Sequence record: NC_106597.1
Direction: 5' to 3' (one strand)
Origin: Escherichia phage BB1
DNA length: 64,000 nucleotides
This document shows positions 1 to 64,000 of this stretch, piece after piece. Made by a program: the position numbers and the translations under genes. Positions within the stretch are counted from its first letter, which is position 1; the number at the start of each line of letters is the position of its first letter. The notes under the pieces were generated by a model. It saw only the letters and a list, made by a program, of their open reading frames with translations. It ran no database searches and had not been told where the DNA came from.

Positions 1-213
1 AGATTGCTGGAAAAACGATAAAAACTTTATGCTTCTTTTTGAGTTTAATGTTGACAATGATACCATCAAAAGTTTTGCACCATTGCCCACAGGTATTTTT
101 GAAAATTTTAAACGATCACATAAGCAAGATGTGGAGTTAACTTTAGAAGAAATTCTAGCGGATGATTGGGAGATTGTTGAGCTAGATGTGTAGCAATTAC
201 CGAAAAATTTCAG

Positions 214-242
214 TTGCTTAATCCTATAATTCTTGATATAAT
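214..242 (+). promoter_or_regulatory. sigma70-type promoter (TTGCTT, 17-bp spacer, TATAAT)
   Basis: Read directly: -35 at 214-219, -10 at 237-242. Confidence 0.55.
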
Positions 243-299
243 ATTCTCATAGTTTGAAAGAACTATTCTGTTTAATTCTTAATTAAGGAAATATAAAAT

Positions 300-710
300 A
301 TGACTACTCCAACTCAGTGGACTGATGAACTGTTCGAAAAAATGTCTTCCGAATACGTTGCTCGTATGGAGCAATTCCCAGAGGATGAACGTCCGGGTGT
401 TAGCATGGAAATTGTTAGCGAAATTGCTCAGGAAAATGGTGTAACTCCGAACGGTTTTCGTATGAAGTTGACCAAAGCAGGTGTATATATCAAGAAAGCT
501 GCTGGCTCTGCTTCTAAATCTAGCGCATCTACTGGAGAAAAGGCTTCTGGTGGTTCTCGTACTTCCAAAGCCCAAGCTCATGCCGACCTTCGTTCAGCAT
601 TCTCTGATGCTGGCTTAGCCCCAGATTTTCTGGATGATGCAATTATCGACAAACTGACCGGTAAAGCGGCTGCTCATCTGGCAGAAGCAATCCGAGCTAT
701 CACTAAGTAA
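300..710 (+). CDS. hypothetical protein with HTH-like motif; shares a ~25-aa motif with ORF 3436..4203 and ORF 49446..49853
   Basis: ORF with AAGGAA ribosome-binding site 8 nt upstream; host-like codon choice (ctg/cgt/gct); consensus promoter directly upstream. Confidence 0.6.
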   Translation: MTTPTQWTDELFEKMSSEYVARMEQFPEDERPGVSMEIVSEIAQENGVTPNGFRMKLTKAGVYIKKAAGSASKSSASTGEKASGGSRTSKAQAHADLRSAFSDAGLAPDFLDDAIIDKLTGKAAAHLAEAIRAITK

Positions 711-746
711 TTTTAGATAAATCCACCAACAAAAGGAACTACAGTT

Positions 747-1043
747 ATGACCAAAGCTGAAATTATCGCACAATGTGAAAAATTTGGTGAGTTTTATCTT
801 CATTACGAGAAACTTCGTCAGAAAGGAACCACGTACCTTCAGGGTACGATGGAATTTGATCCAGCCCAAGATAAATATCTGGCTGAGCGTATTAAACGTG
901 AACGTATTCGTAAAGCGAAAGATGATGAGATCCTTGTCTTCTCTCGTACTAATGATAGCTTCCGTTTTATTCCTGTCGAAAAAGTCCGTCGTGTGACTAG
1001 CCTCCAATCAGAGTTAGATCGTGCTTCTCCAGTAGGCCGATAA
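747..1043 (+). CDS. hypothetical protein
   Basis: ORF with AAGGAA RBS; followed by rho-independent terminator. Confidence 0.55.
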   Translation: MTKAEIIAQCEKFGEFYLHYEKLRQKGTTYLQGTMEFDPAQDKYLAERIKRERIRKAKDDEILVFSRTNDSFRFIPVEKVRRVTSLQSELDRASPVGR

Positions 1044-1053
1044 GAAACCAATT

Positions 1054-1076
1054 AGCCCCTATATGGGGCTTTTTGT
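1054..1076 (+). terminator. rho-independent terminator
   Basis: AGCCCC-TATAT-GGGGCT followed by TTTTT. Confidence 0.7.
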
Positions 1077-1093
1077 GTATTTGGGATATGTAA

Positions 1094-1402
1094 ATGAGCG
1101 AACAGGTAAATCAAAACTATGAAGGACACGTTGATGACCAGTCCATCATACTTTGGGAGAAGGAGGGAGAACAAGTAAGACTAACAGTATCTGAATTTCG
1201 TGGGAATCTATACATGGGTATTCGTTACTGGCTTCTTGATATTAATGATGAATGGTTTCCAACGAAATCTGGCTTCTCTTTTCCTTACACCCTAGAAACA
1301 ACATCACAGCTTTTCTATGCGTTTACACAGATTCTTAGCGAATCTGAGGTTTTACATGAAGTACAGAAACGAGCTGAAGAACTCAAAGCCAAGAATGCCT
1401 AG
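1094..1402 (+). CDS. hypothetical protein
   Basis: ORF bracketed by two terminators; weak RBS. Confidence 0.45.
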   Translation: MSEQVNQNYEGHVDDQSIILWEKEGEQVRLTVSEFRGNLYMGIRYWLLDINDEWFPTKSGFSFPYTLETTSQLFYAFTQILSESEVLHEVQKRAEELKAKNA

Positions 1403-1416
1403 TTCTTGGCTTTTTC
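1388..1416 (+). terminator. rho-independent terminator overlapping stop codon
   Basis: GCCAAGAA-TGCCTAG-TTCTTGGC followed by TTTTT. Confidence 0.7.
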
Positions 1417-1429
1417 TTTATAAATGTAT

Positions 1430-1458
1430 TTGCTTTCAACTCAGTTTTATTATATAAT
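1430..1458 (+). promoter_or_regulatory. sigma70-type promoter upstream of ligase N-terminal subunit
   Basis: -35 TTGCTT 1430-1435, 17-bp spacer, -10 TATAAT 1453-1458; downstream ATTTATATAAATTGAT identical to the ligase C-subunit promoter. Confidence 0.6.
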
Positions 1459-1489
1459 ATTTATATAAATTGATGAGAGATATAAATAA

Positions 1490-2461
1490 ATGACTAATGT
1501 AAAAGACTTTATTAAACGCTGTCAAGAAGCATATTATCAAGGTATGTCTTTAATCTCTGATGAGGAGTATGATTGCCTGGTAAAACGCTTCCCATTAGAA
1601 GAAGAGATCGGACCTAAGGGTGATATTCCACATCTATATCGTATGTATTCTTTACAGAAAGTTTATTATAATCGTGGAGATAAACCCCCATTCAACCCAT
1701 TAGGTCAGGTAGAAACTGATAAGTTAGATGGTTGTGCGATTTCTCTGTTATATATTAATGGAGAATTTGTTCAAGCACTAACTCGTGGCAATGGTATTCT
1801 GGGAAATGATGTCACAAGCAACGTAAGATTGCTGAATATCCCTAAAAAGATTTCCCAAAAAATACCTACTCAAATCACTGGTGAAGTTCTAATTACAAAA
1901 GAAGTAGAAAATAAACGTAACTTTGCCTCTGGTGCTATTAACCTCAAAGATAGCGATGATTTCGTACAGCGTATCGGGGAAGGTGGTTTAATCTTCGTCG
2001 CATATGGCATTCAGTGTTCTGCTGAATCTGTAGGTATTACAGAAGCATATTTAAAAGATATGCTTTGGCTGGAGAATGAGAACTTCTTAACAGTTGTTAA
2101 TGTACGTTCCTTCTTTAAATGGATTCCGACGGACGGTAAAGTTGTTCGTATTAATGACAACAACAAATTCTTCCGTGAAGGCTGGACTAATAAATTCCCT
2201 CGCGGGGCGTTCGCTATTAAAGAGGATGAAGAAGGCGAGATTACAACTCTTACTAAAGTTGAATGGCAGGTAGGGGCTTCTGGTAAAGTAACTCCAGTTG
2301 GTTATTTCGAACCGGTAATTATTGATGATGCTACAATTGTTAAAGCGACTCTTAATAACGTTGATTATATTAACTCTCTCGATCTAGAGATCGGTTGCCA
2401 GATTCGAGTGATTCGTGCTGGTGGTGTAATCCCGTGCATAGTAGAGCGAGTATACGATTAA
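1490..2461 (+). CDS. NAD-dependent DNA ligase, N-terminal (adenylation) subunit
   Basis: KxDG adenylation motif (ETDKLDGCAISLLY); own consensus promoter; T5-like phages carry a split NAD ligase. Confidence 0.8.
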   Translation: MTNVKDFIKRCQEAYYQGMSLISDEEYDCLVKRFPLEEEIGPKGDIPHLYRMYSLQKVYYNRGDKPPFNPLGQVETDKLDGCAISLLYINGEFVQALTRGNGILGNDVTSNVRLLNIPKKISQKIPTQITGEVLITKEVENKRNFASGAINLKDSDDFVQRIGEGGLIFVAYGIQCSAESVGITEAYLKDMLWLENENFLTVVNVRSFFKWIPTDGKVVRINDNNKFFREGWTNKFPRGAFAIKEDEEGEITTLTKVEWQVGASGKVTPVGYFEPVIIDDATIVKATLNNVDYINSLDLEIGCQIRVIRAGGVIPCIVERVYD

Positions 2462-2511
2462 TACATAACCCTTTGCTACCCATCTACCATATCGGAATTA
2501 TAAAGTGGTTA

Positions 2512-2540
2512 TTGACATTTTCGCCGCTTAGGTATATACT
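2512..2540 (+). promoter_or_regulatory. sigma70-type promoter (TTGACA, 17 bp, TATACT)
   Basis: Read directly in the ligase intergenic region. Confidence 0.45.
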
Positions 2541-2604
2541 ATTATCATTCAGTTGAGGGATAGAAAGTTATGGCGAGGGTAAGCAAAGTTAGTTAAAATT
2601 GTAG

Positions 2605-2633
2605 TTGCTAAATGCTTAAATACTTGCTATAAT
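2605..2633 (+). promoter_or_regulatory. sigma70-type promoter upstream of ligase C-terminal subunit
   Basis: -35 TTGCTA 2605-2610, 17-bp spacer, -10 TATAAT 2628-2633. Confidence 0.6.
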
Positions 2634-2663
2634 ATTTATATAAATTGATAAGGAAGAAATTTG

Positions 2664-3443
2664 ATGAAAATCGAAATTCCAACACAATGTCCCTCTTGTG
2701 GTTCTAAGCTAGATCTTGTCAACGGACAATTATTCTGTCGGAATAAGTCCAACTGTCCAGCGCAATCAAGCAAGTTAATTGAGAACTTCTGTTCAAAAAT
2801 GAAGTTAAAGGGCTTTGGCCCAAAAACTATTGAGAAGCTGGAGCTGACGAAGATTTCAGAACTATTTTACCTAACCGAAGAAGATTTGGTTAGAGCCGTG
2901 GGTAGCAAGGTTGCCGCTAAGTTAATTAGCGAATTAAATACTAAAGTTCGCGGAGACATTGACTTTGGTTCAGTTCTCGGTTCTTTAGGAATCCCTCTAA
3001 TTGGAGAGGTTGCAGCAAAGAAATTATCCCAAAATTGCACTAGCTTCCATGATGTGAAGGCTGACGGCAAGGCTGGAGAAAATTATAAAGCCTGGCTAAA
3101 TTCCCCACAAGGCAAGGATGTTATCGAATTACCGTGGAAATTTTCAACTGGTATTAAGGGCACTAAAGCTGACGTCATCATTACAGATGAATTAGTTGCC
3201 CAGCCAAATGGAATCGCGGTATGTATTACCGGATCTTTGCAAGATTTTGCAAATCGAACGGATGCAACAAACTATTTAGAAAGTCTAGGGTATACGGTTA
3301 AGAAATCCGTTACCAAAGACGTCAAATACCTAATCTGTGAGGATGAATCGAAGCGTTCTTCCTCATCTTATAAGAAAGCCGAAACGAATGGGATAGAAAT
3401 CCTGTCGATTAAAGAACTATTGGAGAAAAATAATAATGTCTAA
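2664..3443 (+). CDS. NAD-dependent DNA ligase, C-terminal subunit (Zn-finger/HhH/BRCT)
   Basis: Four-Cys zinc finger (CPSCGSKL...CRNKSNCPAQ); start moved to ATG 2664, 7 nt after AAGGAAG; track ORF begins at TTG 2661. Confidence 0.75.
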   Translation: MKIEIPTQCPSCGSKLDLVNGQLFCRNKSNCPAQSSKLIENFCSKMKLKGFGPKTIEKLELTKISELFYLTEEDLVRAVGSKVAAKLISELNTKVRGDIDFGSVLGSLGIPLIGEVAAKKLSQNCTSFHDVKADGKAGENYKAWLNSPQGKDVIELPWKFSTGIKGTKADVIITDELVAQPNGIAVCITGSLQDFANRTDATNYLESLGYTVKKSVTKDVKYLICEDESKRSSSSYKKAETNGIEILSIKELLEKNNNV

Positions 3444-4203
3444 ACTGAACTGGAACGTAGAAGGTGTAACCGAGTCTCTGAAAGCAAAAGCCACTGCTCT
3501 GGGTGTTTCTGTAATCTCTCAAGAACAAGTAGCTGCTATCGCTACTGAACTGGCTGCTGAAACTGGCAAAGATGTTACTGCTCGCTCTGTTGGCTCTAAA
3601 CTGCGTAAAGAAGGTTTTGAAGTACAGAAAGCTAACGAAGTACAGAAATCCCCGTGGACTCCTGAGCAGGAAGCTGAACTGGTTGATTTCCTGAACGCTC
3701 ATGCTGGTCAGTATACCTATGCTGAAATCGCTGCTGCTGTAGCTGGTGGTCAGTTCGGTGCTAAACAGGTACAGGGTAAGATCCTGAGTCTGGAAATGAC
3801 TGCTTCTGTTAAACCAACTGAAAAAGCTGCTGCTGTTCGTTCCTTTACTCCGGATGAAGAAACTGATTTTGTTAATCAGGTTGTTGCTGGTGCTACTATT
3901 GAAGCTATCGCTGCTCACTTCGGTCGTAATATCAAGCAGATCCGTGGTAAAGCTCTGAGCCTGCTTCGTGAAGGTCGTATCGCTGCTATGCCGGTACAGG
4001 AAACCTCAAGTGCTAAAACTCGTGAAGATCTGTTAGAAGGTCTGGATCTGGCTAACATGACTGTTGCTGAGATCGCTGAGAAAACTGGTAAATCTGAGCG
4101 CGGTGTTAAATCTATGCTGTCTCGTCGTGGTCTGGTTGCTAAGGACTATGATGGTGCCGCTAAGCGTGCTAAACTGGATGCAAAAGCTGCGGCTGCTGAA
4201 TAA
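3436..4203 (+). CDS. putative abundant DNA-binding protein with four tandem HTH-like repeats (possibly T5 D5-like)
   Basis: Strong host-like codon bias; four internal repeats of a LuxR/sigma region-4-like motif (e.g. VAEIAEKTGKSERGVKSMLSRRGLVAK); size fits a ~28 kDa protein. Confidence 0.45.
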   Translation: MSKLNWNVEGVTESLKAKATALGVSVISQEQVAAIATELAAETGKDVTARSVGSKLRKEGFEVQKANEVQKSPWTPEQEAELVDFLNAHAGQYTYAEIAAAVAGGQFGAKQVQGKILSLEMTASVKPTEKAAAVRSFTPDEETDFVNQVVAGATIEAIAAHFGRNIKQIRGKALSLLREGRIAAMPVQETSSAKTREDLLEGLDLANMTVAEIAEKTGKSERGVKSMLSRRGLVAKDYDGAAKRAKLDAKAAAAE

Positions 4204-4220
4204 TCTGGTAAATTAAACCT

Positions 4221-4253
4221 AAGGGGAGGGGGCTATGCTCCTTCCCCTTTTTG
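4221..4253 (+). terminator. rho-independent terminator
   Basis: AAGGGGAGGGGG...CCTTCCCCTT followed by T-run. Confidence 0.7.
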
Positions 4254-4285
4254 CATTTAGAAGGCACGAAAGCGTGCAAAGGAGA

Positions 4286-5758
4286 ATGACCTTGTTTAAC
4301 GTGCAAGCTGTAGTGTTGAAGATGCTTCTAGCTTCTGAACAGAAGCAAATAGCATTGGAAACATTCTCAAAACTGCATAAAGATCATTTTAATGACGCTT
4401 TCTCCTCAATTTACCAAGCCGTCCAGAATTATTATAAAAAATATAACACAATGCCGTCCATTGATGCACTGATGCTTGAGGCTAATAGGAACGCCCGCCT
4501 TTCTCAAGCTCTAGTCGTCTTAGCTAACACTCAAATTCCAGAAGTGAGCATGGAACAGGCACTTGAAGTCCTAGAGGCCGAATATACACAGGATTTATTC
4601 CTGAAGCTTCTAGAAACAGACGTGCTTCAAGATTTAACAATGCTGGATCAGGGAGAAATTCTCAACCGAGTTGCCTCCCTTCACTTAAAATTAGAAGAGA
4701 AAGTAACGAATACTGGAAAAGTATTCAACGCAGATAACATGCGTATTTTCCAGAGAGAAGAAGATACCAAACTGAACCTAATCGCTCTTGGTATTTGTAA
4801 TGAGTTCGACGCTCAAATTGGTTTAGCTCGCACAGAAACGTTACTGCTTGGTGGTTGGCGTGGTACTGGTAAATCCATTATCTGTTCAAACATACAGGTT
4901 CAGCAATATTTGAATGGAGATATTGCTCCATACTTCTCAATTGAGATGAAAGAACATGAAGTATTTAGACGTAATCTAGCCATGTTAGCTGGTGTATCAG
5001 CATTAGCAATGCGTAATAATACTCTAGAAGGTGCAGCTCTGTTGAGATTGGCCAGAACTAGAGCTAGAATGTTTAATGGGGGTGAAGAGCTTTTTGATAA
5101 CTTCGTTAAACAGTACACAATGGCTAAGATGAGTGATTTCTACGATATGGAGAGTAAGCTAATAGAGGGATATGAACTACATACTCCCATGATTATTGTT
5201 TATGATCCTGAACTGTCCATTACAACAGTTGACGTAGAATTAAATAAATTAGTTGCTAGATACGGAGATAAAGTTACAGTAGCTTTACTGGACTATATTA
5301 ACCAAACCCGACTTCCAGACTCTAAAACCATTGATATGTATGACTGGAAAGAACAGATGGTTGTTAGCTCGTCTTTCAAATCTATCTGCCAGAAACATAA
5401 CGTGGCTGGCGTAGCTCCTTACCAGATCGATCAAGATGGTAGAACACGTATGTCAAAGGGGATTCTTGATTCTGCAGACATGGCTGCTAATCTTAATGCT
5501 GCAAAAGCTGATAATGGTCAAGGTGCTATTATGTTTGACTTCGTTAAGACTCGTTCTTCTGATAGCGTGAAGTTTATGCCTAAAATGAACTGGGAAACCC
5601 TGCGGATGGATAACACTACCAACCTAGCAATGGAAGATATATCTCAAATGGAAGCTGAGTTCGTTATCCCTATTGAGAAGGATAAGCCGGCTCAACCTAA
5701 ACGTGCTAAGAAAGACAAAGCTGAAAATTCAACAGGTGAACAGGCCAGCGATATATGA
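4286..5758 (+). CDS. DnaB-like replicative helicase / RecA-fold ATPase
   Basis: P-loop LGGWRGTGKS; sits directly upstream of primase; track ORF start 4235 lies inside a terminator hairpin so start is probably ATG 4286 or TTG 4292. Confidence 0.55.
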   Translation: MTLFNVQAVVLKMLLASEQKQIALETFSKLHKDHFNDAFSSIYQAVQNYYKKYNTMPSIDALMLEANRNARLSQALVVLANTQIPEVSMEQALEVLEAEYTQDLFLKLLETDVLQDLTMLDQGEILNRVASLHLKLEEKVTNTGKVFNADNMRIFQREEDTKLNLIALGICNEFDAQIGLARTETLLLGGWRGTGKSIICSNIQVQQYLNGDIAPYFSIEMKEHEVFRRNLAMLAGVSALAMRNNTLEGAALLRLARTRARMFNGGEELFDNFVKQYTMAKMSDFYDMESKLIEGYELHTPMIIVYDPELSITTVDVELNKLVARYGDKVTVALLDYINQTRLPDSKTIDMYDWKEQMVVSSSFKSICQKHNVAGVAPYQIDQDGRTRMSKGILDSADMAANLNAAKADNGQGAIMFDFVKTRSSDSVKFMPKMNWETLRMDNTTNLAMEDISQMEAEFVIPIEKDKPAQPKRAKKDKAENSTGEQASDI

Positions 5759-6645
5759 GTAGAATAACAGAACTACTTGATCTGAAAGGCATTGAATATA
5801 AAGACACAGGTGGGGACATCCTCATCTGTTGTCTCAATCCAGATCATGACGATAAACACCCAAGTTTGCGTATTGATCCTGAAACAGGTATTATGCACTG
5901 CTTGAGTTGTGGCTTCGGTAAAGGTATACCGAGCATTTACCATTATTTTAATGAGACTCAGTACCGACAGTCCCCAAGACTATCACAGGTACGTAAAAAG
6001 ATTTCAGAGATTAGGAATGGATCTACGAATCTTGCAATTCCTGAATCTGCTTACCTTTTCGAAGGTGATTTCCGAGGTATAAGTTCTAAGACCTTGAAGA
6101 AATATTTTGCTTTCCAACACCAAGCAGACTGGGAAGGCAGAATTGTATTCCCAATCACAGATGCTGTTGGACGCAATATCCTATTTTTGGGTCGTTCTAT
6201 AAACAGTTCTGCCCCTCCTAAATACCTAGTAAAACCAAAACAAGTTTCACCGCCAATTTTTCCTGTACGATATAATACTCCAGTTCTTATTCTAGTTGAA
6301 GGTATCTTTGATATGCTGAATCTAGAGGATAATGGTATAGACTATGCTTCTTGTTGCTTTGGTACACATCAGTTTACTTCAGACAACATTGCAGATAAGT
6401 TCAGTCCGTATATTATTGCTGGTGTTAAAGTTGTTGTTATCTTACTAGATAATGATGCTTCTGGTAATAAAGCTGCACAAGCACTGGCTAAGCTAATTCG
6501 TACAAAAACGCGTTTAACACCTGTAGTTGCTAACTTTCTTCTGCCTGAAGGTAAAGACCCAGGTGACTTAAATAAAGAAGAAATTGATATGTTAGCAAAA
6601 CGTATTGAAATTTTAGTTGCTGAATCGCTTAAAGATTTGGTATAA
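5755..6645 (+). CDS. DNA primase (CHC2 zinc finger + TOPRIM)
   Basis: CxxH...CxxC zinc finger (CLNPDHDDKHP...HCLSCG); TOPRIM-like LVEGIFDMLNL and acidic LLDNDASG; ATGA overlap with helicase. Confidence 0.7.
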   Translation: MSRITELLDLKGIEYKDTGGDILICCLNPDHDDKHPSLRIDPETGIMHCLSCGFGKGIPSIYHYFNETQYRQSPRLSQVRKKISEIRNGSTNLAIPESAYLFEGDFRGISSKTLKKYFAFQHQADWEGRIVFPITDAVGRNILFLGRSINSSAPPKYLVKPKQVSPPIFPVRYNTPVLILVEGIFDMLNLEDNGIDYASCCFGTHQFTSDNIADKFSPYIIAGVKVVVILLDNDASGNKAAQALAKLIRTKTRLTPVVANFLLPEGKDPGDLNKEEIDMLAKRIEILVAESLKDLV

Positions 6646-6671
6646 TAGTCCTAAATAACTGAGGAGCTACT

Positions 6672-7001
6672 ATGGAATATGTATATATTTATGCGGATGT
6701 TCCAGTGTATGATAGTATAACACACAAAGAGGTTAAACTAGAGCGGTTTACAACACTGGAGTCCCTTAATAAACGAAAGAATTTCCATTTATTTGGTGAT
6801 CCTAAATTACCTGCATCTTATATTTACTTTAAAGTAAAAGATACAGGTCAAGAGGTATACCTAACATATGATTGGGCTGTTGTAGAAAATACTGAGCAAT
6901 CTATGAAAGCGCTAGATGCTTTTCTGCGTATAGATGAAGAATTTCGGGTACTAGAAAAGCAGCGCAATGAAATGCGTAAATTACTTCACACCTATAAATA
7001 G
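6672..7001 (+). CDS. hypothetical protein
   Basis: ORF with GAGGAG RBS. Confidence 0.5.
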   Translation: MEYVYIYADVPVYDSITHKEVKLERFTTLESLNKRKNFHLFGDPKLPASYIYFKVKDTGQEVYLTYDWAVVENTEQSMKALDAFLRIDEEFRVLEKQRNEMRKLLHTYK

Positions 7002-7004
7002 TAT

Positions 7005-7033
7005 TTGCTATTATCCCAATATTTTGATATAAT
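7005..7033 (+). promoter_or_regulatory. sigma70-type promoter upstream of DNA polymerase
   Basis: -35 TTGCTA 7005-7010, 17-bp spacer, -10 TATAAT 7028-7033. Confidence 0.6.
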
Positions 7034-7094
7034 ATATTGGTAAGTTAGAGAAGAAACACTGAAGTTATACTTACTTACCAAGAGGAGATTAAAT

Positions 7095-9662
7095 TTGAAA
7101 ATCGCAGTAGTTGATAAAGCTCTAAACAACACTCGTTATGATAAACATTTCCAGCTATACGGCGAGGAAGTTGATGTATTCCATATGTGTAACGAGAAGT
7201 TATCTGGTCGTTTGCTTAAAAAGCACATTACTATTGGAACACCAGAAAACCCATTTGATCCTAATGATTATGATTTTGTTATACTAGTAGGTGCCGAACC
7301 TTTCCTGTACTTTGCAGGTAAGAAAGGTATTGGTGATTATACCGGTAAACGTGTAGAGTATAATGGATATGCTAACTGGATTGCGAGTATCAGCCCAGCC
7401 CAGTTACATTTTAAACCTGAAATGAAACCAGTTTTTGATGCAACAGTAGAGAATATCCACGATATTATCAATGGTCGTGAGAAGATTGCAAAAGCTGGTG
7501 ATTACCGTCCTATTACTGACCCTGATGAGGCGGAAGAATATATCAAGATGGTGTATAATATGGTTATCGGACCTGTCGCATTCGACTCCGAAACCTCAGC
7601 ACTATACTGTCGAGATGGTTATCTGCTTGGTGTTTCTATGTCTCACCAAGAATATCAGGGTGTATATATCGATTCTGATTGTCTCACAGAGGTTGCAGTA
7701 TATTATCTCCAGAAAATTCTGGATAGTGAAAACCACACTATTGTTTTTCACAACTTGAAGTTTGATATGCACTTTTATAAGTACCATCTGGGACTTGCTT
7801 TTGATAAAGCGCATAAAGAACGCAGGCTCCATGATACCATGTTGCAGCACTATGTTCTAGATGAACGTCGTGGTACTCATGGCTTGAAATCTCTAGCGAT
7901 GAAGTACACCGATATGGGTGACTATGACTTCGAACTAGATAAGTTCAAAGATGATTACTGCAAAGCACATAAAATCAAGAAAGAAGATTTCACCTATGAT
8001 TTAATTCCGTTTGATATTATGTGGCCTTACGCTGCGAAAGATACAGATGCTACCATACGTTTGCACAACTTCTTCTTACCAAAAATTGAGAAGAATGAAA
8101 AACTTTGCAGTCTGTATTACGATGTTCTAATGCCTGGTTGTGTATTCCTACAGCGTGTTGAAGATCGTGGTGTACCTATTTCTGTTGATCGTTTAAAAGA
8201 AGCTCAGTATCAGTTAACCCATAATCTGAATAAAGCCCGTGAGAAACTGTATACTTATCCAGAAGTCGTTCAGCTAGAAAAAGACCAGAACGAAGCATTT
8301 AACCCAAACTCTGTTAAGCAGCTACGTGTTCTTCTGTTTGATTATGTTGGTTTAACTCCAACAGGTAAACTGACGGATACTGGAGCAGATTCTACGGATG
8401 CAGAAGCTCTGAATGAACTGGCTACGCAGCATCCAATTGCTAAAACTCTGCTAGAGATTCGTAAGCTGACTAAGCTAATTTCTACTTATGTTGAGAAAAT
8501 TCTTCTGAGTATTGATGCAGATGGTTGCATTCGTACTGGTTTCCACGAACATATGACTACTTCTGGTCGTCTGAGTTCTTCTGGTAAACTGAACCTGCAA
8601 CAGTTACCTCGTGATGAATCTATTATCAAGGGTTGTGTAGTAGCTCCTCCTGGGTACCGTGTAATCGCGTGGGACTTAACAACTGCGGAAGTTTACTATG
8701 CTGCTGTTCTATCTGGTGATAGAAATATGCAACAGGTATTTATCAACATGAGAAATGAACCTGATAAATACCCTGACTTCCACTCTAACATCGCACACAT
8801 GGTATTTAAGCTCCAATGCGAGCCTCGTGATGTTAAAAAGTTATTCCCAGCTCTGCGTCAGGCTGCTAAGGCAATTACCTTCGGTATTTTGTATGGTTCT
8901 GGTCCGGCTAAAGTAGCTCATTCTGTTAACGAAGCTCTTCTGGAACAGGCTGCTAAGACAGGAGAACCGTTTGTTGAGTGTACTGTTGCTGATGCGAAGG
9001 ACTATATCGAAACTTACTTCGGTCAGTTCCCGCAGCTTAAGCGTTGGATTGATAAGTGCCACGATCAGATCAAGAATCATGGATTTATCTATAGTCACTT
9101 TGGTCGTAAACGTCGTCTGCATAATATCCATTCAGAAGACCGTGGCGTTCAGGGTGAAGAAATTCGTTCTGGGTTTAACGCAATCATTCAGTCTGCTTCT
9201 TCTGATAGCCTACTTTTAGGTGCTGTAGATGCAGATAATGAGATCATTTCTCTTGGCCTAGAACAAGAGATGAAGATTGTTATGCTGGTTCACGACTCCG
9301 TAGTTGCTATTGTTCGTGAGGATTTGATCGACCAATACAATGAAATCCTGATTCGTAATATTCAGAAAGACCGTGGTATTAGTATTCCTGGCTGTCCGAT
9401 TGGTATTGATTCAGATTCTGAAGCTGGAGGTTCTCGTGACTACTCTTGTGGTAAGATGAAGAAACAGCACCCATCAATCGCTTGTATTGATGATGATGAA
9501 TATACTCGTTATGTCAAGGGTGTATTACTTGATGCAGAGTTCGAGTATAAGAAACTAGCTGCAATGGATAAAGAGCATCCAGATCATAGCAAATACAAGG
9601 ATGATAAGTTTATTGCTGTATGTAAAGATTTGGATAACGTGAGAAGGATTCTCGGTGCTTAA
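7095..9662 (+). CDS. DNA polymerase, family A, with 3'-5' exonuclease domain
   Basis: Exo motif FDSETSALY; motif B RQAAKAITFGILYGSG; motif C LVHDS; TTG start 7 nt after AGAGGAG; 855 aa, as recalled for T5 polymerase. Confidence 0.9.
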   Translation: MKIAVVDKALNNTRYDKHFQLYGEEVDVFHMCNEKLSGRLLKKHITIGTPENPFDPNDYDFVILVGAEPFLYFAGKKGIGDYTGKRVEYNGYANWIASISPAQLHFKPEMKPVFDATVENIHDIINGREKIAKAGDYRPITDPDEAEEYIKMVYNMVIGPVAFDSETSALYCRDGYLLGVSMSHQEYQGVYIDSDCLTEVAVYYLQKILDSENHTIVFHNLKFDMHFYKYHLGLAFDKAHKERRLHDTMLQHYVLDERRGTHGLKSLAMKYTDMGDYDFELDKFKDDYCKAHKIKKEDFTYDLIPFDIMWPYAAKDTDATIRLHNFFLPKIEKNEKLCSLYYDVLMPGCVFLQRVEDRGVPISVDRLKEAQYQLTHNLNKAREKLYTYPEVVQLEKDQNEAFNPNSVKQLRVLLFDYVGLTPTGKLTDTGADSTDAEALNELATQHPIAKTLLEIRKLTKLISTYVEKILLSIDADGCIRTGFHEHMTTSGRLSSSGKLNLQQLPRDESIIKGCVVAPPGYRVIAWDLTTAEVYYAAVLSGDRNMQQVFINMRNEPDKYPDFHSNIAHMVFKLQCEPRDVKKLFPALRQAAKAITFGILYGSGPAKVAHSVNEALLEQAAKTGEPFVECTVADAKDYIETYFGQFPQLKRWIDKCHDQIKNHGFIYSHFGRKRRLHNIHSEDRGVQGEEIRSGFNAIIQSASSDSLLLGAVDADNEIISLGLEQEMKIVMLVHDSVVAIVREDLIDQYNEILIRNIQKDRGISIPGCPIGIDSDSEAGGSRDYSCGKMKKQHPSIACIDDDEYTRYVKGVLLDAEFEYKKLAAMDKEHPDHSKYKDDKFIAVCKDLDNVRRILGA

Positions 9663-10152
9663 TTTCAAATTGCCCGTATATGCTTTACGGGCGTTTGTAT
9701 CAATTGAGCAAGAAGGTGATTATTCCGTAATTACAACAAGATATAATAAATATGTGCTAGATAATAGGAAGTTGCCTGGCACATTTTCTCAACGTAGGCT
9801 TATTCTATTTGAGAAACGGAAAGAATTACCATACAAGCTCTATCCTATTAGAGGTAGAATATCAATGTTGTCCCAATTAGTTGGGTCAAAGCGTAGCCAA
9901 TTTATAGATTCTGATGGAAATCTTATTAACTGGAAGAAAACTACGTTCTATGATGTTGTCACCTCTAAAGTTTTGCATTCAGCTAGAATCTATAACGGAA
10001 AATACCAATGCTATGTAGCTAAAGTTCCATATCCATTTGTATTATCCTATGTTCCAGCTTATATAAGCTATATTCTGGTAAATAATAGCCCTGTTATTTA
10101 TCAAGTCCATCAAGAGGAGCCTGAAATTCCTAGACTTAGAATAAAATTATGA
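9655..10152 (+). CDS. hypothetical protein
   Basis: GTG-initiated ORF overlapping the polymerase stop; AT-rich codon usage. Confidence 0.4.
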   Translation: MLNFKLPVYALRAFVSIEQEGDYSVITTRYNKYVLDNRKLPGTFSQRRLILFEKRKELPYKLYPIRGRISMLSQLVGSKRSQFIDSDGNLINWKKTTFYDVVTSKVLHSARIYNGKYQCYVAKVPYPFVLSYVPAYISYILVNNSPVIYQVHQEEPEIPRLRIKL

Positions 10153-11501
10153 AGGTTGTTATATCTAATAAAGCCTATTTCAAGCCCGATGATGAACTTT
10201 GGGATTACTGTAGTAAGCAAACCACTTATCACATAGAGACAATGACTAGTAAATACCCTATTATGTATAAGAATAGTGGTGTTGTTGCCAAAGAGATTAA
10301 GTGGATTCCTATTACGCGTCTGGACTTACTAGATGCTAAAGGAGTAAAATACGAATTAGTCGATAAACGCACATTAGCTCCAGTAGATATACCAAAACCT
10401 AAGTTCAAGCTGCGTGAAGAAGACCAGCTCCCAATATATGAAGAGTGCGATGATACCTGTATTATTAATGGTAAGCCTGGATTTGGCAAAACTATCCTAG
10501 CTCTTGCACTTGCATATAAATTTGGCCAGAAAACTTTGGTAATTTGTACCAACACATCTATTCGTGAAATGTGGGCGGCAGAAGTTCGTAAATGGTTTGG
10601 GTTTGAACCAGGTATCATAGGTTCTGGGAAATACAATATTGATCCACCAATTGTGGTCAGTAATATTCAAACAGTGAATAAACATGCGAATAATCTTTCT
10701 AAAGTATTCGGTACTGTTATAGTTGATGAAGTTCACCATTGTGTGGCTACAACTTTCACTAACTTCCTAGAAATATCATGTGCCCGCTATAAGATTGGAC
10801 TATCCGGTACATTAAAACGAAAAGATGGTCTACAAGTTATGTTCAAAGATTTCTTTGGATATAAGATCTTTAGTCCGCCGGTTAATAATACTGTTGCACC
10901 TACAATCCATAGGTACTCCGTGCCTGTTGAGTTATCGGGTAACCAAAACGTACCATGGGCATTACGTGCTAATGATGTGTATAATCATCCTGAATATCGA
11001 GAGACTATTATAAACCTGGCGCATTTATATGTGAATATGGGGCATAAAGTGCTCATTGTAAGTGACAGAACAGAGTTGATCCAAACAGTACTAGAAGCTC
11101 TTGCACAGCGTGGTGTTACAACATACGAAATTATAGGGGCAACCCACTTGGATGACCGATTAAAAATTCAGGAAGATATAGCAAAAGGTGGACCTTGTGT
11201 ACTTGCAGCAGCTCAAAGTATCTTCTCTGAAGGTATTTCCCTTAATGAGCTGTCTTGTTTAATAATGGGAAGTCTCATTAATAATGAATCTCTAATCGAA
11301 CAGCTTGCAGGACGTGTTCAACGTATTGTCGATGGTAAACTCGACCCTATTGTTGTAGATCTAATTATGAAAGGTGGCACTGGACTAAGACAGGCTTCCG
11401 GACGTATGGCAGTATATCGTAACAACGGGTGGAAAACTATTACCATGACTCCGGAAAAAGCAGTTCAATTAGCTAAAATTGCATTTGGCAACAGCTCATA
11501 A
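10149..11501 (+). CDS. SF2 helicase (T5 D10-like)
   Basis: Walker A GKPGFGKT; Walker B DEVHH; ATGA overlap with upstream ORF. Confidence 0.7.
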   Translation: MKVVISNKAYFKPDDELWDYCSKQTTYHIETMTSKYPIMYKNSGVVAKEIKWIPITRLDLLDAKGVKYELVDKRTLAPVDIPKPKFKLREEDQLPIYEECDDTCIINGKPGFGKTILALALAYKFGQKTLVICTNTSIREMWAAEVRKWFGFEPGIIGSGKYNIDPPIVVSNIQTVNKHANNLSKVFGTVIVDEVHHCVATTFTNFLEISCARYKIGLSGTLKRKDGLQVMFKDFFGYKIFSPPVNNTVAPTIHRYSVPVELSGNQNVPWALRANDVYNHPEYRETIINLAHLYVNMGHKVLIVSDRTELIQTVLEALAQRGVTTYEIIGATHLDDRLKIQEDIAKGGPCVLAAAQSIFSEGISLNELSCLIMGSLINNESLIEQLAGRVQRIVDGKLDPIVVDLIMKGGTGLRQASGRMAVYRNNGWKTITMTPEKAVQLAKIAFGNSS

Positions 11502-11513
11502 ATGATGTATAAT
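11485..11513 (+). promoter_or_regulatory. sigma70-type promoter with CATAAATTTGAGAGAG initial transcribed region
   Basis: -35 TTGGCA, 17-bp spacer, -10 TATAAT 11508-11513. Confidence 0.5.
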
Positions 11514-11584
11514 ATATACATAAATTTGAGAGAGAAAGTTTCGGATTGATAAGAAAGTCCGAAGCAGAAAAATAAAAATTTTAG

Positions 11585-11614
11585 TTGCTAAATTCTCTCG
11601 AAATCTAGTATAAT
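11585..11614 (+). promoter_or_regulatory. sigma70-type promoter with CATAAATTCGAGGAG initial transcribed region
   Basis: -35 TTGCTA 11585-11590, 18-bp spacer, -10 TATAAT 11609-11614. Confidence 0.55.
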
Positions 11615-11721
11615 ATATACATAAATTCGAGGAGAAAACAAAAATTAAATTCTTCGATTATGAAAAGCTATACTTACTAGCTAGAGGAAATTCCGACCTA
11701 ATTATTAAGCTATTCAAAAGA

Positions 11722-12006
11722 ATGCTTACAGAGCCTGATGCTCACCAATTATTGGTCGGTTCTTCATTCATTTTGAATGAATCAACAATAGTTGATAATC
11801 CAAATAAATTGTCTAATAGACAACTGGCAGAATATCTAGGAATTTTAAGTCTACGAAATTATGCCGAATACAAGTTTACAAACGATCCTAGTTTGGACAT
11901 ACAATATGTTCCAGTATGGATACCACGTTTAGTAATCGACACTAACCCACTAATCGCAATTAACAAATCGAAATTAATCTTTAAAGAGGAAATAAAATAT
12001 GGCTAA
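11722..12006 (+). CDS. hypothetical small protein (doubtful)
   Basis: ORF without RBS, lying in a long leader downstream of two strong promoters. Confidence 0.25.
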   Translation: MLTEPDAHQLLVGSSFILNESTIVDNPNKLSNRQLAEYLGILSLRNYAEYKFTNDPSLDIQYVPVWIPRLVIDTNPLIAINKSKLIFKEEIKYG

Positions 12007-12772
12007 GTCTTGGGGCGAAACTACTGGCGGTTCTAATGATAAAATCGAATTCCTGAAGTTCAACAACGGTATCACTCGTGTTCGTATCGTTTCTGGTGTT
12101 CTTCCACGTTATGTCTATTGGCTGACTAATAAAGAGGGTAGCGTAGCTCCTTTCGAATGTCTCCGTTTTAACCGTGACAAAGAGAGCTTTGTTCGTGGTA
12201 AAGCCGATCCGGTTCATGAGATGGGCTTCTTCGAGAAAGAGCTGGATAAAGATGGTAATCGTGTTCCGCTGAAACCGAAGAAAAACTATATCGCTTTTGT
12301 TATCGACCGTTCTGATAACAAACTGAAAGTAATGGAAGTCAAGGCTACTATTCTGAAAGGCATCCAGTCTATCATGAAGCAGTTGAATCTGGCAACCCCA
12401 TTTGATATTGATATTTCTATCGAGAAAAAAGGTAAAGGTTTCGATACTGAGTATGACGTACAGCAGATTGCTGCTATGCAGTTCCAGATTAAGCTGCAAG
12501 ATCCTAACAGTGCAGAATCTAAGCAATATGCTGCAGACGTAGATCTAATCGGTGAAGCTATGTGTGACGAAGATGGCGACATCATTAAGTTCGAAAAAGT
12601 TCCTTCTCTGGAACAAACCTATCCGGTTCCTACCTATGAAGAGCAGAAAGAAGCGATTCAAGCCTTCATGGAAGGTCGTGAGAATAAAGATGATGATGCC
12701 AAATCTGGTAATAGCAATGCGGGCTCCCAGAAAGGTATTGACTCAGAAGCTGCAAGCGATCTGGACGACTAA
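11999..12772 (+). CDS. D11-position protein; possible ssDNA-binding protein
   Basis: Good RBS AAAGAGGAAA; host-like codons; acidic C-terminal tail (SEAASDLDD); terminator follows. Confidence 0.4.
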   Translation: MAKSWGETTGGSNDKIEFLKFNNGITRVRIVSGVLPRYVYWLTNKEGSVAPFECLRFNRDKESFVRGKADPVHEMGFFEKELDKDGNRVPLKPKKNYIAFVIDRSDNKLKVMEVKATILKGIQSIMKQLNLATPFDIDISIEKKGKGFDTEYDVQQIAAMQFQIKLQDPNSAESKQYAADVDLIGEAMCDEDGDIIKFEKVPSLEQTYPVPTYEEQKEAIQAFMEGRENKDDDAKSGNSNAGSQKGIDSEAASDLDD

Positions 12773-12778
12773 TAAATA

Positions 12779-12804
12779 GAGGGGCTTCGGCCCCTTTCTT
12801 TTTA
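12779..12804 (+). terminator. rho-independent terminator
   Basis: GGGGC-TTCG-GCCCC followed by TTTCTTTTT. Confidence 0.75.
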
Positions 12805-12808
12805 ACCA

Positions 12809-13786
12809 ATGAGAATATTATTTAGTGCTGATCATCATATCAAACTAGGACAAGATAAAGTTCCAAAGGAATGGCAGAAGCGTCGCTTCCTGATGCTAGG
12901 AGAACGGTTAAATGATATATTCCATAATCATAACTGTGATCTTCATATTGCTGGTGGTGATATACTTGATGTTGCCGACCCGTCGTCAGAAGAAATAGAG
13001 CTGCTTGAACAGTTCATGTCAAGACTCGACCATCCAGGCAAAATCTTTACTGGAAATCATGAAATGTTAACTAAAACCATTTCATGTCTATATCACTATG
13101 CAGGAGTTATTAATAAAGTAACTAGTGGAAAGTGGGAAGTAATTACCAAACCATATCGTTCTCCTGAATTTGATATTGTTCCGTATGATGAGATCCATAA
13201 ATCTAAGTGGAAACCATCTGAATCAAAACTATGTTTCACGCATGTTCGCGGTGAAATCCCTCCGCATGTAAAACCAGAAATTGATCTAACTAAGTACAAC
13301 TGTTATGATACTGTAATTGCTGGCGATTTACATTCTTATACTAATAGCCAGACTATCGGATCTACTAGACTCCTCTACCCAGGGTCTCCATTAACTACAT
13401 CGTTCCATAGAGAACGCACAAAAGGTACAAATGGTTGCTTTATCATTGATACCGACACATTAAAAGTAGAATGGATTGAACTCGGTGATTTACCACAACT
13501 GATTCGTAAAACAATCGGAGCTGGTGAAGAGATGGAACCTAGTGATTATGATCGTGTAGTCTATGAAGTTACTGGTGACGTTGTTCAATTAAAGTCTATC
13601 AAAGACTCTGATTTATTAGATAAGAAGATTAACCATCGAGTTACTAAAGACGCTAAGTTAAATCTTGTTGATCTTGATATGTTAGGCGAACTTGAACTTT
13701 ACTTCCGTGAAGTCGAGAAGCTATCTCAAGGCGACATTGATAGAATCTTGGCTAGAGCTGCGAAATATGTCAAAGATTACAATTAA
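12809..13786 (+). CDS. SbcD/Mre11-like nuclease
   Basis: Calcineurin-like phosphoesterase motifs in order: ADHH, GGDILD, GNHE, GDLH. Confidence 0.75.
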   Translation: MRILFSADHHIKLGQDKVPKEWQKRRFLMLGERLNDIFHNHNCDLHIAGGDILDVADPSSEEIELLEQFMSRLDHPGKIFTGNHEMLTKTISCLYHYAGVINKVTSGKWEVITKPYRSPEFDIVPYDEIHKSKWKPSESKLCFTHVRGEIPPHVKPEIDLTKYNCYDTVIAGDLHSYTNSQTIGSTRLLYPGSPLTTSFHRERTKGTNGCFIIDTDTLKVEWIELGDLPQLIRKTIGAGEEMEPSDYDRVVYEVTGDVVQLKSIKDSDLLDKKINHRVTKDAKLNLVDLDMLGELELYFREVEKLSQGDIDRILARAAKYVKDYN

Positions 13787-15605
13787 GACACTAAAATTTA
13801 GTAACGTTATGTCTTACGGTAAGGACATCGTAATTCATTTCGATAAGAATCCAGTTACTCAACTAATTGGTGGCAATGGGCTAGGGAAATCCACCATTGC
13901 TACTGTTATTGAAGAACTATTTTATAATAAGAACTCACGCGGTATTAAGAAAGATGCTCTGTTCTCTTGGTCTTCTCCGAAAAAAGAGTATGATATGCAC
14001 GCTTATTTCTCGAAAGATGAAGATGAGTATGAACTGCATAAAGTAGTTAAGTCAACTGCTAAAGTAACTCTTATTAAGAATGGGGAAGATATTAGTGGAC
14101 ACACGGCAACCCAAACATACAAGATGATTGAAGAGATTATGGGTGGTGACTTCCAAACATTCACCAAACTAATTTATCAATCAGTGGGTTCCAATCTAGA
14201 CTTTCTAAAAGCAACAGATGCAACACGTAAGGCTTTTCTTGTTAACTTGTTCAATCAAGAACAGTACAAAGAAATGTCAGAAACTATTAAGGCTGACCGT
14301 AAAGAAATAGCAAATACCTTAAATAATTTGCAGGGCCAAATGGCTGTAATTACGAAAATCCTTAATGGAAAGAATAACTTGGGAACCTTACAAGAACCAG
14401 TCGAAGTGCCGGAGTTTGATGAAGAGCCATTAGCACAAGAACTTACTGAATCGAAAATTAAGGCGGCATTAGCCAAGTCTCAAGAGGCTAATATTACTAA
14501 ATTGCGTAATTTGGACAAAGCTGTACAAGTTGCCGAACAATCTTTCGAGCCTTTTAAAAATTTGCCTGCGCCCACTGACCAAAACGAAGAGATCTCAAGT
14601 GTTACGCGTGACCTAACGATTGTGACCTCACGTGCGGGCGAAGTTAAGAAACGTTATCAGAAGTTCAAGCAAGAGGCTTCAAATACTGAATGCCCTACCT
14701 GTGGTACTCATCTAGATACAACTGCTGCTCAAAAAGCAATGGATATGGCTAGAACAGAATATGATCCTCTGTTCAAAGAGAAGCAATCTCTTGAAGCTAA
14801 GCTAGAACAGTTGAAGAAAGAACAACTTGAGTATGTTGCGTATACTAGAGCAAAGGATGCTTTGGATAAAGCAGTGGTAGCTAGAGACGAGTTCAAAAAT
14901 TCAATGAGTGATGCTTCTTTTGAAGAACTCAATGTGCAAATCCTACAGGTGCAAATCCGACAATTAGAACAGGAAATCGCTGATGGGCGTTCTAAGGTTG
15001 CAATTGCTAAAGAACATAATGCAAATGTTGAGTTAGCCAATGCAAAATATAAAGCGAAACTAGAGCAGATTGAGAAAGCTGAAGCAGAAATGTCCGAGAT
15101 TACTTCTAAACTGGATGGAGTATCCGAAGCTGTTGCTGATCTCGATATTCTGATTGCTGCATTAAAGAATCTAGTAGGGTATAAACTAGAGCATAGTGTG
15201 AAAGTATTTGAAGAGCTAATTAATAAATACCTTTCAATTATGACTGGTGGTAAATTCGCACTTGGATTTGAACTTGATGAAACAAAATTACAAGTAGTAA
15301 TCTTCAATGATGGAAACCGTACCAGTATGGAGAACTGCTCTACTGGTCAGCAAAGTCGAATTAATCTAGCAACCCTGTTAGCTATTCGGATGCTGTTAAC
15401 ATCTATTAGTAAAGTTAATATTAATCTTCTATTCCTTGATGAAGTAATTAGCTTTATTGATACAAAAGGACTTGATACTCTCGTTGAACTATTAAATGAG
15501 GAAGAGAGTCTAAATTCTATCATTGTTTCTCATGGGCATACGCATCCACTAGCTCATAAGATTACTGTCAAAAAAGATGCAGAAGGATTTTCCTACTTAG
15601 AATAA
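13767..15605 (+). CDS. SbcC/Rad50-like ATPase
   Basis: Walker A GGNGLGKST; long coiled-coil; central CPTCG zinc hook; C-terminal LLFLDEV; start moved to Met26 of track ORF. Confidence 0.75.
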   Translation: MSKITIKTLKFSNVMSYGKDIVIHFDKNPVTQLIGGNGLGKSTIATVIEELFYNKNSRGIKKDALFSWSSPKKEYDMHAYFSKDEDEYELHKVVKSTAKVTLIKNGEDISGHTATQTYKMIEEIMGGDFQTFTKLIYQSVGSNLDFLKATDATRKAFLVNLFNQEQYKEMSETIKADRKEIANTLNNLQGQMAVITKILNGKNNLGTLQEPVEVPEFDEEPLAQELTESKIKAALAKSQEANITKLRNLDKAVQVAEQSFEPFKNLPAPTDQNEEISSVTRDLTIVTSRAGEVKKRYQKFKQEASNTECPTCGTHLDTTAAQKAMDMARTEYDPLFKEKQSLEAKLEQLKKEQLEYVAYTRAKDALDKAVVARDEFKNSMSDASFEELNVQILQVQIRQLEQEIADGRSKVAIAKEHNANVELANAKYKAKLEQIEKAEAEMSEITSKLDGVSEAVADLDILIAALKNLVGYKLEHSVKVFEELINKYLSIMTGGKFALGFELDETKLQVVIFNDGNRTSMENCSTGQQSRINLATLLAIRMLLTSISKVNINLLFLDEVISFIDTKGLDTLVELLNEEESLNSIIVSHGHTHPLAHKITVKKDAEGFSYLE

Positions 15606-15608
15606 AAC

Positions 15609-16091
15609 ATGGCTGTAGATAGTAGAGAGAAAGGTAAACGTGGCGAATATCAGGTAAGAGATATTTTACGTGAACGTACAGGTCTTGAGTGGGAACGTGT
15701 TCCTGGTTCTGGTGCTTTTGGCCAGAGCCACGGACTGAAAGGTGACATCTACCTTCCACCACAAAGCGGGCACATTAGTAAATACTGCTTCGAAGTTAAG
15801 TGGTATAAAGATGATAATATATCAAGTAATTTATTTAATGTTGGTGAATCCACTCTAGAGAAATGGTGGCAGCAGTGCTCACGTGAAGGTGAGCAGATGA
15901 ACTCCAAGCCTGCATTAATATTCAAAAAAGACAGAGGACAGTGGTTAATAGCTTTGGATAGCTCAGACCCGATGGTTGACAACTTAATGAGTCGTACCCA
16001 TATGGTGTTAAATAAGAAAGACATGGAAATCGTAATTGGCTTATTTGAACCGTGGCTACATCATGCATCTGTTGAGGACTTAATTAAATAA
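15609..16091 (+). CDS. putative PD-(D/E)xK nuclease, Hjc-like Holliday junction resolvase
   Basis: Motif order KGKRGE...SG...GDIYL...EVKW resembles Hjc-type resolvases; sits between SbcC-like gene and flap endonuclease. Confidence 0.4.
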   Translation: MAVDSREKGKRGEYQVRDILRERTGLEWERVPGSGAFGQSHGLKGDIYLPPQSGHISKYCFEVKWYKDDNISSNLFNVGESTLEKWWQQCSREGEQMNSKPALIFKKDRGQWLIALDSSDPMVDNLMSRTHMVLNKKDMEIVIGLFEPWLHHASVEDLIK

Positions 16092-16966
16092 TGAGTAAAT
16101 CCTGGGGAAAATTTATTGAAGAAGAGGAAGCTGAAATGGCTTCCCGTCGTAACCTAATGATTGTCGATGGAACTAACTTAGGCTTTCGCTTCAAGCATAA
16201 CAATAGTAAAAAACCATTTGCCTCAAGTTATGTTTCCACTATTCAGTCTCTTGCAAAATCTTATTCTGCTAGAACTACAATAGTTTTAGGAGATAAAGGG
16301 AAGTCTGCATTCCGCTTAGAGCATCTTCCCGAGTATAAAGGGAATCGAGATGAGAAATACTCACAGCGTACGGAAGAGGAGAAAGCATTAGATGAGCAGT
16401 TCTTCGAGTATTTGAAAGATGCTTTCGAATTATGTGAAACTACATTCCCAACTTTCACTATTCGTGGTGTAGAAGCAGATGATATGGCAGCTTATATTGT
16501 TAAGTTGATCGGACATCTATATGATCACGTTTGGCTGATTTCTACTGACGGTGACTGGGATACTTTATTAACTGATAAAGTATCTCGCTTCTCTTTCACA
16601 ACACGTCGTGAATATCATCTTCGTGATATGTATGAGCATCATAATGTTGACGATGTAGAGCAGTTTATCTCTCTAAAAGCAATTATGGGTGATTTAGGGG
16701 ATAATATCCGTGGTGTTGAAGGTATTGGGGCAAAACGCGGGTATAACATTATTCGTGAATTTGGTAACGTTCTGGATATTATTGATCAGCTTCCACTGCC
16801 TGGAAAACAGAAATATATACAGAATTTAAATGCTTCGGAAGAATTGCTTTATCGAAACCTAATTCTGGTTGATTTACCTACCTACTGTGTGGATGCTATT
16901 GCTGCAGTGGGTCAAGACGTATTAGATAAGTTTACAAAAGATATTTTGGAGATTGCAGGACAATGA
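16091..16966 (+). CDS. flap endonuclease / 5'-3' exonuclease (T5 D15-like)
   Basis: PIN-like acidic motifs (GVEADDMAAYIV, STDGDWD) and H3TH-like region; 291 aa. Confidence 0.8.
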   Translation: MSKSWGKFIEEEEAEMASRRNLMIVDGTNLGFRFKHNNSKKPFASSYVSTIQSLAKSYSARTTIVLGDKGKSAFRLEHLPEYKGNRDEKYSQRTEEEKALDEQFFEYLKDAFELCETTFPTFTIRGVEADDMAAYIVKLIGHLYDHVWLISTDGDWDTLLTDKVSRFSFTTRREYHLRDMYEHHNVDDVEQFISLKAIMGDLGDNIRGVEGIGAKRGYNIIREFGNVLDIIDQLPLPGKQKYIQNLNASEELLYRNLILVDLPTYCVDAIAAVGQDVLDKFTKDILEIAGQ

Positions 16967-17409
16967 TTAAAATTAAATTAACCCATCCAGATTGTATGCC
17001 TAAGATTGGCTCCGAAGATGCCGCAGGTATGGATCTGCGAGCGTTCTTTGGTACTAACCCTGCTGCAGATTTACGTGCTATTGCACCAGGCAAATCTCTT
17101 ATGATTGACACCGGTGTCGCGGTAGAAATTCCGCGAGGTTGGTTCGGTTTGGTGGTCCCTCGTAGCTCCTTAGGTAAACGTCATCTGATGATTGCAAACA
17201 CCGCAGGAGTGATTGACTCAGACTATCGTGGAACTATTAAGATGAACCTTTATAACTATGGTTCTGAAATTCAAACTCTGGAAAATTTTGAAAGACTTTG
17301 TCAGCTAGTAGTAGTACCGCACTACTCAACTCATAATTTTGAAATCGTTGACGAACTAGGGGAGACTGGTCGTGGGGAAGGCGGATTTGGAAGTTCAGGA
17401 AGCAAATAA
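16963..17409 (+). CDS. dut: dUTPase
   Basis: dUTPase motifs AGVIDSDYRGT and C-terminal GRGEGGFGSSG; 148 aa. Confidence 0.85.
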   Translation: MIKIKLTHPDCMPKIGSEDAAGMDLRAFFGTNPAADLRAIAPGKSLMIDTGVAVEIPRGWFGLVVPRSSLGKRHLMIANTAGVIDSDYRGTIKMNLYNYGSEIQTLENFERLCQLVVVPHYSTHNFEIVDELGETGRGEGGFGSSGSK

Positions 17410-17635
17410 TTTTACCGATCCTAATATGGTAGGTATTAATACTAATACGTCAACTTATCAGATTAAAACTACTGAACCAGAAACGGTTGTACTAAAAACA
17501 GATAAAGAAGGTAATGTTATTTTCTGGGATCCTGAAGGTTTTGTAGAGCTTTGTACTAATACGGATAATGAGCAGTTAAAAATATTATTAACTATTTATA
17601 ATCTTGGTATTATAGAAGGTTGTAGAAGTGAATAA
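17372..17635 (+). CDS. hypothetical small protein
   Basis: ORF overlapping dut 3' end; no clear RBS; followed by bidirectional terminator. Confidence 0.3.
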   Translation: MGKADLEVQEANNFTDPNMVGINTNTSTYQIKTTEPETVVLKTDKEGNVIFWDPEGFVELCTNTDNEQLKILLTIYNLGIIEGCRSE

Positions 17636-17639
17636 TAGA

Positions 17640-17677
17640 AAACCCCAGTGGATTTTGTCCACTGGGGTTTCTTTTTA
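17640..17677. terminator. bidirectional terminator between converging early and late transcription
   Basis: CCCCAGTGG-loop-CCACTGGGG with A-run 5' and T-run 3'. Confidence 0.7.
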
Positions 17678-17681
17678 GCTA

Positions 17682-20600
17682 TTATCTATTCGCTAGTAGA
17701 GAGTTAACTACTATGGTTAGATCTGCAATTTGCTTTTTAAGATCAGATACTTCTGATTCTAGAGCTGTGATCCTGCTATCAGATTCTCTGCTTACCTGTA
17801 CTAACAACCCGGTAATGGCCCCATAATCTACCGAATAGAATCGTTCCTCTCCAACGAGAGGCTCACCGTTTAGGGTGGCACCTGCGAGATCTGTATATTT
17901 TGTAAATCCACTTACAGCCTCCGGTAGCGCTTCCATCACTTCCTGGGCTATAACTCCCGCGTACGGCATACCGTTTTCTTTAAGGGTATATGTATATCCT
18001 TTCATTTTACGGAGAGATTCTGTAGCATTGGGTATCTCTACTATGTTATCTTTTAGATCCCTATCAGAAGCTTGGTTAAATGCGATTGCTTGAGCAGCCC
18101 CATTTACTTGGAGAACACGAGATCCATCAGTATTTTGTTGCGCATAAAATAAGTATCCATCAGTTAATTTACACTCAATAACAGAAGGTCTTCCAGTAGT
18201 ATTACCCCATAATTGAAGTATAGCATCTTTAGCTGCATTTGATGTATTTTCAATTCTAAACTGTCGATTATTTGAACGACGTACAACTATAGCAGTACTA
18301 TCTGCAAAAACTCCACCACCATAATTAGGGGTCCTTATTGAAGTATTACCATCCTCCCCTAAACTTAATGAACTGCCCATCATCTCATTAGCTATAACAA
18401 CAGATTTTCCAGCTCCGGTTTTACCAAAATACCACATTCTAGTATTATTAGCTGTTCTACCTGCTAAATAACCACTTTCAGAAGTATCATCAACACTAGA
18501 TTTTAGGGTTAATGCCTCTCCATTTTTATTTATAAAAAGAGGGACTTTAAAATCAGCATATTGATCCGTAATTATACGATTCCATGCACCTATAGTGCCA
18601 GATTCAATACTTCTCAGATAATATTTATTACCCCTACCGGCTAGTTGAGTAGCATAGTTACCACTAAAACCTATATGTACCCCACCATATACAACATTGT
18701 TTTCAGGACTATTAACTTGACCAGCAATACCATAAAACTTATTGATAGTGTTATGTTGTGTATTCCAGTCTACACCAGTAGAAGATAACATACCTGAAGG
18801 AGCTGAGAAGGTCCCATCCTTATTAAAATTAAAGAATTTATGACTAGCAGAACTAGTCATATCCCTAACAATAATCTGTCCAGCTTCTTCTGTTGCCCTA
18901 AACTCACTTTGTCCTAATATGGTATCAGCACTATTTACTAACTGAGATGTGTATGTATTTTTTGTTACAGCATCGCCTCTAGCAGAAAAACTATTAGCAC
19001 CAACAACACTACCATTAAAAGTAAAAGAAGGTGCAGTAGCAGAAAAGGCGTTACCAGAGTTAAGATTATTAGTTAAAGCAAAATTAGGAGATAATCCCTG
19101 ACGGAAAGGATGATTAGAGTAAAAGCCAGAACCGCCACCAGTAAAGTTCAAGAGGTTGCTAACATTACCCTCAGCATTTCCATCACCCGCATCTGTTACT
19201 CCAAATTTAAATTTAACCCCGTTAGTTCCTAATACATAGTCTTCCGTTGGAACATTTATAACAACCTTTGGGTCTGTCATAATGTTCACAGGAAATGCTT
19301 TATAGTGCACATAAACTGCTATGTGTTGAGCATAGTCCTTGTTACTTCCTTTTATGCATAGAATACCCAACTCATTGGGGTCATACGTTGTGAATACTCC
19401 ATATGCTATACTAGGGCTATCGCTCCAGCCACCACAAGTTACGTAGCCAGAAAAAACATTATTATTCATCTCATGGCCGGCCGATCTACCAGGAGTACGA
19501 ATAGATATAGGTACTGGCATAACCCCATTACCATTAACACCTCCAGTATAAAATATAACTGGATAGTATTTCCCATCAACAGCACCTGAAGGCGCATTAA
19601 TAGTTTGGTAAGTACCTATAAATCCTGTAGTAGGTATACCTAAATTTTGTTGAGTTACAGTAAGATTCCTAACAGCTATAGTATCCGTATTAATCTCATT
19701 TGGTACGAATAGTTGACCATTATGTTTAAAATGGAATGTTTTATAAGATGGGCCAGTATCTTCTCCCATAATCTGCAGAGTTGCAGCAGCAGTACCATCA
19801 GAAAGTTTTTCAGGGTATAAGCGCATACGCGCTCTTTGAGTACCATTCACAGCTCTTAAGTAACTATTAATAATACCTCCAGCAGCTGCCGTACTATCAC
19901 TATATCCAGTTAATGATAGACCAGCAAATAATGGTGCATGCTGGGAACCTAGCTCAATAAGCTGTCTACAGTAGCTAGGATCGTAACTATTAAGGATAGA
20001 TCCCCAGGCAGACCATGTTGAGGTACCTGGGTTATAACTACGTTCGTATATCCTATTAGTACTAAAGGTAATGTATATCTGACAACATCCAGCAACCCCA
20101 TTAGCACTATTTTGTAGTACCATTAAGTTTCCCGCTTCTTGAATAGGATAATTACGGGCTATAGTTGCATTAGCAGATAGATTCTGGTAATAGAAACCTG
20201 CAGACTCACCCGTAAGATCATTCAAGTTCTGATCTGTTAAGGTAGAAAATCTACGATACATTACTTCCAGATTTCTACGTGCGTCAGAAGTATTAAGAGC
20301 ACCAGTGCCGCCCTGAGCTATTGCGAGAGGTTGCCACCTACTAGTTGTAGGATTAAATGCTCCCCACTGACCACCAGCATCAACCTGTAAGTAACAGCCA
20401 TCCGACTGAATATCTGTTGAACAAACGATGGTTCTTGTATCACTGGAACGTTGGAAGCGGTTTAGCTGTAGATTAGTTCTCGCTTCAGCAGCTGATCTAC
20501 CTCCGGTACCACCCTGTCCTACTGCAAGAGGTATGTATGTCCTATTCTCTATATCATAAGCTCCCCAGAGTTTATTGGAAGTAATAATTATTTTTGCACC

Positions 20601-21584
20601 TTCATTAGGGTTTAATAGTTGAGTTTCAGAATTTAGTTGGACGAGCTTATCAACCTCATTCTTACGTGCATGACGTGTCCACTGCGGGCCAGTAGATGTA
20701 CTCCAACGATAGGTGTATAATGAGCGAGACGCCCATCCTTGGAAAACACCAGTGTACGCTGGACTACCATCCACTTGACTAATAAACCCTGTAAGACTAC
20801 TCTCACCAGAGGCTATTGATGGGAAGCCTACTGCATTACTCATGATACGCATAAAGCCAATATACGCAGAAGGATTACCAGAAATATCAGGACAATCACG
20901 AGGGGCATTACCTAAACCTATAGAGGCTTTCATGCCGGAAGCTACATTTTCAGCTTTAGTAGCTGAAGCAGCCGCATTAGTTTCCGAAGTTTTAGCATTA
21001 GTTTCTGATACTTTAGCAGCATTAGCACTGTTAGCAGCAGCAGTTTTACTACTATTAGCGTTAGTTTCAGAAGTTTTAGCGGCAGAAGCAGATGCAGCAG
21101 CATTAGTTTCTGAGGTTTTTGCTGCGGAAGCAGATGCAGCAGCAGCAGTTTTGCTACTATTAGCATTGGTCTCAGAAGTTTTAGCCGCTGTTTCACTAGC
21201 TTTTGCATTGGTTTCTGAAGTTTTTGCAGCCGTCTCACTAGCTTTTGCGTTAGTCTCAGAAGTCTTAGCAGCTTTAGCGCTATTAGCAGAAGTAGTAGCA
21301 GAAGAGGCAGACTGAGTTGCAGATTGCTGGGAAGATGCTGCGGAAATTTCTGCTTCATTCTCAGAGTCTTTAGCGTTTAGCTCTGACTGTTTAGCATTAA
21401 TCTCTGATTGTTTAGCTGCTGCAGCAGAAGCTTTAGAGGATTCTATAGCAGTAGTTAGTTCTCCTGCCGTAATAGAGCTAATGGAATTAGAAAGCACAAC
21501 TGTATACTTAGGATACTTACTTGCAGTTATGCTATTCTGGTCCATAATGACCATTTGCTGTAAAATTATTTTAGTTATAGCCAT
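17682..21584 (-). CDS. L-shaped tail fibre protein (pb1-like) with C-terminal intramolecular chaperone domain
   Basis: 1300 aa; N-terminal tandem fibre repeats (AAKTSETNAKASETAAKTSETNA...); C-terminal S74-type chaperone signature (EIPNATESLRKMKGYTYTLKENG...SVDYGAITGLLVQV). Confidence 0.8.
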   Translation of the reverse strand: MAITKIILQQMVIMDQNSITASKYPKYTVVLSNSISSITAGELTTAIESSKASAAAAKQSEINAKQSELNAKDSENEAEISAASSQQSATQSASSATTSANSAKAAKTSETNAKASETAAKTSETNAKASETAAKTSETNANSSKTAAAASASAAKTSETNAAASASAAKTSETNANSSKTAAANSANAAKVSETNAKTSETNAAASATKAENVASGMKASIGLGNAPRDCPDISGNPSAYIGFMRIMSNAVGFPSIASGESSLTGFISQVDGSPAYTGVFQGWASRSLYTYRWSTSTGPQWTRHARKNEVDKLVQLNSETQLLNPNEGAKIIITSNKLWGAYDIENRTYIPLAVGQGGTGGRSAAEARTNLQLNRFQRSSDTRTIVCSTDIQSDGCYLQVDAGGQWGAFNPTTSRWQPLAIAQGGTGALNTSDARRNLEVMYRRFSTLTDQNLNDLTGESAGFYYQNLSANATIARNYPIQEAGNLMVLQNSANGVAGCCQIYITFSTNRIYERSYNPGTSTWSAWGSILNSYDPSYCRQLIELGSQHAPLFAGLSLTGYSDSTAAAGGIINSYLRAVNGTQRARMRLYPEKLSDGTAAATLQIMGEDTGPSYKTFHFKHNGQLFVPNEINTDTIAVRNLTVTQQNLGIPTTGFIGTYQTINAPSGAVDGKYYPVIFYTGGVNGNGVMPVPISIRTPGRSAGHEMNNNVFSGYVTCGGWSDSPSIAYGVFTTYDPNELGILCIKGSNKDYAQHIAVYVHYKAFPVNIMTDPKVVINVPTEDYVLGTNGVKFKFGVTDAGDGNAEGNVSNLLNFTGGGSGFYSNHPFRQGLSPNFALTNNLNSGNAFSATAPSFTFNGSVVGANSFSARGDAVTKNTYTSQLVNSADTILGQSEFRATEEAGQIIVRDMTSSASHKFFNFNKDGTFSAPSGMLSSTGVDWNTQHNTINKFYGIAGQVNSPENNVVYGGVHIGFSGNYATQLAGRGNKYYLRSIESGTIGAWNRIITDQYADFKVPLFINKNGEALTLKSSVDDTSESGYLAGRTANNTRMWYFGKTGAGKSVVIANEMMGSSLSLGEDGNTSIRTPNYGGGVFADSTAIVVRRSNNRQFRIENTSNAAKDAILQLWGNTTGRPSVIECKLTDGYLFYAQQNTDGSRVLQVNGAAQAIAFNQASDRDLKDNIVEIPNATESLRKMKGYTYTLKENGMPYAGVIAQEVMEALPEAVSGFTKYTDLAGATLNGEPLVGEERFYSVDYGAITGLLVQVSRESDSRITALESEVSDLKKQIADLTIVVNSLLANR

Positions 21585-22006
21585 TATTGAGTTACCCCAT
21601 CGCTAATATAAACTTTGCCTTCCATAATACGGAAAGAGCTAGCAGCGCTACCAACAGCTGTTCTAGTAATTATAACATCGTAGTATCCAGCTAACCTTTG
21701 TCTAGGATTATACCTATCTCTTTCTTTAGATGCTTTAGATGCAATAGTAGTTACAGCATTAACAGGTAAACTTATAGATGCTACACCTTGTTTAGCATCT
21801 ATAATAGAAGTGGTAAAGGATGCTAAATTTTCAGCCCCATCCTCTAAACTACTCTTAATACTTCCTCTAAGAGAGAAGCCAGTAAGATCTACTGGCTTAG
21901 ATGTAGCAGGATAAACACTATCATCTACATCCATAAATTGCATAAGTAAACCATAAGGTACGTTTTCGTCTACTACTAAATCAATAACTCTATTTTCTGT
22001 ACTCAT
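21584..22006 (-). CDS. small tail/collar protein (p132-like by position)
   Basis: 140-aa ORF; TAATG stop/start overlap with tail fibre gene. Confidence 0.4.
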
Positions 22007-22011
22007 TATTT

Positions 22012-24150
22012 TTACCTTATATGGATATACCCGTTTTGCAGGTCTATCTTCATTTTGTAAGATCCCTCTGGATTAGAGGATAGTGCGGCTGCACGATCAT
22101 ATATAATATTTACACCAATTTGTGATAAGAAAGCGTTATTAGCAACAATTTTACTAGCAGTTACCGTACCATTAACTATCATATCACCATGTAAAACCAT
22201 TGCAGGGCTAGCCCATGCTGAACCATTCCACTGCCTAGTGAATGCTGTTCCTGGTGCCCCACTTTTATACTCGGTTAATACATCATATTTAACAGGACCA
22301 GTACCAAAATTAGATGTAAAAAACGAATTAGCCTGAGAATCATTCCATGCCGTTAAGTTAGCAATAGCAAGAGAATACATTCCAGGACCACGTTGTCCGT
22401 CTGCTCCTGGCCGCCCATCAGCACCTGGTTTTCCATCGGCACCTGGTTTTCCATCAGCACCTGGTAGTCCATCAGCTCCCGGCTTACCATCTACCCCTTC
22501 TGTACCGCTCCATTGAACTACATCTGACCAACTAGTTCCGGATACTAATTGATTAGTAACAGGGTCCAGAGTACCCGTAGAACAGTAAATATTCTGAGTA
22601 TTAGATATTCTATTCGGCGGAGTTTTAGACCAACCAGAAGGTGGGTATGCAGGGCTTGTTGGTTTAGCAGGTAATGAAGTACCTAGAATATAAATAAATA
22701 CTGTTTGCTTACCTTGTATACCTGTTTCTATATCAATATCGCCATTAGGTGTACCAATTACAACTCCACTAGAAATTCTTAATGTATCACCATCGAAACG
22801 AATATATTGCGTAGCATTACCAATATCTACTTTTGGCTTCGCAGTAGCATTATCCATGCCCATCCAAATACCAGATTTTGTATCTCCCCAAGTTTTACCT
22901 TGAGTATAAATTGCTGGGTTGTCTTGACCAGTTAAGTTAGTCATTACAAAGTTCGCAGCATTAATGGTTTTAGTTATTACACTTCCATCAACGTTAATTA
23001 TCTTTTTAATAGGGTCAAAAGATATTGGTGCTTTTCCTTCTGCATCTAGAAGACCTATATTAATAGCACCTGTAGCAGCATCTATTAGGAAGGTTTGTTT
23101 CCAGGTAGATCCATCTTTGATCTTACCCTTAATGTACGCGTAATTTACTTCGATACCAGTTTCATTAACAAAACTATTATCTAATGGAGTACTCTCATTT
23201 AATATAAATGTCTGTACTGCGGAATCAGTAACATCTTGAGCATCTGGTCCCCAGGCAATAGATGACACTTTAAATTTATGCTCTACTTTCCATGGAAATG
23301 ATATAATTGTTGCTGACTGAGCAGCACCCACGTTGATTTTTTGTGCCTTAGTCCATCCAGTTCTAGCAAATTCTGCTGAATCTATATATGATAGAACGAA
23401 TTCACGAACGTTGGCGCCTGTCCCTCTATTCCAATCCCATTGCACACGTAAATCATAGCGTTCTTTACCATCCGCTATACGCGCAGCTTTAAACACAATA
23501 TTAACAGGAGCTGTAGGAGGTACAAAGTTATATCTAACTTCAAAGACAGTAGGATACTCATAGTATCCAGATGAATCAATAGTTACTCCGTCTGGCAGGG
23601 ATACTTGTCCAGAAATTCTTACCTTATAGGATCCGATTGGCACACCACCAAACATAATAGTTGGCATCAACGCACCAACATAATATTTAACCCACGGATT
23701 ATTAGCATTAGAATTATTTTTTAATTCTATAGTACAATAATCAGCTTCTCCTGTAGTATCTATATAAACTATTGGCGCTCCAACACCTACGTCTACAGGC
23801 TCTGATTCACATCTAACACCTGTAATTCTAGGTGCTGACTTCATTTTAAAAGTTTGTTTATCAGATAGATTAATACCTATCTGAGCATTAAGTAGTTCAG
23901 AGTCTATTATAGAATCATAAAATGCACCCTGAACTTCATAAGTTGTTGTAGGTTTTAAGTTATTAATAGTTACAGAAAAGGTATCAACTCCAGTAAAATC
24001 TCTACGAGTAACGTTGCTACCTTCTTTAAGCCAAAAAGATCTACCTATAACGTCATAATCAGAATAGATAGAATGCTGGATATACGCCAACGTATATCCA
24101 GTTAAGACGCTATTTAGAACCATTTTAGCTGGTGCATTATTTGAAATCAT
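22012..24150 (-). CDS. tail tip/baseplate protein (pb4-like) with collagen-like repeat
   Basis: 712 aa; G-x-x repeats ([34 protein letters not shown]); position between hub and fibre. Confidence 0.55.
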
Positions 24151-27000
24151 TTAAATAGTAGCCCAACCAACAGATTGCTCACCATTTTCCCCTTCTGCTC
24201 TAATCCTGAATCGTAGTTTACGATTAATTCCTAAAGCACCAGAGTTTAATAGTGCAAAATCCGCCTTATTATATGTTAATAGATAGTCATAGGTATAGGC
24301 ATCCTCTATCCTAATACTACGAAGCATTCTATCCTGAGAATCATGTATTTCTAGAGTATAATAAATTTCTGGAATTATTTCTTCCTCGGGTATCTTATCC
24401 CAAGCAAGTTTCACGTCTGGTCCAACAAATTCAGTCACGTCTCCAGAAGCTGTATTAGTTACTCTAAAGTTACTAACTACACTTAAGTTTCTAGCAGAGT
24501 TAAGATCCACGGAAAGGGTAACAGGAGAACTACGTCTACCATTAATATCAACAGCACGTAACTCAAAAATAGCTAAACCAGCAGGCTCACCTATAATCTC
24601 CTGAACCATCCTTTCATTAGGATTATTCTCTAATTGCTGAATTATGTAAGGATCTACATGACCTGAATGAGCTATAGAATAATATACTACGTTATTAGTA
24701 AGACTAGGTAGCCAAGATAGTTCCCCATTTTTACCTATAGCACCTATCATACCACCAGGAGTTGGTGTATACTTAAAGTCCCTAGGAGGAAGTACATTAT
24801 TACTAATATCTGGAATATCATTACCACTGTTATCCACTTGATCAGAGTTGATAAATACATCTTCACCATACTCTTGTAGTGTTAAGTTAATCTTACCATC
24901 ACGAGTATTTTCTACTTCATCTACTAGGAAGAACTTATCCTTCCACCCATAACGCTCATAAGTAAAAGCAATCGGATCATTTGGCTCTATACCAATAAAC
25001 TTATAAGGTACTGAGAAGCTAAGTGTACGTGAGTATCTAGATTTTTTAAGTTCCCTATCTGCATAACTACGAGCAGTGTAGTAGTTAGTAATATTTGCAA
25101 AAGATAGCTGAAGTTTTTTATCCAAACCCTTATCTTGTTCTTTAAACTTAGAGTTATAGAATGTAATAGAGTTTGTTTTCCAACTTAGCGCAGGATCTAC
25201 TAGGGATGCTTGTACTGAGTTAAACTTATTTCTACCAGTAGTATCAGATAAGTCTAAGTCCCCGTAAGTATCTAGAAAACCTATCTTCAAAGGAGTTGTA
25301 GAATGCTTCTCTACAGTTATTCTATACTCACCAGATAAGTTATTTATAGCTCCGCCAAAAGAATCCAGTACTCCTTGAACATTTTTAAATACTGATTCGG
25401 AGGTATCTAATATAGTGTTTAACTGAACTACTTGGCGATGTTCAGAAATAGAATCACTCCAACCAACATATCTCCAATAGGGTTGCCAGCTAATCTGATA
25501 AGATTCATCAATTATATCTAGAATTTTTGCTTCTGATATAATCTTTTGTAGCGGGAACTGATCCAGAGTTATATTAGCCCCATAACGTTCAGAGGTTAGA
25601 TAGTCCATGAGCTGCCAGATACCGTTAAGGCTAGTTTTATCAGCTTTAACAGACCCATCAGAGCTATATACTTTGACTTTCTTACCTTGTACTTCAGCAC
25701 TAATTTCTGGAATTTCAGTTCTATTCTCATTAATAGTAAATCTAACTACAGCGTAGGCTGTGTCTAAGAGCTTATAACGAGAATCCCAGTATTCTGGGCC
25801 ATTGCCATTTTGATTTTGTAAATAGAAACCCTTTCTTTTAGCGATATCCACTAATACTTGAGCTGCTGTCTGATCTGGTTTGCCATGAAAAGTCCATATT
25901 CTTATGTCACCATTACCATCATTATACTTATACTCCTGACCATGAACAGAAGGTTGAGAAGTGCTTGTACCAGCAGCTAGTCTATGCATTGTATCACCTA
26001 CTAGTTTCTTACGACCGAAGCAGGTTCTAGTATTGGAATCTGCTTCATCGAAACAGATCATTGGGCTGTCCCCAATATAGAAATCTAGGAATCCATCAAT
26101 TTCTCCTTCCGAAAAAGCATAGACTACATACACTATATTAGGGTTATTTAGCTCAGTATCTGCAAAAATAGGGATACCAGGGATTTTCTGAACCCCATAT
26201 ACAACAGGTATAAATTTAGCAGCTAAGTTAAAGTCTAAATCAACTTCTTTAGTTACAGTCTCATAATACTTTTTAAGACTGTAACTTCTTGATAGCCCAA
26301 AAAGTTTCTTCTTGGACTGAAGTTTATAACGCTCTTCTTTTACTTGATATTTAGCTAATATAGTGGTACTTTTATTAGAGTGGAAGAAGCCATAGTCTTC
26401 TTGGTACTCAGGACGTTTAGCACCATTAGAAGGTTGTAATTGTCCATTAACAACTTCAAGCCCTCGGTGGGAAGCATCATCGGTATAACGACCGTTCACT
26501 CTATCAAAATCATAGAACTGATTAGAACAGTTCCATGTTATAACAGAGGTTCCTATACCGGAAGTACTAACGTTGTCCTTTATTCCGCCGCCAGTAATTT
26601 TACCACGAAAGAATAGTAAAGGTCCATTAGTATCAGGATCTACAGGAAGAATATTACCTTCTTCATCAATTATAGCTTGATGTATAGTGATAGTTCTATC
26701 TAAGAAAGATACTCCATTTTGAACTAGTTTTAATACTTCATCTTCTGCTGTACCAGTTATGGTAAAAGATAGACTACCAATAGATAGTTCACGGTTTTGC
26801 TTATGGGAGCCGATACTTTTTACTTTACCAGATCTATATAAGATTCCATTATAGGTAACATCTCTAAAGTAGTCAGTTAAATAAACATAAGTAGCAGCAG
26901 AGCCTGATGAACTAGGAAGCTCTAAAGCTATAAGACAAGCTGTTTTTAGCTTGTCATGAGTATTAAGATATGTTTTAGCACTATCGAGTATCTGCTTCAT
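24151..27000 (-). CDS. baseplate hub protein (pb3-like)
   Basis: 949 aa ORF immediately after distal tail protein; call by size and position only. Confidence 0.5.
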   Translation of the reverse strand: MKQILDSAKTYLNTHDKLKTACLIALELPSSSGSAATYVYLTDYFRDVTYNGILYRSGKVKSIGSHKQNRELSIGSLSFTITGTAEDEVLKLVQNGVSFLDRTITIHQAIIDEEGNILPVDPDTNGPLLFFRGKITGGGIKDNVSTSGIGTSVITWNCSNQFYDFDRVNGRYTDDASHRGLEVVNGQLQPSNGAKRPEYQEDYGFFHSNKSTTILAKYQVKEERYKLQSKKKLFGLSRSYSLKKYYETVTKEVDLDFNLAAKFIPVVYGVQKIPGIPIFADTELNNPNIVYVVYAFSEGEIDGFLDFYIGDSPMICFDEADSNTRTCFGRKKLVGDTMHRLAAGTSTSQPSVHGQEYKYNDGNGDIRIWTFHGKPDQTAAQVLVDIAKRKGFYLQNQNGNGPEYWDSRYKLLDTAYAVVRFTINENRTEIPEISAEVQGKKVKVYSSDGSVKADKTSLNGIWQLMDYLTSERYGANITLDQFPLQKIISEAKILDIIDESYQISWQPYWRYVGWSDSISEHRQVVQLNTILDTSESVFKNVQGVLDSFGGAINNLSGEYRITVEKHSTTPLKIGFLDTYGDLDLSDTTGRNKFNSVQASLVDPALSWKTNSITFYNSKFKEQDKGLDKKLQLSFANITNYYTARSYADRELKKSRYSRTLSFSVPYKFIGIEPNDPIAFTYERYGWKDKFFLVDEVENTRDGKINLTLQEYGEDVFINSDQVDNSGNDIPDISNNVLPPRDFKYTPTPGGMIGAIGKNGELSWLPSLTNNVVYYSIAHSGHVDPYIIQQLENNPNERMVQEIIGEPAGLAIFELRAVDINGRRSSPVTLSVDLNSARNLSVVSNFRVTNTASGDVTEFVGPDVKLAWDKIPEEEIIPEIYYTLEIHDSQDRMLRSIRIEDAYTYDYLLTYNKADFALLNSGALGINRKLRFRIRAEGENGEQSVGWATI

Positions 27001-27611
27001 AGACTTTCCCTCAAGGAAAGTGAAATACCAGAGTAAGTACCATTGTTATTTAATGTAGAACCAAAAGAATCAGCATTCATTAGCTTAGTTCTAAATAAGA
27101 TACCATTAAAAACTGGTTTTTCACTACCCGTAGTAGTAATAAATAGGTCAGGGTATAAGGATAAGTTCCATACATTTCCTGAGCTAGTAAAATTTGTTAT
27201 TTTATAGACTTTTGGGTGATTGGATAATTTAAATAGATCTCCAGCTTTTGGTAGTCCTGTCAAAGTTCCATTAGTATTTAGTATAATCTGAGAACCTTTC
27301 TGGCCTGCTGGTATAGTAACACTTTTAGTATCACCACGTACTCTAAATGCTTCATACTGAGGTAGAAGTACTTCTAGATAATCTCCAGTTCTTTTATATT
27401 CTAAAATTTTAGAATCTAGGAATGCATATTCATCTGGGAAAAGTTCCGGGTATGAGATATTAATTCCCCAGTATTGAGCAGATATTTTAACCTCTTTGAC
27501 TTTACCATTAGGTAATTCATCACGAATCATAGGGTCATTATCTACTACGTTGACGCTTTCAAAACCTAACCCTGGGTACTCTGGGTTCGTGTATGGATCT
27601 GGTAGTCTCAT
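26997..27611 (-). CDS. distal tail protein (pb9-like)
   Basis: 204 aa; follows tape measure; AGAGGAG RBS. Confidence 0.5.
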   Translation of the reverse strand: MRLPDPYTNPEYPGLGFESVNVVDNDPMIRDELPNGKVKEVKISAQYWGINISYPELFPDEYAFLDSKILEYKRTGDYLEVLLPQYEAFRVRGDTKSVTIPAGQKGSQIILNTNGTLTGLPKAGDLFKLSNHPKVYKITNFTSSGNVWNLSLYPDLFITTTGSEKPVFNGILFRTKLMNADSFGSTLNNNGTYSGISLSLRESL

Positions 27612-27681
27612 AGTTAATTTCTCCTCTTTAATAACAATATTATAATAGTATTGGAAAATTTTATCAAGAAATTTTTATTTT

Positions 27682-27713
27682 TCCATAAAGAAAAGGAGGA
27701 CATAAAGTCCTCC
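27682..27713 (-). terminator. terminator hairpin after tape measure gene (copy 1 of a recurring late element)
   Basis: GGAGGAC-ATAAA-GTCCTCC with U-tract on minus strand. Confidence 0.55.
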
Positions 27714-27720
27714 TCCAATA

Positions 27721-30700
27721 TTACATATTACCAAGAGATTTAAGGGTGGATCCATTCTCATTAAGAGCCAGTTCCACGGCATCTCTTAAAGCAGTGCTGT
27801 TATTCGATGCAAAATCTCTAAAGCTAGCAGCATCCATTGTGCTAATATTCAGAATGATTGGTCTTCCAGAGGTAGTCTTTGATCCATCAGAAAGCTGATC
27901 ATTAGGTGTGGCTTTCATAGGAACCATAGGAGTTACTACTTCGGTACCATGCTCACCCATTTGATAACTAACCCCAGGGTACATCATACCACCTTCAGCA
28001 CGAGGAACAAATGAGTTGGCATTACCAATACCTTTATCACCACGTAGGTAGGATAATTCTCCTGAGCTAGCTTGCATAGATACATCAACGTTCTTCTGTC
28101 GCTCACCTAGGGTTAGGTACTGAGTAGTATCTGCTCCAGAATCTGCAATAGAAGACATACCAGATGCAGAAGATGCTTGAGCAAGAGCTAAGGCACCTGC
28201 TAAACCTGCCGCCACCATCAAAGGAATAGAGAACGGGTATGGTACAGCTGTTGCTGCCTGCATTACTGCCACTGCTGTCTGGATAATAATTTGTTTCTTT
28301 GCTGCGTCTTGCTGGATTTTTAACTTTTCAGCTTCTAACTTTTTCAGTTTAGCTTTAGATGCTTCAGATTTACCATCTCGTTTCTGTTCTGCTGCAATAG
28401 CCTGATCAATTGCACTAACCTGTTGACTAGTACTATATTGAATCATAGAGGCCACAGTCTGCATACCAGAAGCAATCATAGACGTAGTATCTAGAGATCC
28501 CTGTGAGAATTGAATCATAGAGTTAGTTAAATTACCCATGCTTTGAGCTACAGCAGTTGCTTCGGAATTTAACTCAGATAGTTTAGAGATTGCCTGATCA
28601 TATGAAGACATCCTATTCTGCATATCAGCAAAATCTTTATCTGCTCCAGATAGACCAGTTGTAGGAGTATAAGTAGCTCCAACAGAAGAACCTACCTGTT
28701 GCTGCATCTGAGCATTACGTTGTGCTGTTAAAGCTGACATCTGGGCCCTTGTCTTGGCTATTTCGGCATTCCAGCGCATTTGCTCGTTAGCATTACCTTT
28801 GGTAAGTTCTTTCATCTGAGTATAAAAATCTAACTGCATTTCCATTTTTTGCATTTCCCCTGCCAGAGGGAACATGGAAGTTAGAGTATTTTCAAAGGCT
28901 TCTTGCCTTTTACTGGTCATTTCAGCTTGCTGATCCTGACGGAATTTCCATATTTCACGTTCAATTTGGGCTTGAGAACGTCTAGACTGTTCAGCCTCTT
29001 TCTGTTTATCAGCTTGTTTTGTATACCATTCGTACTTCTCTTTTTCAATGGTCAATTCAAGATTTAACTGTGCTAGACGATACTGAGTATCTGTCATAGT
29101 ACGGTTATTTAAGAGAGCTATCTCACGATCTACACCAAGAATTTTATCTGTGTAATCCTTGACCTTCTTCTGAGCTTCCATACCATGATTGGTAAGTTTA
29201 AGTTTCTCCAGCTGAATTTTTTCAATTTCTTTCTCAACAGCTTTATTTCCCTGGTTTGTTTGAAGAACACGGCGTAAAGCAGTTTCTTGCTCTTCTAACT
29301 GTTGCAACTCTAAACGTCTACCAGCTTCCTGAGCTTTTTCCTTATCCTTAGTTTGATTATACACATCAGCTATTTTCTGTTGAACTGCTAACTGATTTTT
29401 AGTTTCATTACCCGTTAGTTTAACGTACTCGGATAAGGCTTGGGAAGCAGTTTTCATCTCAGATAGGGTGTTAAACCCTAAGTTGAGACTTTTAACATAC
29501 TCATCCGCACTCTTACCAGTTCCTGCGGAGAGAGATTCTACATTTCTAATTACCTCTTCAAAAGTTGCACTAGTTTTAGCAGCGGTATCTGTACTACTAG
29601 CTATATTTTGAAAGTCATTAGCTAAATCACTAGCCGTTTTCTTAGTCTGATTATATGCTTTTTGTTGTTCTGTCAGGCTCTTTAGAGCAGCAGAATTAAA
29701 GTCGTATACAGCATCTGGGTCATACACATCTTTCTGTAGATTAATCTGTTTCTGGAACTCTGGATTAGCTTTTGCAGCAGCAGCTCCAGCAGCTTGATAA
29801 GCCGATTTCCAAGCATTGAGGTTCTCTGTAGAATCCTCTACTTCCTTACCAAGTCTAGTTACTTGTAGACCCATAGCCGCTGTTTCTTCTACAAACTTTT
29901 TATTAGCTTCGGAAGCGCCCGCGGCTGCAATACCAACAGGAATACCTTCACCAACTTGACGTATAGCTAGTTTTGTATAGAAATCTGCTTGTTCCATTCG
30001 TTTATCGAACTCAGATTTTAGCTTATTACGCTTATCAAGAGATTCCTTATACATATCTAGAGCTTTATTATAGCCTTCTTCAGAAGCGGCCAAACTTAAA
30101 GCAACAGCACCAACGTTGGTAGGATCTATCTGTCTATTAGTTTTTTCTTGAGCTCTAGCTGCTTCAGCAGATACAGAAGCCTGAGAAGTATAAAATACTG
30201 TGTTGATAGCATCAATTACTGGCCCTAAGTACTTAGCAGCAGCTTGTTGTATTGTTCTTAGTGCAGCATCTGCGTTAGCAGCAAATTGCTCCCACGGAGT
30301 AGCACGTAAAACTTCATCTAAGTAACCAAAACGTTTAGTAGATTCTGCTATAACAGCATTAGCATACGCTTGCTGTTTCTGGAAGGTAGTAAGGCTATTA
30401 ATATTATATGTTATACCCGTGTTTGCAGCATTTAACTGTTTAACGTAATCAGCATAAGCATCGTTAAGACGAATAGTAACACCAAGTTCATCCAGAAGTT
30501 CGATTTCTTGTTTAGATACACCCTTAATTACACGGTTAAGTGCGTCAGTCATATCAACGCCAAGAACAGCAGCAGCACGACGAGCTACTAGACCAAACTT
30601 ATTAAGTTGTTCAGCATCAAATCCATAAGCGGACGCTGAGGATGCTTGTCTCATAGCTTCTTCAAAAGAGATTGCATAGCCAGCTGCCTCTTGCAGTGAT

Positions 30701-31404
30701 CTAGCAAGGGACTGAACAGGAGTACCTGTCTGAGTACCTACTATAACACCAAATTTTTCTAGACGATTTAGCTGATCACCTAGTTTAAGTTGTTCGAATG
30801 CAGATTGCAAAACGAAGATGTTGGAAGCAAGAGCTGCGTACATAATAGGTAAACTACCACCTATCTTAGCCATTGCTGCAAAATCACGAGTTGCACCGCG
30901 TGCTGAACCAGAAGTATTACCAATAGCTCTAGAAGCTCTACCAGCAGCACCAGCAGTATCATTAAAACCTCTAGCTGTACCGCCTAAAACTCTATTGGTA
31001 TCATACAATCTATCTTGAACTTTCTCTGTTGCAGCTGCAACATCATTACCCATTGCTTTAACAGATCTAGAAACTCCATCGAATCCAATTTCTAGTTTAT
31101 CTGTTACTTCAATAAGTTGGATAGCCAGGTAATCTAGCTTATCACCAATACCATCAATGGATTTAGTGATACCAGCCATACCCCTACTAGCTTGCATTTT
31201 AGTAAGACTTTTTGCTGCTCTATCTGCTGCCCTCTCAATGGAGTATAGAGTTCTGGGCATTTTACCTAACTGTTCATTTGTTAGTTCAGAAGCAGCAGCA
31301 GCGTTCTCTAATGCATCAGCTACGTTTTCAATAGACTTTGCAGTACGAGTTGCCCCCTTCTGTTTAACGTCTATTAGTAATTCTCGTATTAGCTTATCAG
31401 TCAT
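27721..31404 (-). CDS. tail tape measure protein
   Basis: 1227 aa, long coiled-coil, Ala/Gly-rich hydrophobic segment near C-terminus; between chaperone-like genes and distal tail protein. Confidence 0.8.
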   Translation of the reverse strand: MTDKLIRELLIDVKQKGATRTAKSIENVADALENAAAASELTNEQLGKMPRTLYSIERAADRAAKSLTKMQASRGMAGITKSIDGIGDKLDYLAIQLIEVTDKLEIGFDGVSRSVKAMGNDVAAATEKVQDRLYDTNRVLGGTARGFNDTAGAAGRASRAIGNTSGSARGATRDFAAMAKIGGSLPIMYAALASNIFVLQSAFEQLKLGDQLNRLEKFGVIVGTQTGTPVQSLARSLQEAAGYAISFEEAMRQASSASAYGFDAEQLNKFGLVARRAAAVLGVDMTDALNRVIKGVSKQEIELLDELGVTIRLNDAYADYVKQLNAANTGITYNINSLTTFQKQQAYANAVIAESTKRFGYLDEVLRATPWEQFAANADAALRTIQQAAAKYLGPVIDAINTVFYTSQASVSAEAARAQEKTNRQIDPTNVGAVALSLAASEEGYNKALDMYKESLDKRNKLKSEFDKRMEQADFYTKLAIRQVGEGIPVGIAAAGASEANKKFVEETAAMGLQVTRLGKEVEDSTENLNAWKSAYQAAGAAAAKANPEFQKQINLQKDVYDPDAVYDFNSAALKSLTEQQKAYNQTKKTASDLANDFQNIASSTDTAAKTSATFEEVIRNVESLSAGTGKSADEYVKSLNLGFNTLSEMKTASQALSEYVKLTGNETKNQLAVQQKIADVYNQTKDKEKAQEAGRRLELQQLEEQETALRRVLQTNQGNKAVEKEIEKIQLEKLKLTNHGMEAQKKVKDYTDKILGVDREIALLNNRTMTDTQYRLAQLNLELTIEKEKYEWYTKQADKQKEAEQSRRSQAQIEREIWKFRQDQQAEMTSKRQEAFENTLTSMFPLAGEMQKMEMQLDFYTQMKELTKGNANEQMRWNAEIAKTRAQMSALTAQRNAQMQQQVGSSVGATYTPTTGLSGADKDFADMQNRMSSYDQAISKLSELNSEATAVAQSMGNLTNSMIQFSQGSLDTTSMIASGMQTVASMIQYSTSQQVSAIDQAIAAEQKRDGKSEASKAKLKKLEAEKLKIQQDAAKKQIIIQTAVAVMQAATAVPYPFSIPLMVAAGLAGALALAQASSASGMSSIADSGADTTQYLTLGERQKNVDVSMQASSGELSYLRGDKGIGNANSFVPRAEGGMMYPGVSYQMGEHGTEVVTPMVPMKATPNDQLSDGSKTTSGRPIILNISTMDAASFRDFASNNSTALRDAVELALNENGSTLKSLGNM

Positions 31405-31419
31405 ATTTTATTTTTCCCA

Positions 31420-31452
31420 ATAAAAAAGGCTCTGGGCAAATCACCCAGAGCC
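31420..31452 (-). terminator. terminator hairpin immediately upstream of tape measure start (copy 2)
   Basis: GGCTCTGGG-CAAATCA-CCCAGAGCC with T6 on minus strand. Confidence 0.6.
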
Positions 31453-31487
31453 AAGCCTCATCGTGGAACGCCCATTGGAGGAAACTT

Positions 31488-31856
31488 TTACCGTGCACGA
31501 GATCTAGCATGTGGCTTAACGTTAGGAATCCTTCCGTTTTGCGGTTTATGCTTCTCGGCACGTTTACGTGCAGCATCTACAGCTTTAGCATCAAATATAT
31601 TGATAATGTGTAGAACAAATTCTTTTTCTATAGGATCAGTAATCCCATAAATATCAAATAAAACACCTAAAGCAGCTTTGTCTTTACCTATAAAAATAGG
31701 AAAGTCACCAGGTATGAAACAGTCAATTAGACTATTATAAATATTCATACTAATAGCTACAATAGGTGGAAAGTCTTCAAGTTCAACAGGCATAGCCTTA
31801 GGATCAGGCTCTATACCCATTGATTCACAAAGTATTAAATATTGTTGTTTAGTCAT
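31488..31856 (-). CDS. hypothetical; possible T-like extension of tail assembly chaperone
   Basis: No RBS; its frame is open for about 29 codons upstream of its ATG, overlapping the 3' end of ORF 31918..32322 in the +1 frame. Confidence 0.35.
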   Translation of the reverse strand: MTKQQYLILCESMGIEPDPKAMPVELEDFPPIVAISMNIYNSLIDCFIPGDFPIFIGKDKAALGVLFDIYGITDPIEKEFVLHIINIFDAKAVDAARKRAEKHKPQNGRIPNVKPHARSRAR

Positions 31857-31917
31857 TTTAGATGCTGAGCTTTTAATACACTTATCTGCAAAATCAGCAA
31901 CAGCATCTAGTAATTCT

Positions 31918-32322
31918 TTACGCTTTTGAGCTACGAAAAGTGTCTAAGTGGAACACTGTCTGGTTGATCCAAGAATCAAACGCGGCGGAGTTCTGCATAA
32001 GCATTACAGCATTATCACGACTAAATGGAACTTCAGTAGCAGGATCAGCATCTGTTTCAATCAGCATCAGTTTTTCAACGTCACCTACAGTCAAACCAGT
32101 CCAACCTTTAATCGCAGCATCAACGAAGGCTTCAATGAACTTATCATCATCCTGTACCTGAATCAAAGTACCGTTAACCCACTCGTCACGCTTAGCAGAA
32201 GTGATAACTCGCTTAGAAGTAGCACGAGACATATAATTAAGCTCTAGCTTAAAGTTAGGCATACCTGGGTATGAAAGGGTGACAGTACGAGTTTCTAGGG
32301 TAATATCTTTTAAGTTAATCAT
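31918..32322 (-). CDS. putative tail assembly chaperone (G-like)
   Basis: 134-aa acidic ORF between tail tube and tape measure genes. Confidence 0.4.
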   Translation of the reverse strand: MINLKDITLETRTVTLSYPGMPNFKLELNYMSRATSKRVITSAKRDEWVNGTLIQVQDDDKFIEAFVDAAIKGWTGLTVGDVEKLMLIETDADPATEVPFSRDNAVMLMQNSAAFDSWINQTVFHLDTFRSSKA

Positions 32323-33218
32323 TATTTTCTTTCTCCAAAGAAGTTTATTTCTACAGGATCTGAATCAGCAGTTGGTATTACATCATACTCTACCTGATAC
32401 AAATCTGAGAAGTTTAGGCGTTTTGAAATACGTGCTAAAGGGAATGTTATAGAAACATATTTATTTTTAATAATTAGTGGAGTTCTTGTTTCCGGGTCTA
32501 GATTCAAGAACTTATCTCCTACCAATCTCTTAACGTAATAGAAAGCTAGCGTTGCGGAAGCATTCATCTCATTGACATAAGCTCGTTTATTAGTATAAAC
32601 TTTATTTATATCAAATATACTTCTATCTTCTCTCCAAGAACATTGTTGCTGGAAGGACATAGATGCTGAAATTAATGCGGGCAATGGCGCGCTATTAGTA
32701 TACACAGCTGGAGGACTATATGGAAGTACTTCACCTTGTGTAATTGTATATCCATCGCGGAAAGTAGATACTTCAGAGAATTTTCCAGACTCAATACCAA
32801 CATTTAGGATCGGTATACTCTTATCTAAAGAAAAATCAACTGTTGATACATAACAGTTTTCGAAATAAATACAGCTATTATTATGATTAATAATATACAT
32901 ATTGAACATAATAGGTTCAATATTGGGAGTATTTCTTGGCAAAAATAAAGAATTTCCCTCACGCGTGAATCCCATCCAATCAAAGAAATTAGATTCAATA
33001 AGCGTAGTACTGAAATTTATTGCCAATGAAATAGATGAAGGATCTTGAGCATTAATAATAGAGTCTGCATAGTTGGTACGATTATGAATAGTACGTCTAA
33101 GAGTTTTAAACTCTTGAAAAGACGTACTAGCATCATAGTTAGAGAGGGCATCGAAATGATACCCTCTACCATCATACTCAATAACTATTTTAGACTCTCG
33201 CATGAGAGAATAAAACAT
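32322..33218 (-). CDS. tail-associated protein (p140-like by position)
   Basis: 298-aa ORF directly downstream of major tail protein. Confidence 0.35.
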   Translation of the reverse strand: MFYSLMRESKIVIEYDGRGYHFDALSNYDASTSFQEFKTLRRTIHNRTNYADSIINAQDPSSISLAINFSTTLIESNFFDWMGFTREGNSLFLPRNTPNIEPIMFNMYIINHNNSCIYFENCYVSTVDFSLDKSIPILNVGIESGKFSEVSTFRDGYTITQGEVLPYSPPAVYTNSAPLPALISASMSFQQQCSWREDRSIFDINKVYTNKRAYVNEMNASATLAFYYVKRLVGDKFLNLDPETRTPLIIKNKYVSITFPLARISKRLNFSDLYQVEYDVIPTADSDPVEINFFGERK

Positions 33219-33222
33219 TTAA

Positions 33223-34617
33223 TTAACCACCTGCTGTTACAGTAATCTGTTTAGTGCCTTTAACTCCAGAACCATCTTTAGCAGTAGCTTCTACAGTTAC
33301 TGCACCAGTTTTACTAACATCTGCTTTTAGTAATCCTGTTGCACTGATAGTAGCTGCATCACCAGCAGTGATAGCCCAAGTAACTTCCTTATTTTCTGCG
33401 GAAGAAGGAGTAACTTCAACACTCATCTGAAGAGTGGCAGAAGTGTTTACTGTAGTAACATTACCCGCAGATTTAACAGTAATTGCAGTTACAGCATCAG
33501 TAGCACCATTACCATTAACAATCAAGTTATTAATAGTTGTTTTGGTATACTTACTAGAGAAGCCTAAGTAACCCTCATCACCTGCATCCAGCTCTGACGG
33601 AATAGCCTTAAACTCTACTGATGTACCAAGTACATCATCAGTCTCAATCGTAGGAATATTAACGTGCGCTTGTTTGGCTACCAGAATAGCTGCAGGACGT
33701 TCATCCTCATACTCGCCACCAAGTACTAGAGCTATTTCGAAGCGGTTAACTACCTTCAGAGTTTTGATAAGATCTTTATACAGTTCCATAGAACCAAGAG
33801 ATTTATCATTCAGATAAGCAGTTAACGAACCAGTTAATTCAAAAGCACCAGTAAAGGAACCAATTGGAATAGTAACACGGGACATTACATTAGGTGTTAG
33901 ATAAGTAATGTTGTTGTTAATAGTAAAAGTACCACCGGTAATTGGTATGTCGTAAGACTTATTGGTATCCATGTCCTTGATCTTAAGGATCGTTAATTTG
34001 TTCTTGATGTAAGAACCCTGGATAGTCATATAAGTTTCATCATCAATACCTATTTCATCTGGGTCAAATGGTTGCTCATCCAGAGGAATAAGCTGATTAC
34101 CATTACCAGACCAAGTTACACGGCCAATATCTTCAATATCAACGTTAACTTCTGCTTGATTAATCTGACAGGAATCGATATAACTCCATGCTTTATCAGT
34201 CAGAATATAAATGTGTAACATTGCTAACTCGTGATAAGAGTTATCTTTGAAGTTAACCATAAAGTTAGCTTCGTTATTGTGTGCCCCCGTATTACCTTCT
34301 AGGTTAATAGCTTTACCACTAGAAAGTGCATGCCATAACATATAGTCAGGAACAATTTGTTTGTTAGTAGTTTTGTCTTTATATGGCAGGATATAGGTAG
34401 AGAAACTCCACTCAGCTGCGTTTAAAGAGTCGTTAAAACGTTTAGAACCACGAGTTGGACGCGGACCAGCCTCATTAACAGTAATATCTGTTGAGTTACT
34501 GTCCTGACCCCAAGAAATATCATCCTGAACTAGAATCTCTTGCGTGTTGGTCTTATTATGACCAGTCTTAACCGTAGACACGAAGATTCGAGTATTACGT
34601 AATAGTTGTAAAGACAT
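33223..34617 (-). CDS. major tail tube protein (pb6-like) with C-terminal Ig-like domain
   Basis: 464 aa; C-terminal Ig-like segment (TVKSAGNVTTVNTSATLQMSVEVTP...VTVEATAKDGSGVKGTKQITVTAGG). Confidence 0.6.
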   Translation of the reverse strand: MSLQLLRNTRIFVSTVKTGHNKTNTQEILVQDDISWGQDSNSTDITVNEAGPRPTRGSKRFNDSLNAAEWSFSTYILPYKDKTTNKQIVPDYMLWHALSSGKAINLEGNTGAHNNEANFMVNFKDNSYHELAMLHIYILTDKAWSYIDSCQINQAEVNVDIEDIGRVTWSGNGNQLIPLDEQPFDPDEIGIDDETYMTIQGSYIKNKLTILKIKDMDTNKSYDIPITGGTFTINNNITYLTPNVMSRVTIPIGSFTGAFELTGSLTAYLNDKSLGSMELYKDLIKTLKVVNRFEIALVLGGEYEDERPAAILVAKQAHVNIPTIETDDVLGTSVEFKAIPSELDAGDEGYLGFSSKYTKTTINNLIVNGNGATDAVTAITVKSAGNVTTVNTSATLQMSVEVTPSSAENKEVTWAITAGDAATISATGLLKADVSKTGAVTVEATAKDGSGVKGTKQITVTAGG

Positions 34618-34643
34618 TTAATTATTTTCTCCTAATCTGTAAC

Positions 34644-35129
34644 TTATCTGCGAAGTGACCTACGTGGAGGCTGATACCTCACTGTTACATTTATTTCTGC
34701 TAAACCATATGGGGCCAGTAGACCCTCATCTGTACTAACTGATGTAATGATCATATCAGTTGCCTCACATGGGAAGGTCGATCCATTAGGTTTACTAACA
34801 GTATATTCTAAATTTCCACCTGTGTCAATAACGGTTTTTATATCCGCTACGAGTTTTTCAAGTTGCTCTTGAATGTCTGTTTTCTCTTTATCGTACACCA
34901 GGATTGGAAGTTCTAAAAACATCCACTGTTGGCCTGAAGGAAGATACTGCCCAGTTTCAGTTCCGATATGAACTGCTACATAAGGAAACTCTCGTATTTC
35001 CTCAAATTTATAGGTTTGACGAGAAACGTTTCCGTATAGATTATTAAAATATTCGTCAGGTTGAGAACCATCCATTTGTTTAGAGATTCGGTCAACCATA
35101 GCTTGTGCAATACTTGTTCTGTGGTCCAT
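34644..35129 (-). CDS. putative tail terminator / tail completion protein
   Basis: 161-aa ORF immediately upstream of major tail gene. Confidence 0.4.
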   Translation of the reverse strand: MDHRTSIAQAMVDRISKQMDGSQPDEYFNNLYGNVSRQTYKFEEIREFPYVAVHIGTETGQYLPSGQQWMFLELPILVYDKEKTDIQEQLEKLVADIKTVIDTGGNLEYTVSKPNGSTFPCEATDMIITSVSTDEGLLAPYGLAEINVTVRYQPPRRSLRR

Positions 35130-35132
35130 TTA

Positions 35133-35900
35133 TTAGGTTCCTTGATTAACCTTAATTTTATATCTGGAGTGAATCAGGTCTCTTGCAGCTTTTGCTATAG
35201 CCTCACCAATAAGTTTTTGTGGGTTTCTAGCGCCAGGATAAGGTCGTAGAGATAATCTTCTGTATGTAGATACTGCCGGATTGAACACAGAATATGGACG
35301 AGTCATATAATTATATGTTACGTTCAATTCAGGGGAGCCTTTACTAGTTTCAGAATCACGAAGCATAACATCTTTAATTTTTAAAGAGTTTGCAAAGCGA
35401 CCGGTCCTAAATTTTAGTGGTGCTCCCGCTTTTTTCATATCCTTTATTAAGTATTCTTTAGCAACTATCTCCAGTATAACCTTCATATTGCTATTAGACA
35501 CGAAACGTCCAGAAGCACCTGTTACTGCACCAGAATATCCATCTTCAACATCACTAGGATCACCAAAATTTACCTGCACTCTACCAGTAGAACGTTTTTT
35601 ACCTACTGAGGATTTTTTACCAGCGGTTGCTTGTATTAAGTTCTCTAGAGCACCTAAATCTCCAGAAAGATCTAAACTAGAGGATACAGCTTTTAATATA
35701 GAAGCTGTTCTAATATTAAGGAGATCTTGTGATACAGGTTTTGAAAACTTAAAAGATACTTGAGCAACAGTACCATCTCTGGTAGGATCTTTTAATCCTG
35801 TTTCAACAGAGTATACAACAGTATTCTTATTGTTTTCAGATCGACTTGCAGTATCTAGCTGCTCTTTAATAATTTGTCTAGCTAGATCAGAAAGAGACAT
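35133..35900 (-). CDS. putative head-tail joining protein
   Basis: ORF in capsid-to-tail junction. Confidence 0.35.
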   Translation of the reverse strand: MSLSDLARQIIKEQLDTASRSENNKNTVVYSVETGLKDPTRDGTVAQVSFKFSKPVSQDLLNIRTASILKAVSSSLDLSGDLGALENLIQATAGKKSSVGKKRSTGRVQVNFGDPSDVEDGYSGAVTGASGRFVSNSNMKVILEIVAKEYLIKDMKKAGAPLKFRTGRFANSLKIKDVMLRDSETSKGSPELNVTYNYMTRPYSVFNPAVSTYRRLSLRPYPGARNPQKLIGEAIAKAARDLIHSRYKIKVNQGT

Positions 35901-36412
35901 TATACTCTCCTATATACTTCAATAATAGTACGAATATGCTCTGGAATACCAGATTTAGTATTATTGAAGGTTACTGTTTCACCACCAATTGTTTTAGCTT
36001 GGCGATAATCTTGTTTGTGCCAATGATCTACTAGCATACATGCTGCAAGTTTGAGATCTTCAGGTATTGGATTGAATCCACCTTGTGTATATGCTACATC
36101 CATATAACCTTCTGGAGGATTAAATTTGAGAAGGATAATACCATCAGAGTATAGCTTATACTGCTCTGGGTCAATCTCATTATCGTTAATCGTCACTTTA
36201 GTTACGGAGGTAGCAGATGGTGAGCTCAGAAAATATTTCCTACGTGTAGGTTTTGTATTGATTAACTGGTCTACCGCATCAGCATCATCCATGCCTAGAA
36301 GGCTCGTGATCAGCGCATTGGCAGCAGTAATCATCATTTCTACACCAGATTCTAATTCAGGTCGTTTTAAACCGCCATATAATCTATAATCTTCGGCTGT
36401 GATGATTTGCAT
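35900..36412 (-). CDS. putative head completion / adaptor protein
   Basis: ORF immediately after the capsid terminator element. Confidence 0.35.
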   Translation of the reverse strand: MQIITAEDYRLYGGLKRPELESGVEMMITAANALITSLLGMDDADAVDQLINTKPTRRKYFLSSPSATSVTKVTINDNEIDPEQYKLYSDGIILLKFNPPEGYMDVAYTQGGFNPIPEDLKLAACMLVDHWHKQDYRQAKTIGGETVTFNNTKSGIPEHIRTIIEVYRRV

Positions 36413-36425
36413 TTATTTTTCCCAA

Positions 36426-36450
36426 TAAAAAAGGAGAGCCGAAGCTCTCC
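36426..36450 (-). terminator. terminator after major capsid gene (copy 3)
   Basis: GGAGAGC-CGAA-GCTCTCC with T7 on minus strand. Confidence 0.7.
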
Positions 36451-36471
36451 TTATCGGCTGAAAAGCCTGTA

Positions 36472-37848
36472 TTAAGATGCAGCGTAAGCACCAGATACAA
36501 CGCCATTATTAAAGTAACGTTGCAGGTTAACACGCTGAGTAACGTAGTACGCATCACGCTGTTTACCAGCTTGGCGCTCACGTTCAACAGTAACAGCACG
36601 CTGACGTGGCATTACGAAGTTATCTTTGTAAACAATAACTGCGAACTCTGCGGAGGTAGCTTTAGCCGGGAAGTACTCAGAAACTACAACCGGCAGACCG
36701 TAAATACGACCAACCTGACCTTGCAGTTTAACAGCATCATTACCAACCTGGGCAACATCCTGCCATTCTTCATCTTCCAGCAGATCGTAATAAGCATCCA
36801 TAGATACGATCAGTACCAGTTTGCTCAGTTTCAGACCATGACGGCCCAATTTACGACGCAGTTTAGAGATAGTTTTAGCAGTTACCAGAACAGAACCATC
36901 AGCTTTAGCTTCAGTAATAACTTTAGCACTGTCTTCACTAGCAAGAGTCAGCAGACCTTTCGGCTTACCAGAACCATCACCAGTCATGAAAGCTTCTTCG
37001 ATAGAAACAGCATGTGCTTCAATCAGACGCTTACGAAGCAGTGGCAGCAAGGAGAAGATTGCATCTTCTTCAGTTTCATCAGTAATGAAGGATTTAGCAG
37101 CCAGTTTGTAAGTTTTGAAACTGATCTCTTTAAGAGCGCCTTTAACTTCATTACCAGTAGTAGCATCAGTACCGTAAGTAGCGGCATCTACCCAAGTAGC
37201 TTTACCAGCATCTGGTTCAACCAGCATAGTAAGAATTTTGCTGGACATTGGCAGTTCTTCAAACAGAGCACCAACTACTAGTTCTTTCTGCAGGTCACGA
37301 ATAATACGCTGGGAGAAAATAGTTTCATAGCTTTCACTAGAAACTTCTACTGAAGAGGACTGGTTTACAGTTTTCAGGTGTCTCTGGCCATGTTCGGTAT
37401 CAAATACACCTTTTTCCATCACGTAGGACAGAAGAACCAGTTTCTCCACTTCGTCTTCAAAGTTTTCTTGAGTACCGTACAGTGCTTTAGCTACGCTATC
37501 ACCGACGAAGGAACGCCCTTCACGAGCTGCCAGCAGAGATTTGATTTCGTCCTGAAGACCAACAATAGTTTCCTGCTGTTTTTCTACAGTCTGTGCAAAC
37601 AGTTCTGCGCTCTTCTTGGATTTTTCATCCAGGGATTTAACCAGTTCCAGAGCTTCTTCTAGCTTCTGACGATCTTCGCCAACTGCTTTAGAAACCAGAT
37701 CATTCATACGAGCCAGTTCTTTTTCTTCCTGCTCTTTACGCATACGTTCAGCTTCCTGAGCTTTCTGAGCAGCGGTCAGACCTTCCAGAGATTTAGCCAG
37801 ATCACCCAGACCAAGTTCTTCTTTCAGCTTATTAATATCAATAGTCAT
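36472..37848 (-). CDS. major capsid protein precursor with N-terminal scaffold-like domain
   Basis: 458 aa; N-terminal ~150 aa charged coiled-coil, then HK97-like region; strong terminator immediately downstream. Confidence 0.8.
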   Translation of the reverse strand: MTIDINKLKEELGLGDLAKSLEGLTAAQKAQEAERMRKEQEEKELARMNDLVSKAVGEDRQKLEEALELVKSLDEKSKKSAELFAQTVEKQQETIVGLQDEIKSLLAAREGRSFVGDSVAKALYGTQENFEDEVEKLVLLSYVMEKGVFDTEHGQRHLKTVNQSSSVEVSSESYETIFSQRIIRDLQKELVVGALFEELPMSSKILTMLVEPDAGKATWVDAATYGTDATTGNEVKGALKEISFKTYKLAAKSFITDETEEDAIFSLLPLLRKRLIEAHAVSIEEAFMTGDGSGKPKGLLTLASEDSAKVITEAKADGSVLVTAKTISKLRRKLGRHGLKLSKLVLIVSMDAYYDLLEDEEWQDVAQVGNDAVKLQGQVGRIYGLPVVVSEYFPAKATSAEFAVIVYKDNFVMPRQRAVTVERERQAGKQRDAYYVTQRVNLQRYFNNGVVSGAYAAS

Positions 37849-37865
37849 TTTTAAATAATTCTCCG

Positions 37866-38498
37866 TTATTCTTTAACGTAGCCTAAAGCTATCGCAAGTT
37901 TTTCTAGTTCAGAAAGATTACGTTCTTGAGCTGGGACAGCTTTAGAACTTATTGCAGTAAAAGATTTACGCCATTCAGTATAATCATGACCATTCATGCT
38001 CTTAGCGAGATTGAATGTCGAGTCCTGATTACAAGGTACAGAAACTACCGAAACTTCGTATAGTTCTAAATCTTTAATAATAAATATATCAGTAGCTTCA
38101 TCCCACTCTGCATCTAGGCAGCGGAATCCGATACTAAAAGTTTTCAGTACACCGTTTTTAATTAGTGAAAAGATAGCCGGGTCAGAACTTTCATAGATCT
38201 CGCATTCGATTTCGAGACCCATTTCAGTAGGATTAAGATCAATACACTTGCCGATTGGACGACGATGGTCGTGTCCGAAAAGAATAATCGGGTTTTTCAT
38301 GTAGTTAGCAAGTGCATTAGATGTTTTCCATGCCGAAGCAGGGATTACATCACCAGCGCGATCTTTACTAATTGTATTAGCGAATCCACGTATTTTTACA
38401 ACACCCTCTTTGGATTCGCTATCAATAGATTTAATATAAGCATCTAAATGAACCGGTGCTGATTTTAACTTGTTATAGTCAATAGCAGCTTGTGTCAT
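37866..38498 (-). CDS. prohead maturation protease
   Basis: 210-aa ORF between portal-side genes and capsid gene. Confidence 0.55.
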   Translation of the reverse strand: MTQAAIDYNKLKSAPVHLDAYIKSIDSESKEGVVKIRGFANTISKDRAGDVIPASAWKTSNALANYMKNPIILFGHDHRRPIGKCIDLNPTEMGLEIECEIYESSDPAIFSLIKNGVLKTFSIGFRCLDAEWDEATDIFIIKDLELYEVSVVSVPCNQDSTFNLAKSMNGHDYTEWRKSFTAISSKAVPAQERNLSELEKLAIALGYVKE

Positions 38499-38501
38499 TT
38501 A

Positions 38502-38981
38502 TTAGCCTCCACTTGGGTTTACTGTCACAGTACATGTAGTAGAAGGTTTACTAACTTTCTTACTATCTGTTACAGTTACTTTATAAGCTCCAGAATCCCC
38601 AGTAGCTGCTGTAGGCTTAGTATAGGTAGCTCCTGAAGCCTCTGGAATAGGAGAACCATCTTTAGTCCATGCATAAGTATATGGACCAATACCACCGGTT
38701 GCAGTAACAGAAAGGGTTAACGCTGCTCCCTCTTCAACGGACATGCTAGCAGTTAAATCCTTAGAAAGAGTTAATGGTGGAGCAGGAGGAACTGCTTTAC
38801 CATAGGTCTCTACAAATTTCTTCCATACTTTACGGTTAGTATGCGCAGATGAAAGTCCTAGTTCTCTACGCAGAAAAGCGTAGCTAGGAACATATTTATG
38901 CGCAGCAACCGTAGCAAAGAAGATATGAGATTCTGGCAGTTTTTCACCAAAAATGGTCTTTAGACCACTATAATCAATCAT
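38502..38981 (-). CDS. capsid decoration protein with C-terminal Ig-like domain (pb10-like)
   Basis: 159 aa; C-terminal Ig-like sequence (LTLSVTATGGIGPYTYAWTKDGSPI...YKVTVTDS). Confidence 0.5.
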   Translation of the reverse strand: MIDYSGLKTIFGEKLPESHIFFATVAAHKYVPSYAFLRRELGLSSAHTNRKVWKKFVETYGKAVPPAPPLTLSKDLTASMSVEEGAALTLSVTATGGIGPYTYAWTKDGSPIPEASGATYTKPTAATGDSGAYKVTVTDSKKVSKPSTTCTVTVNPSGG

Positions 38982-40195
38982 TCTTTATCTCCCTCGGTGG
39001 AACCTTGAGGTCTACCACCTTCTTGACCAGATACGCCTGTTGCAGAACCAGCAACGTTAGCAGGAATACGAATCTTATTCATCTGCTCATCATCTAAAGG
39101 TTCAAGGTTCAGCTCTAAACGAGCTTCGTTACCAGTTATAATACCATTATTAACCAATGAGGTTAAATGTTTAGCCTCAGATTCTTTATCTGGTGTTAAT
39201 GCAGCTACTTCCTTAGTATTAGGAGTAATCTTATAACCAAAAAAGAAAGTAAGAGAACTAGTCAGCTTGTTCAGCATAGGGATGATAGTCATATAGTAGA
39301 ACAATTCGATGTTTGGTCGAATGTTCGCATTATTACCACCATCAAGCAGTACTTGCGGAACACCAAAGGCTAGACAGATAGATTTATTAAATCCTTCAAT
39401 GTCTTCCTTAAAGTCTAGATCTTTAAAAGAGGATATTTGGGAGTACGGTTTAGCTTTCATACCACCATCTAGAATCAGGACAGAGGACTGACCAGTACTA
39501 GGATTATAATCTAGTTGTAATTCTTCTTGTTTACGCTCACGCAATTTCTTGTTCAGGATTTCATCCGTCTCAAGAATAAGACCAATCACGGTTCCGTTAT
39601 CGAGGAATTTCTCTTTAAAGTTAAGCATCTTGGAACGCTTCTCAAGAGAATCAATAACAGTAGCAACACGAGATTGTCCAGAAATTTGAGAGTTTGTGCC
39701 ACACACGTAACTGTTATCCTTTATAAAGATAATCTCATCTACGCGATAGTCTATCTGATTATTAAATATAAATTTTTTGATAAACTTATTGGCATCTGCC
39801 TCTACTTGCATTAGTGCAGCAGGGACATGATAAAGTGCTGTGCCATCCCAATAGATGTATGCACAACCTTCAAAAAGTAGGTCAGTGACTACAAGTCTAC
39901 GGAATGTGCTTATATCCATGAATGGATTAGGTCGTACATTTAAGAGAGTGTCTAGAGTCTTTGTCTTGATGCCATTGGCATACGTGACAATATTATATTT
40001 ATCTCCGACAGTATAAGAACACTCCGCCGCACTATCTATAACCATATTAGCAGTTCTATTGAGAATCTCAATTTTACTGTAGGCTTGTCCAGTGGTAAAA
40101 GGCTTACGGTTAGTGCGATGACTAACTGGTTCCATGTCTCTTATAATACGTTGACCCGGATTTAGCTTTTCAGTAATCCAGCTTTTAAAACCCAT
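38978..40195 (-). CDS. portal protein
   Basis: 405-aa ORF between terminase and protease. Confidence 0.65.
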   Translation of the reverse strand: MGFKSWITEKLNPGQRIIRDMEPVSHRTNRKPFTTGQAYSKIEILNRTANMVIDSAAECSYTVGDKYNIVTYANGIKTKTLDTLLNVRPNPFMDISTFRRLVVTDLLFEGCAYIYWDGTALYHVPAALMQVEADANKFIKKFIFNNQIDYRVDEIIFIKDNSYVCGTNSQISGQSRVATVIDSLEKRSKMLNFKEKFLDNGTVIGLILETDEILNKKLRERKQEELQLDYNPSTGQSSVLILDGGMKAKPYSQISSFKDLDFKEDIEGFNKSICLAFGVPQVLLDGGNNANIRPNIELFYYMTIIPMLNKLTSSLTFFFGYKITPNTKEVAALTPDKESEAKHLTSLVNNGIITGNEARLELNLEPLDDEQMNKIRIPANVAGSATGVSGQEGGRPQGSTEGDKE

Positions 40196-40632
40196 TATAA
40201 GAACCTTGCGAATCCTGATTTTGTTTCAGTCTTGACTTGTGTCTTTTCTTGAGGATTCTGTAATTTGTCTTTCTGCTTTTGAACCCACACTTTTTGCTTA
40301 TTAGCAGAAAATAAAGGAGGTTCTTTTGTGTAAACCTTATGTAATAATTGGTGATGGTGTACACAAAGGGTAACAGTGTCTTCTACTAGCTCATGCCTAT
40401 ATCGATCATAGAATGCCGTCCTATTTGAAAGGACTGTTTCTTCGTCAGTGAAATCCAATTGGAGTTCTTTAGCAAATTTTTTAACTAGTAGAGACACCGT
40501 ATGGTAATGATGAAGCTCTAATTCTTCAGCACAACCGCAGATAGCACATTGAGAGTCTTTTTTATATTGACTTTTTATTCCGTCTCTCATAAGGGATATA
40601 GCATCGCGTTTATATTTTATATTGCTTGCCAT
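40195..40632 (-). CDS. HNH endonuclease
   Basis: CAICGC...LELHHYH...CVHHHQLLH motif; start moved to ATG 40632 with GAGGAG RBS; track ORF extends to 40719. Confidence 0.6.
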   Translation of the reverse strand: MASNIKYKRDAISLMRDGIKSQYKKDSQCAICGCAEELELHHYHTVSLLVKKFAKELQLDFTDEETVLSNRTAFYDRYRHELVEDTVTLCVHHHQLLHKVYTKEPPLFSANKQKVWVQKQKDKLQNPQEKTQVKTETKSGFARFL

Positions 40633-40746
40633 AGTGTTCTCCTCAACTGTATGAATATAGTATACATAATCGTATCGAATTTGTAAAGGGGATTTTAAAA
40701 TGCAGGAATGGGATACCAACTGAGTAGTATCCCATCCTATATTTAT

Positions 40747-42063
40747 TTATTTACCACGGGAAATAGAGTAAATTCCATAGCGCAGCGCATCACAAAGGTG
40801 AGAGTTAGCATCATGACGTGGTTTTTCACGTGATAATTTCTCTTCACCCTCTTGGAAATCCCACTTGTAGTTCTGCAATGCATGGATTAATGAGGAACAT
40901 GAAGCATCTACAATAATCTTACCCTGCTGGAATAGCGCTTGCAAGCATGCTAGACCGTCTAGGACAGATTTTTTAGCTGGAGCTGATGCAATTTCATGTT
41001 CATAAGCTAAGTCCTGACGGAACTGAGCTGCGGCAGAGTCAACAAAAACACGATCAACTTTATAACGATCTATACAGTGCTGAATATACGCAGCATGCTG
41101 AGCTGTAGTTTTCTCCGCCTGCTGGTACTCTTCTAATACATAGTAAGTATCTGTATCATAGTGATATTTAATAGTAAGAACTGCTGTAGGGTCACGATAA
41201 CCAACGTCAATGCCAAGCAACGTTTCGAATGCCTCATCATCTTTAAAGAAGTGACGCATACCTTTGAGGTCTTTAACATGATCGATAGCATTAAAGGTAT
41301 CAAAGATCTGACCTTCGAATACAGAGAAGTCAGCCTCGTATTCCTGGCGGAAGTAGTTTTTACTAACTGTACGGCGTGCTTCCTCAATATCATTCAAGTC
41401 AGCACGCGGGTTATCACGATATGTACCATGAATAGATACCCAGTTAGGCAACGTATCATCAAATCCGTAGGCGTAAAACTCTTTAAACCAGTTACCTCCA
41501 CGAGGGGTGGAAATAAATAGAGCCTTAGAATTAGGTTTATCTAGAGTAGGACGCAGCTGAACCCTGAAGGCATCACCTCCCACATCGGAAATTGCCGCCT
41601 CGTCAAAAATGATAAAATCATATGAACGTCCAACTGCGGAGTCAGCCTGAGCCGCAGAAGCTAGTTTAAATAGAGAACCATTAGCTAACTCAATCTCTTT
41701 ATCTTTAGCGTTCTCACGTTCGGTTTGTAGGCCATACTTCTTAATGAGACCACGAATCTGAGACCATCCGATATTGGCCAGTGAGTAGTTAGGGGCAACT
41801 ACTAGCACCTTCACATTAGGTTCCAGCAATTTTAGGAACCCAAGAGTATATGCTATAAAGGATTTACCTACACGGCGTGACACACACGCCGTTACAAAAC
41901 GATGTCTAGGATCTTCTAGAGCATTGATAATTGCTATTTGAGGACCATTAGGTGTAATACCTTCTTGCGCTAGTATTCCCGAAACAGGCAGACGAAAGAA
42001 ACGTTTGTCTATTCCGAAATCAATAACATCTACTGTGTTAACGTAGGGTCTTGATACTTCCAT
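40747..42063 (-). CDS. terminase large subunit
   Basis: Walker A-like SRRVGKS; Walker B-like FIIFDEAA; 438 aa. Confidence 0.8.
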   Translation of the reverse strand: MEVSRPYVNTVDVIDFGIDKRFFRLPVSGILAQEGITPNGPQIAIINALEDPRHRFVTACVSRRVGKSFIAYTLGFLKLLEPNVKVLVVAPNYSLANIGWSQIRGLIKKYGLQTERENAKDKEIELANGSLFKLASAAQADSAVGRSYDFIIFDEAAISDVGGDAFRVQLRPTLDKPNSKALFISTPRGGNWFKEFYAYGFDDTLPNWVSIHGTYRDNPRADLNDIEEARRTVSKNYFRQEYEADFSVFEGQIFDTFNAIDHVKDLKGMRHFFKDDEAFETLLGIDVGYRDPTAVLTIKYHYDTDTYYVLEEYQQAEKTTAQHAAYIQHCIDRYKVDRVFVDSAAAQFRQDLAYEHEIASAPAKKSVLDGLACLQALFQQGKIIVDASCSSLIHALQNYKWDFQEGEEKLSREKPRHDANSHLCDALRYGIYSISRGK

Positions 42064-42545
42064 TACTTCTTACCTCCAGTAGCTAGGGAAGTAATTAAGT
42101 CCATGTAGTTTTGATCCCCGGCTCCAGCAATAATATTATTCTGGATATTGGTCTGACTAGCAGGAGCTCGGACGGCAGCTTTAGCTTTTTCTAGCTCCAC
42201 CATCATTTTCATCTCTTCCATCTTCATTTTATGTGCCTTCCATAGAATATCCATAATATCCTGGTCAGAACCCATGCCAGTTTCTTCCAGTTCCTCCAGC
42301 TTACGTTTAATAACTTCATCTAGAACACCGAACAAACGATCTCTGTTACGGAAACCACTTTCCATAAAAATATCGTTTAAATAGTTCTTAACTTCACTAC
42401 GATTCATAATATCTCGGAAAGCAATTTCGGACATTCCAAGACTACGTGCGGCAGAAGGCACATCGCTACCACACTGTAAATAAGCTTCAATTACATCCAT
42501 CCCTTCAGGGGACATAAGATCTGGTACTAATACATCATTTGCCAT
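42063..42545 (-). CDS. terminase small subunit (putative)
   Basis: 160 aa with N-terminal HTH-like segment ([21 protein letters not shown]); directly upstream of large subunit. Confidence 0.5.
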
Positions 42546-42555
42546 ATTTCCTCCT

Positions 42556-44328
42556 TTAGGTAAGGCGTTGAACTGTTACTCGTAGTCTCGGTAAGAAAAC
42601 TGCAGAACCTAAACTAACGTGTAGTATAACACCTAATTCTGCATTACCATTACCAAGATTTTTTATTGTATATATAAAACTGTTTCTACTAAAAGCTCCG
42701 CTATCTGGAGTATATTTATAAGCAGAAGTAGTATGGAAAGGCACTAATTTTCCAGGAGGAAGAACTAAAATTTGGTGAAATATAGCATCCCCTCCCGTAT
42801 AACTTTGTGATTTTCTTCCTTGCACCTGAAAAACACTACCATTCCACGTATTTACTGGTAACCCAGCAACATTAAGGTTACCCGATAATATTTCACTAGT
42901 TAGTATAACAGTAGAGTTATTATTTGGTAGGCCTAGTCCAACTGTTGCTAGTGATTTATAAACATTACCAGTGCCCGGATAGGTCGGAGTAATATCATTA
43001 CCAATATAGGCACTAGCCACATTACCGGATAATAGGCGTAAAGGTATTGATGAAGGTCCCCAGACAACACCATTCTCATTACCAATAGTATTATTATTAG
43101 AGTTTACATACCAGGTCTTACTAGCAGAGAACTTATAAATACTAAGTTGTGCTCTTGTACCACTATAGTTGACTGGTGCCCATATAGATCCTTTGTTAGA
43201 GCATACAAATTCACATCTTCCAGTAGTATCCCCAAACACCCCACCATGCGCAGCGTTTACTCCAATATACTCCATATCAGCACGAGAACTTAGATTCCCT
43301 AGAGCATTCTGATTAATAAACTTCCAACCAGTAGTAGATAACTTAACTCCCTTAATAGTAAAGTTGGACGGAGAAATTATTATGTCAGAACCTGTAAAGG
43401 GATTGCTAGAAACAGACATACTACCATTAGAATACCTTAGGTTCAGCACATACCATATAACTTTTGTAGGGGTTACTCCATAACCATCTTGAACTATTTT
43501 TGTATTAGCTGATTGACTTACTAACTTAGTAGTAGAACCTCTACAAACATATCTATACCCACCATCACTAAAGTGCTGTACTATATTGCTAGGGATTGTT
43601 TGTTTGTATCCAGCATACCCCCTAATATTAGAATTACATACATAAAACCAGTTGTGCCCACGTTTACCAGCCCCCATTGGAGCCATCCAGTTAGGATCCC
43701 AATAGTACGTATCACCTGAAGATATAGGAACAGAAGTACTTCCTATAGGATACCCTAGTTGTTTGAAAGTTTCAGCTACAGTAGCACCTACAGGTGCACC
43801 ACCACCTGGTCTTACAACACCATGATAAGTACTATGTAGTACAGTACCGCCAGTACCACTTCTAGCTATAGATTCTTCATGCCCTAGAGAACTATTATAG
43901 GAATAAGTACCTGAAGCTAGACTATTACCAAAAGCAAATCCAGCAGTTTGACTTAAGCTAGCAAATGATCTAAAAGGATCGGCCTGAGGATCGGCCTGAG
44001 TAGAAGAAAGAAACTGCCCAACTTGAGATTGAGTACCATTCAAAAAACCACGATGGGTACCATTAACTTCTATAGCTGTTAGTATAACTCTACCAGGATC
44101 ATTACTCTTTAAGTTAGCTATTGCAGAAGGCATCTGGCATACATAGAAACCATTCCCAGCACTACTTAATGCGCTCTCATAAGTGCTTTCTACTAATACG
44201 AAGGGCATATCAGAATGAAAAATAGTATTAGTACTAGGGTTTTTATGAGCATTAATATCTCCACCACTAGCAGTATTTAGTGATAATACAGTTTTACCAT
44301 CACTATATTTTCCAGCGAAAAAACCCAT
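42556..44328 (-). CDS. receptor-binding protein (pb5-like); receptor not determinable from sequence
   Basis: 590-aa ORF at the end of the late operon, divergent from an llp-like lipoprotein gene. Confidence 0.55.
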
Positions 44329-44353
44329 ATAATCTCCTATTATAAAAATGTAT

Positions 44354-44382
44354 TTGCTTTCATCCCTCTATTTTGCTATAAT
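44354..44382 (+). promoter_or_regulatory. sigma70-type promoter driving llp
   Basis: -35 TTGCTT 44354-44359, 17-bp spacer, -10 TATAAT 44377-44382, then AGATTCATAAATT. Confidence 0.6.
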
Positions 44383-44413
44383 AGATTCATAAATTAGAAA
44401 TGGAGAGATAAAT

Positions 44414-44680
44414 ATGAAAAAGTTTGTGATTGCACTAGTTGCCGCAGTTATGTTATCTGGTTGTGCACCTGCTCCCAAACCATTTTGTACAGGATTTGTA
44501 AAATCTTTTGGTGGTGTGGGAGAAGAACATTACGGTCTCAAGGTTCAAAAAGTTCGTATTAAGGGAGATCGCTTTCCAGTAGTACAGCTCCGTACTAAGT
44601 TTGGATGGTGGGATCTCAGTCAGTTTGACCTTAAATATGGTGATTGTAAATTTAAACTAGAACAATCTAATTACCTGTAA
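44414..44680 (+). CDS. llp: lipoprotein, Llp-like (receptor-blocking superinfection exclusion)
   Basis: Signal peptide with lipobox LSGC; divergent from receptor-binding gene; driven by a T5-type consensus promoter. Confidence 0.7.
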   Translation: MKKFVIALVAAVMLSGCAPAPKPFCTGFVKSFGGVGEEHYGLKVQKVRIKGDRFPVVQLRTKFGWWDLSQFDLKYGDCKFKLEQSNYL

Positions 44681-44727
44681 TTAGTATAAAACAAAAAGAC
44701 ATCCAAGTAAACTAAATTTTTTATTTC

Positions 44728-45066
44728 TTGGATGGTGTACTGGCAGAAAACACTATGCAAGAAAATGAGAAGCCCTTCCAGGAACCCATGCCACTTGAGA
44801 TGAATCCTAGGGCAAAAGCAGTTCATGATGCAATTAATGAAATCATTCAGGATGTCATACAAGACACTATGGAAGATGTAATGGGAACATCATTTCTTCT
44901 AGAAGAATCTGGATTTGATGAAATGATGGATCTCGTAGGAACAGTTATAATGGTTCGTGCAATTGCTAGAATATTCCAAATACCACATTTACGGGAGCAT
45001 GAAAGACATGTCAAACGGCAACAAAAGAAAGAACAGGCGCGGAGAAGTGTACGAAGCGTGGATTAA
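44728..45066 (+). CDS. hypothetical acidic protein
   Basis: ORF; start uncertain (ATG 44728 or 44755). Confidence 0.35.
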   Translation: MDGVLAENTMQENEKPFQEPMPLEMNPRAKAVHDAINEIIQDVIQDTMEDVMGTSFLLEESGFDEMMDLVGTVIMVRAIARIFQIPHLREHERHVKRQQKKEQARRSVRSVD

Positions 45067-45245
45067 CATTTACGGATTTGGCTTTGTATTATTCCTAATC
45101 TTCGTAGGTTTTTGGTTAGCAGCTATGGCGGGGTGGATCTAATGGAATGGGTAATTATTGCACTACTGGGGATTGTGATTATTGGGCAGTGTATTTTAGA
45201 TAATCACTTAGCTAGAATTGAAACCTTACTATCGGAGAAACGTAA

Positions 45246-45440
45246 ATGATGGAAGTGGCAGTTACACTAATAGTAATATTAGTCTGGGTAATCCTCATTG
45301 CCTCTCGTATCGTGTATATTCGCCTAAAAACTCTAGAAGCCCAGGTAAAACAACAACAAGTTGCGCTAGAAAAGCTAGTACTACTGCAACGGTGTGATAG
45401 CACCCGTATTCTGCAAATTGAGAAGGAATTAGATGTTTAG
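45246..45440 (+). CDS. small membrane protein
   Basis: N-terminal hydrophobic helix then coiled-coil-like tail. Confidence 0.35.
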   Translation: MMEVAVTLIVILVWVILIASRIVYIRLKTLEAQVKQQQVALEKLVLLQRCDSTRILQIEKELDV

Positions 45441-45678
45441 TATTGTAATTGCTTTTATTATCGGGATACTCGCTGGAGTTTTCGGGACGACTGCGGCAAT
45501 CAATAAGCATCGGGAATATATTGCGGGAGTGACGCGGGAGATTGCGGAAAGGGAGCGGAAGTTTGACGAGAAACGTGCGGAGTTTGAGCGGAAGTGGTCG
45601 GATGGATCTCGGGCGTCGCGGAAGAGATTCCGTGAGTTCAGACCAGAACACAGGTTTGATGACCCTTCTATGCGCTAA
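45433..45678 (+). CDS. small membrane protein
   Basis: N-terminal TM helix, basic C-terminus. Confidence 0.4.
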   Translation: MFSIVIAFIIGILAGVFGTTAAINKHREYIAGVTREIAERERKFDEKRAEFERKWSDGSRASRKRFREFRPEHRFDDPSMR

Positions 45679-45843
45679 TTTGGAAATCTCGAAATTTCAT
45701 AAGATTACACATGGAGGTGTGCCCAGTGGGTCGGGGGAGAATACTTAGTCTGCTAACCGCCACCCCCCGTTACTATTAGCAGGGTAATTGTTTCATCCTG
45801 CAACCATTTTAATCGCAGGATGAAATTATTTCAACTTTAATTA

Positions 45844-46578
45844 TTACGCAACTTTTAATTTCTCAATATATTGTTGCGGGCTGCAACTATATTCTGCGCG
45901 TTCTTCCTCGGTCATACCTTCCCAGCATAGTTTTAAACGGTCAGCTAGGAATTGATAATCATTATCATCGTCGAGCGATTCATCAATAAAGGTTTCACCT
46001 ATTAATGTTACACCTATTGATAGAATATCATTAACGGCTTGCGCGTCCAGCGTTTTAAATCCGTATGATGCTGCCGCCGATAGCACACCTTTATGATCAT
46101 CAATCATTGTAAAATCAGCGTTCGGATATAACTGTTTAAATAATTCAAAATAATAAGATTTATATACTGCGTCTTTGCTGTGGTATATTTCGCTAACTTT
46201 ATCAGCTTTAAAATATTTATGCAGTGTGTCGCGGGAAAATACGCGGATATTGCTATTTCCTCGACCTCGCAAGCCTTGTTTGCGCAAGAAATAATAGTCC
46301 GACTTACTCATCAATCGAGCGGTGCAAATAATGTTTAAAGTATTTGCATCATTCATGCACTGGCGCATATATTCAACCAATGGCAATAAAGTATCTTGCA
46401 TTATTAAATGATGTTTGCAGGCTTCATTTTTATATTTATTTAAATCTAAATTGCCCTCATTATCAAAGCAAGGCGCTACACGATGGAAAGAATTAACGAT
46501 AGTGCCGTCTAAATCCCAAATCATGACGCGGGAAATATGCGGGAAATTACGGAAAGAATTAATAATAGATTTATTCAT
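45844..46578 (-). CDS. dmp: HAD-family 5'-deoxynucleotidase (Dmp-like)
   Basis: HAD motif I near N-terminus (MIWDLDGTIVNS); 244 aa; GC-richer codon usage. Confidence 0.7.
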   Translation of the reverse strand: MNKSIINSFRNFPHISRVMIWDLDGTIVNSFHRVAPCFDNEGNLDLNKYKNEACKHHLIMQDTLLPLVEYMRQCMNDANTLNIICTARLMSKSDYYFLRKQGLRGRGNSNIRVFSRDTLHKYFKADKVSEIYHSKDAVYKSYYFELFKQLYPNADFTMIDDHKGVLSAAASYGFKTLDAQAVNDILSIGVTLIGETFIDESLDDDNDYQFLADRLKLCWEGMTEEERAEYSCSPQQYIEKLKVA

Positions 46579-46657
46579 TTGTTACGTTCTCCATTAAAGG
46601 GATTTAGTTATTTCAGCATTACCCGCTATTTATAAGCGGGTAATAATAAATTAACTA

Positions 46658-47053
46658 TTAAAGACCATAAGCCAACGCATCGGCAATAAAACTAACATCC
46701 TCACCTGATACGCTGGAACGAATACCAGCACAAGTATATACTTTTGCACTGATCAATTGATCATCAAGGCAAGCGGGGCAAGGCGCGACAACTGCAAAGG
46801 CAAGGCCGGATTTTACGGCGTCGATGATAATCGTTTCTTGCTTCACCGTATCAACATAAACACCTTTTGCTTTAATATGACTGGTTAGTTTGCCCTGCGT
46901 ATATGCGAATGTTGTAACCTGTAAAGCGTCATTGAAATCTAATAGATCATCAATAACATGCCCCGCCTCGACGTGGTAACGTTCGCCGTTAGAATAAACC
47001 AGAACAATTGAGGATTGAGCGCGGTCAAATGGGATGCGATTAGATTTAGCCAT
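46658..47053 (-). CDS. pre-early hypothetical protein
   Basis: 131-aa ORF with GGAG RBS; preceded by GC-rich hairpin. Confidence 0.5.
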   Translation of the reverse strand: MAKSNRIPFDRAQSSIVLVYSNGERYHVEAGHVIDDLLDFNDALQVTTFAYTQGKLTSHIKAKGVYVDTVKQETIIIDAVKSGLAFAVVAPCPACLDDQLISAKVYTCAGIRSSVSGEDVSFIADALAYGL

Positions 47054-47089
47054 GTTTATAACTCCAGTTATTTTAATAAGGAATTTAAT

Positions 47090-47347
47090 TTATTTGATAA
47101 TAATCTGCATTTGGTACGGCGTTAATTCACCGTTTACGGGTAAATTATTATCACTCAACCATTCATAAAAAGCGTCATCATCATCAAAAGGAACAACATC
47201 ATTATCACGATAATCGACCGTAATAATACCATCAGTATTAGTTTTAGCGGCTAGGATAGGCCCGAAGCTGTAAACTTTATCGGATTCCATTTCATCCGGT
47301 GAAATGAATGCTTTTTCGTCCAATGTTTTGGGTAGTGTAACTTTCAT
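47090..47347 (-). CDS. pre-early hypothetical protein
   Basis: Start moved to ATG 47347 (AGGAG 7 nt upstream); track ORF begins at TTG 47380. Confidence 0.45.
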   Translation of the reverse strand: MKVTLPKTLDEKAFISPDEMESDKVYSFGPILAAKTNTDGIITVDYRDNDVVPFDDDDAFYEWLSDNNLPVNGELTPYQMQIIIK

Positions 47348-47401
47348 TTTTTGACTCCTGTAATAGCGGCTATATTTCAAGCCGCTAGGGGAATAATTTA
47401 A

Positions 47402-49066
47402 TTATGCGAAGAATTTACCATTCTTAAAGTCGATCAAAGTACGCTGACCGTTTGCATAGGTAATTAAATGCGTTTGCGTCCAGCTTGACGCGCCAACGTT
47501 GTAACCCATATCCAGACTACCAGCTACTCCAGCGGTATAAACGCCACCGTAAATGCTAGCGGTATGGGTGTGTCCCGTGTTTAGCTTGCCCAATTTCTTA
47601 AACTGTTTAGGATTGCCACGACTGCCGTTAATGCCGTTGTGACCGTGTACACCGCACTCAATGCCTGCAATCTTGAAAGATTGGTCAGTGGTTAGGAAAA
47701 TGGCGTTAAACTCACAACCTGCAACCTTGCGCAGCGCATAATCTAGCACGTTAAAAGTATCATCATGATCACTGATCGCCGCGTAAATTGCAGCATTCAG
47801 GCGGTGATATAGTTCGGCGTTGGCTGGATCGTCTTTGATGTTAGCATTACGATCATCTAACCAGCGGGATAGCGCCAAATCGTGATTAGATTCAACAATG
47901 ATTGTTTGAGAGAAATCACGTTCCATTGATTCCAGCACGCGCCCCGTATCGATAAGATCATCCAGAACTTTATCACGTCCAGCGGCATACTGTTTTGCTA
48001 GGAATACACCGGATGCACGGTTATGATGATTGCGCGATGTAAAATCATGCACGTCATGAATAAACTGATATTTAGGTTTAAGAATATCAAGCAAGCTATT
48101 TTCGCCAGCCCATGACGCAACGGCACAATCATCATCTAATTTTTCGGCGTGAATATCGCCATATTGCAAGCCTAAAACATGCCCCGACGTTTCATAGCAT
48201 CCAGCAGGAGTAGCGCAAACATTCAGATCATAAAACACCCCGCTTTCATCCATCGTTTCAAGCTGGCGAACAAAAAATTCCCCGTCGTCGTCGAACTCAA
48301 CAATAAGCGCACCGAAGTTATGCAGCGCCTCGGCCTTTTGTCCTGCTTTCTGCTGAATGTAGTTTTTGAGCGTTGCCGTTCCGGTTGAATACATACGGCG
48401 CACTACTTCACCTTTTAAAGCTGGCACGCTTTCAGCGGTAATTTTAGCGTGACCAATTGCCAGCCCTTCAATATTTAAAGCCGTTGCAGTTTCTGCAAAT
48501 CCTGAAAGCGGATAGTCTGCGGTAGGCAAAACATTAATTTCAGCCATGAAAGCAAAACGGCGGTTATTTAAAAACACGTTTTTGCTGCAAATATATTTAT
48601 CAAATGCGGGATCGTATTTGATACCGTCTGCACCTTCTCCATTCTGGAAGCCGTTTTTATTATAAATATACTTAGAAACAAGCAAATCAGCACCGATATA
48701 TTCAGCGAATTTTTCCAGACTTGCTAAAAAGTTTTTATGTGGGAAAGTATTATTCTGAATCGACGTAATAATAAAGCGTTTACCCTGTTTTACTTCCCAT
48801 TGCTCAACCGTACTAGAAACAATCCCCGCCGCTTCTGGGCGCTCATCGTTTTTAATGGCTTTTGCTACTTTTGCCGCTTTCGGTTTAGCTGGTTTATTTG
48901 CTTCCAGCCAGTCGCAGATAGCGGTTGAATGCTTCGTTGTATCGTAGACCGCTTTTGATATATCGTCGCAGACTTCCAGTTTAGTAGCGCGCAGACGTTT
49001 ACCATAGAAATTAAAGTCAGCGGCCATTTTCAGGATAACGGTTTGTTTTTCTGCGGAAATAATCAT
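47402..49066 (-). CDS. A1: A1-like pre-early protein with metallophosphoesterase motifs
   Basis: 554 aa; GDIH, SNHD and GHTH motifs in calcineurin-like order. Confidence 0.65.
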   Translation of the reverse strand: MIISAEKQTVILKMAADFNFYGKRLRATKLEVCDDISKAVYDTTKHSTAICDWLEANKPAKPKAAKVAKAIKNDERPEAAGIVSSTVEQWEVKQGKRFIITSIQNNTFPHKNFLASLEKFAEYIGADLLVSKYIYNKNGFQNGEGADGIKYDPAFDKYICSKNVFLNNRRFAFMAEINVLPTADYPLSGFAETATALNIEGLAIGHAKITAESVPALKGEVVRRMYSTGTATLKNYIQQKAGQKAEALHNFGALIVEFDDDGEFFVRQLETMDESGVFYDLNVCATPAGCYETSGHVLGLQYGDIHAEKLDDDCAVASWAGENSLLDILKPKYQFIHDVHDFTSRNHHNRASGVFLAKQYAAGRDKVLDDLIDTGRVLESMERDFSQTIIVESNHDLALSRWLDDRNANIKDDPANAELYHRLNAAIYAAISDHDDTFNVLDYALRKVAGCEFNAIFLTTDQSFKIAGIECGVHGHNGINGSRGNPKQFKKLGKLNTGHTHTASIYGGVYTAGVAGSLDMGYNVGASSWTQTHLITYANGQRTLIDFKNGKFFA

Positions 49067-49156
49067 AGTAATAAAACTCCATTAAAGGGATTAGATTAAT
49101 AACGGCAATATTGCCAAATATAACGCCTCAAATAATAGGCGTTATAATTTGCAACA

Positions 49157-49354
49157 TTAATTTAAAGGCACTAGGCTAGAACTAACACCACAAGCAACGG
49201 CAGCGATAAAACAAAGCAAGCCCAAACGTTTTGCTAACTTAGATTTACGTTTAAAATAATATGAATCTAAATCATTTTGAAAATAAGCAAATAATAATGA
49301 GGCCGCCATAATAAACAAGCCTAGAATTAATGATTCAGTAGGAAAGAAAATCAT
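49157..49354 (-). CDS. small membrane protein (two predicted TM helices)
   Basis: 65-aa ORF with conserved upstream RBS element. Confidence 0.4.
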   Translation of the reverse strand: MIFFPTESLILGLFIMAASLLFAYFQNDLDSYYFKRKSKLAKRLGLLCFIAAVACGVSSSLVPLN

Positions 49355-49445
49355 TTTTTAAAACTCCTGATTTAAGGGAAGAAAATAACTATCGCTAAAC
49401 AGTTATATTATTGCCCCCTCACTAAAAGGGGGCAAGGTATAACTA

Positions 49446-49853
49446 TTATTCGCCTGCGGCTTGTTTTACTTCATCGGCAACGCCTAACAGTTGCGCTACT
49501 GCGTCCAGCGTTTCAAGTTTTGCACTTTCCAGACTTGCCAGATCGTCGGCGTCTTTGATAATGCCGGAATCAATAGCATGTTTAGCGATAACGCGCACAT
49601 AGTGAGCTTTACGCACAGAGCTACCGCCACCAACTTTACGCGGCTTATCGCTTTTTTGATAGGCTTTTGCACTGGTCAATTTTGAGCGAACGGATACAGG
49701 GGAAGCCGCGCCAACTGCTTTTGCAATCTCTTTTAAACCGTCGCTATTTGCGAAATCTAAACCGTTTTCATTAATTAACTGCTGATACATGGAAACAGCT
49801 TTCTGAGTGTTTTCTTCATTCCATGCGAATTTTGCGGTTTTAACGTTAGTCAT
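49446..49853 (-). CDS. putative DNA-binding protein (A2 candidate; shares motif with ORFs 300..710 and 3436..4203)
   Basis: 135 aa; basic stretch KPRKVGGGSSVRKAHYVR and HTH-like motif; conserved upstream RBS element. Confidence 0.4.
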   Translation of the reverse strand: MTNVKTAKFAWNEENTQKAVSMYQQLINENGLDFANSDGLKEIAKAVGAASPVSVRSKLTSAKAYQKSDKPRKVGGGSSVRKAHYVRVIAKHAIDSGIIKDADDLASLESAKLETLDAVAQLLGVADEVKQAAGE

Positions 49854-49951
49854 GATATAAACTCCTATTAGTTTAATTTAAGGGATTAGATTAACTTAAT
49901 GTTAATCGTTATATCCCCCTGAAATAAGGGGGATATAAAGTTAACACTAAA

Positions 49952-50203
49952 TTACAGAACAGCTTCCCATTTTTCGTTACGTTGAACAACCTTTACAACG
50001 TCGCCGGATTTAACGCGAACGTTAAAAACAGGTTTGCCGTTGTTACTACGTTCATTTTCAACATATACCGCGTCGATTGTATCAAACGGCATAAGCGCCG
50101 CGCCTTTAATACGTTCGGCCTTTCCGGTTAATTCATCCGTTTTAGTAACGAAAGGAATAAAAACGGATTGACCAATTTTTGGCGCGGTAATAACGTTTTG
50201 CAT
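49952..50203 (-). CDS. pre-early hypothetical protein
   Basis: 83-aa ORF with GGAG RBS; downstream of a large palindrome. Confidence 0.45.
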   Translation of the reverse strand: MQNVITAPKIGQSVFIPFVTKTDELTGKAERIKGAALMPFDTIDAVYVENERSNNGKPVFNVRVKSGDVVKVVQRNEKWEAVL

Positions 50204-50227
50204 AATATAAACTCCGAGTTATTTGGT

Positions 50228-50278
50228 GGATTGTTCCGCATTACCTGCTAGAAAGTAGCAGGTAATAAGTAACAATCC
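50228..50278. repeat. 51-bp compound palindrome
   Basis: GGATTGTT-CCGC-ATTACCTGCTA-GAAAG-TAGCAGGTAAT-AAGT-AACAATCC. Confidence 0.6.
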
Positions 50279-50406
50279 GCTCGCCAGTATAATCGATTTA
50301 AAGAACTCCACGTAGGCCGCTATATCCCAGTTAGGGGGCGGGATGCATTATGGTAAGCACCGACCGTCAAATTTTATCAAGTTATCGCTCTTATCGAACT
50401 GGGTAC

Positions 50407-50435
50407 ATCTTAAAACCTATCGGCTAGGTTGTCAA
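50407..50435 (-). promoter_or_regulatory. candidate sigma70 promoter for leftward pre-early transcription
   Basis: Minus strand -35 TTGACA (50430-50435), 17-bp spacer, -10 TAAGAT (50407-50412). Confidence 0.3.
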
Positions 50436-50635
50436 GCGGTTTTTTGCAGTTTTTTATGATTTTCTTTCAAGTCAATCATAATATTTCGCCAGATCATTTC
50501 TAAACCTTGCTGGCGACCTTTCTTGTACTGCGTGAATCTATATTTTACTGATCTTTGTGCTACTGTCAACAAGTTTTTTGTTTTGCTATCTAGTGCCTTA
50601 ATAGGCTTGCCAGTGATCAAAAGCGTTTGTTTCAT
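50432..50635 (-). CDS. hypothetical basic protein
   Basis: 67-aa ORF, first gene of the leftward operon. Confidence 0.35.
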   Translation of the reverse strand: MKQTLLITGKPIKALDSKTKNLLTVAQRSVKYRFTQYKKGRQQGLEMIWRNIMIDLKENHKKLQKTA

Positions 50636-51082
50636 ATCGTCGATTCCTTATAATGAATAAGTTTACCGCCGATAGGCTTTAAGATGTACCCAATTTTTAA
50701 AGAGCGTGGCGGTAAACTTCCCGCCGTGTAGTTCGTCATTGCCGCCCTACGAAATAAATAATAGGGGATTCCCGAAAATGGCGCAACCTTATTTTTGTAA
50801 AGAAACGTAAAGACACGATCCACCGGACGGCGTGCGGCGACGGCCTAAAATTAAAAGAAACGGGCGCGCGAATACCACAAAACATAGCAAATAGGCAAGT
50901 AATTTTTTCATTTATATTTACTTTGCCCTACTTGACAAAACCTAAAAAGCTCGTGACAGCGATAAACGGCTTATCCCTTTATGATGAGATGGCTAAAAAC
51001 TTCATCGCGTTCTAGGGCGTTTTAGGCGCATTCTAGCCTTGTTGATAACTTATCCCCAGAAGCAAAAATGAAATTTTCCTAG

Positions 51083-51115
51083 TTATCCACTTGACTTTTA
51101 TTTTCCAGTGGATAA
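51083..51115. promoter_or_regulatory. inverted pair of DnaA-box-like 9-mers
   Basis: TTATCCACT ... AGTGGATAA separated by 15 bp. Confidence 0.5.
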
Positions 51116-51398
51116 CTACTTATTTTATAAAATAAATTAATTGACTTTTATCTGTTAGTATGCATCGGAAAGATAGCAGACTAATAATTGCTAGGATGAT
51201 AATCATGCTGGTGGATTGTAACGGCTTAAATTATTAGCAGACTATTAATCACGGAAAATCTCATTAGCCAACTAACTATTTCATGATATATAATATACTT
51301 ATAAATTAATGAGAAATAATAATTATAATAAATAATAACTACAGTAAATAATAACTATAAGAAACTATCGGCCTAAGTGAGAACCACTATCATTTAAG

Positions 51399-51505
51399 TT
51401 ATTCACAACGTTATCCACAGCACAAAATAATTTGACACGATAGGCGGCGATATAAGGACTTTTGCACAGACTTATCCACAGGTTATTCCACTGTATAAAT
51501 ATACA
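51399..51505. promoter_or_regulatory. three direct DnaA-box-like sites plus CTGTATAAATATACA motif
   Basis: TTATTCACA, TTATCCACA (51411-51419), TTATCCACA (51472-51480), motif at 51491-51505. Confidence 0.55.
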
Positions 51506-51773
51506 AGGTAAAAAGGTAGTGTTAACAACTGCAATCAATTTTGAGCGGCCTAAATCGCATTCTAACGAGCTAAACGCTGCGGAGTAATATTAAAGTAAAG
51601 CCTTAATGCGGCGGCCTGGTGGCTTCACCGTGTTTTGCTCTTTATTACACCGCTGCGCGGTTAGCATAAAATTAGACGCTAGGCAAGGAAAATAAAAAGG
51701 TAAAATAATATTTGCCTATGCTAGAAAATTACCTTTATCATTCACTCACCGATTAACGAGGGAGGCCGAACAA

Positions 51774-52769
51774 ATGAGGCTGTATAAACCAGATAACGCA
51801 ACCGTCTTAAAAGGTGCATTGCGCAACCTGCTGGAGGGTAGCAAGTCAACCAGCATTAAACATTTTATTAACAAGGCTGAAACTATTCATCAAAACTTTT
51901 TTGATGATTATGACGGTTATGATATAGATAGTTTTCTACCACTATATAAGCAAGGGGCAACGCTTGTTTTATATAACCGTGATTGCCATATCTTTACAGG
52001 CAGGGGAGCGGGGCCGGATGCCGATTTTATTATTGCGCAGGGCAATAATATTGTTGCGTATCATAGCAATTCAGGCCGTCAATCATTTAATATAAATGGT
52101 TTTGAGCTTATTGGACTTGATCTGATAAATGGACTTTCTAGTATTGAGGGATTTTTAAATGTTATCTGGAAGTATTTACCCGCTGGATGGCATAAGCCGG
52201 ATAATGACGGATCTCAATATACCGCTATAATGGCTTTTGATGGCGACGGTAATTTTTTGTTACCACGGGAGCTATACCCGTATATTTATGATGGGGATAT
52301 TGAAAGCGCTGGTTTTTCTTTCTGGAAAGATGAAGATCAGATTATTGACAGTATAGAAAACCATGCTGTAAATTCTAACACTCAAACTACTGAAAACAAA
52401 GGAAAAAATACCATGACTAAGATTGCTAACATCGTTGCCGCTAATAAATCCGCTGTTGTAAATGCTGCAAAACTGGAGGCGGGTAAAATTGCATTAACTC
52501 AAATCACGAAAGTAGCGGCTAAAAAAGCGCCGTTTATGATTAAAGGTTATATTGATACGCCGATTGGTCGTGTAGTGATCGCTAACCTGCTAAGTGTAGC
52601 GGTTGACCAGTACGCACCGAGTAACCAAAAGGCGAAAGCGGTAGCAGGTGCAGCTATGGAGGCGGCAATGTTGGAAATGGTGCAAAGTTTTAACATCGCT
52701 GAAATGATTGATGAAATGGTAAAAGGTATTGATATTTCTACTTTTACCACTAGCACCGAAAGCGAGTAA
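51774..52769 (+). CDS. hypothetical protein
   Basis: 331-aa ORF with GAGGGAGG RBS; followed by GC hairpin. Confidence 0.5.
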   Translation: MRLYKPDNATVLKGALRNLLEGSKSTSIKHFINKAETIHQNFFDDYDGYDIDSFLPLYKQGATLVLYNRDCHIFTGRGAGPDADFIIAQGNNIVAYHSNSGRQSFNINGFELIGLDLINGLSSIEGFLNVIWKYLPAGWHKPDNDGSQYTAIMAFDGDGNFLLPRELYPYIYDGDIESAGFSFWKDEDQIIDSIENHAVNSNTQTTENKGKNTMTKIANIVAANKSAVVNAAKLEAGKIALTQITKVAAKKAPFMIKGYIDTPIGRVVIANLLSVAVDQYAPSNQKAKAVAGAAMEAAMLEMVQSFNIAEMIDEMVKGIDISTFTTSTESE

Positions 52770-52834
52770 TAATAACTAGCGGGGATTATTTCCCCGCTTT
52801 ACTATTCCCTTGTTAACTAATAGGAGGCTAATAA

Positions 52835-53329
52835 ATGGCTGAGGAAAAATACGGCTTCTCGCTAGGGGAAGTGAGCACGGCTAAACACGATATGATCATT
52901 TTAGTCGATTGTCATACAGGTTATTGCGGAGAAGGTTGGACGGAGGAACATTTTGTTCCTGCTGGTACGGATCTGGACGCTTTCGCTCATGAAATGGCTG
53001 TTGATAATGCTTCTCGTTTTGGTAGCGATGGCTATGAAGACGAAGAAACTGGCGAATGGTATGAAAATGAAAACGTATATGCAAGCCTTTATCATTATCA
53101 ATTAAGTAAATCCGGCACATATGTAAACGGCGGCGATCCTATTAATTCCGTCATGAAATTAATTATTAAACATGGTGGCGTCGAGATAATTGATAACAAA
53201 GCGGTAATATATGCAAACCGATTAAAACAGCTTATTTATATTCCTGATAGTACCCGATGGGAGGAATATGCTGTTTTGCATGACGAATTAAAACGATGTT
53301 TCAATATTGAAGCCTTACAAGTAGTCTAA
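52835..53329 (+). CDS. hypothetical acidic protein
   Basis: 164-aa ORF with AGGAGG RBS; followed by terminator-like hairpin. Confidence 0.5.
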   Translation: MAEEKYGFSLGEVSTAKHDMIILVDCHTGYCGEGWTEEHFVPAGTDLDAFAHEMAVDNASRFGSDGYEDEETGEWYENENVYASLYHYQLSKSGTYVNGGDPINSVMKLIIKHGGVEIIDNKAVIYANRLKQLIYIPDSTRWEEYAVLHDELKRCFNIEALQVV

Positions 53330-53342
53330 TGTAAAGTTTTGT

Positions 53343-53371
53343 AAAGGTCGCCTTTTATGGTGGCCTTTTTT
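53343..53371 (+). terminator. terminator-like hairpin with G-U wobbles
   Basis: AAAGGTCGCC-TTTTAT-GGTGGCCTTT then T-run. Confidence 0.4.
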
Positions 53372-53434
53372 GTTATAATGCCTTTACACCAAAACGGTGG
53401 ATTGAAAATTTTCCCAAAAATTTGGAGGCTTAAA

Positions 53435-53665
53435 ATGGTTGCTTATTCTTCTGCTAGTCATCTGTTTACCGCGCAAGGCTGGGTATCTAATCGTGCTGTC
53501 ATCTATGAAATGGTGCAGGAGTTCGGCATTGCTAAAACCTATAATACCATTCAGGAACTATATAACGCCGATAAAATCGATCAGCAAACGGCTGGCTTTT
53601 TGCTGGATACCCTGAAAGCTGAACATTGCACTAAAAAACAAGCCGCTAAAATTGTTTTAATGTAA
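53435..53665 (+). CDS. hypothetical small protein
   Basis: Start moved to ATG 53435 (GGAGG RBS); track ORF starts 53357. Confidence 0.45.
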   Translation: MVAYSSASHLFTAQGWVSNRAVIYEMVQEFGIAKTYNTIQELYNADKIDQQTAGFLLDTLKAEHCTKKQAAKIVLM

Positions 53666-53714
53666 TTAATAACGGGGCGATACTTTCGCCCCGATAACTA
53701 GGAGGCTATCACAA

Positions 53715-53864
53715 ATGGTTATTTTTCGATCTATTTTAGCGGGTATCTTGGGCGCTATTTTATCGTTATTTGCGATAGCTTTCGGCGTTCACGCTGTTAT
53801 TATTGGCGCTGGCATTGCCGTATTTTCTTATCTGTTAGGCTGCATGACTAGTAAAGGAGAATAA
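53715..53864 (+). CDS. small hydrophobic membrane peptide (49 aa; not in supplied track)
   Basis: ATG preceded by AGGAGG; translation MVIFRSILAGILGAILSLFAIAFGVHAVIIGAGIAVFSYLLGCMTSKGE. Confidence 0.45.
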   Translation: MVIFRSILAGILGAILSLFAIAFGVHAVIIGAGIAVFSYLLGCMTSKGE

Positions 53865-53866
53865 AA

Positions 53867-54079
53867 ATGATTCGTAACGTTTCCCTTGCACGTTCGAAAG
53901 GCTTTAAGCTGGTGGATGTAAACACGTTTGAGCGGGAAGATTGTAAAATCGAATATGTAGCACGTAACAAAAATGCCTTTCGTGTTACCGAGAAAAAATT
54001 CGACAAGCGCGGCAACGTGATAGCTGAAACAGTTAAACATTTTGCCACCTTTTATGCTGCCTTTCGTGGGGTGTTATAA
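53867..54079 (+). CDS. hypothetical small protein
   Basis: ORF with AAAGGAG RBS. Confidence 0.45.
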   Translation: MIRNVSLARSKGFKLVDVNTFEREDCKIEYVARNKNAFRVTEKKFDKRGNVIAETVKHFATFYAAFRGVL

Positions 54080-54080
54080 A

Positions 54081-54425
54081 ATGGTTATTTATGAAGGCAA
54101 TCGCTTTGTTGCTAATTGCCGTCCGGCATTATTAGCAAACTATTTAAATCAGCTTTCCCCAGCCTATAAGGGCGTTATTAATATTTATGAGGGCAAGGCG
54201 CATTATAAAATTAATGCGGTCGTTGCCCGTGAACTAGCGTTTCAATTTTTGACTTTTGCATCTTGTGACGTTCAGGTTATGGGGGAAGCATTAATTGCAG
54301 AAAATGAAGAGGATTTTATTAATATTTTCCGTAAGGTATGCACTGAGCGCTTGATAATGAAAGGCGCGTATATTCAATCAACTGCGGAAAGTATTGAAAC
54401 AGCATTTCGAAAGGTGGCGCAATGA
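54081..54425 (+). CDS. hypothetical protein
   Basis: Start moved to Met14 of track ORF 54042..54425 to remove overlap. Confidence 0.4.
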   Translation: MVIYEGNRFVANCRPALLANYLNQLSPAYKGVINIYEGKAHYKINAVVARELAFQFLTFASCDVQVMGEALIAENEEDFINIFRKVCTERLIMKGAYIQSTAESIETAFRKVAQ

Positions 54426-54491
54426 AATTATATATTTTCGTTGGTAATAGTAAGGCCGCTATTGGCAAAAATATATTTACTAGTGGTTATT

Positions 54492-54686
54492 ATGAGCAAT
54501 AAAATTATTGTTACCAAAACCAGTACAATGGTTGATGTTTTTTACGTTCCCGATACGCCGGAAAACCGACAAGCGGTCGAGCGTGGCGAGTATGATAAAG
54601 TGATTTATGATCACGATGGTTATTATCAACATTTGGTGGATTCCTACGGGGAGGAGGAAAAAATCACGCACCGACTACCAGACTAA
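54492..54686 (+). CDS. hypothetical small protein
   Basis: Start moved to internal Met (MSNKIIVTK); last gene before the repeat block. Confidence 0.35.
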   Translation: MSNKIIVTKTSTMVDVFYVPDTPENRQAVERGEYDKVIYDHDGYYQHLVDSYGEEEKITHRLPD

Positions 54687-54726
54687 TAATCACAGGGCAC
54701 AACTACTAGGAAGTGCCCCCCAATTC

Positions 54727-54751
54727 TCAAATGAGAATGATTCTCATTTGA
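54727..54751. repeat. perfect 25-bp palindrome
   Basis: TCAAATGAGAAT-G-ATTCTCATTTGA. Confidence 0.6.
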
Positions 54752-54944
54752 CCGCGCCCGAGATGGTTAGCCTGCTAATGGTTAGGGTGTTACGTGTCGC
54801 CTTGTGTGATCGTTAGCGAGCTAACCAATTTTTAAGCCTCCTCCAATTTTGCCATTGTTTTAGTATCCCCGCCAAAATTAAACGCGTTAGAATGCGATCT
54901 AGGACGTTTTAACGCTATATTAGAACTATTCACTGCGCAGGAAT

Positions 54945-55053
54945 ACTGTATAAATATACAGTAGGATAAGCTGTGGATAAGTCTGTTAATAACGCCTCAA
55001 AATGGCTAGGATTCTGTCAAGTCAAATCGTGCTGTTAATAAGTCTGTGGATAA
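54945..55053. promoter_or_regulatory. two DnaA-box-like sites in opposite orientation plus palindrome ACTGTATAAATATACAGT
   Basis: Palindrome 54945-54962; TGTGGATAA at 54972-54980 and 55045-55053. Confidence 0.55.
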
Positions 55054-55079
55054 CTTAAATAACAGTGTTTCTCACTTCC

Positions 55080-55260
55080 ATTCTTAAATGCAAATTATTA
55101 TCATTTGTATTTCACTATCTAACTAATAATCATTTCACTTTTTAAATGAGAATCGTTTCACTTCCTGAATAATTTTCATTTCACTTTTTAAATGCGAATG
55201 ATTCTCATTATCATTCCGCTTTTTAAATGCGAATTATTATCATTATCATTCGCATTCAGG
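55080..55260. repeat. degenerate tandem repeats of a ~30-bp unit containing TTTAAATG(A/C)GAAT
   Basis: At least four copies read directly. Confidence 0.55.
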
Positions 55261-55264
55261 CTAG

Positions 55265-55280
55265 CAGGGCAATTGCCCTG
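55265..55280. repeat. perfect 16-bp palindrome CAGGGCAATTGCCCTG
   Basis: Read directly. Confidence 0.6.
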
Positions 55281-55287
55281 CGCTTTT

Positions 55288-55886
55288 GTGCAAATCCGAC
55301 ATTGCTCCATGGGTGTTACGTGCGGGCGTGTATGTGCGAATCCGACAATTTTTGGTAGTGTGCAAATCCGACCCGAAAAATTTTTATAGTGTGCAAATCC
55401 GACAATGAATTTTCCTAAAAACTCCAGCAATCACGAACTGCGTTCGAATCCTGTGGGGTATGTGCAAATCCGACATGGTTTTTCTAGGATTAAGATGTGC
55501 GAATCCGACAAGATTTTTGTGACTTCGATTGGAGGGTGTGTGATTGTGTGAGTTTGGGGAGAAGTTGAAAGAGTGAGAGAAATTTGGGGGAACTGCGGGA
55601 GGGGTGCATGTTTGGTGCGGAGCACCTGATTTGCGGGGATTTTGTGGAAGAGTTGAGAAGATTTGGGTTAATTTGAGATAAGTGCAGATAAAGTAAAATT
55701 TTATTAGCTAAATGGGGCAAAATAGCTTGACAAGTGAAAATTTCTGTGGCTCCAAAAACTCAGGCAATCATGGGCCTTCGGCCCGAAATAATGCTGCCGT
55801 TTTCAGGAGATTATATGTTCCTAAAAACTTAGGCAATTGTGCAAATCCGACCAGTTTTTAAACTCTTGTCAGTGTGCAAATCCGAC
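55288..55886. repeat. eight direct copies of 13-mer GTGC(A/G)AATCCGAC, irregular spacing
   Basis: Copies start near 55288, 55334, 55360, 55391, 55462, 55497, 55839, 55874. Confidence 0.7.
55500..55700. other. C-depleted G/T/A-rich tract (~200 bp) with strong strand asymmetry
   Basis: Almost no C on + strand; GGGG/GTGTG runs. Confidence 0.5.
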
Positions 55887-55926
55887 AGTAATTTCTAGAA
55901 ATGTGTTTTGGAAAAATGTCTTCTAG

Positions 55927-55968
55927 AAATAACCGCCCTCCCAATAACCGCCCTGTATTAACCGCCTA
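55927..55968. repeat. three closely spaced direct repeats (A/T)TAACCGCC(C)T, iteron-like
   Basis: Copies near 55929, 55945, 55959. Confidence 0.5.
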
Positions 55969-56385
55969 TTGCTGGAGTTTCTAGGAATATGAAAACCGCC
56001 TAAGTTGACTAGAGTTTTCCTAGAAACTTAGGAGTCTAGAAGAAAGTGTTGTGCCATCCTAGCAGATGAGCGGCAACAGGTGTATCATCTTGAACACAAA
56101 TATTGCCTTTAAATATTATAAGGTAAATAAAAGTTAATATACCCCCATTTCATGAGAGTTAGTCCCTCTAGGCGCGTGCGATTTGATACATCCTCCTGAG
56201 TCTCGGGGAGGAAGAACAATTGACGAGAACCTGCGAACAGAACCGTCATCAAGTGTTTTCCTACGAGGAATGATGTAAATCTACGGCCTAGAGGTAAAAA
56301 CAAGTTGATGTTTTTAATCTATGAGATTATTATAACACATTATTCTCACGAATGTCAAGCAAATTTCGTTACTTTTAAATTTTCG

Positions 56386-57114
56386 TCATGAGTTTGGAGT
56401 TGGGTAAATTTTTATGCAACCTTGACTTAATAGATATTTTTCTGCCTCTACAGCTTTAATATTGAATATCTCTTTTGCTCCATCGAATTTATAATGATTA
56501 GCAAATTTATTCTCGAAAAATTTATGTGCTTGGTGTTCTATTTTGTAAGCAAGTTCTTTCGATCCTTTCTTGTACTGGTAGATACCAAATACTTCCATAT
56601 CTTCAAAACCCGGCACACGCAATTTATCATACTCTAGATTCTTAAACCTTTGATGTGGCTCTCTAGAAACCCCAATCTTTGTCTTTAATTTCTTCCTAGA
56701 CTGATCTTTATTAGAGAAGATATAGAGATATGTGGGAAATTGAACATCTTCTTCTACTTCCGGTTTCTCGATAGGTGTATTGAGGTTGCTTTCTCTAGCA
56801 CATTGTAAACAACCGTGCCCATCTAGGTGAGATCTAGCAGTTTGCATAAAGTATCCTTTATGCTTATAGCACCATATCTCTACTAACTGATTGGCTGTCT
56901 TATAATTAACTCTTTCATACCCATACTCTTCTTTCTGGACTTTTAAAGCTTTCCTAATAAAGATAAGGTTTAAGGCCTCTTGTTGGAAGTCAGGGTGAAG
57001 TTGCCTAATCTTCGTTATATTAGTAGAGCCATTTGACTTCAAAAAGTTTTTAAGAGGAAACCTCCTGGCTTCCTCGCGTAGCTTTTTATTAATTTCAGCA
57101 CGTAAATCATCCAT
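56386..57114 (-). CDS. hypothetical protein; possible GIY-YIG-like nuclease-related domain
   Basis: 242-aa ORF; weak resemblance (YLYIFSN...KIGVS) to GIY-YIG patterns, plus Cys/His cluster HLDGHGCLQC. Confidence 0.35.
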   Translation of the reverse strand: MDDLRAEINKKLREEARRFPLKNFLKSNGSTNITKIRQLHPDFQQEALNLIFIRKALKVQKEEYGYERVNYKTANQLVEIWCYKHKGYFMQTARSHLDGHGCLQCARESNLNTPIEKPEVEEDVQFPTYLYIFSNKDQSRKKLKTKIGVSREPHQRFKNLEYDKLRVPGFEDMEVFGIYQYKKGSKELAYKIEHQAHKFFENKFANHYKFDGAKEIFNIKAVEAEKYLLSQGCIKIYPTPNS

Positions 57115-57832
57115 CTTTATTAACCTTTAGAATAACTCCTTTTGACGCCATGAAAAGGAATGTTGCTAAGTAAGATGACTCGGAGTTTAGCGCAGAATAA
57201 TCTACACTTCCTCTAGGTCTAGTTTCTTGTTTAGTGTCAAGAATTGTTGCTATATCAAACTTAACAGACTTTGCAACTTTTCTAGCTTGTTCAGGATCAC
57301 GTAAAATTTCAAAGTGTGCAGCATCTAGAATAGGATTAGATGTTGTTGAGTCGTCAACTATACTTAGATGAACCTGCGCAAGTGTCGATACAATTCCTAG
57401 CTTTAATTCAGATAGAGAAGAATAAGGTGGTTCTACTTTCTTTGTAAGTCTAGGAAGATGATCGTATTTACATTGCTTAGGTGGAATCATCAAAATCTTA
57501 GGATAACATTCTAGGGCTGTCTTTGCACTTCCTTCTTTAAAATGTGGGAGTTCTTTATCAGCAAAGACATGGAATGAATCTGCTGAAAATCCTTTAATAG
57601 TCGGATCAACAGTTTGAATCAGACGACGTATACTAATATAAGAAGGAGCTAACGTAACTTCTTCTGCATCTTTATTATATTTAGGTTGTCCACTAGCATT
57701 AATGTATGCAGGATAGAACTCTGCACAAAATGCCACTGCATGTGCCTCTAACTCATTAAGCTGAGAAACACATTTCCCATTACAAGCTCTAGCTAATTTA
57801 ATAATCTCTGCTAAATTCTTTTTTATACTCAT
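57107..57832 (-). CDS. hypothetical protein
   Basis: ORF in co-oriented early operon. Confidence 0.45.
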   Translation of the reverse strand: MSIKKNLAEIIKLARACNGKCVSQLNELEAHAVAFCAEFYPAYINASGQPKYNKDAEEVTLAPSYISIRRLIQTVDPTIKGFSADSFHVFADKELPHFKEGSAKTALECYPKILMIPPKQCKYDHLPRLTKKVEPPYSSLSELKLGIVSTLAQVHLSIVDDSTTSNPILDAAHFEILRDPEQARKVAKSVKFDIATILDTKQETRPRGSVDYSALNSESSYLATFLFMASKGVILKVNKDG

Positions 57833-58443
57833 TAATTACCTCTCTTATCTTCATTAATAGCAGCTCCCAACGCTTCAAGGATAGTATCACTTATACTCCC
57901 AGGTCTAAGATTATTAAAGTGAGTAACATAGAGGGGACTTTTAAAACCTTCAGCATCCGCAGGTGCTACGCTTCGCATATCAGATTCAAAAGCTTCTTGA
58001 GTATGTTTCAACTGTACAGAAGGGCCGTAATCTTCCCCAAACTTATATGACTTCGTACTACTTACCACACCCCCACAAGGAACATTGTGCATATCCGACA
58101 TTAACCTTTTATCGGAGTTACTCAGCATTGAGATTGTCCCTGACTGCCACGGATCTCTAATAGTTACAGGAGTACTAGGACGGTTAACCTCAGCCTTCAC
58201 TAGTTTGTATCCTGCATCGATCAGTGCATTAATCAGGTTATCAGCCGGGATGCGAGCCGTGCCAAAAATCTTACGAGCATCTTCGAGCTTACCTTCAAGA
58301 TCTTTACATGCTCTAAGGTCAGTGTGTGCAAATGTTAGCTTCATAGATTTGAGTTGTATAGTAGCAGTTAAATCTTTAAAGCTATAATCCCATGTGTTCA
58401 GTTCATGGTCTGGTACTACTTGAATAGGTTGTTGTGTAAACAT
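57832..58443 (-). CDS. hypothetical protein
   Basis: ORF in co-oriented early operon. Confidence 0.45.
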   Translation of the reverse strand: MFTQQPIQVVPDHELNTWDYSFKDLTATIQLKSMKLTFAHTDLRACKDLEGKLEDARKIFGTARIPADNLINALIDAGYKLVKAEVNRPSTPVTIRDPWQSGTISMLSNSDKRLMSDMHNVPCGGVVSSTKSYKFGEDYGPSVQLKHTQEAFESDMRSVAPADAEGFKSPLYVTHFNNLRPGSISDTILEALGAAINEDKRGN

Positions 58444-58628
58444 TATTTATTCTCCAGTTTGTCTAACAGTTTATGTGCTGCTAGATTATATTGTTTAAGT
58501 TCACGATTAAGGATTTGGTTTTCGCACTTTAACTCTAGATTCTTGTTGTTAAGAATGTTGCAGATTAGTAGAAGTGCTAGTATTAGTAACAGAGAACCTA
58601 CGAGCATTAAAAGAAAAAGAGTTTCCAT
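58443..58628 (-). CDS. small type-II-like membrane protein with coiled-coil
   Basis: N-terminal TM helix then charged helix. Confidence 0.35.
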   Translation of the reverse strand: METLFLLMLVGSLLLILALLLICNILNNKNLELKCENQILNRELKQYNLAAHKLLDKLENK

Positions 58629-58861
58629 TATTTGAGCCCTAAGTGCTTTTTAAGCTGTTTAATAAAATCTTCAGGAGTATGGTTTCTATTGCCCTGAACT
58701 ACAAATAACTTCAGAGCTTCATGCTGTAGGTTAAGCCTAGCCTTTTCACCACGTAGTTTTCTGTTATCATCTATAGTCCTATTAAGATCACGAGTCTTTT
58801 TAATAGATATGCTGATTGCAAATAATAGTGCTATTGCAAGAATAATTAATACAATTTCCAC
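58628..58861 (-). CDS. small type-II-like membrane protein with coiled-coil
   Basis: N-terminal TM helix then charged helix. Confidence 0.35.
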   Translation of the reverse strand: MEIVLIILAIALLFAISISIKKTRDLNRTIDDNRKLRGEKARLNLQHEALKLFVVQGNRNHTPEDFIKQLKKHLGLK

Positions 58862-58921
58862 TATAGTCTCCTTTTATATGTACTCAAAAGGCCAGAACAA
58901 CTAAGTCCTGGCCTCCTAAAA

Positions 58922-59293
58922 TTAATGAAGTTGTTTACCACTTCTTAACATAGTGGCCGTTTCCATAAGACCTAGCGTAGCATCACGCTTATTGATCTGT
59001 TTACCAAGTTCATCAGTACGTTTACCGATGTAAGCATTAATAGCCATATTCATAGCTGTAGCGAGATCTTCTTTGGTTATCTCTTCATCGTCTAAAGCTA
59101 ATTTAGCCAAAGAATCAAATGTGCTAGAGAGTCCTATAAGATCTGAGGTTTCTCCAGCCAAAATAGGATTAATGTTATCTACTGTTACTTCTAGCATGGA
59201 GTTGACAATATCTTCACCGTCTATTAGACCAGTTTCAATATTACTCTCCCACTCCTTCATCTGCTCCAATAATGGATTTTTCTTTTCTGTCAT
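58922..59293 (-). CDS. hypothetical protein
   Basis: Start moved to ATG 59293 to limit overlap; terminator-like hairpin downstream. Confidence 0.4.
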   Translation of the reverse strand: MTEKKNPLLEQMKEWESNIETGLIDGEDIVNSMLEVTVDNINPILAGETSDLIGLSSTFDSLAKLALDDEEITKEDLATAMNMAINAYIGKRTDELGKQINKRDATLGLMETATMLRSGKQLH

Positions 59294-59702
59294 GGTAGAG
59301 GTTTCCTGTATCAGTTGGTAAGAAGGACGATTGAGCTTTAGGCGGATGTTGTTTAGCAATCCAGTTAAGAATCAGTACACGACTAGGAACAATATCAGTG
59401 TTGTACCAGAAATCATGAACCCATTGACGAGCATCCTCAAACTTACCAAATTTATACGCTTTCTTAAACAATTCAAACCCAAAACAATCTGGTGTGAAGT
59501 CTACTTCACGATATTGAACTACTTTAGAACCAGTTAGGTCTTGGATCGCTGCATTAATTTCTGTATGCGAGAATTTTGTTTCGTGAAACTTGTTAAAGAA
59601 TCGGTAGTTGAAGCGTCCGTTCGTTTCGACAAACAACTGGATGAAAAGATCGTTAAATTGGTTATCAAACCAGTAATTCTGTAGTTGTTGTAGTGCTGTC
59701 AT
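59241..59702 (-). CDS. hypothetical protein
   Basis: 153-aa ORF. Confidence 0.45.
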   Translation of the reverse strand: MTALQQLQNYWFDNQFNDLFIQLFVETNGRFNYRFFNKFHETKFSHTEINAAIQDLTGSKVVQYREVDFTPDCFGFELFKKAYKFGKFEDARQWVHDFWYNTDIVPSRVLILNWIAKQHPPKAQSSFLPTDTGNLYHDRKEKSIIGADEGVGE

Positions 59703-59899
59703 TTACGAACTCCGTTGATTGCCACGATGATGCCTTCGTACATAAAAGGAAGTAACCCAGAAGTGTAGAAGATATTTTCCGTTATTCCTAGATGTCGAAA
59801 AAGTGTATTAAATAATGCTGTTAGAAATACAATCTGAGGCAGTAATACAAAATACTCAGTTACAATCTTTGGTGCCTGATAAACAAGACGTTTTATCAT
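59699..59899 (-). CDS. small membrane protein
   Basis: 66-aa hydrophobic ORF overlapping the next gene by 4 nt. Confidence 0.3.
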   Translation of the reverse strand: MIKRLVYQAPKIVTEYFVLLPQIVFLTALFNTLFRHLGITENIFYTSGLLPFMYEGIIVAINGVRK

Positions 59900-59998
59900 T
59901 GTTTTTAAGTCTCCTTATTACTTTGGCCTACTCCACAATAATAAAAACTGCAAGCACTAATAGTGCTATTAGCCCCGCAGTAATTGGTACTAAATCAA

Positions 59999-60325
59999 TC
60001 ATGGGAGACGCCATACGTAATTAGCTGTCTGTAGAGTCTTAGCGGTATCATCATGGTACATTACTACAGACTTTGGTGAATAGCTATCAGCTAGTTCTTT
60101 ACGAATCATCTTACATTCTTCACCAGTATCGATATTTTTAACTATCACTTTCATATTAAGGGGTGTTAATACAGAAAGCGGTTTCCAGGAGTCCTCAATT
60201 TCAATTCCTACCTTTTTCTCGATTAACATGAGAACTTCTAGCGTATCATCTGGAATGCTAATATTATTATTCACAAACTGTAGTATCTTATGTAAGGTAT
60301 TTAATTCATTAAAATTAAGCTTCAT
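59999..60325 (-). CDS. hypothetical protein
   Basis: 108-aa ORF. Confidence 0.4.
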   Translation of the reverse strand: MKLNFNELNTLHKILQFVNNNISIPDDTLEVLMLIEKKVGIEIEDSWKPLSVLTPLNMKVIVKNIDTGEECKMIRKELADSYSPKSVVMYHDDTAKTLQTANYVWRLP

Positions 60326-60560
60326 CTTTAAGAATATCCTCTACCATATCACAAGACTGTTGCAATTCATCAGCAATACGTTTAATATCGGTTTTTGTTA
60401 TTTTACCGATTAACATCACCAGTAACATAGAAAGTATAATAAGCGGGACTGGAATAACAAACAGTGCTACCTTAACTATATTCTTTGGTGCCCATGTATG
60501 GTACTTAGTAACCAGTACACCAACCACAATCAAATAAAACGCTAGAATAAACATCATCAT
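60315..60560 (-). CDS. small membrane protein
   Basis: Two hydrophobic helices. Confidence 0.4.
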   Translation of the reverse strand: MMMFILAFYLIVVGVLVTKYHTWAPKNIVKVALFVIPVPLIILSMLLVMLIGKITKTDIKRIADELQQSCDMVEDILKDEA

Positions 60561-60838
60561 TTTTTAATCTCCGTGATTATCTGTGTACGCATTACTTTAG
60601 CAGGTAATTTATTATTCCCAACTATTGCTTCTATATTATTTAATTTTTCCTTAAGAATATCCGAGCGTCTTTGTGCTAATTCAATGTCCTGCTCTTGCTC
60701 TAGCAAACGGTGGTGTAGTCCATCATTAGTAATAAGCATATTTTCCATGCTTTTTCGTGCATTCACAATCCCAATAACTCCACCAATCGCTACTAGTGTC
60801 ATAAGCACTAGCAATCCAATGAGAATTTCTGTAATCAT
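60557..60838 (-). CDS. small type-II-like membrane protein with coiled-coil
   Basis: N-terminal TM helix, coiled-coil tail; ATGA overlap with upstream frame. Confidence 0.4.
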   Translation of the reverse strand: MITEILIGLLVLMTLVAIGGVIGIVNARKSMENMLITNDGLHHRLLEQEQDIELAQRRSDILKEKLNNIEAIVGNNKLPAKVMRTQIITEIKK

Positions 60839-61372
60839 TTATTTAAGTCCTCTAAAGTAGGTAAGGGTTTTGTATGATCAAAAGTTTCTATAACAGCATT
60901 AGGCCCATGTAGTTCTAAACGTAGTTCATTAGCTCTTTGAACTGCCAACTCTAAATCTAGATACCTAAAGTAGCCTCCGTGTACTGTAATGCTTTCGGCG
61001 CTTCTGGCCTGGACTCTCCATTGTTGTCGATCTTTTTTTCCAGGTAACTCCTAAGTACCCCGAATTAGATTGAGCGATTTTGCTACGATTATTCTCTTGG
61101 GACGTACAATCTTTTAAATTACACCATCTATTATCTTTTCTTATATTATTTAAGTGGTGTACTAGATTTGGAATATACCCCTCCATGTACAAAAAGGCTA
61201 ATCTATGGGCTGCATATCTTTTTCTATTTATCCCAATAAATATATAACCATCCTTATCAGGACTACCAGCAATACTACCTGCTTTACCTCGTCCTCTACT
61301 GACTTTCCTTATAAACTCGCCCGTTTCCGGGCGGTATTCAAATAACTCTTTTAATCTTTCTTGTGTTAGCAT
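60835..61372 (-). pseudogene. HNH-AP2 homing-type endonuclease interrupted by a frameshift at an A7 homopolymer
   Basis: HNH motif (HHLNNIRKDNRWCNLKDCTSQENN) in track ORF 60965..61372; a 1-nt shift at the A7 run (+ strand T7, about 61033-61039) restores an AP2-like domain (GVTWKKDRQQWRVQARSAESITVHGGYFRYLDLELAVQRANELRLELHG) ending in an ATGA overlap at 60835. Confidence 0.5.
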
Positions 61373-61662
61373 TTTTTCTTTAATTGCTTGACTTCACGCT
61401 CAAAGCTAGCTGCTCGGCGTTCTGCCACTGCTTGATGCTCCTTAGCAAAGCGTGCCTCTTGTTTTGCTAAGTTAAAGGCCATAGCGTTCTTGTTAAGAGA
61501 ATCATACATCTTCTTCATCGCCGGAATAGACATTTTCATCAGTTGCCCCTCAAATCCTTGCATGTCGAGGAGAATTGCTAATACATTGGCCATTTCAGTC
61601 TTGGTAAGGTTAGAGGCGTCGAAGTCTTTAGTCATGTTTTCCATTAGAATTTCCTCTCTCAT
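61366..61662 (-). CDS. hypothetical protein
   Basis: 98-aa ORF with RBS. Confidence 0.45.
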   Translation of the reverse strand: MREEILMENMTKDFDASNLTKTEMANVLAILLDMQGFEGQLMKMSIPAMKKMYDSLNKNAMAFNLAKQEARFAKEHQAVAERRAASFEREVKQLKKKC

Positions 61663-61722
61663 TAATTTATGAACTTATTATACAGAATTTTAAGGCTTAA
61701 AGCAACTGAATTTTTTAATTAC

Positions 61723-62154
61723 TTACCAATCGTTAACAACGCCGGAGAACTCAGAAGCAAAAACTTTTTCAAATTTCTCTGCAATTTCAGGATGATCTTT
61801 GCAGATCAGCTCAATACAGGCTTCTGGAGTCATTCCTTCATCTTCAGGATCCCCATAGTATTTATCCCAAAGATCATCAGGAATGATATGCTCCGCCAAA
61901 TCTTGGAAAGAGATTAACTGATAACGTTCTGCTTCCTCGGGGATAAGGATTTCACAAAGATCTTTATCTATATCACTACGGTAATCAGCAATTAGCAGGG
62001 CATTGCAAGCATGACACTCCCAAACCATCAAGCGTTCAGAAATAGGATTAGACTTATCCTGTACGTAAGACTGAAACAGGGTTCGGAAAGTTGCCTTAAC
62101 TTGTTCAAACTTATCTGCTGCTGCGAAAACTAGAGCTTTATCAACTTTGTTCAT
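61723..62154 (-). CDS. hypothetical acidic protein
   Basis: 143-aa ORF. Confidence 0.45.
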   Translation of the reverse strand: MNKVDKALVFAAADKFEQVKATFRTLFQSYVQDKSNPISERLMVWECHACNALLIADYRSDIDKDLCEILIPEEAERYQLISFQDLAEHIIPDDLWDKYYGDPEDEGMTPEACIELICKDHPEIAEKFEKVFASEFSGVVNDW

Positions 62155-62313
62155 TTTGTTTCCTTCTCATCAATTTATAAAGTAATTATACAGAAACTTA
62201 AGCATTTTAGCAAATAAAACTTTTAATTAAAATGCCTAGTCCTGTACCAATAGCAATACAAATGATTATAAGTATTGCTACTACTTGTATGATTCGTTTA
62301 ATAATACCCATGA

Positions 62314-62835
62314 TTAGACATTTAACATCCAACTAGTTTTATCATGAGAGGTATATTTACCACTCATTATGTCTTCCAGCCGTACTGGTGATTTTGCATA
62401 CTCAACGCAAACGTTAATATAACGAGGGTCTCCCATTAACTCAAAGTGAGTATGCCCGTGTAAGTTCTTCTTGCCCCTTAACTCTTCTGGATGTACTGGA
62501 GCATGGGAAAGCCAAAAGTTTTTATACTTAACTAGGGATTGTACATTATCTACTACTCCTACTAAGTCTTTGAAAGATAATCCTTCTCGCTCTAAGTCGT
62601 GGTTCCCCAAAACTAATGTAGTTCTAACATTGCTAAAGAGTTTTTCGAACTTCTCCAAACCATTTCTAGATACAAATGCATCTCCTAAAATATAAAATAC
62701 TGTACGCTTATCTTTCATGGATGTAATAGTATCCATAATAAATTCATCATGCTCTTCCATAGTAGAGAAGATTGGTCTGAATTTAGTAATATTTGCATGT
62801 CCTAAGTGGAGATCACTCCAAAAGCAAACTTTCAT
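62314..62835 (-). CDS. metallophosphoesterase (small calcineurin-like phosphoesterase)
   Basis: Motifs DLHLGH, GDAFVSRNG, GNHD, GHTH. Confidence 0.6.
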   Translation of the reverse strand: MKVCFWSDLHLGHANITKFRPIFSTMEEHDEFIMDTITSMKDKRTVFYILGDAFVSRNGLEKFEKLFSNVRTTLVLGNHDLEREGLSFKDLVGVVDNVQSLVKYKNFWLSHAPVHPEELRGKKNLHGHTHFELMGDPRYINVCVEYAKSPVRLEDIMSGKYTSHDKTSWMLNV

Positions 62836-63710
62836 TAAAGAATCCTCTGTATGCCACAGCTATCTTCTCGAAGCGTGGTAAATGTTGTAATTTTGCCAGT
62901 TTCATCATTAACTTGCGCAACCGTCAACTGCCCGTTGAAAACACCGCCAGTATCTAGGTAAACACGATTCTGGTATAAAATAGGGTAAGGTACTCCAGTA
63001 TGCCCATGAAACACAAAGTCTACCCCACTAACTGGGGGTACTTCTACCATGTATTTCTCTTTAAACCCTGCATAACGCTGGAAATGTGAGTGTTCTTCAC
63101 CATTTTTAGCTAAGTGAAAACCTATTTCTTGGATTACATCTCGATCCCATAAGTATGGCTCAACATGGTATCCAGGATGGTCATGTGGGTCTTCCTTAGC
63201 TGTTTCTACTTGTGCAATAAGGCTATCCCATACTGGGGTTTCTACTTCGTTACCGCATTCTTTGTACGTAAAAGATACACCACCATGAACAACACCATAC
63301 TTTTTACCACGATGCAATACAGTCAGAAATACTGGCATTTTTTCAGCCATGTCTTCAGCAATATTTTTAATGGTATCTGCATCTAGTTCATTCATGGCCC
63401 ACATACCACCGTTATACATCCAGTTAGCCCAATCTCCCACAATCATAAATTGGTCATGATTACCACGGACACTGATAAAGCGTGGATTATACAGGAATTT
63501 GGCTAAAACTTGTAGGTTCTGCGTGCCTCGATCAATTAAATCCCCTACGCATACAACGCAGTCTTTCTTGCCGTTATAGCCAGCTAATTGTAGTGCATCT
63601 TCTAGTAAATCGTTGCATCCATGAATATCCCCAACAAAGAATAAGTTAACATCATCAGGTACTACTAGTGTTTTATGCACATTAAATTCTTTTTTCATAA
63701 TTATTCCCAA
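62835..63710 (-). CDS. serine/threonine protein phosphatase (PPP family)
   Basis: GDIHGC, GDLIDRG and GNHD motifs in canonical order. Confidence 0.7.
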   Translation of the reverse strand: MGIIMKKEFNVHKTLVVPDDVNLFFVGDIHGCNDLLEDALQLAGYNGKKDCVVCVGDLIDRGTQNLQVLAKFLYNPRFISVRGNHDQFMIVGDWANWMYNGGMWAMNELDADTIKNIAEDMAEKMPVFLTVLHRGKKYGVVHGGVSFTYKECGNEVETPVWDSLIAQVETAKEDPHDHPGYHVEPYLWDRDVIQEIGFHLAKNGEEHSHFQRYAGFKEKYMVEVPPVSGVDFVFHGHTGVPYPILYQNRVYLDTGGVFNGQLTVAQVNDETGKITTFTTLREDSCGIQRIL

Positions 63711-63946
63711 ATAACATTTAAAATAGTTGTACCATAATTATTTGATAGTTTGAGAGTATAACCCTCTTTATTGAGGGCTTTTATAGCTTCATAACTAATT
63801 TCGTCACGATTAAGCTGTACAAAAGAACCTCCAATCTCGACAGAAGATACTATCCTCCGCTTAACCCATCTATACGTTTTCTTTCGGCTCTTGAGAAGAG
63901 CAGCTCTATTAACTCTAGCTAAACGTTTTGCTTGCTCTGCTAACAT
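63701..63946 (-). CDS. hypothetical basic protein
   Basis: 81-aa ORF overlapping the phosphatase start. Confidence 0.4.
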   Translation of the reverse strand: MLAEQAKRLARVNRAALLKSRKKTYRWVKRRIVSSVEIGGSFVQLNRDEISYEAIKALNKEGYTLKLSNNYGTTILNVIWE

Positions 63947-64000
63947 TTAATCCTCCTATCAATCTATATAAATATTATACCAAAATTTTTAGCAAAAAGC

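Follow-up and report, generated by a model that had tools for sequence, protein, structure and literature searches.

What are the small membrane proteins encoded close together in the early region of a T5-like coliphage, and do they share an origin or a task? The question is raised by four ORFs, here called A to D, in a 64,000-nt stretch of DNA of Escherichia phage BB1 (NC_106597.1), the whole of which is referred to as the window. The first-pass annotation described them as a cluster of single-pass membrane proteins with coiled-coil tails, possibly paralogues involved in membrane remodelling, superinfection exclusion or lysis control. The present analysis favors another reading, to which a probability of about 0.5 is given as a whole: A-D are separate conserved early membrane genes, for which a mode of action can be proposed. 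That they are non-homologous conserved early genes, encoding small alpha-helical membrane proteins and arranged in two coupled pairs, is highly probable; the proposed mode of action of A-D, which comprises their topology, an anchor with a partner-binding tail and a complex of D and C, is tentative and rather doubtful.

The window belongs to a T5-like coliphage, and Escherichia phage slur09 is 99.7% identical to it. All four ORFs are present on the minus strand (Table 1), and synteny with T5 bears out their early-region location: A, B, C and D are the orthologues of T5.020, T5.021, T5.029 and T5.030 and follow the gene order of the T5 early region. The proteins share 90% (A), 52% (B), 95% (C) and 96% (D) identity with those of T5 (NC_005859), and all four match PHROGs over their full length (PHROGs 5799, 6021, 4804 and 4984; E 1e-36 to 7e-50). 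Compared with T5, the window lacks T5.022-024 and T5.031, and upstream of its T5.030 orthologue it has a gene for an HNH endonuclease that is frameshifted. In the T5 record, T5.020, T5.021, T5.029 and T5.030 are annotated as containing a single or two transmembrane (TM) domains, and as transmembrane hypotheticals the ORFs are already recorded in the T5 annotation, PHROGs and Pfam (DUF7237, DUF7442). A literature search by gene name retrieved no publication on any of the four T5 genes and no T5 transcriptome paper was found; T5-like phages are absent from the HIDEN-SEQ and transposon essentiality preprints.

Table 1. Features of the early region discussed in the text, with positions in the window.
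Feature	Position	Strand	Description
ORF A	58443..58628	-	61 aa; T5.020 orthologue; phrog_5799
ORF B	58628..58861	-	77 aa; GTG start; T5.021 orthologue; DUF7237; phrog_6021
Terminator-type hairpin	58887..58920	-	Between T5.025 orthologue and ORF B; -23.4 kcal/mol, z -5.95
T5.026 orthologue	59241..59702	-	99% identical to T5 protein; same conserved block as D and C
T5.027 orthologue	59699..59899	-	66 aa; hydrophobic; phrog_5967; dN/dS 0.20
TM mini-ORF	59928..60002	-	24 aa; ATGA-coupled to T5.028 orthologue
ORF C	60315..60560	-	81 aa; T5.029 orthologue; DUF7442; phrog_4804
ORF D	60557..60838	-	93 aa; T5.030 orthologue; phrog_4984; no Pfam family
Sigma-70 promoter-like site	62185..62213	-	TTGCTA-17-TATAAT; 31 nt upstream of T5.033 orthologue
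Hydrophobic ORF	62207..62332	-	41 aa; phrog_21849; upstream of operon promoter

The ORFs are genuine conserved genes of Tequintavirus. A, C and D are intact in 31 of 31 related T5-like loci, and B is intact in all 25 that carry it. Median dN/dS is 0.04 for A, 0.26 for B, 0.08 for C and 0.15 for D. Stop/start overlaps (ATGA or TAATG) occur at the starts of all four, three of which have a recognizable Shine-Dalgarno site. In DNA of 37% GC, TM-like stretches readily arise in random or antisense frames, and the ORF at 60573-60860 on the plus strand, antisense to D, indeed scores two TM-like segments, so that A-D might be thought chance hydrophobic ORFs of AT-rich DNA rather than genes. However, the minus-strand frames remain open in the relatives that carry them, with dN/dS of 0.03-0.35, whereas each of the antisense TM-like frames contains stops in 2-9 relatives. 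Together with the full-length PHROG and Pfam model matches and the coupled starts with Shine-Dalgarno sites, this leaves the chance-ORF reading almost no probability, and it is effectively refuted already.

That small membrane proteins are encoded here is supported by Kyte-Doolittle profiles, the T5 annotation and the AlphaFold2 (AF2) model of D, but the architecture first described for them applies only in part. An N-terminal TM segment followed by a charged helix is found in A, B and D, each of which has one hydrophobic helix and is single-pass as claimed, while C has two (Kyte-Doolittle, AF2, T5 record). Coiled-coil tails are weakly supported, and for A only: its TM helix (residues ~3-26, at the N-terminus) is followed by a four-heptad, leucine-zipper-like tail with Asn at one a position, which reached p=0.018 over a 28-residue window in a crude a/d heptad test, in which B, C and D were not significant. 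The tails of the four proteins are conserved at least as much as the TM segments.

The A/B pair is the more variable one. The start of A overlaps the stop of B in a TAATG, and AAGGAG lies 6 nt upstream of the GTG of B. In ORF B an N-terminal TM helix is followed by KKTR next to the membrane and by a helical C-terminal half that is conserved; the protein matches Pfam DUF7237 (PF23884) over the whole model (1-77 of 77; 93.3 bits, cut-off 27), to which its homologues also have precomputed assignments. B exists in two allelic types of about 50% identity, whose differences lie in the TM and juxtamembrane segments; homologues occur in 349 records, of which eight are at least 90% identical, and the window carries the rare T5.021 allele. 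While A is present in 429 phage records, B is missing from 6 of the 31 loci (~20% of relatives), and homologues of A or B were not seen in a Klebsiella T5-like phage that keeps the order from D to T5.025. We infer that A and B form a more dispensable accessory pair.

The other pair is more widely kept. In ORF D, G8 and a G19-G20-x-x-G23 motif are conserved in the N-terminal TM helix, and E49, E53, Q56, R58, S59, D60, K63, K65 and E70 are invariant in the tail. Its AF2 model (pLDDT 92.8) has a helix from residue 2 to 73, continuous over 72 residues, a break at 74-79 (GNxKLP) and a second helix at 80-92. Since the Shine-Dalgarno site of C overlaps the codons for ITEIKK, the conserved C-terminus of D, this conservation may partly be a nucleotide-level constraint. 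ORF C, whose start overlaps D in an ATGA, has hydrophobic helices at ~1-18 and 31-52 (Kyte-Doolittle) with P37 and P39 invariant, followed by an acidic helical tail; its AF2 model, of low pLDDT (64.9), gives helices 2-20, 25-35 and 37-80. It matches Pfam DUF7442 (PF24226, 'phage membrane protein') at 140.3 bits (cut-off 23.8, model 1-79 of 79), and PF24226 is assigned to all its homologues. Phage records with D number 517, among them Klebsiella T5-likes at 33% identity; C was found in 437 records by tblastn and also occurs in the 82 records from Klebsiella, in which it has diverged too far for tblastn. The two always co-occur, and the order D-C-T5.028-T5.027-T5.026-T5.025 is kept in the Klebsiella T5-like phage at 31-45% identity; Proteus phage PM135 has a positional analogue of D. 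Word-indexed searches for remote homologues of D, B and C returned T5-like phage proteins only. A full HMM search with the D profile against 1.84 billion representatives gave eight clusters, six of them its own family or fragments and two long repetitive proteins, probably spurious. The same profile found nothing below E=0.77 among PDB sequences, and the best Foldseek match of the D model in the PDB (E=0.78) was the EB1-like dimeric coiled coil of Mal3, a resemblance of shape only.

A tandem duplication of one TM-plus-coiled-coil ancestor, as the suggestion of paralogy would imply, has points in its favor: the four genes are small, close and on the same strand, their gross architecture is common, three of the four proteins have an acidic residue at position 2-4 before a hydrophobic helix, and T5.031 and a 48-aa mini-ORF have the same layout. 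The comparisons do not support it. Pairwise Smith-Waterman scores of the tails lie at shuffle level (z -1.3 to 0.7), and the full-length scores (z of at most 2.4) come from TM composition. In hhalign comparisons of ortholog alignments the highest probability was 12.8%, for A against B and in the TM segment only, with all other pairs below 2%. The proteins fall into four different PHROGs, the Pfam matches of B and C are to different DUFs, C differs in TM number, the phyletic range differs between the two pairs, and T5.031 and the mini-ORF compare with A-D at noise level. Since proteins this short could diverge beyond recognition, paralogy would be better called unsupported than disproved, but it is very unlikely.

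As to layout, 'cluster' is a loose term. A-D are two translationally coupled pairs, separated by 1.45 kb in which genes for soluble proteins lie, with one pair in each of two consecutive early transcription units. The units are split by the terminator-type hairpin, the counterpart of the terminator annotated after T5.025 in T5. The promoter-like site lies at the same distance from the T5.033 orthologue as the P-F30 promoter in T5, and is likely the start of the early operon with D and C. This pair, conserved out to the Klebsiella T5-like phages, is in one block with T5.026, whose product in T5 binds the beta subunit of E. coli RNA polymerase (PMC7472727). The same 4 kb also has the other small hydrophobic ORFs of Table 1 (59699-59899, 59928-60002, 62207-62332). 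The T5.027 orthologue, with two TM domains according to the T5 record, is in the operon between the two pairs. The TM mini-ORF represents, in truncated form, a 48-aa ORF (TM plus basic tail) that is otherwise conserved, with CAG changed to TAG in the window and slur09 and a dN/dS of ~0 at dS 0.17. For the 41-aa hydrophobic ORF, with dN/dS 0.75, the evidence of a real gene is weaker. An Rfam scan of 54000-64000 gave no match.

How such proteins might act can be proposed from their flanking charges. In A, B and D the N-terminus ahead of the TM segment is only 1-4 residues long, acidic and free of K/R, and a hydrophobic stretch of 20-25 residues with K/R directly behind it follows; K/R counts are 0 before the TM segment and 2-5 after it (2 vs 0 in A and D). 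A cleavable signal peptide was rejected for these helices, which have no basic n-region, an h-region of 20-25 residues and an acidic N-terminus. The three proteins would insert into the inner membrane N-out/C-in, like Pf3 coat protein, and their tails would therefore be cytoplasmic, a prediction made by the positive-inside rule alone and, for A and D, from small charge differences. The charges of C (three K/R in the loop, four in the proximal tail) leave its predicted topology ambiguous. The TM segment may serve mainly as an anchor or oligomerization element, given the GxxxG-like motif in D, while the conserved polar tail could offer a specific binding surface for recruiting, sequestering or regulating a partner protein at the membrane. 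Numerous small membrane proteins of bacteria and phages act on larger host proteins in this way. D and the two-pass C probably act together in one membrane complex of the conserved T5.033-T5.025 early host-takeover block, as their co-occurrence and ATGA translational coupling, the only basis for this proposal, would suggest. With low confidence, A-D may thus be described as membrane-anchored accessory host-takeover factors with predicted cytoplasmic tails.

This arrangement has parallels among known proteins. Pf3 coat protein inserts N-out/C-in, and AcrZ is a bacterial small-protein regulator. Bitopic proteins of this type resemble A, B and D in size (40-90 aa), in the short acidic K/R-free N-tail and in the single hydrophobic helix followed by basic residues and a cytoplasmic tail (here predicted). 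The likeness is architectural, without sequence relationship, and the tails of A, B and D are helical and much longer. With Rz i-spanins and FtsB, FtsL and DivIC, A and D have in common an N-terminal TM segment and a long helix, which is coiled-coil-capable in A and interrupted by the break in D. However, those proteins are N-in/C-out with periplasmic coiled coils, the reverse of what the flanking charges of A and D predict, and neither an o-spanin partner gene nor a Pfam match was found for A or D. T5 itself offers a further comparison. Toxicity and deletion screens, which cover pre-early genes 001-017 only, showed that the small TM genes 011 and 013 of this class are toxic to E. coli, and one of the toxic pre-early genes is reported to compromise membrane integrity (bioRxiv 10.64898/2026.04.02.716235; PMC8201957). 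T5.011 and T5.013 are, like A-D, small TM proteins of T5 expressed before the late genes, but they lie on first-step-transfer DNA and belong to a different temporal class. A 49-aa two-TM ORF at 53715-53864, among the plus-strand genes taken as pre-early, has no similarity to A-D.

Neither homology nor gene context favors membrane remodelling, superinfection exclusion or lysis control, the roles suggested at first. Searches of Pfam, PHROGs, NCBIfam and PADLOC placed A-D in no functional family and matched them to no holin, Imm/Sp/Sie or defence model, and no endolysin or o-spanin partner adjoins the genes. Lysis control would have C as a class-II-type holin, antiholin or pinholin and D, A or B as antiholin- or i-spanin-like timers. 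At 81 aa, C is about as long as class II holins and pinholins (~80 aa), and like theirs its two TM helices precede a C-terminal tail that is highly charged; one of its orthologues is auto-named 'Holin' in UniRef, the helical layout of D (TM helix, long helix, break, second helix) is i-spanin-like, and the early region also holds the T5 lysis genes. But the T5-likes already have the holin-endolysin pair T5.041/T5.040 and the spanins T5.044/045, ~4.5-7 kb away; the neighbors of C are D and the T5.028 orthologue, and the T5.040/041 cassette is several kb off. The best holin match of C in Pfam, Phage_holin_6_1, scores 12.5 bits against a threshold of 24.9 (E=0.2). No gene for an endolysin or a lipoprotein o-spanin lies beside or inside these genes, and no lipobox ORF occurs beside or inside A, B or D. 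With their C-termini predicted to be inside, A, B and D would be oriented opposite to an i-spanin. A lysis role is improbable.

Exclusion at the inner membrane, which would block DNA entry of secondary phages and complement Llp, the lipoprotein of T5 in the outer membrane, is unlikely as well. T4 Imm and Sp and HK97 gp15 are known exclusion proteins that are small, located in the inner membrane and made early, a general profile that A-D share, and the two divergent alleles of B might be expected in an arms race. Yet A, C and D show strong conservation instead of diversification, a predicted cytoplasmic tail fits poorly with a periplasmic block of DNA entry, and no similarity to an exclusion family emerged from Pfam, PHROGs, NCBIfam or PADLOC; the only matches to exclusion or defence families were sub-threshold (E 0.007 or worse, 10-14 bits). 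A role against membrane-associated abortive-infection or other defence systems of the host would agree with the accessory nature and allelic variants of B. Most T5/BF23 early genes are without predicted function and are generally presumed to be host-takeover or anti-immunity factors (PMC10644984). But known anti-defence and defence models remained unmatched (PADLOC, E 0.007 or worse, 12-14 bits), and D and C are kept in phages of hosts, Escherichia, Salmonella and Klebsiella among them, that differ in their defence repertoires, so a housekeeping infection role fits them better than counter-defence, for which the chances appear slim.

Conserved early membrane genes with proposed partner-binding tails remain the preferred reading. 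A stronger version, in which D and C form a heteromeric inner-membrane complex dedicated to a Demerecviridae-specific step instead of being generic accessory factors, is a long shot. If true, the complex may tether the machinery of phage transcription or replication to the membrane, an idea that comes from the block which the pair shares with the RNA-polymerase-binding gpT5.026, or it may manage the DNA-entry channel after second-step transfer. Apart from their use in planning experiments, the findings repeat known T5 annotation, PHROGs and Pfam, open no long-standing question and describe an ordinary feature. A-D belong to the large set of uncharacterized early genes of T5-like phages, which see wide use in biocontrol and in work on phage-host interaction. 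For the planning of experiments, it is useful that A-D are real, separately evolved membrane proteins, that T5.030/T5.029 forms a module conserved within the subfamily, and that the T5.021/T5.020 pair is variable.

Across 58000-61400, the sequence shares 99.7% identity with Escherichia phage slur09 (Tequintavirus, Demerecviridae) and 90-95% with many further T5-like phages, and its gene order is that of the T5 reference record (NC_005859). Because the gene order matches, the four small ORFs A, B, C and D can be assigned to individual T5 genes (table). All are minus-strand genes and occupy the left end of the early region; comparison with T5 upholds the early-region location that the first-pass annotation proposed. 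They are already catalogued in the T5 annotation notes, in PHROGs and as Pfam DUFs.

Features discussed in the text (window coordinates)
Feature	Coordinates	Strand	Assignment or remark
ORF A	58443-58628	-	T5.020 orthologue (gene order vs T5)
ORF B	58628-58861	-	T5.021 orthologue (gene order vs T5)
ORF C	60315-60560	-	T5.029 orthologue (gene order vs T5)
ORF D	60557-60838	-	T5.030 orthologue (gene order vs T5)
End of ORF D	60557-60575	-	ACGGAGATTAAAAAATGA
Mini-ORF, 24 aa	59928-60002	-	TM helix
HNH homing endonuclease gene	60835-61372	-	ORFs 60965-61372 and ~60835-61010
Promoter-like site	62213-62185	-	
Hairpin	58887-58920		-23.4 kcal/mol, z -5.95
Stretch without T5.022-T5.024	58861-58922		
Sigma-70 promoter	56329-56358	-	TTGACA-18-TATAAT, extended -10 TG
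45-aa ORF	45112-45249	+	
Gene near the 45-aa ORF	44414-44680		looks like llp lipoprotein
Gene block	~51.8-54.7 kb	+	taken as candidate pre-early/terminal-repeat genes

ORFs A-D are real genes. Of 31 related loci, all carry intact A, C and D, and 25 carry B, which is absent from 6; the median dN/dS against these loci is 0.04 for A, 0.26 for B, 0.08 for C and 0.15 for D. Since the window is AT-rich (GC about 37% here), ORFs in the wrong frame frequently look hydrophobic; the antisense ORFs over A, C and D are broken by in-frame stops in several relatives, which never happens to the minus-strand frames of these three genes. ORFs D and C overlap the preceding gene by an ATGA stop/start and ORF A by TAATG, while the start of ORF B follows an intergenic terminator, with AAGGAG 6 nt 5' of its GTG start codon; Shine-Dalgarno sequences are also present at D and C. 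The invariant C-terminus of D (…ITEIKK) corresponds to ACGGAGATTAAAAAATGA, where two translation signals of ORF C, its Shine-Dalgarno sequence and its start codon, also lie. Because the coding stretch overlaps these start signals, its conservation may reflect a dual constraint of coding and translational coupling.

The four proteins had been described as single-pass membrane proteins with an N-terminal transmembrane (TM) helix, a charged helix and coiled-coil tails. That they are small membrane proteins is supported, and the layout applies to three of them: in Kyte-Doolittle profiles A, B and D have one N-terminal hydrophobic segment each and C has two, which removes the single-pass label from C. 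The T5 record notes 'contains single transmembrane domain' for T5.020, T5.021, T5.030 and T5.031 and 'contains two transmembrane domains' for T5.027 and T5.029. An AlphaFold2 model of D, built on a 26-sequence alignment, is confident (pLDDT 92.8) and consists of a single helix 2-73, a break at the conserved GNxKLP and a helix 80-92; as one helix spans 2-73, the TM segment is predicted to run directly into the soluble part. The model of C is of low confidence (pLDDT 64.9; helices 2-20, 25-35 and 37-80), and its predicted secondary structure agrees with two TM helices and a helical acidic tail. In a crude heptad test, only A has a significant pattern, a 4-heptad zipper (p=0.018) in which one a position is occupied by Asn, and B, C and D are indistinguishable from shuffles. 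A coiled coil is thus plausible in A and D and demonstrated in none of the four.

By the positive-inside rule, the flanking charges indicate membrane topology. The N-termini of A, B and D contain no K/R and an acidic residue at position 2-4, and 2-5 K/R follow the TM segment; on these grounds the three proteins are predicted to be N-out/C-in, with cytoplasmic tails. A cleavable signal peptide was ruled out by the over-long hydrophobic stretch and the wrong charge.

The suggestion that the four are paralogues found no support. Local alignments of the soluble tails gave z-scores of -1.3 to 0.7, and full-length scores reached z of at most 2.4, coming from the TM segments. When ortholog alignments were compared by hhalign, A and B gave 12.8% probability, in the TM region, and every other pair stayed below 2%. 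The four are distributed over four separate PHROGs, and Pfam families exist for B (DUF7237) and C (DUF7442) only, the two being different. T5.031 and a conserved 48-aa mini-ORF have the same layout, but their similarity to A-D is not significant. Because alignments, profiles and families show no kinship, the common layout is best explained by convergence or by divergence past detection.

In a tblastn search of 50,697 phage records, A matched 429, B 349, C 437 and D 517, all of them T5-like phages with named hosts such as Escherichia, Salmonella, Shigella, Citrobacter, Klebsiella and Yersinia; no relative outside T5-like phages was found in 5.8 billion proteins or 1.84 billion cluster representatives. 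One Klebsiella T5-like phage keeps the order D-C-T5.028-T5.027-T5.026-T5.025 at 31-45% identity and has no homologue of A or B. The more distant Proteus phage PM135 carries an unannotated 97-aa ORF (MILESVVGLLVV...; L033:2215-2508, plus strand) with a TM helix and a long helix, directly after the T5.032 homologue, the position of D. This ORF probably represents a gene overlooked in annotation and a remote counterpart of D. Since hhalign supports the TM part alone (66%), it counts as a positional analogue rather than an established orthologue.

Several variants were observed in these genes and around them. ORF B is dimorphic, its two allelic types being about 50% identical overall, with a conserved C-terminal half and a nearly unrelated TM and juxtamembrane part; the allele of the window occurs at ≥90% identity in only 8/349 records (tblastn). 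The mini-ORF, ATGA-coupled to the T5.028 orthologue, has 48 conserved codons in most relatives (MIDLVPITAGLIALLVLAVFIIVEQAKVIRRLKNN..., TM helix and basic tail), being unannotated in T5 and annotated in phage ESCO40. In the window and slur09, CAG->TAG cuts it right behind the TM helix, and the codons downstream are still conserved. A metagenomic contig (3338 nt) encodes a natural in-frame T5.029-T5.027 chimera (P0138), in which the first ~27 residues of T5.029 are joined to T5.027 through an APK(N)IV microhomology that both have, removing T5.028 and the mini-ORF. Elsewhere in the window, a 45-aa ORF combines a TM helix at the N-terminus with a charged, helical tail (…EWVIIALLGIVIIGQCILDNHLARIETLLSEKRK); the nearby gene looks like llp from its lipobox-like N-terminus.

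The unit containing D opens with a promoter-like site 31 nt before the T5.033 orthologue, the spacing of P-F30 in T5, and closes with a strong hairpin that corresponds to the terminator behind T5.025 in T5; B and A lie downstream. In T5, T5.022-T5.024 sit between T5.025 and T5.021. The window lacks these three genes, hence also the T5 promoter inside T5.023, and ORF B adjoins the hairpin directly; terminator read-through into B, A and the genes downstream is one possibility. In place of T5.031, the window has an HNH homing endonuclease gene between its T5.032 and T5.030 orthologues. It is split by a frameshift, as a pseudogene or by assembly error, and is intact (178 aa) in relatives such as ESCO40. 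A perfect sigma-70 promoter lies just 3' of the leftmost early genes and faces a non-coding stretch beside the plus-strand block, with no obvious conserved gene behind it.

Family libraries and structure search gave no functional lead, and a literature search found no paper on T5.020, T5.021, T5.029 or T5.030; published T5 toxicity and deletion screens are limited to pre-early genes (bioRxiv 10.64898/2026.04.02.716235; PMC8201957). Besides membrane remodelling, the first-pass annotation had proposed superinfection exclusion and lysis control. Both are possible, as is anti-defence, and gene context favours none of the three: no endolysin or o-spanin gene adjoins A-D, and the holin, endolysin and spanins of T5 are encoded elsewhere.

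The tails of A-D are conserved at least as well as the TM segments, that of D has many invariant charged residues, and the TM segment of D retains a G19-G20-x-x-G23 small-residue motif. On account of these features we propose, with low confidence, that A-D would be adaptors anchored in the membrane that bind a specific partner through their cytoplasmic helices. D and C would probably act together, with A and B as an accessory pair that is more dispensable. The T5.026 orthologue sits in the block with D and C; the protein encoded by T5.026 binds the beta subunit of RNA polymerase (PMC7472727). According to the BF23 genome paper, the function of most early genes cannot be predicted, and a role in host takeover or anti-immunity is presumed (PMC10644984). 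Small membrane-protein genes such as A-D are typical of phage early regions.

Follow-up and report, generated by a model that had tools for sequence, protein, structure and literature searches.

The 64,000-nt stretch of DNA analyzed here, referred to below as the window, is a segment of a Tequintavirus (Demerecviridae) genome. Positions 60400-61800 match 389 phage records, the best of which is Escherichia phage slur09 at 99.4%, and over the whole window slur09 aligns at 86-99% identity. On the minus strand at 60835..61372 lies the cassette of a homing endonuclease gene (HEG), 538 nt long in the window, one more than the 537 nt (178 codons and a stop) of intact orthologues, and it is bordered by two genes on the same strand. 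Upstream, at 61366..61662, is the orthologue of T5p031 ("protein 2C"), the final codons of which overlap the HEG start; the ATGCTAA at the HEG 5' end is common to the HEG start and the upstream gene stop. Downstream, at 60557..60838, is the orthologue of T5p029, encoding a 93-aa membrane protein, and here the native HEG stop (TGA, 60837-60835) and the ATG of the downstream gene (60838-60836) overlap as ATGA, just as the preliminary description of this DNA had read them. No paralogue of the HEG was detected by tblastn within the 64-kb window.

The HEG is split between two reading frames. Frame 0 runs on the minus strand from the ATG at 61372 to a TAG at 60965 (60965..61372) and encodes 135 aa, consisting of native residues 1-113 and 22 out-of-frame residues (RSTTMESPGQKRRKHYSTRRLL). 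This ORF is identical to QNL29634.1, annotated as "putative HNH endonuclease" in Escherichia phage BB1, a match that makes BB1 the probable source of the window. The frameshift site is an A7 run at 61033..61039 on the minus strand (T7 on the plus strand), within TTAGGAGTTACCTGGAAAAAAAGATCGACAA, where TGG AAA AAA A is followed by GAT. It is the sole stretch of seven identical bases in the gene and is one A longer than the A6 of the orthologues. At the junction the frame-0 product reads ...WKKRSTTMESPGQK..., compared with ...GVTWKKDR... in the restored product. Native codons 114-178, which specify AP2-like strands 2-3, a helix, and the C-terminal tail, occupy 60838..61032 of the minus strand in the +1 frame; read onward from the A7 run, this frame gives DRQQWRVQARSAESITVHGGYFRYLDLELAVQRANELRLELHGPNAVIETFDHTKPLPTLEDLNK, 65 codons that close at the TGA at 60837-60835. 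When the repaired 178-aa protein was compared with the window by tblastn, it matched at 100% identity in two HSPs, one in frame -1 and one in frame -2, which meet inside the run. The ORF map, tblastn, and the alignment of orthologues described below therefore agree on an HNH-AP2 gene split across 60835-61372 with its break at 61033-61039, as first proposed. The downstream ATG is normally translationally coupled to the HEG through the ATGA overlap. Because the stop at 60965 is premature, 126 bases (60839-60964) are left untranslated ahead of that ATG. Expression of the AP2 fragment by itself was considered as a candidate and rejected, because the +1 frame has no usable start codon before the TTG at 60948, from which only 37 aa could be made.

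The HNH_3 catalytic domain (Pfam PF13392) spans residues 53-96, encoded at 61085..61216 on the minus strand, and is recognized with E values of 3.6e-11 to 5.7e-11 and 42-43 bits, against a Pfam cut-off of 24.8 bits. The PHROG 99 "HNH endonuclease" profile matches residues 1-168 of the repaired protein (E=2e-58). H56, H73, N81, and N94, invariant across 65 homologues, are all present, unchanged, and upstream of the break, which bears out the earlier claim that the HNH catalytic motif is intact. The C-terminal part is more difficult to assign by its own sequence: PF00847 (AP2) is found in it only below threshold (E=0.038, 14.7 bits, against a Pfam cut-off of 33.3 bits), although it is matched at E<=0.001 in 20 of 66 homologues, the best at 6e-12. 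A sequence search of the PDB returned no meaningful match and fold comparison was therefore needed, for which an AlphaFold2 model was made of the intact orthologue P0001 (99% identical). In the model (pLDDT 93.5), strands at residues 109-112, 117-123, and 129-135 are followed by a helix at 137-158, and the top PDB matches to it are AP2 domains: WRINKLED1 (7wq5), AtERF1 (1gcc; TM 0.75, prob 1.00), and TEM1 (7et5). The homologue matches and the predicted fold support the view that the C-terminal part is an AP2-fold domain, and with it the suggestion that an AP2-like domain continues in another (+1) frame after the run. The frame break sits between strands 1 and 2 of this AP2-like domain.

The gene is a free-standing HNH-AP2 homing endonuclease gene of Tequintavirus phages. 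HNH-AP2 HEGs of phages, cyanobacteria, and ciliates likewise carry an N-terminal HNH and a C-terminal AP2-fold domain (Magnani et al. 2004, as it is cited in PMC10448857). The "IPA-HNH" HEGs of vibriophage ICP1 are also free-standing, their presence varies between close phages, and they are often broken by frameshifts; in ICP1 gp115/gp116 the division falls between HNH and AP2, as it does in the window gene (Barth et al. 2023, PMC10448857). According to the same study, frameshifts, variable stops, and deletions are typical of phage HEGs. Unlike the ICP1 genes, which were reported to be too divergent for the profile, the window gene matches the canonical Pfam HNH_3, and by sequence it belongs to a Tequintavirus-specific clade, PHROG 99. 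Among the T5-like phages, the orthologues of NR01 (AKN44460.1), VEc33 (QFG06098.1), and MET_P1_179_112 (annotated "hegJ_2, putative H-N-H-endonuclease P-TflX") share the locus, the flanking genes, and the start/stop overlaps of the window gene. The difference lies in the run, which is A6 in the intact T5-like orthologues, with a product of 178 aa, and A7 in the window, with a product of 135 aa.

How widely is the seventh A distributed? The gene was aligned with those of five relatives: NR01, VEc33, MET_P1_179_112, slur09, and ECOP18. NR01, VEc33, and MET_P1_179_112 have A6 and an unbroken 178-codon ORF. The slur09 gene also has A6 but carries a TCG>TAG nonsense mutation at codon 104, 10 codons upstream of the run, and ECOP18 has A5 at the same run and its gene is annotated as two CDSs. 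A 538-nt query matched 33 records at >=95% identity and a further 13 at 72-75%, and all the full-length matches have a span of 537 nt apart from that to ECOP18, at 536. With a 191-nt query centered on the run, 34 records were matched, each spanning 190 nt with the exception of ECOP18 (189), and the run is A6 in 32 of the 34, RefSeq/GenBank duplicates included. It is likewise A6 in five IMG/VR contigs and two metagenome contigs. A scan for the pattern GTTACCTGG-N{4,10}-GATCGACAAC over metagenome and genome collections returned 81 loci, of which two are genuine, both with A6, the others being chance matches in unrelated GC-rich DNA. The exact 135-aa product was looked up in assembled contigs, where nothing is on record. 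The 135-aa sequence belongs to the P0001 cluster, where its annotation is from phage BB1. A7 occurs in no independent sequence, its sole other instance being the protein record of BB1, probably derived from this very assembly. Orthologues that stop at the same point would have counted against the preliminary description, and the comparison shows that they do not.

Apart from the extra A, the window gene differs from intact NR01 by three substitutions (99.3% identity), and its nucleotide identity to intact T5-like orthologues, such as those of NR01, VEc33, and MET_P1_179_112, is 96-99%. Between the intact copies and the repaired window gene, dN/dS is 0.04-0.21 across the whole length, which shows purifying selection on the intact copies and hence a gene preserved as a protein. 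What is found in the window is therefore what would be expected of a pseudogene, a lesion (+1 A) relative to A6 orthologues that are themselves under purifying selection, although the downstream +1 frame carries no secondary decay of the kind that would prove pseudogene status.

Several other members of the family are shortened. The lesions are independent. The 103-aa product of slur09 recurs in Logan assemblies, and besides slur09 and ECOP18 the lesion-bearing proteins include the truncated alleles P0012, P0023, and P0070, together with P0129. Among the forms seen are a 109-aa stub in PMBT31, a 137-aa frameshifted form encoded by a 72%-identical allele, and one 101-aa form that has lost the AP2 domain in frame. 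With the exception of a 48-aa fragment in VAH1, every truncation falls at or after the HNH/AP2 junction, a clustering that may be due to a hot spot rich in A or to biased ascertainment.

The cassette behaves as a mobile insertion. A query composed of its two 500-nt flanks matches 356 T5-like records, only some of which contain the 537-nt cassette. The flank span is ~1537 nt with the HEG, 1006-1033 nt without insert (DT57C, SE11, AZ23), ~1147 nt in T5, and ~1170 nt in a fourth class. DT57C and SE11 have nothing but a short spacer between their T5p031 and T5p029 orthologues, and in T5 the HEG site is filled by an unrelated 54-aa ORF, T5p030. The HEG is therefore polymorphic for presence and absence at a fixed intergenic site among related genomes. 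SP3-type phages have an insert of ~170 nt at this same T5p031/T5p029 site, and comparison of window 60835-61378 with DT57C, T5, and SE11 marks the interval as an insertion hot spot. Where the two neighbouring genes adjoin the cassette, the upstream one at its end and the downstream one at its beginning, their codons differ from those of HEG-less alleles, differences that would fit a free-standing HEG whose own flanks differ from its target.

The A7 run is also singular on the scale of the window, in which it is the only homopolymer of seven or more bases. Composition-matched shuffles (Markov order 0-3, 100 shuffles) give 24-29 such runs on average and at least 12 in every case, and runs of 4, 5, and 6 bases (726, 218, and 57, respectively) are at or slightly above the shuffle means. 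The same sharp cut-off is seen in slur09, whose 68 kb contain three 7-base runs and nothing longer. This limit is ~2 nt below the ~9 nt reported for many bacteria (PMC1088944). The near-absence of runs >=7 genome-wide is arguably more interesting than the frameshift.

The comparison with slur09 exposed other differences. Window segments 17682-21584 and 42556-44680 have little or no nucleotide match to slur09, and by reading of the sequence the former holds a putative 1300-aa L-shaped-tail-fibre-like ORF and the latter putative adjacent ORFs for a 590-aa receptor-binding-protein-like product and an 88-aa lipoprotein-like product. The two segments look like host-range modules swapped relative to slur09. 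The possibility that the unmatched regions (17.7-20.3 kb and 42.6-45.0 kb) were further HEGs was considered and rejected, since they hold putative tail-fibre and receptor-binding genes instead. Closer to the HEG, window 62309-62831 has no megablast match in slur09, where two other small genes, SLUR09_00010 and 00011, hold that position, a mosaic replacement; a 173-aa ORF at 62314-62835, putatively metallophosphoesterase-like by reading, lies here upstream of a 291-aa Ser/Thr phosphatase gene. Segments 51281-51345 and 55800-56045 are AT-rich or repeat-like intergenic DNA with many small indels relative to slur09, and may be promoters or repeats at the early/pre-early boundary.

Is the seventh A a property of the phage or of its deposited sequence? 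The preliminary description had offered both a decayed homing endonuclease and a homopolymer sequencing error. We regard it as probable that this is a real and recent slippage mutation in a dispensable selfish gene, the extra A being present in the phage DNA and not just in the assembly. That the phage truly has A6 and an intact 178-aa HEG, the seventh A being a homopolymer overcall in the deposited assembly, is possible and we hold it to be somewhat unlikely. The break falls exactly inside a homopolymer, the classic site of such errors, in a gene that is otherwise wild type, being 99.3% identical to NR01 and free of further lesions in the downstream frame. A7 is unique among more than 40 copies, it is the sole run >=7 in 64 kb in a genome family where runs of that length are all but absent, and the A5 of ECOP18, at the same run, could be the same type of error. 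No paper on phage BB1 or its sequencing platform was found in the literature. Yet a random error would have had to strike the single 6-base run of the HEG among the 57 in the window, and no gene is broken at any of the remaining fifty-odd 6-base runs or at the 218 runs of 5 bases. Reciprocal ORF-level tblastn of the window and slur09 revealed no other frameshifted gene, the other split match (~50840-50911) being an ORF unannotated in slur09. Seven other isolated homopolymer-length differences from slur09, near 12798, 17643, 22013, 45768, 46581, 49360, and 54716, are all non-coding, being intergenic, at a stop codon, or within a 5' leader, although ORFs make up ~89% of the window. Because these indels spare coding DNA, they have the pattern of selection acting on real indels rather than that of random miscalls. 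The run, moreover, lies in a dispensable selfish gene in which relatives show lesions unrelated to homopolymers, such as the slur09 nonsense codon. It is the absence of any other frameshifted gene, the non-coding position of the indels, and the independent lesions in relatives that lead us to favor a real mutation.

All remaining readings are improbable even when taken jointly. The preliminary description had raised a slippage-controlled switch, and one might suppose that full-length protein is made through +1 ribosomal slippage (tRNA-Lys moving from AAA to AAA before AGA), or through RNA polymerase dropping one A, or else that the run is a hypermutable A5/A6/A7 on/off contingency tract tuning HEG activity. 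We consider this very unlikely. A +1 slip inside the run would recreate the exact wild-type WKKDRQQW, and runs of A are recognized as slippery (Baranov 2005, PMC1088944; Atkins 2016, PMC5009743). The genes with programmed frameshifting or transcriptional slippage, including prfB (+1), dnaX, the IS3/IS630 transposases, and the A9 of Thermus dnaX, likewise have a slippery homopolymer between overlapping frames of a two-domain protein, but in comparison the window run is shorter and has no +1 stimulator, and the frameshift is absent from orthologues. The AGGAG located 8-11 nt upstream of the run has a spacing unsuited to +1 stimulation; at 8-11 nt this motif is associated with -1 stimulation, and the -1 frame after the run is unproductive. 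The frame-0 codon that follows the run, AGA, is not "hungry" in this phage, being used for 26% of the Arg residues of the window's long ORFs; no tRNA genes were found in the 64-kb window. T5 is transcribed by E. coli RNA polymerase. Slippage by that enzyme reportedly becomes detectable only at >=7 T and still more A (Koscielniak 2018, PMC6260861), and bacterial selection against slippery runs typically sets in from ~9 nt (Baranov 2005, PMC1088944); the run is short relative to reported slippage lengths, and neither stimulatory elements nor a run length adequate for efficient slippage were found. The two-frame organization is not conserved across orthologues either: every one found is in frame with A6 (537 nt), save ECOP18 with A5, and a frameshift so lacking in conservation lends no support to programmed recoding or to a switch. 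Phase-variable homopolymer loci are familiar from, for example, the surface genes of Neisseria and Haemophilus. As in those loci, run length differs among isolates, from A5 in ECOP18 through A6 in most to A7 in the window, toggling the frame; unlike them, the run is only 6-7 bases long, and despite three lengths among genomes it has the in-frame A6 in 32 of 34 records. An A8 run had been thought capable of restoring the gene, which is not so: with the downstream frame at +1, A6 or A9 would restore it. It is likewise scarcely probable that the run is a tolerated hypermutable tract, in which the A7 allele leaks wild-type endonuclease by a +1 slip of tRNA-Lys or a dropped A; if this were true, leaky A7 would keep the selfish nuclease on a reversible "standby" at low expression and would not be a dead gene. 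We give equally little credence to the idea that the 135-aa HNH-only protein is itself selected, for instance as a domesticated or non-specific nickase, the loss of AP2 being adaptive. The truncated members do keep the HNH core and lose AP2 (103, 109, 135, 137, 137, and 101 aa), but the truncations arose from different molecular causes, each restricted to one genome, the A-rich junction (WKK) is a mutational hot spot, and the sample suffers from ascertainment bias, because N-terminal truncations would neither be called as genes nor retrieved. Intact copies dominate, with dN/dS of 0.04-0.21 over the whole length.

The real-mutation reading would take the following form. A genuine and very recent replication slippage would have made the extra A, a non-programmed one-base expansion from A6 to A7 at the start of the AP2-like domain. 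Translation would then end 22 codons past the run, and the resulting 135-aa protein would keep the N-terminal and HNH modules and only strand 1 of the AP2 fold. Target recognition and site-specific homing would presumably be lost, and the truncated protein is probably inactive, although with an intact HNH core it could retain some activity. If the mutation is real, both the loss of homing and the untranslated gap before the downstream ATG would be its consequences, and the element would have entered the usual cycle of HEG decay at its first stage. The weak point of this gene appears to be the homopolymer where the two domains join.

The feature is an ordinary one, a disrupted or mis-assembled copy of a known phage HEG family that is already in the public record. 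Annotation would do better to join the two ORF fragments into a single, probably disrupted HNH-AP2 HEG than to list a 135-aa "HNH endonuclease". The case has little import beyond annotation; it is a textbook instance of the HEG life cycle of invasion, fixation, and decay in Tequintavirus.

Follow-up and report, generated by a model that had tools for sequence, protein, structure and literature searches.

Lambda phosphatase (NinI; 1g5b) belongs, together with PrpA and PrpB of Escherichia coli, to a clade of PPP metallophosphatases. Lambda-type phosphatases are everyday laboratory reagents, yet we know of no account that explains what they do in phage biology. Nor do we know of a physiological substrate for lambda phosphatase itself; because of this, 'protein phosphatase' is a biochemical label and does not describe a role. 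Phosphodiesterase activity of the enzyme has been measured with bis-pNPP and 2',3'-cNMPs (PMC2190708). The phosphatase module of bacterial Pnkp, as in Clostridium thermocellum (4j6o), is also of the lambda-phosphatase type (PMC2190708).

Smaller metallophosphoesterases have been described from several sources. The Aquifex aeolicus protein aq_1665 (PDB 1xm7) is a structural-genomics protein without known activity, and MPE/PdeM of Pseudomonas putida (6nvo) is a ligase-associated, Mn-dependent ssDNA endonuclease. In mycobacteriophages of cluster A, a metallophosphoesterase (A10ZJ24 gp48 and Bxb1 gp47) is stand-alone and early, has phosphodiesterase activity and is reported to play a counter-defence role via host DNA damage (PMC12287305).

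In phage T5, genes of both kinds are present, and the reference record (NC_005859) labels T5.034 'phosphoesterase' and T5.035 'NinI-like serine-threonine phosphatase'. A recent genetic study of T5 is confined to pre-early (first-step-transfer) genes. No functional test of either T5.034 or T5.035 was found in the literature searched, nor was any information on their essentiality or expression timing.

Organization of the locus

The DNA analysed is a stretch of 64,000 nt from Escherichia phage BB1 (NC_106597.1), hereafter called the window. Over the 2.5 kb around the two genes of interest, it is 93-96% identical to T5-like Tequintavirus (Demerecviridae) genomes, and T5.034 and T5.035 are direct orthologues of the two genes. 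Order, lengths (522-nt and 864-nt CDS), flanking genes and promoters are all alike in T5 and the window, with a sequence divergence of a few percent only. The pair is already known, as the T5 reference record and many T5-like genomes carry annotated orthologues. The features of the locus, in the direction of transcription, are as follows.

63974..63982, minus strand: extended -10 promoter element TGgTATAAT upstream of the operon, read from the sequence
63701..63946, minus strand: first operon gene, 81-aa T5.036 orthologue, an ORF with an AGGAGGA Shine-Dalgarno sequence (PHROG 7354, E=2.7e-54)
62835..63698, minus strand: phosphatase gene, T5.035 orthologue, 287 aa, lambda-phosphatase-clade PPP metallophosphatase
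62314..62835, minus strand: small phosphoesterase gene, T5.034 orthologue, 173 aa, compact binuclear metallophosphoesterase of the aq_1665 (PDB 1xm7) family, PHROG 547
62207..62332, minus strand: small hydrophobic ORF, last operon gene, 34-41 aa depending on the start chosen (PHROG 21849, E=9e-18)
62185..62213, minus strand: next sigma-70-type promoter, TTGCTA-17-TATAAT, matching 10/12 consensus positions; downstream boundary of the operon

The open reading frames of the window thus include, as an earlier note on the DNA studied here had described, two adjacent metallophosphoesterase genes lying back to back. They are on the minus strand, at 62314-62835 (173 aa) and 62835-63698 (287 aa), with one correction at the start of the phosphatase gene. 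A program-made ORF (62835..63710) begins at a TTG at 63710, which was rejected as a start because it falls within the 3'-terminal part of the gene upstream. The true start is the ATG at 63698, in agreement with the 864-nt CDS of VEc33 and T5. At the junction of the two genes, the phosphatase stop and the start of the small gene have one base in common (TAATG, 62837-62833), and the small gene is preceded by an AGAGGA Shine-Dalgarno sequence 7 nt upstream.

The -35 hexamer belonging to TGgTATAAT would lie at the very end of the window or past it, and hence the consensus scan gave no score for this promoter; the T5 reference has an annotated promoter at the corresponding site, directly ahead of T5.036. 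Similarly, the TTGCTA-17-TATAAT promoter coincides in position with T5 promoter P-F 30. The small hydrophobic ORF, which overlaps the 3' end of the small phosphoesterase gene, is annotated as a 40-aa protein in VEc33 and is unannotated in the T5 record. Transcription from the T5-type promoter would be expected to yield a joint transcript of four genes, which encodes first the 81-aa protein, then the phosphatase followed by the small phosphoesterase, and last a small membrane peptide.

The 81-aa protein has no Pfam match, and its orthologues are labelled 'major head protein' in some records. The candidacy of this protein and the small hydrophobic ORF as conserved partners of the two enzymes was rejected, since both are undetectable in the distant T5-like loci L003 and L004. 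A PADLOC search gave no defence-family match for the phosphatase, the small phosphoesterase or the 81-aa upstream protein.

In T5, the two orthologues map to 16.9-18.3 kb, approximately 7 kb past the 10.2-kb first-step-transfer terminal repeat, in a leftward block that is dense with annotated promoters. This map position, taken together with the temporal gene classes of T5, places the pair in the early left arm, in agreement with the early region to which it had been assigned.

The larger protein is a phosphatase of the lambda clade

The description of the larger protein as a PPP-family Ser/Thr phosphatase is borne out at the level of both sequence and fold. It matches Pfam Metallophos (E=5e-16) and PHROG 246, 'NinI-like serine-threonine phosphatase' (E=5.7e-91), and aligns with lambda phosphatase 1g5b in two stretches, query residues 18-154 and 221-264 (E=2e-31). 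The PPP signature motifs (GDxHG, GDxVDRG and GNH[ED]) are all present, in the form of GDIHG (23-27), GDLIDRG (52-58) and GNHD (79-82). Nine residues (D24, H26, D53, R57, N80, H81, H138, R186 and H233) are invariant in 39 homologues with identities down to 31%, and these map one to one onto D20, H22, D49, R53, N75, H76, H139, R162 and H186 of lambda phosphatase, which we take to be its metal ligands, phosphate-binding arginines and general acid. The correspondence includes the C-terminal ligands, H138, R186 and H233 being the equivalents of lambda H139, R162 and H186.

The AF2 model is confident (pLDDT 93.6) and has a lambda-phosphatase-like fold. In a Foldseek search its best match was 1g5b (E=1e-19; TM 0.81 normalised on lambda phosphatase), followed by PP5, PP1 and PP2A. 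In the sequence searches, hydrolases of the ApaH type, the phosphatase domain of Pnkp and eukaryotic PP1 matched this protein much more weakly than lambda phosphatase did. In the structural alignment, identity to lambda NinI is about 28%, with all metal- and phosphate-binding residues kept. The 287-aa protein is an enzyme of the lambda phosphatase/PrpA/PrpB clade of the PPP family.

Within this clade, the protein differs from lambda phosphatase in several respects. It is longer (287 versus 221 aa), it has GNHD where lambda phosphatase has GNHE, and it is encoded in an early operon of a virulent phage, whereas NinI belongs to the lambdoid nin region. About 65 residues that follow the fourth metal-ligand motif (H138) and precede the fifth (H233) have no lambda counterpart. 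In the AF2 model this extra segment (approximately 155-220) is mostly helical, with four helices between 157 and 209, and in the 39-homologue alignment part of it is confined to the closer T5-like sequences.

More specific assignments were rejected. Among NCBIfam models, those for PrpA and PrpB match the protein best, but the scores (94 bits versus a cutoff of 326 for NF008516 and 77 versus 332 for NF007425) lie far below the equivalog cutoffs, as befits a member of the same clade that is not an orthologue. A bacterial Pnkp was discarded as well, the protein being single-domain and scoring 35 bits against a cutoff of 750 for TIGR04075. Likewise, it is not an ApaH symmetrical Ap4A hydrolase (58 bits versus 176 for NF001204; 35 versus 223 for TIGR00668), and ApaH chains in the PDB align only to its N-terminal 70-135 residues.

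The earlier note had named two conceivable roles for early phage phosphatases, the reversal of host phosphorylation-based responses and the hydrolysis of signalling nucleotides; the present results neither lend support to these roles nor contradict them. The relationship to ApaH bears on the second, in the form that nucleotide signals or caps (cyclic nucleotides or oligonucleotides, Ap4A, Np4-capped RNA or alarmones, for example) are broken down by at least one of the two enzymes, which would blunt signalling-based host immunity or stress responses. In sequence and structure, ApaH-type Ap4A hydrolases are the next-best relatives of the phosphatase (9t9n, E=6e-9; 2qjc; NF001204, E=7e-16), and early expression would suit a counter-defence role. 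However, lambda phosphatase is far ahead of ApaH (112 versus 39 bits), and the ApaH model score is, as given above, well short of its cutoff. In addition, known phage hydrolases of nucleotide signals have other folds, namely the 2H fold in Acb1 and the metallo-beta-lactamase fold in Apyc1. We regard this suggestion as distinctly unlikely. Between a protein-phosphatase and a nucleic-acid role, sequence cannot separate for the 287-aa enzyme.

The smaller protein belongs to the aq_1665 family

The smaller protein is, as had been proposed, a calcineurin-like phosphoesterase. It matches Pfam Metallophos (PF00149) with E=9.6e-7 (29.9 bits versus a cutoff of 21.5) and PHROG 547 'phosphoesterase' with E=2.7e-55. 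All five metallophosphoesterase motifs (DxH, GD, GNH[DE], H and GHxH) were found, at D8-H10, G51-D52, G77-N78-H79-D80, H111 and G127-H128/H130, and D8, H10, H13, D52, N78, H79, H111, H126, H128 and H130 are invariant in 37 homologues. The same alignment revealed invariant residues specific to the family (H13, W108, P113, H115 and Y139). The AF2 model of the protein is confident.

When the family profile was compared with the PDB, aq_1665 (1xm7) was the sole match (E=7e-19), at 26% identity to the 173-aa protein, and this match stands out from other metallophosphoesterases. The protein is a member of the uncharacterised aq_1665 family, and the idea that it is a relative of the protein phosphatases was rejected; it is not a shortened copy of its neighbour. 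Since aq_1665 has no known activity, the match conveys family membership and no function. The family is found in at least 1,710 phage records, including T5-like, Kayvirus, Ackermannviridae-size, jumbo, Vibrio and Bacillus phages, among others.

Beyond 1xm7, the fold search with the model returned LpxH (11.3), the MPE nuclease (10.4) and MJ0936 (10.3), and it does not separate a nuclease from a lipid, nucleotide or generic phosphodiesterase. The structural neighbours include the small cap-less enzymes MJ0936 and YfcE as well as the cyclic-nucleotide phosphodiesterase Rv0805, and this would be in line with the breakdown of nucleotide signals considered above. Assignment to the PdeM/MPE ligase-associated endonucleases was rejected on a TIGR04123 score of 36 bits against a cutoff of 150, and no Lhr/ligase repair-operon neighbours were found in the window or related loci. 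The role described for cluster A gp48/Bxb1 gp47 was not transferred either. That protein is longer (255 versus 173 aa), and hhalign gave a probability of 11% over 14 columns covering the GHTH motif only; the two are unrelated beyond superfamily motifs.

Adjacency of the two genes

The association of the two genes was surveyed by scanning 80 viral and 80 cellular loci of the small enzyme for lambda-phosphatase-like genes, and 80 phosphatase loci for the small enzyme, in a neighbourhood of 6 kb on either side of each match. A lambda-phosphatase-like gene was found within 6 kb of the small enzyme at one of 78 non-T5 viral loci, and within 5 kb at one of 79 cellular loci.

Adjacency is essentially limited to T5-like phages, and even among these the two genes may be split by another ORF or lie apart, or the phosphatase may have no small enzyme nearby. 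Salmonella phage S130 belongs to the same genus; its phosphatase shares 96% identity with that of the window, its small enzyme only 54%, and a 96-aa ORF is inserted between the two genes. The genes are 6 kb apart in 114-kb Vibrio phages such as the unclassified D401 and 9 kb apart in Aeromonas phage APT65. A Klebsiella T5-like phage and two further T5-like loci (L180 and L181) keep the phosphatase and have no small enzyme within 6-9 kb of it. On these grounds, a conserved two-gene module was rejected.

Some observations run the other way. In two metagenomic T5-like contigs (L003 and L004), whose proteins are only 38-52% identical to those of the window, the two genes are immediate neighbours, the stop codon of one overlapping the start codon of the other. 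Close pairing was also found in Aeromonas phage LAh_8 (Lahexavirus), with the order reversed and two small ORFs between the genes, and on an alphaproteobacterial chromosome (locus L109). Because of the overlap in distant contigs and these two pairings, some functional link between the enzymes is possible. In its strongest form, such a link would mean that the two proteins form one complex, one being a partner or regulator of the other and the adjacency itself being functional, and the stop/start overlap in the window and the distant contigs, as well as the LAh_8 and L109 pairings, would fit. We consider this very improbable. The allele swap and inserted ORF in S130, the separations in D401 and APT65 and the absence of a nearby small enzyme in three T5-like lineages all speak against it. 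Furthermore, both proteins have full active sites, so that neither resembles a pseudoenzyme, and overlapping start and stop codons are frequent throughout this operon-dense arm in the VEc33 and T5 annotation. We conclude that the two genes lie side by side through lineage synteny within a gene-dense operon, and that they are neither a coupled module nor an obligate pair.

Genomic context of the small-enzyme family

Clustering of neighbouring genes at the 78 viral loci revealed that the leading recurrent neighbour of the small enzyme is a stand-alone P-loop kinase (Pfam AAA_33), which, among proteins of solved structure, is most closely related to T4 polynucleotide kinase and the kinase of C. 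thermocellum Pnkp. Several of the loci also contain a T4 Rnl1-type RNA ligase. At locus L037, genes for an RNA ligase, a stand-alone Pnk-like kinase and the small enzyme follow one another directly on one strand, and the same order of ligase, kinase and small enzyme recurs at L053 and L056. At L093 the small enzyme is followed by a T4-type Pnkp and then an RNA ligase, while at L058 a kinase-PPP-ligase fusion precedes the small enzyme. After loci were collapsed at 70% identity, 6 of 49 viral clusters outside T5-like phages (approximately 12%) and 1 of 51 cellular clusters had the small enzyme beside a Pnk-like kinase and an Rnl1-type ligase, these being raw proportions.

Other contexts were also observed. 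In Pseudomonas phage K4 and in Aeromonas phages, the small enzyme lies within replication or nucleotide-metabolism modules. Cellular genes of the family adjoin MutS in Verrucomicrobiales and an ArfB-like gene in relatives of Pseudomonadales, and both adjacencies look like lineage-specific synteny. No link to signalling systems was found in the neighbourhoods of the small enzyme at viral and cellular loci, which counts against the degradation of nucleotide signals. The kinase/ligase context, present in a minority of lineages, is a suggestive lead to nucleic-acid, possibly RNA, end processing by the small enzyme. As the sole contextual lead for this enzyme, it hints at such processing rather than at signalling nucleotides.

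The same context raises the question of whether both enzymes of the window heal damaged RNA ends, that is, tRNA or mRNA that host anticodon nucleases or toxins have cut or modified, as an early counter-defence. The chemistry would be the removal of 2',3'-cyclic, 3'- or other terminal phosphates. Several independent lineages have the small-enzyme family in RNA-repair cassettes (L037, L053, L056, L093 and L058), the lambda-phosphatase clade takes in the phosphatase module of bacterial Pnkp (4j6o; TIGR04075), and in three related jumbo-phage loci a T4-type Pnkp lies about 3 kb from a lambda-phosphatase-like gene. The hydrolysis of 2',3'-cNMPs by lambda phosphatase (PMC2190708) is in the same vein. 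The association is, however, confined to the six viral clusters of 49 and the single cellular cluster of 51 given above. The window and T5 also differ from the cassette-bearing phages in that no Pnk-like kinase or Rnl1-type ligase was found in the window or in the 9-70 kb interval of T5, even at E<=10, and a full RNA-repair pathway in T5 was rejected on this basis. Two further points count against RNA-end healing: the host ligase RtcB requires the 3'-phosphate that such an enzyme would strip, and the approximately 25 tRNA genes of T5 are a different answer to tRNA attack. RNA-end healing by both enzymes is accordingly an unlikely, if conceivable, explanation.

A more specific proposal is that the small enzyme (the T5.034 family, PHROG 547) is an unrecognised RNA 3'-end-healing or trimming enzyme. 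It would complete split cassettes of ligase, kinase and phosphoesterase in some phages and, in T5-like phages, would join the lambda-type phosphatase against phosphate-blocked tRNA or RNA ends left by host defence nucleases or toxins. We would put this forward as a speculative idea of low probability. If healing of RNA ends were nevertheless the true role, a physiological substrate would be at hand for both orphan enzymes and perhaps for lambda NinI as well.

Proposed functions of the two enzymes

The reading that we favour, and consider somewhat probable, is that the genes encode two independent early enzymes, a broad lambda-type phosphatase and a minimal nucleic-acid or nucleotide phosphoesterase, which are co-transcribed without forming an obligate pair. 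Judged from their sequences, both look catalytically competent. The analysis establishes their identity, the integrity of their active sites, their folds, the layout of the operon and their distribution; their metal use, substrates and biological role, as set out here, are what we infer from this.

By analogy with lambda phosphatase, D24, H26, D53, N80, H138 and H233 of the larger enzyme would hold two metal ions that activate a bridging water; the metal in lambda phosphatase is Mn2+, and the same may be expected here. R57 and R186 would hold the phosphate, and H81 would protonate the leaving group. The extra helical segment (approximately 155-220) probably shapes substrate choice. The main activity is most likely to be broad phosphomonoester hydrolysis on phosphoproteins, with weaker phosphodiesterase and 2',3'-cyclic-phosphate activity expected after the example of lambda phosphatase. 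The 173-aa protein, a minimal, cap-less metallophosphoesterase, would most likely hydrolyse phosphoesters of nucleotides or at the ends of nucleic acids.

There is nothing unusual about the gene pair itself, and its analysis confirms the existing annotation. What is new lies outside the window, namely the association of the small-enzyme family with RNA-repair cassettes. An enzyme of the aq_1665 type is present in more than 1,700 phage records without a characterised member. A defined substrate for either enzyme would therefore inform the annotation of very many genes.

Gene order and neighbouring ORFs

Relative to the T5 map, the window appears to be circularly permuted, an arrangement that we read from ORF sizes and the T5 gene order. 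Presumably, replication genes occupy the first part (1-17 kb, plus strand) and large late genes the stretch at 17.7-44 kb (minus strand); beyond the late genes, we assume a pre-early block and then the early left arm, which would run to the window end. No tRNA genes were found within the window. Four ORFs besides the phosphatase/phosphoesterase pair are listed below.

Neighbouring and related ORFs in the window
12809-13786, plus strand, SbcD-like protein, 325 aa
47402-49066, minus strand, ORF of 554 aa in the presumed pre-early block
60965-61372, minus strand, HNH homing-endonuclease ORF, 135 aa
63701-63946, minus strand, 81-aa gene, T5.036 orthologue, first in the operon

The HNH ORF may be truncated or frameshifted, as the annotated gene at the equivalent position in the T5-like phage VEc33 encodes 178 aa versus 135 aa here. 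The 81-aa gene carries the RefSeq name 'major head protein', derived via PHROG 7354, which is implausible because the gene is so short and lies in the early arm. Its product had no match in Pfam or PADLOC, and no conservation of the gene was seen when it was sought in distant T5-like loci.

The phage also encodes metallophosphoesterase-type proteins beyond the pair. The SbcD-like protein, which matches Pfam Metallophos, adjoins an SbcC-like ATPase. Judged by size and position only, the 554-aa ORF is a probable orthologue of A1; a search of Pfam with this putative orthologue gave no match. According to a 2026 preprint, A1 is predicted to be a metallo-phosphatase and by itself suffices to degrade host DNA.

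Gene neighbourhoods in other genomes

Several unrelated phage contigs encode an aq_1665-type phosphoesterase, the type of the small phosphoesterase in the window, together with a polynucleotide kinase and an RNA ligase of the T4 Rnl1 type, all three in a single strand-consistent cassette. These cassettes look like a split RNA-repair system.

Cassettes with phosphoesterase, RNA ligase and kinase
L037, 4422-6519, stand-alone kinase
L053, 3506-6558, stand-alone kinase
L093, 4986-7581, kinase of T4-type Pnkp
L058, 2891-6528, kinase within a kinase-PPP-ligase fusion

In three jumbo phage contigs of 340-360 kb (L185, L187 and L188), the lambda-phosphatase-like gene has, approximately 3 kb upstream, a Pnkp of the T4 type, which combines a kinase with a HAD phosphatase. 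Since all three belong to a single lineage, this proximity may be coincidental.

Among the 79 cellular loci with the small phosphoesterase, only one also has a lambda-phosphatase-like gene; it lies on an alphaproteobacterial MAG chromosome (L109:4803-6400), where the small phosphoesterase is immediately followed by the lambda-phosphatase-like gene. The flanks include a pentapeptide-repeat protein and a release-factor-2-like gene, together with what we take to be a putative IS66-type transposase.

Some T5-like sequences stand in public records under unlikely names. The record OR848346.1, 'Listeria phage LM 4-14-1', holds 7.6 kb of T5-like sequence that is 94% identical to the window, and the T5-like proteins P0126 and P0004 were deposited as 'Brucella melitensis metallophosphoesterase' and 'Enterococcus faecalis metallophosphoesterase, partial'. 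Contamination or mislabelling probably accounts for such names.

In Salmonella phage S130, the phosphatase and phosphoesterase genes flank a mosaic junction (L090, 2501-4234). The S130 phosphatase is 96% identical to that of the window, the phosphoesterase is a 196-aa allele with only 54% identity to its counterpart, and an inserted ORF of 96 aa separates the two genes. Thus, recombination shuffles the phosphatase and phosphoesterase genes independently within one genus.
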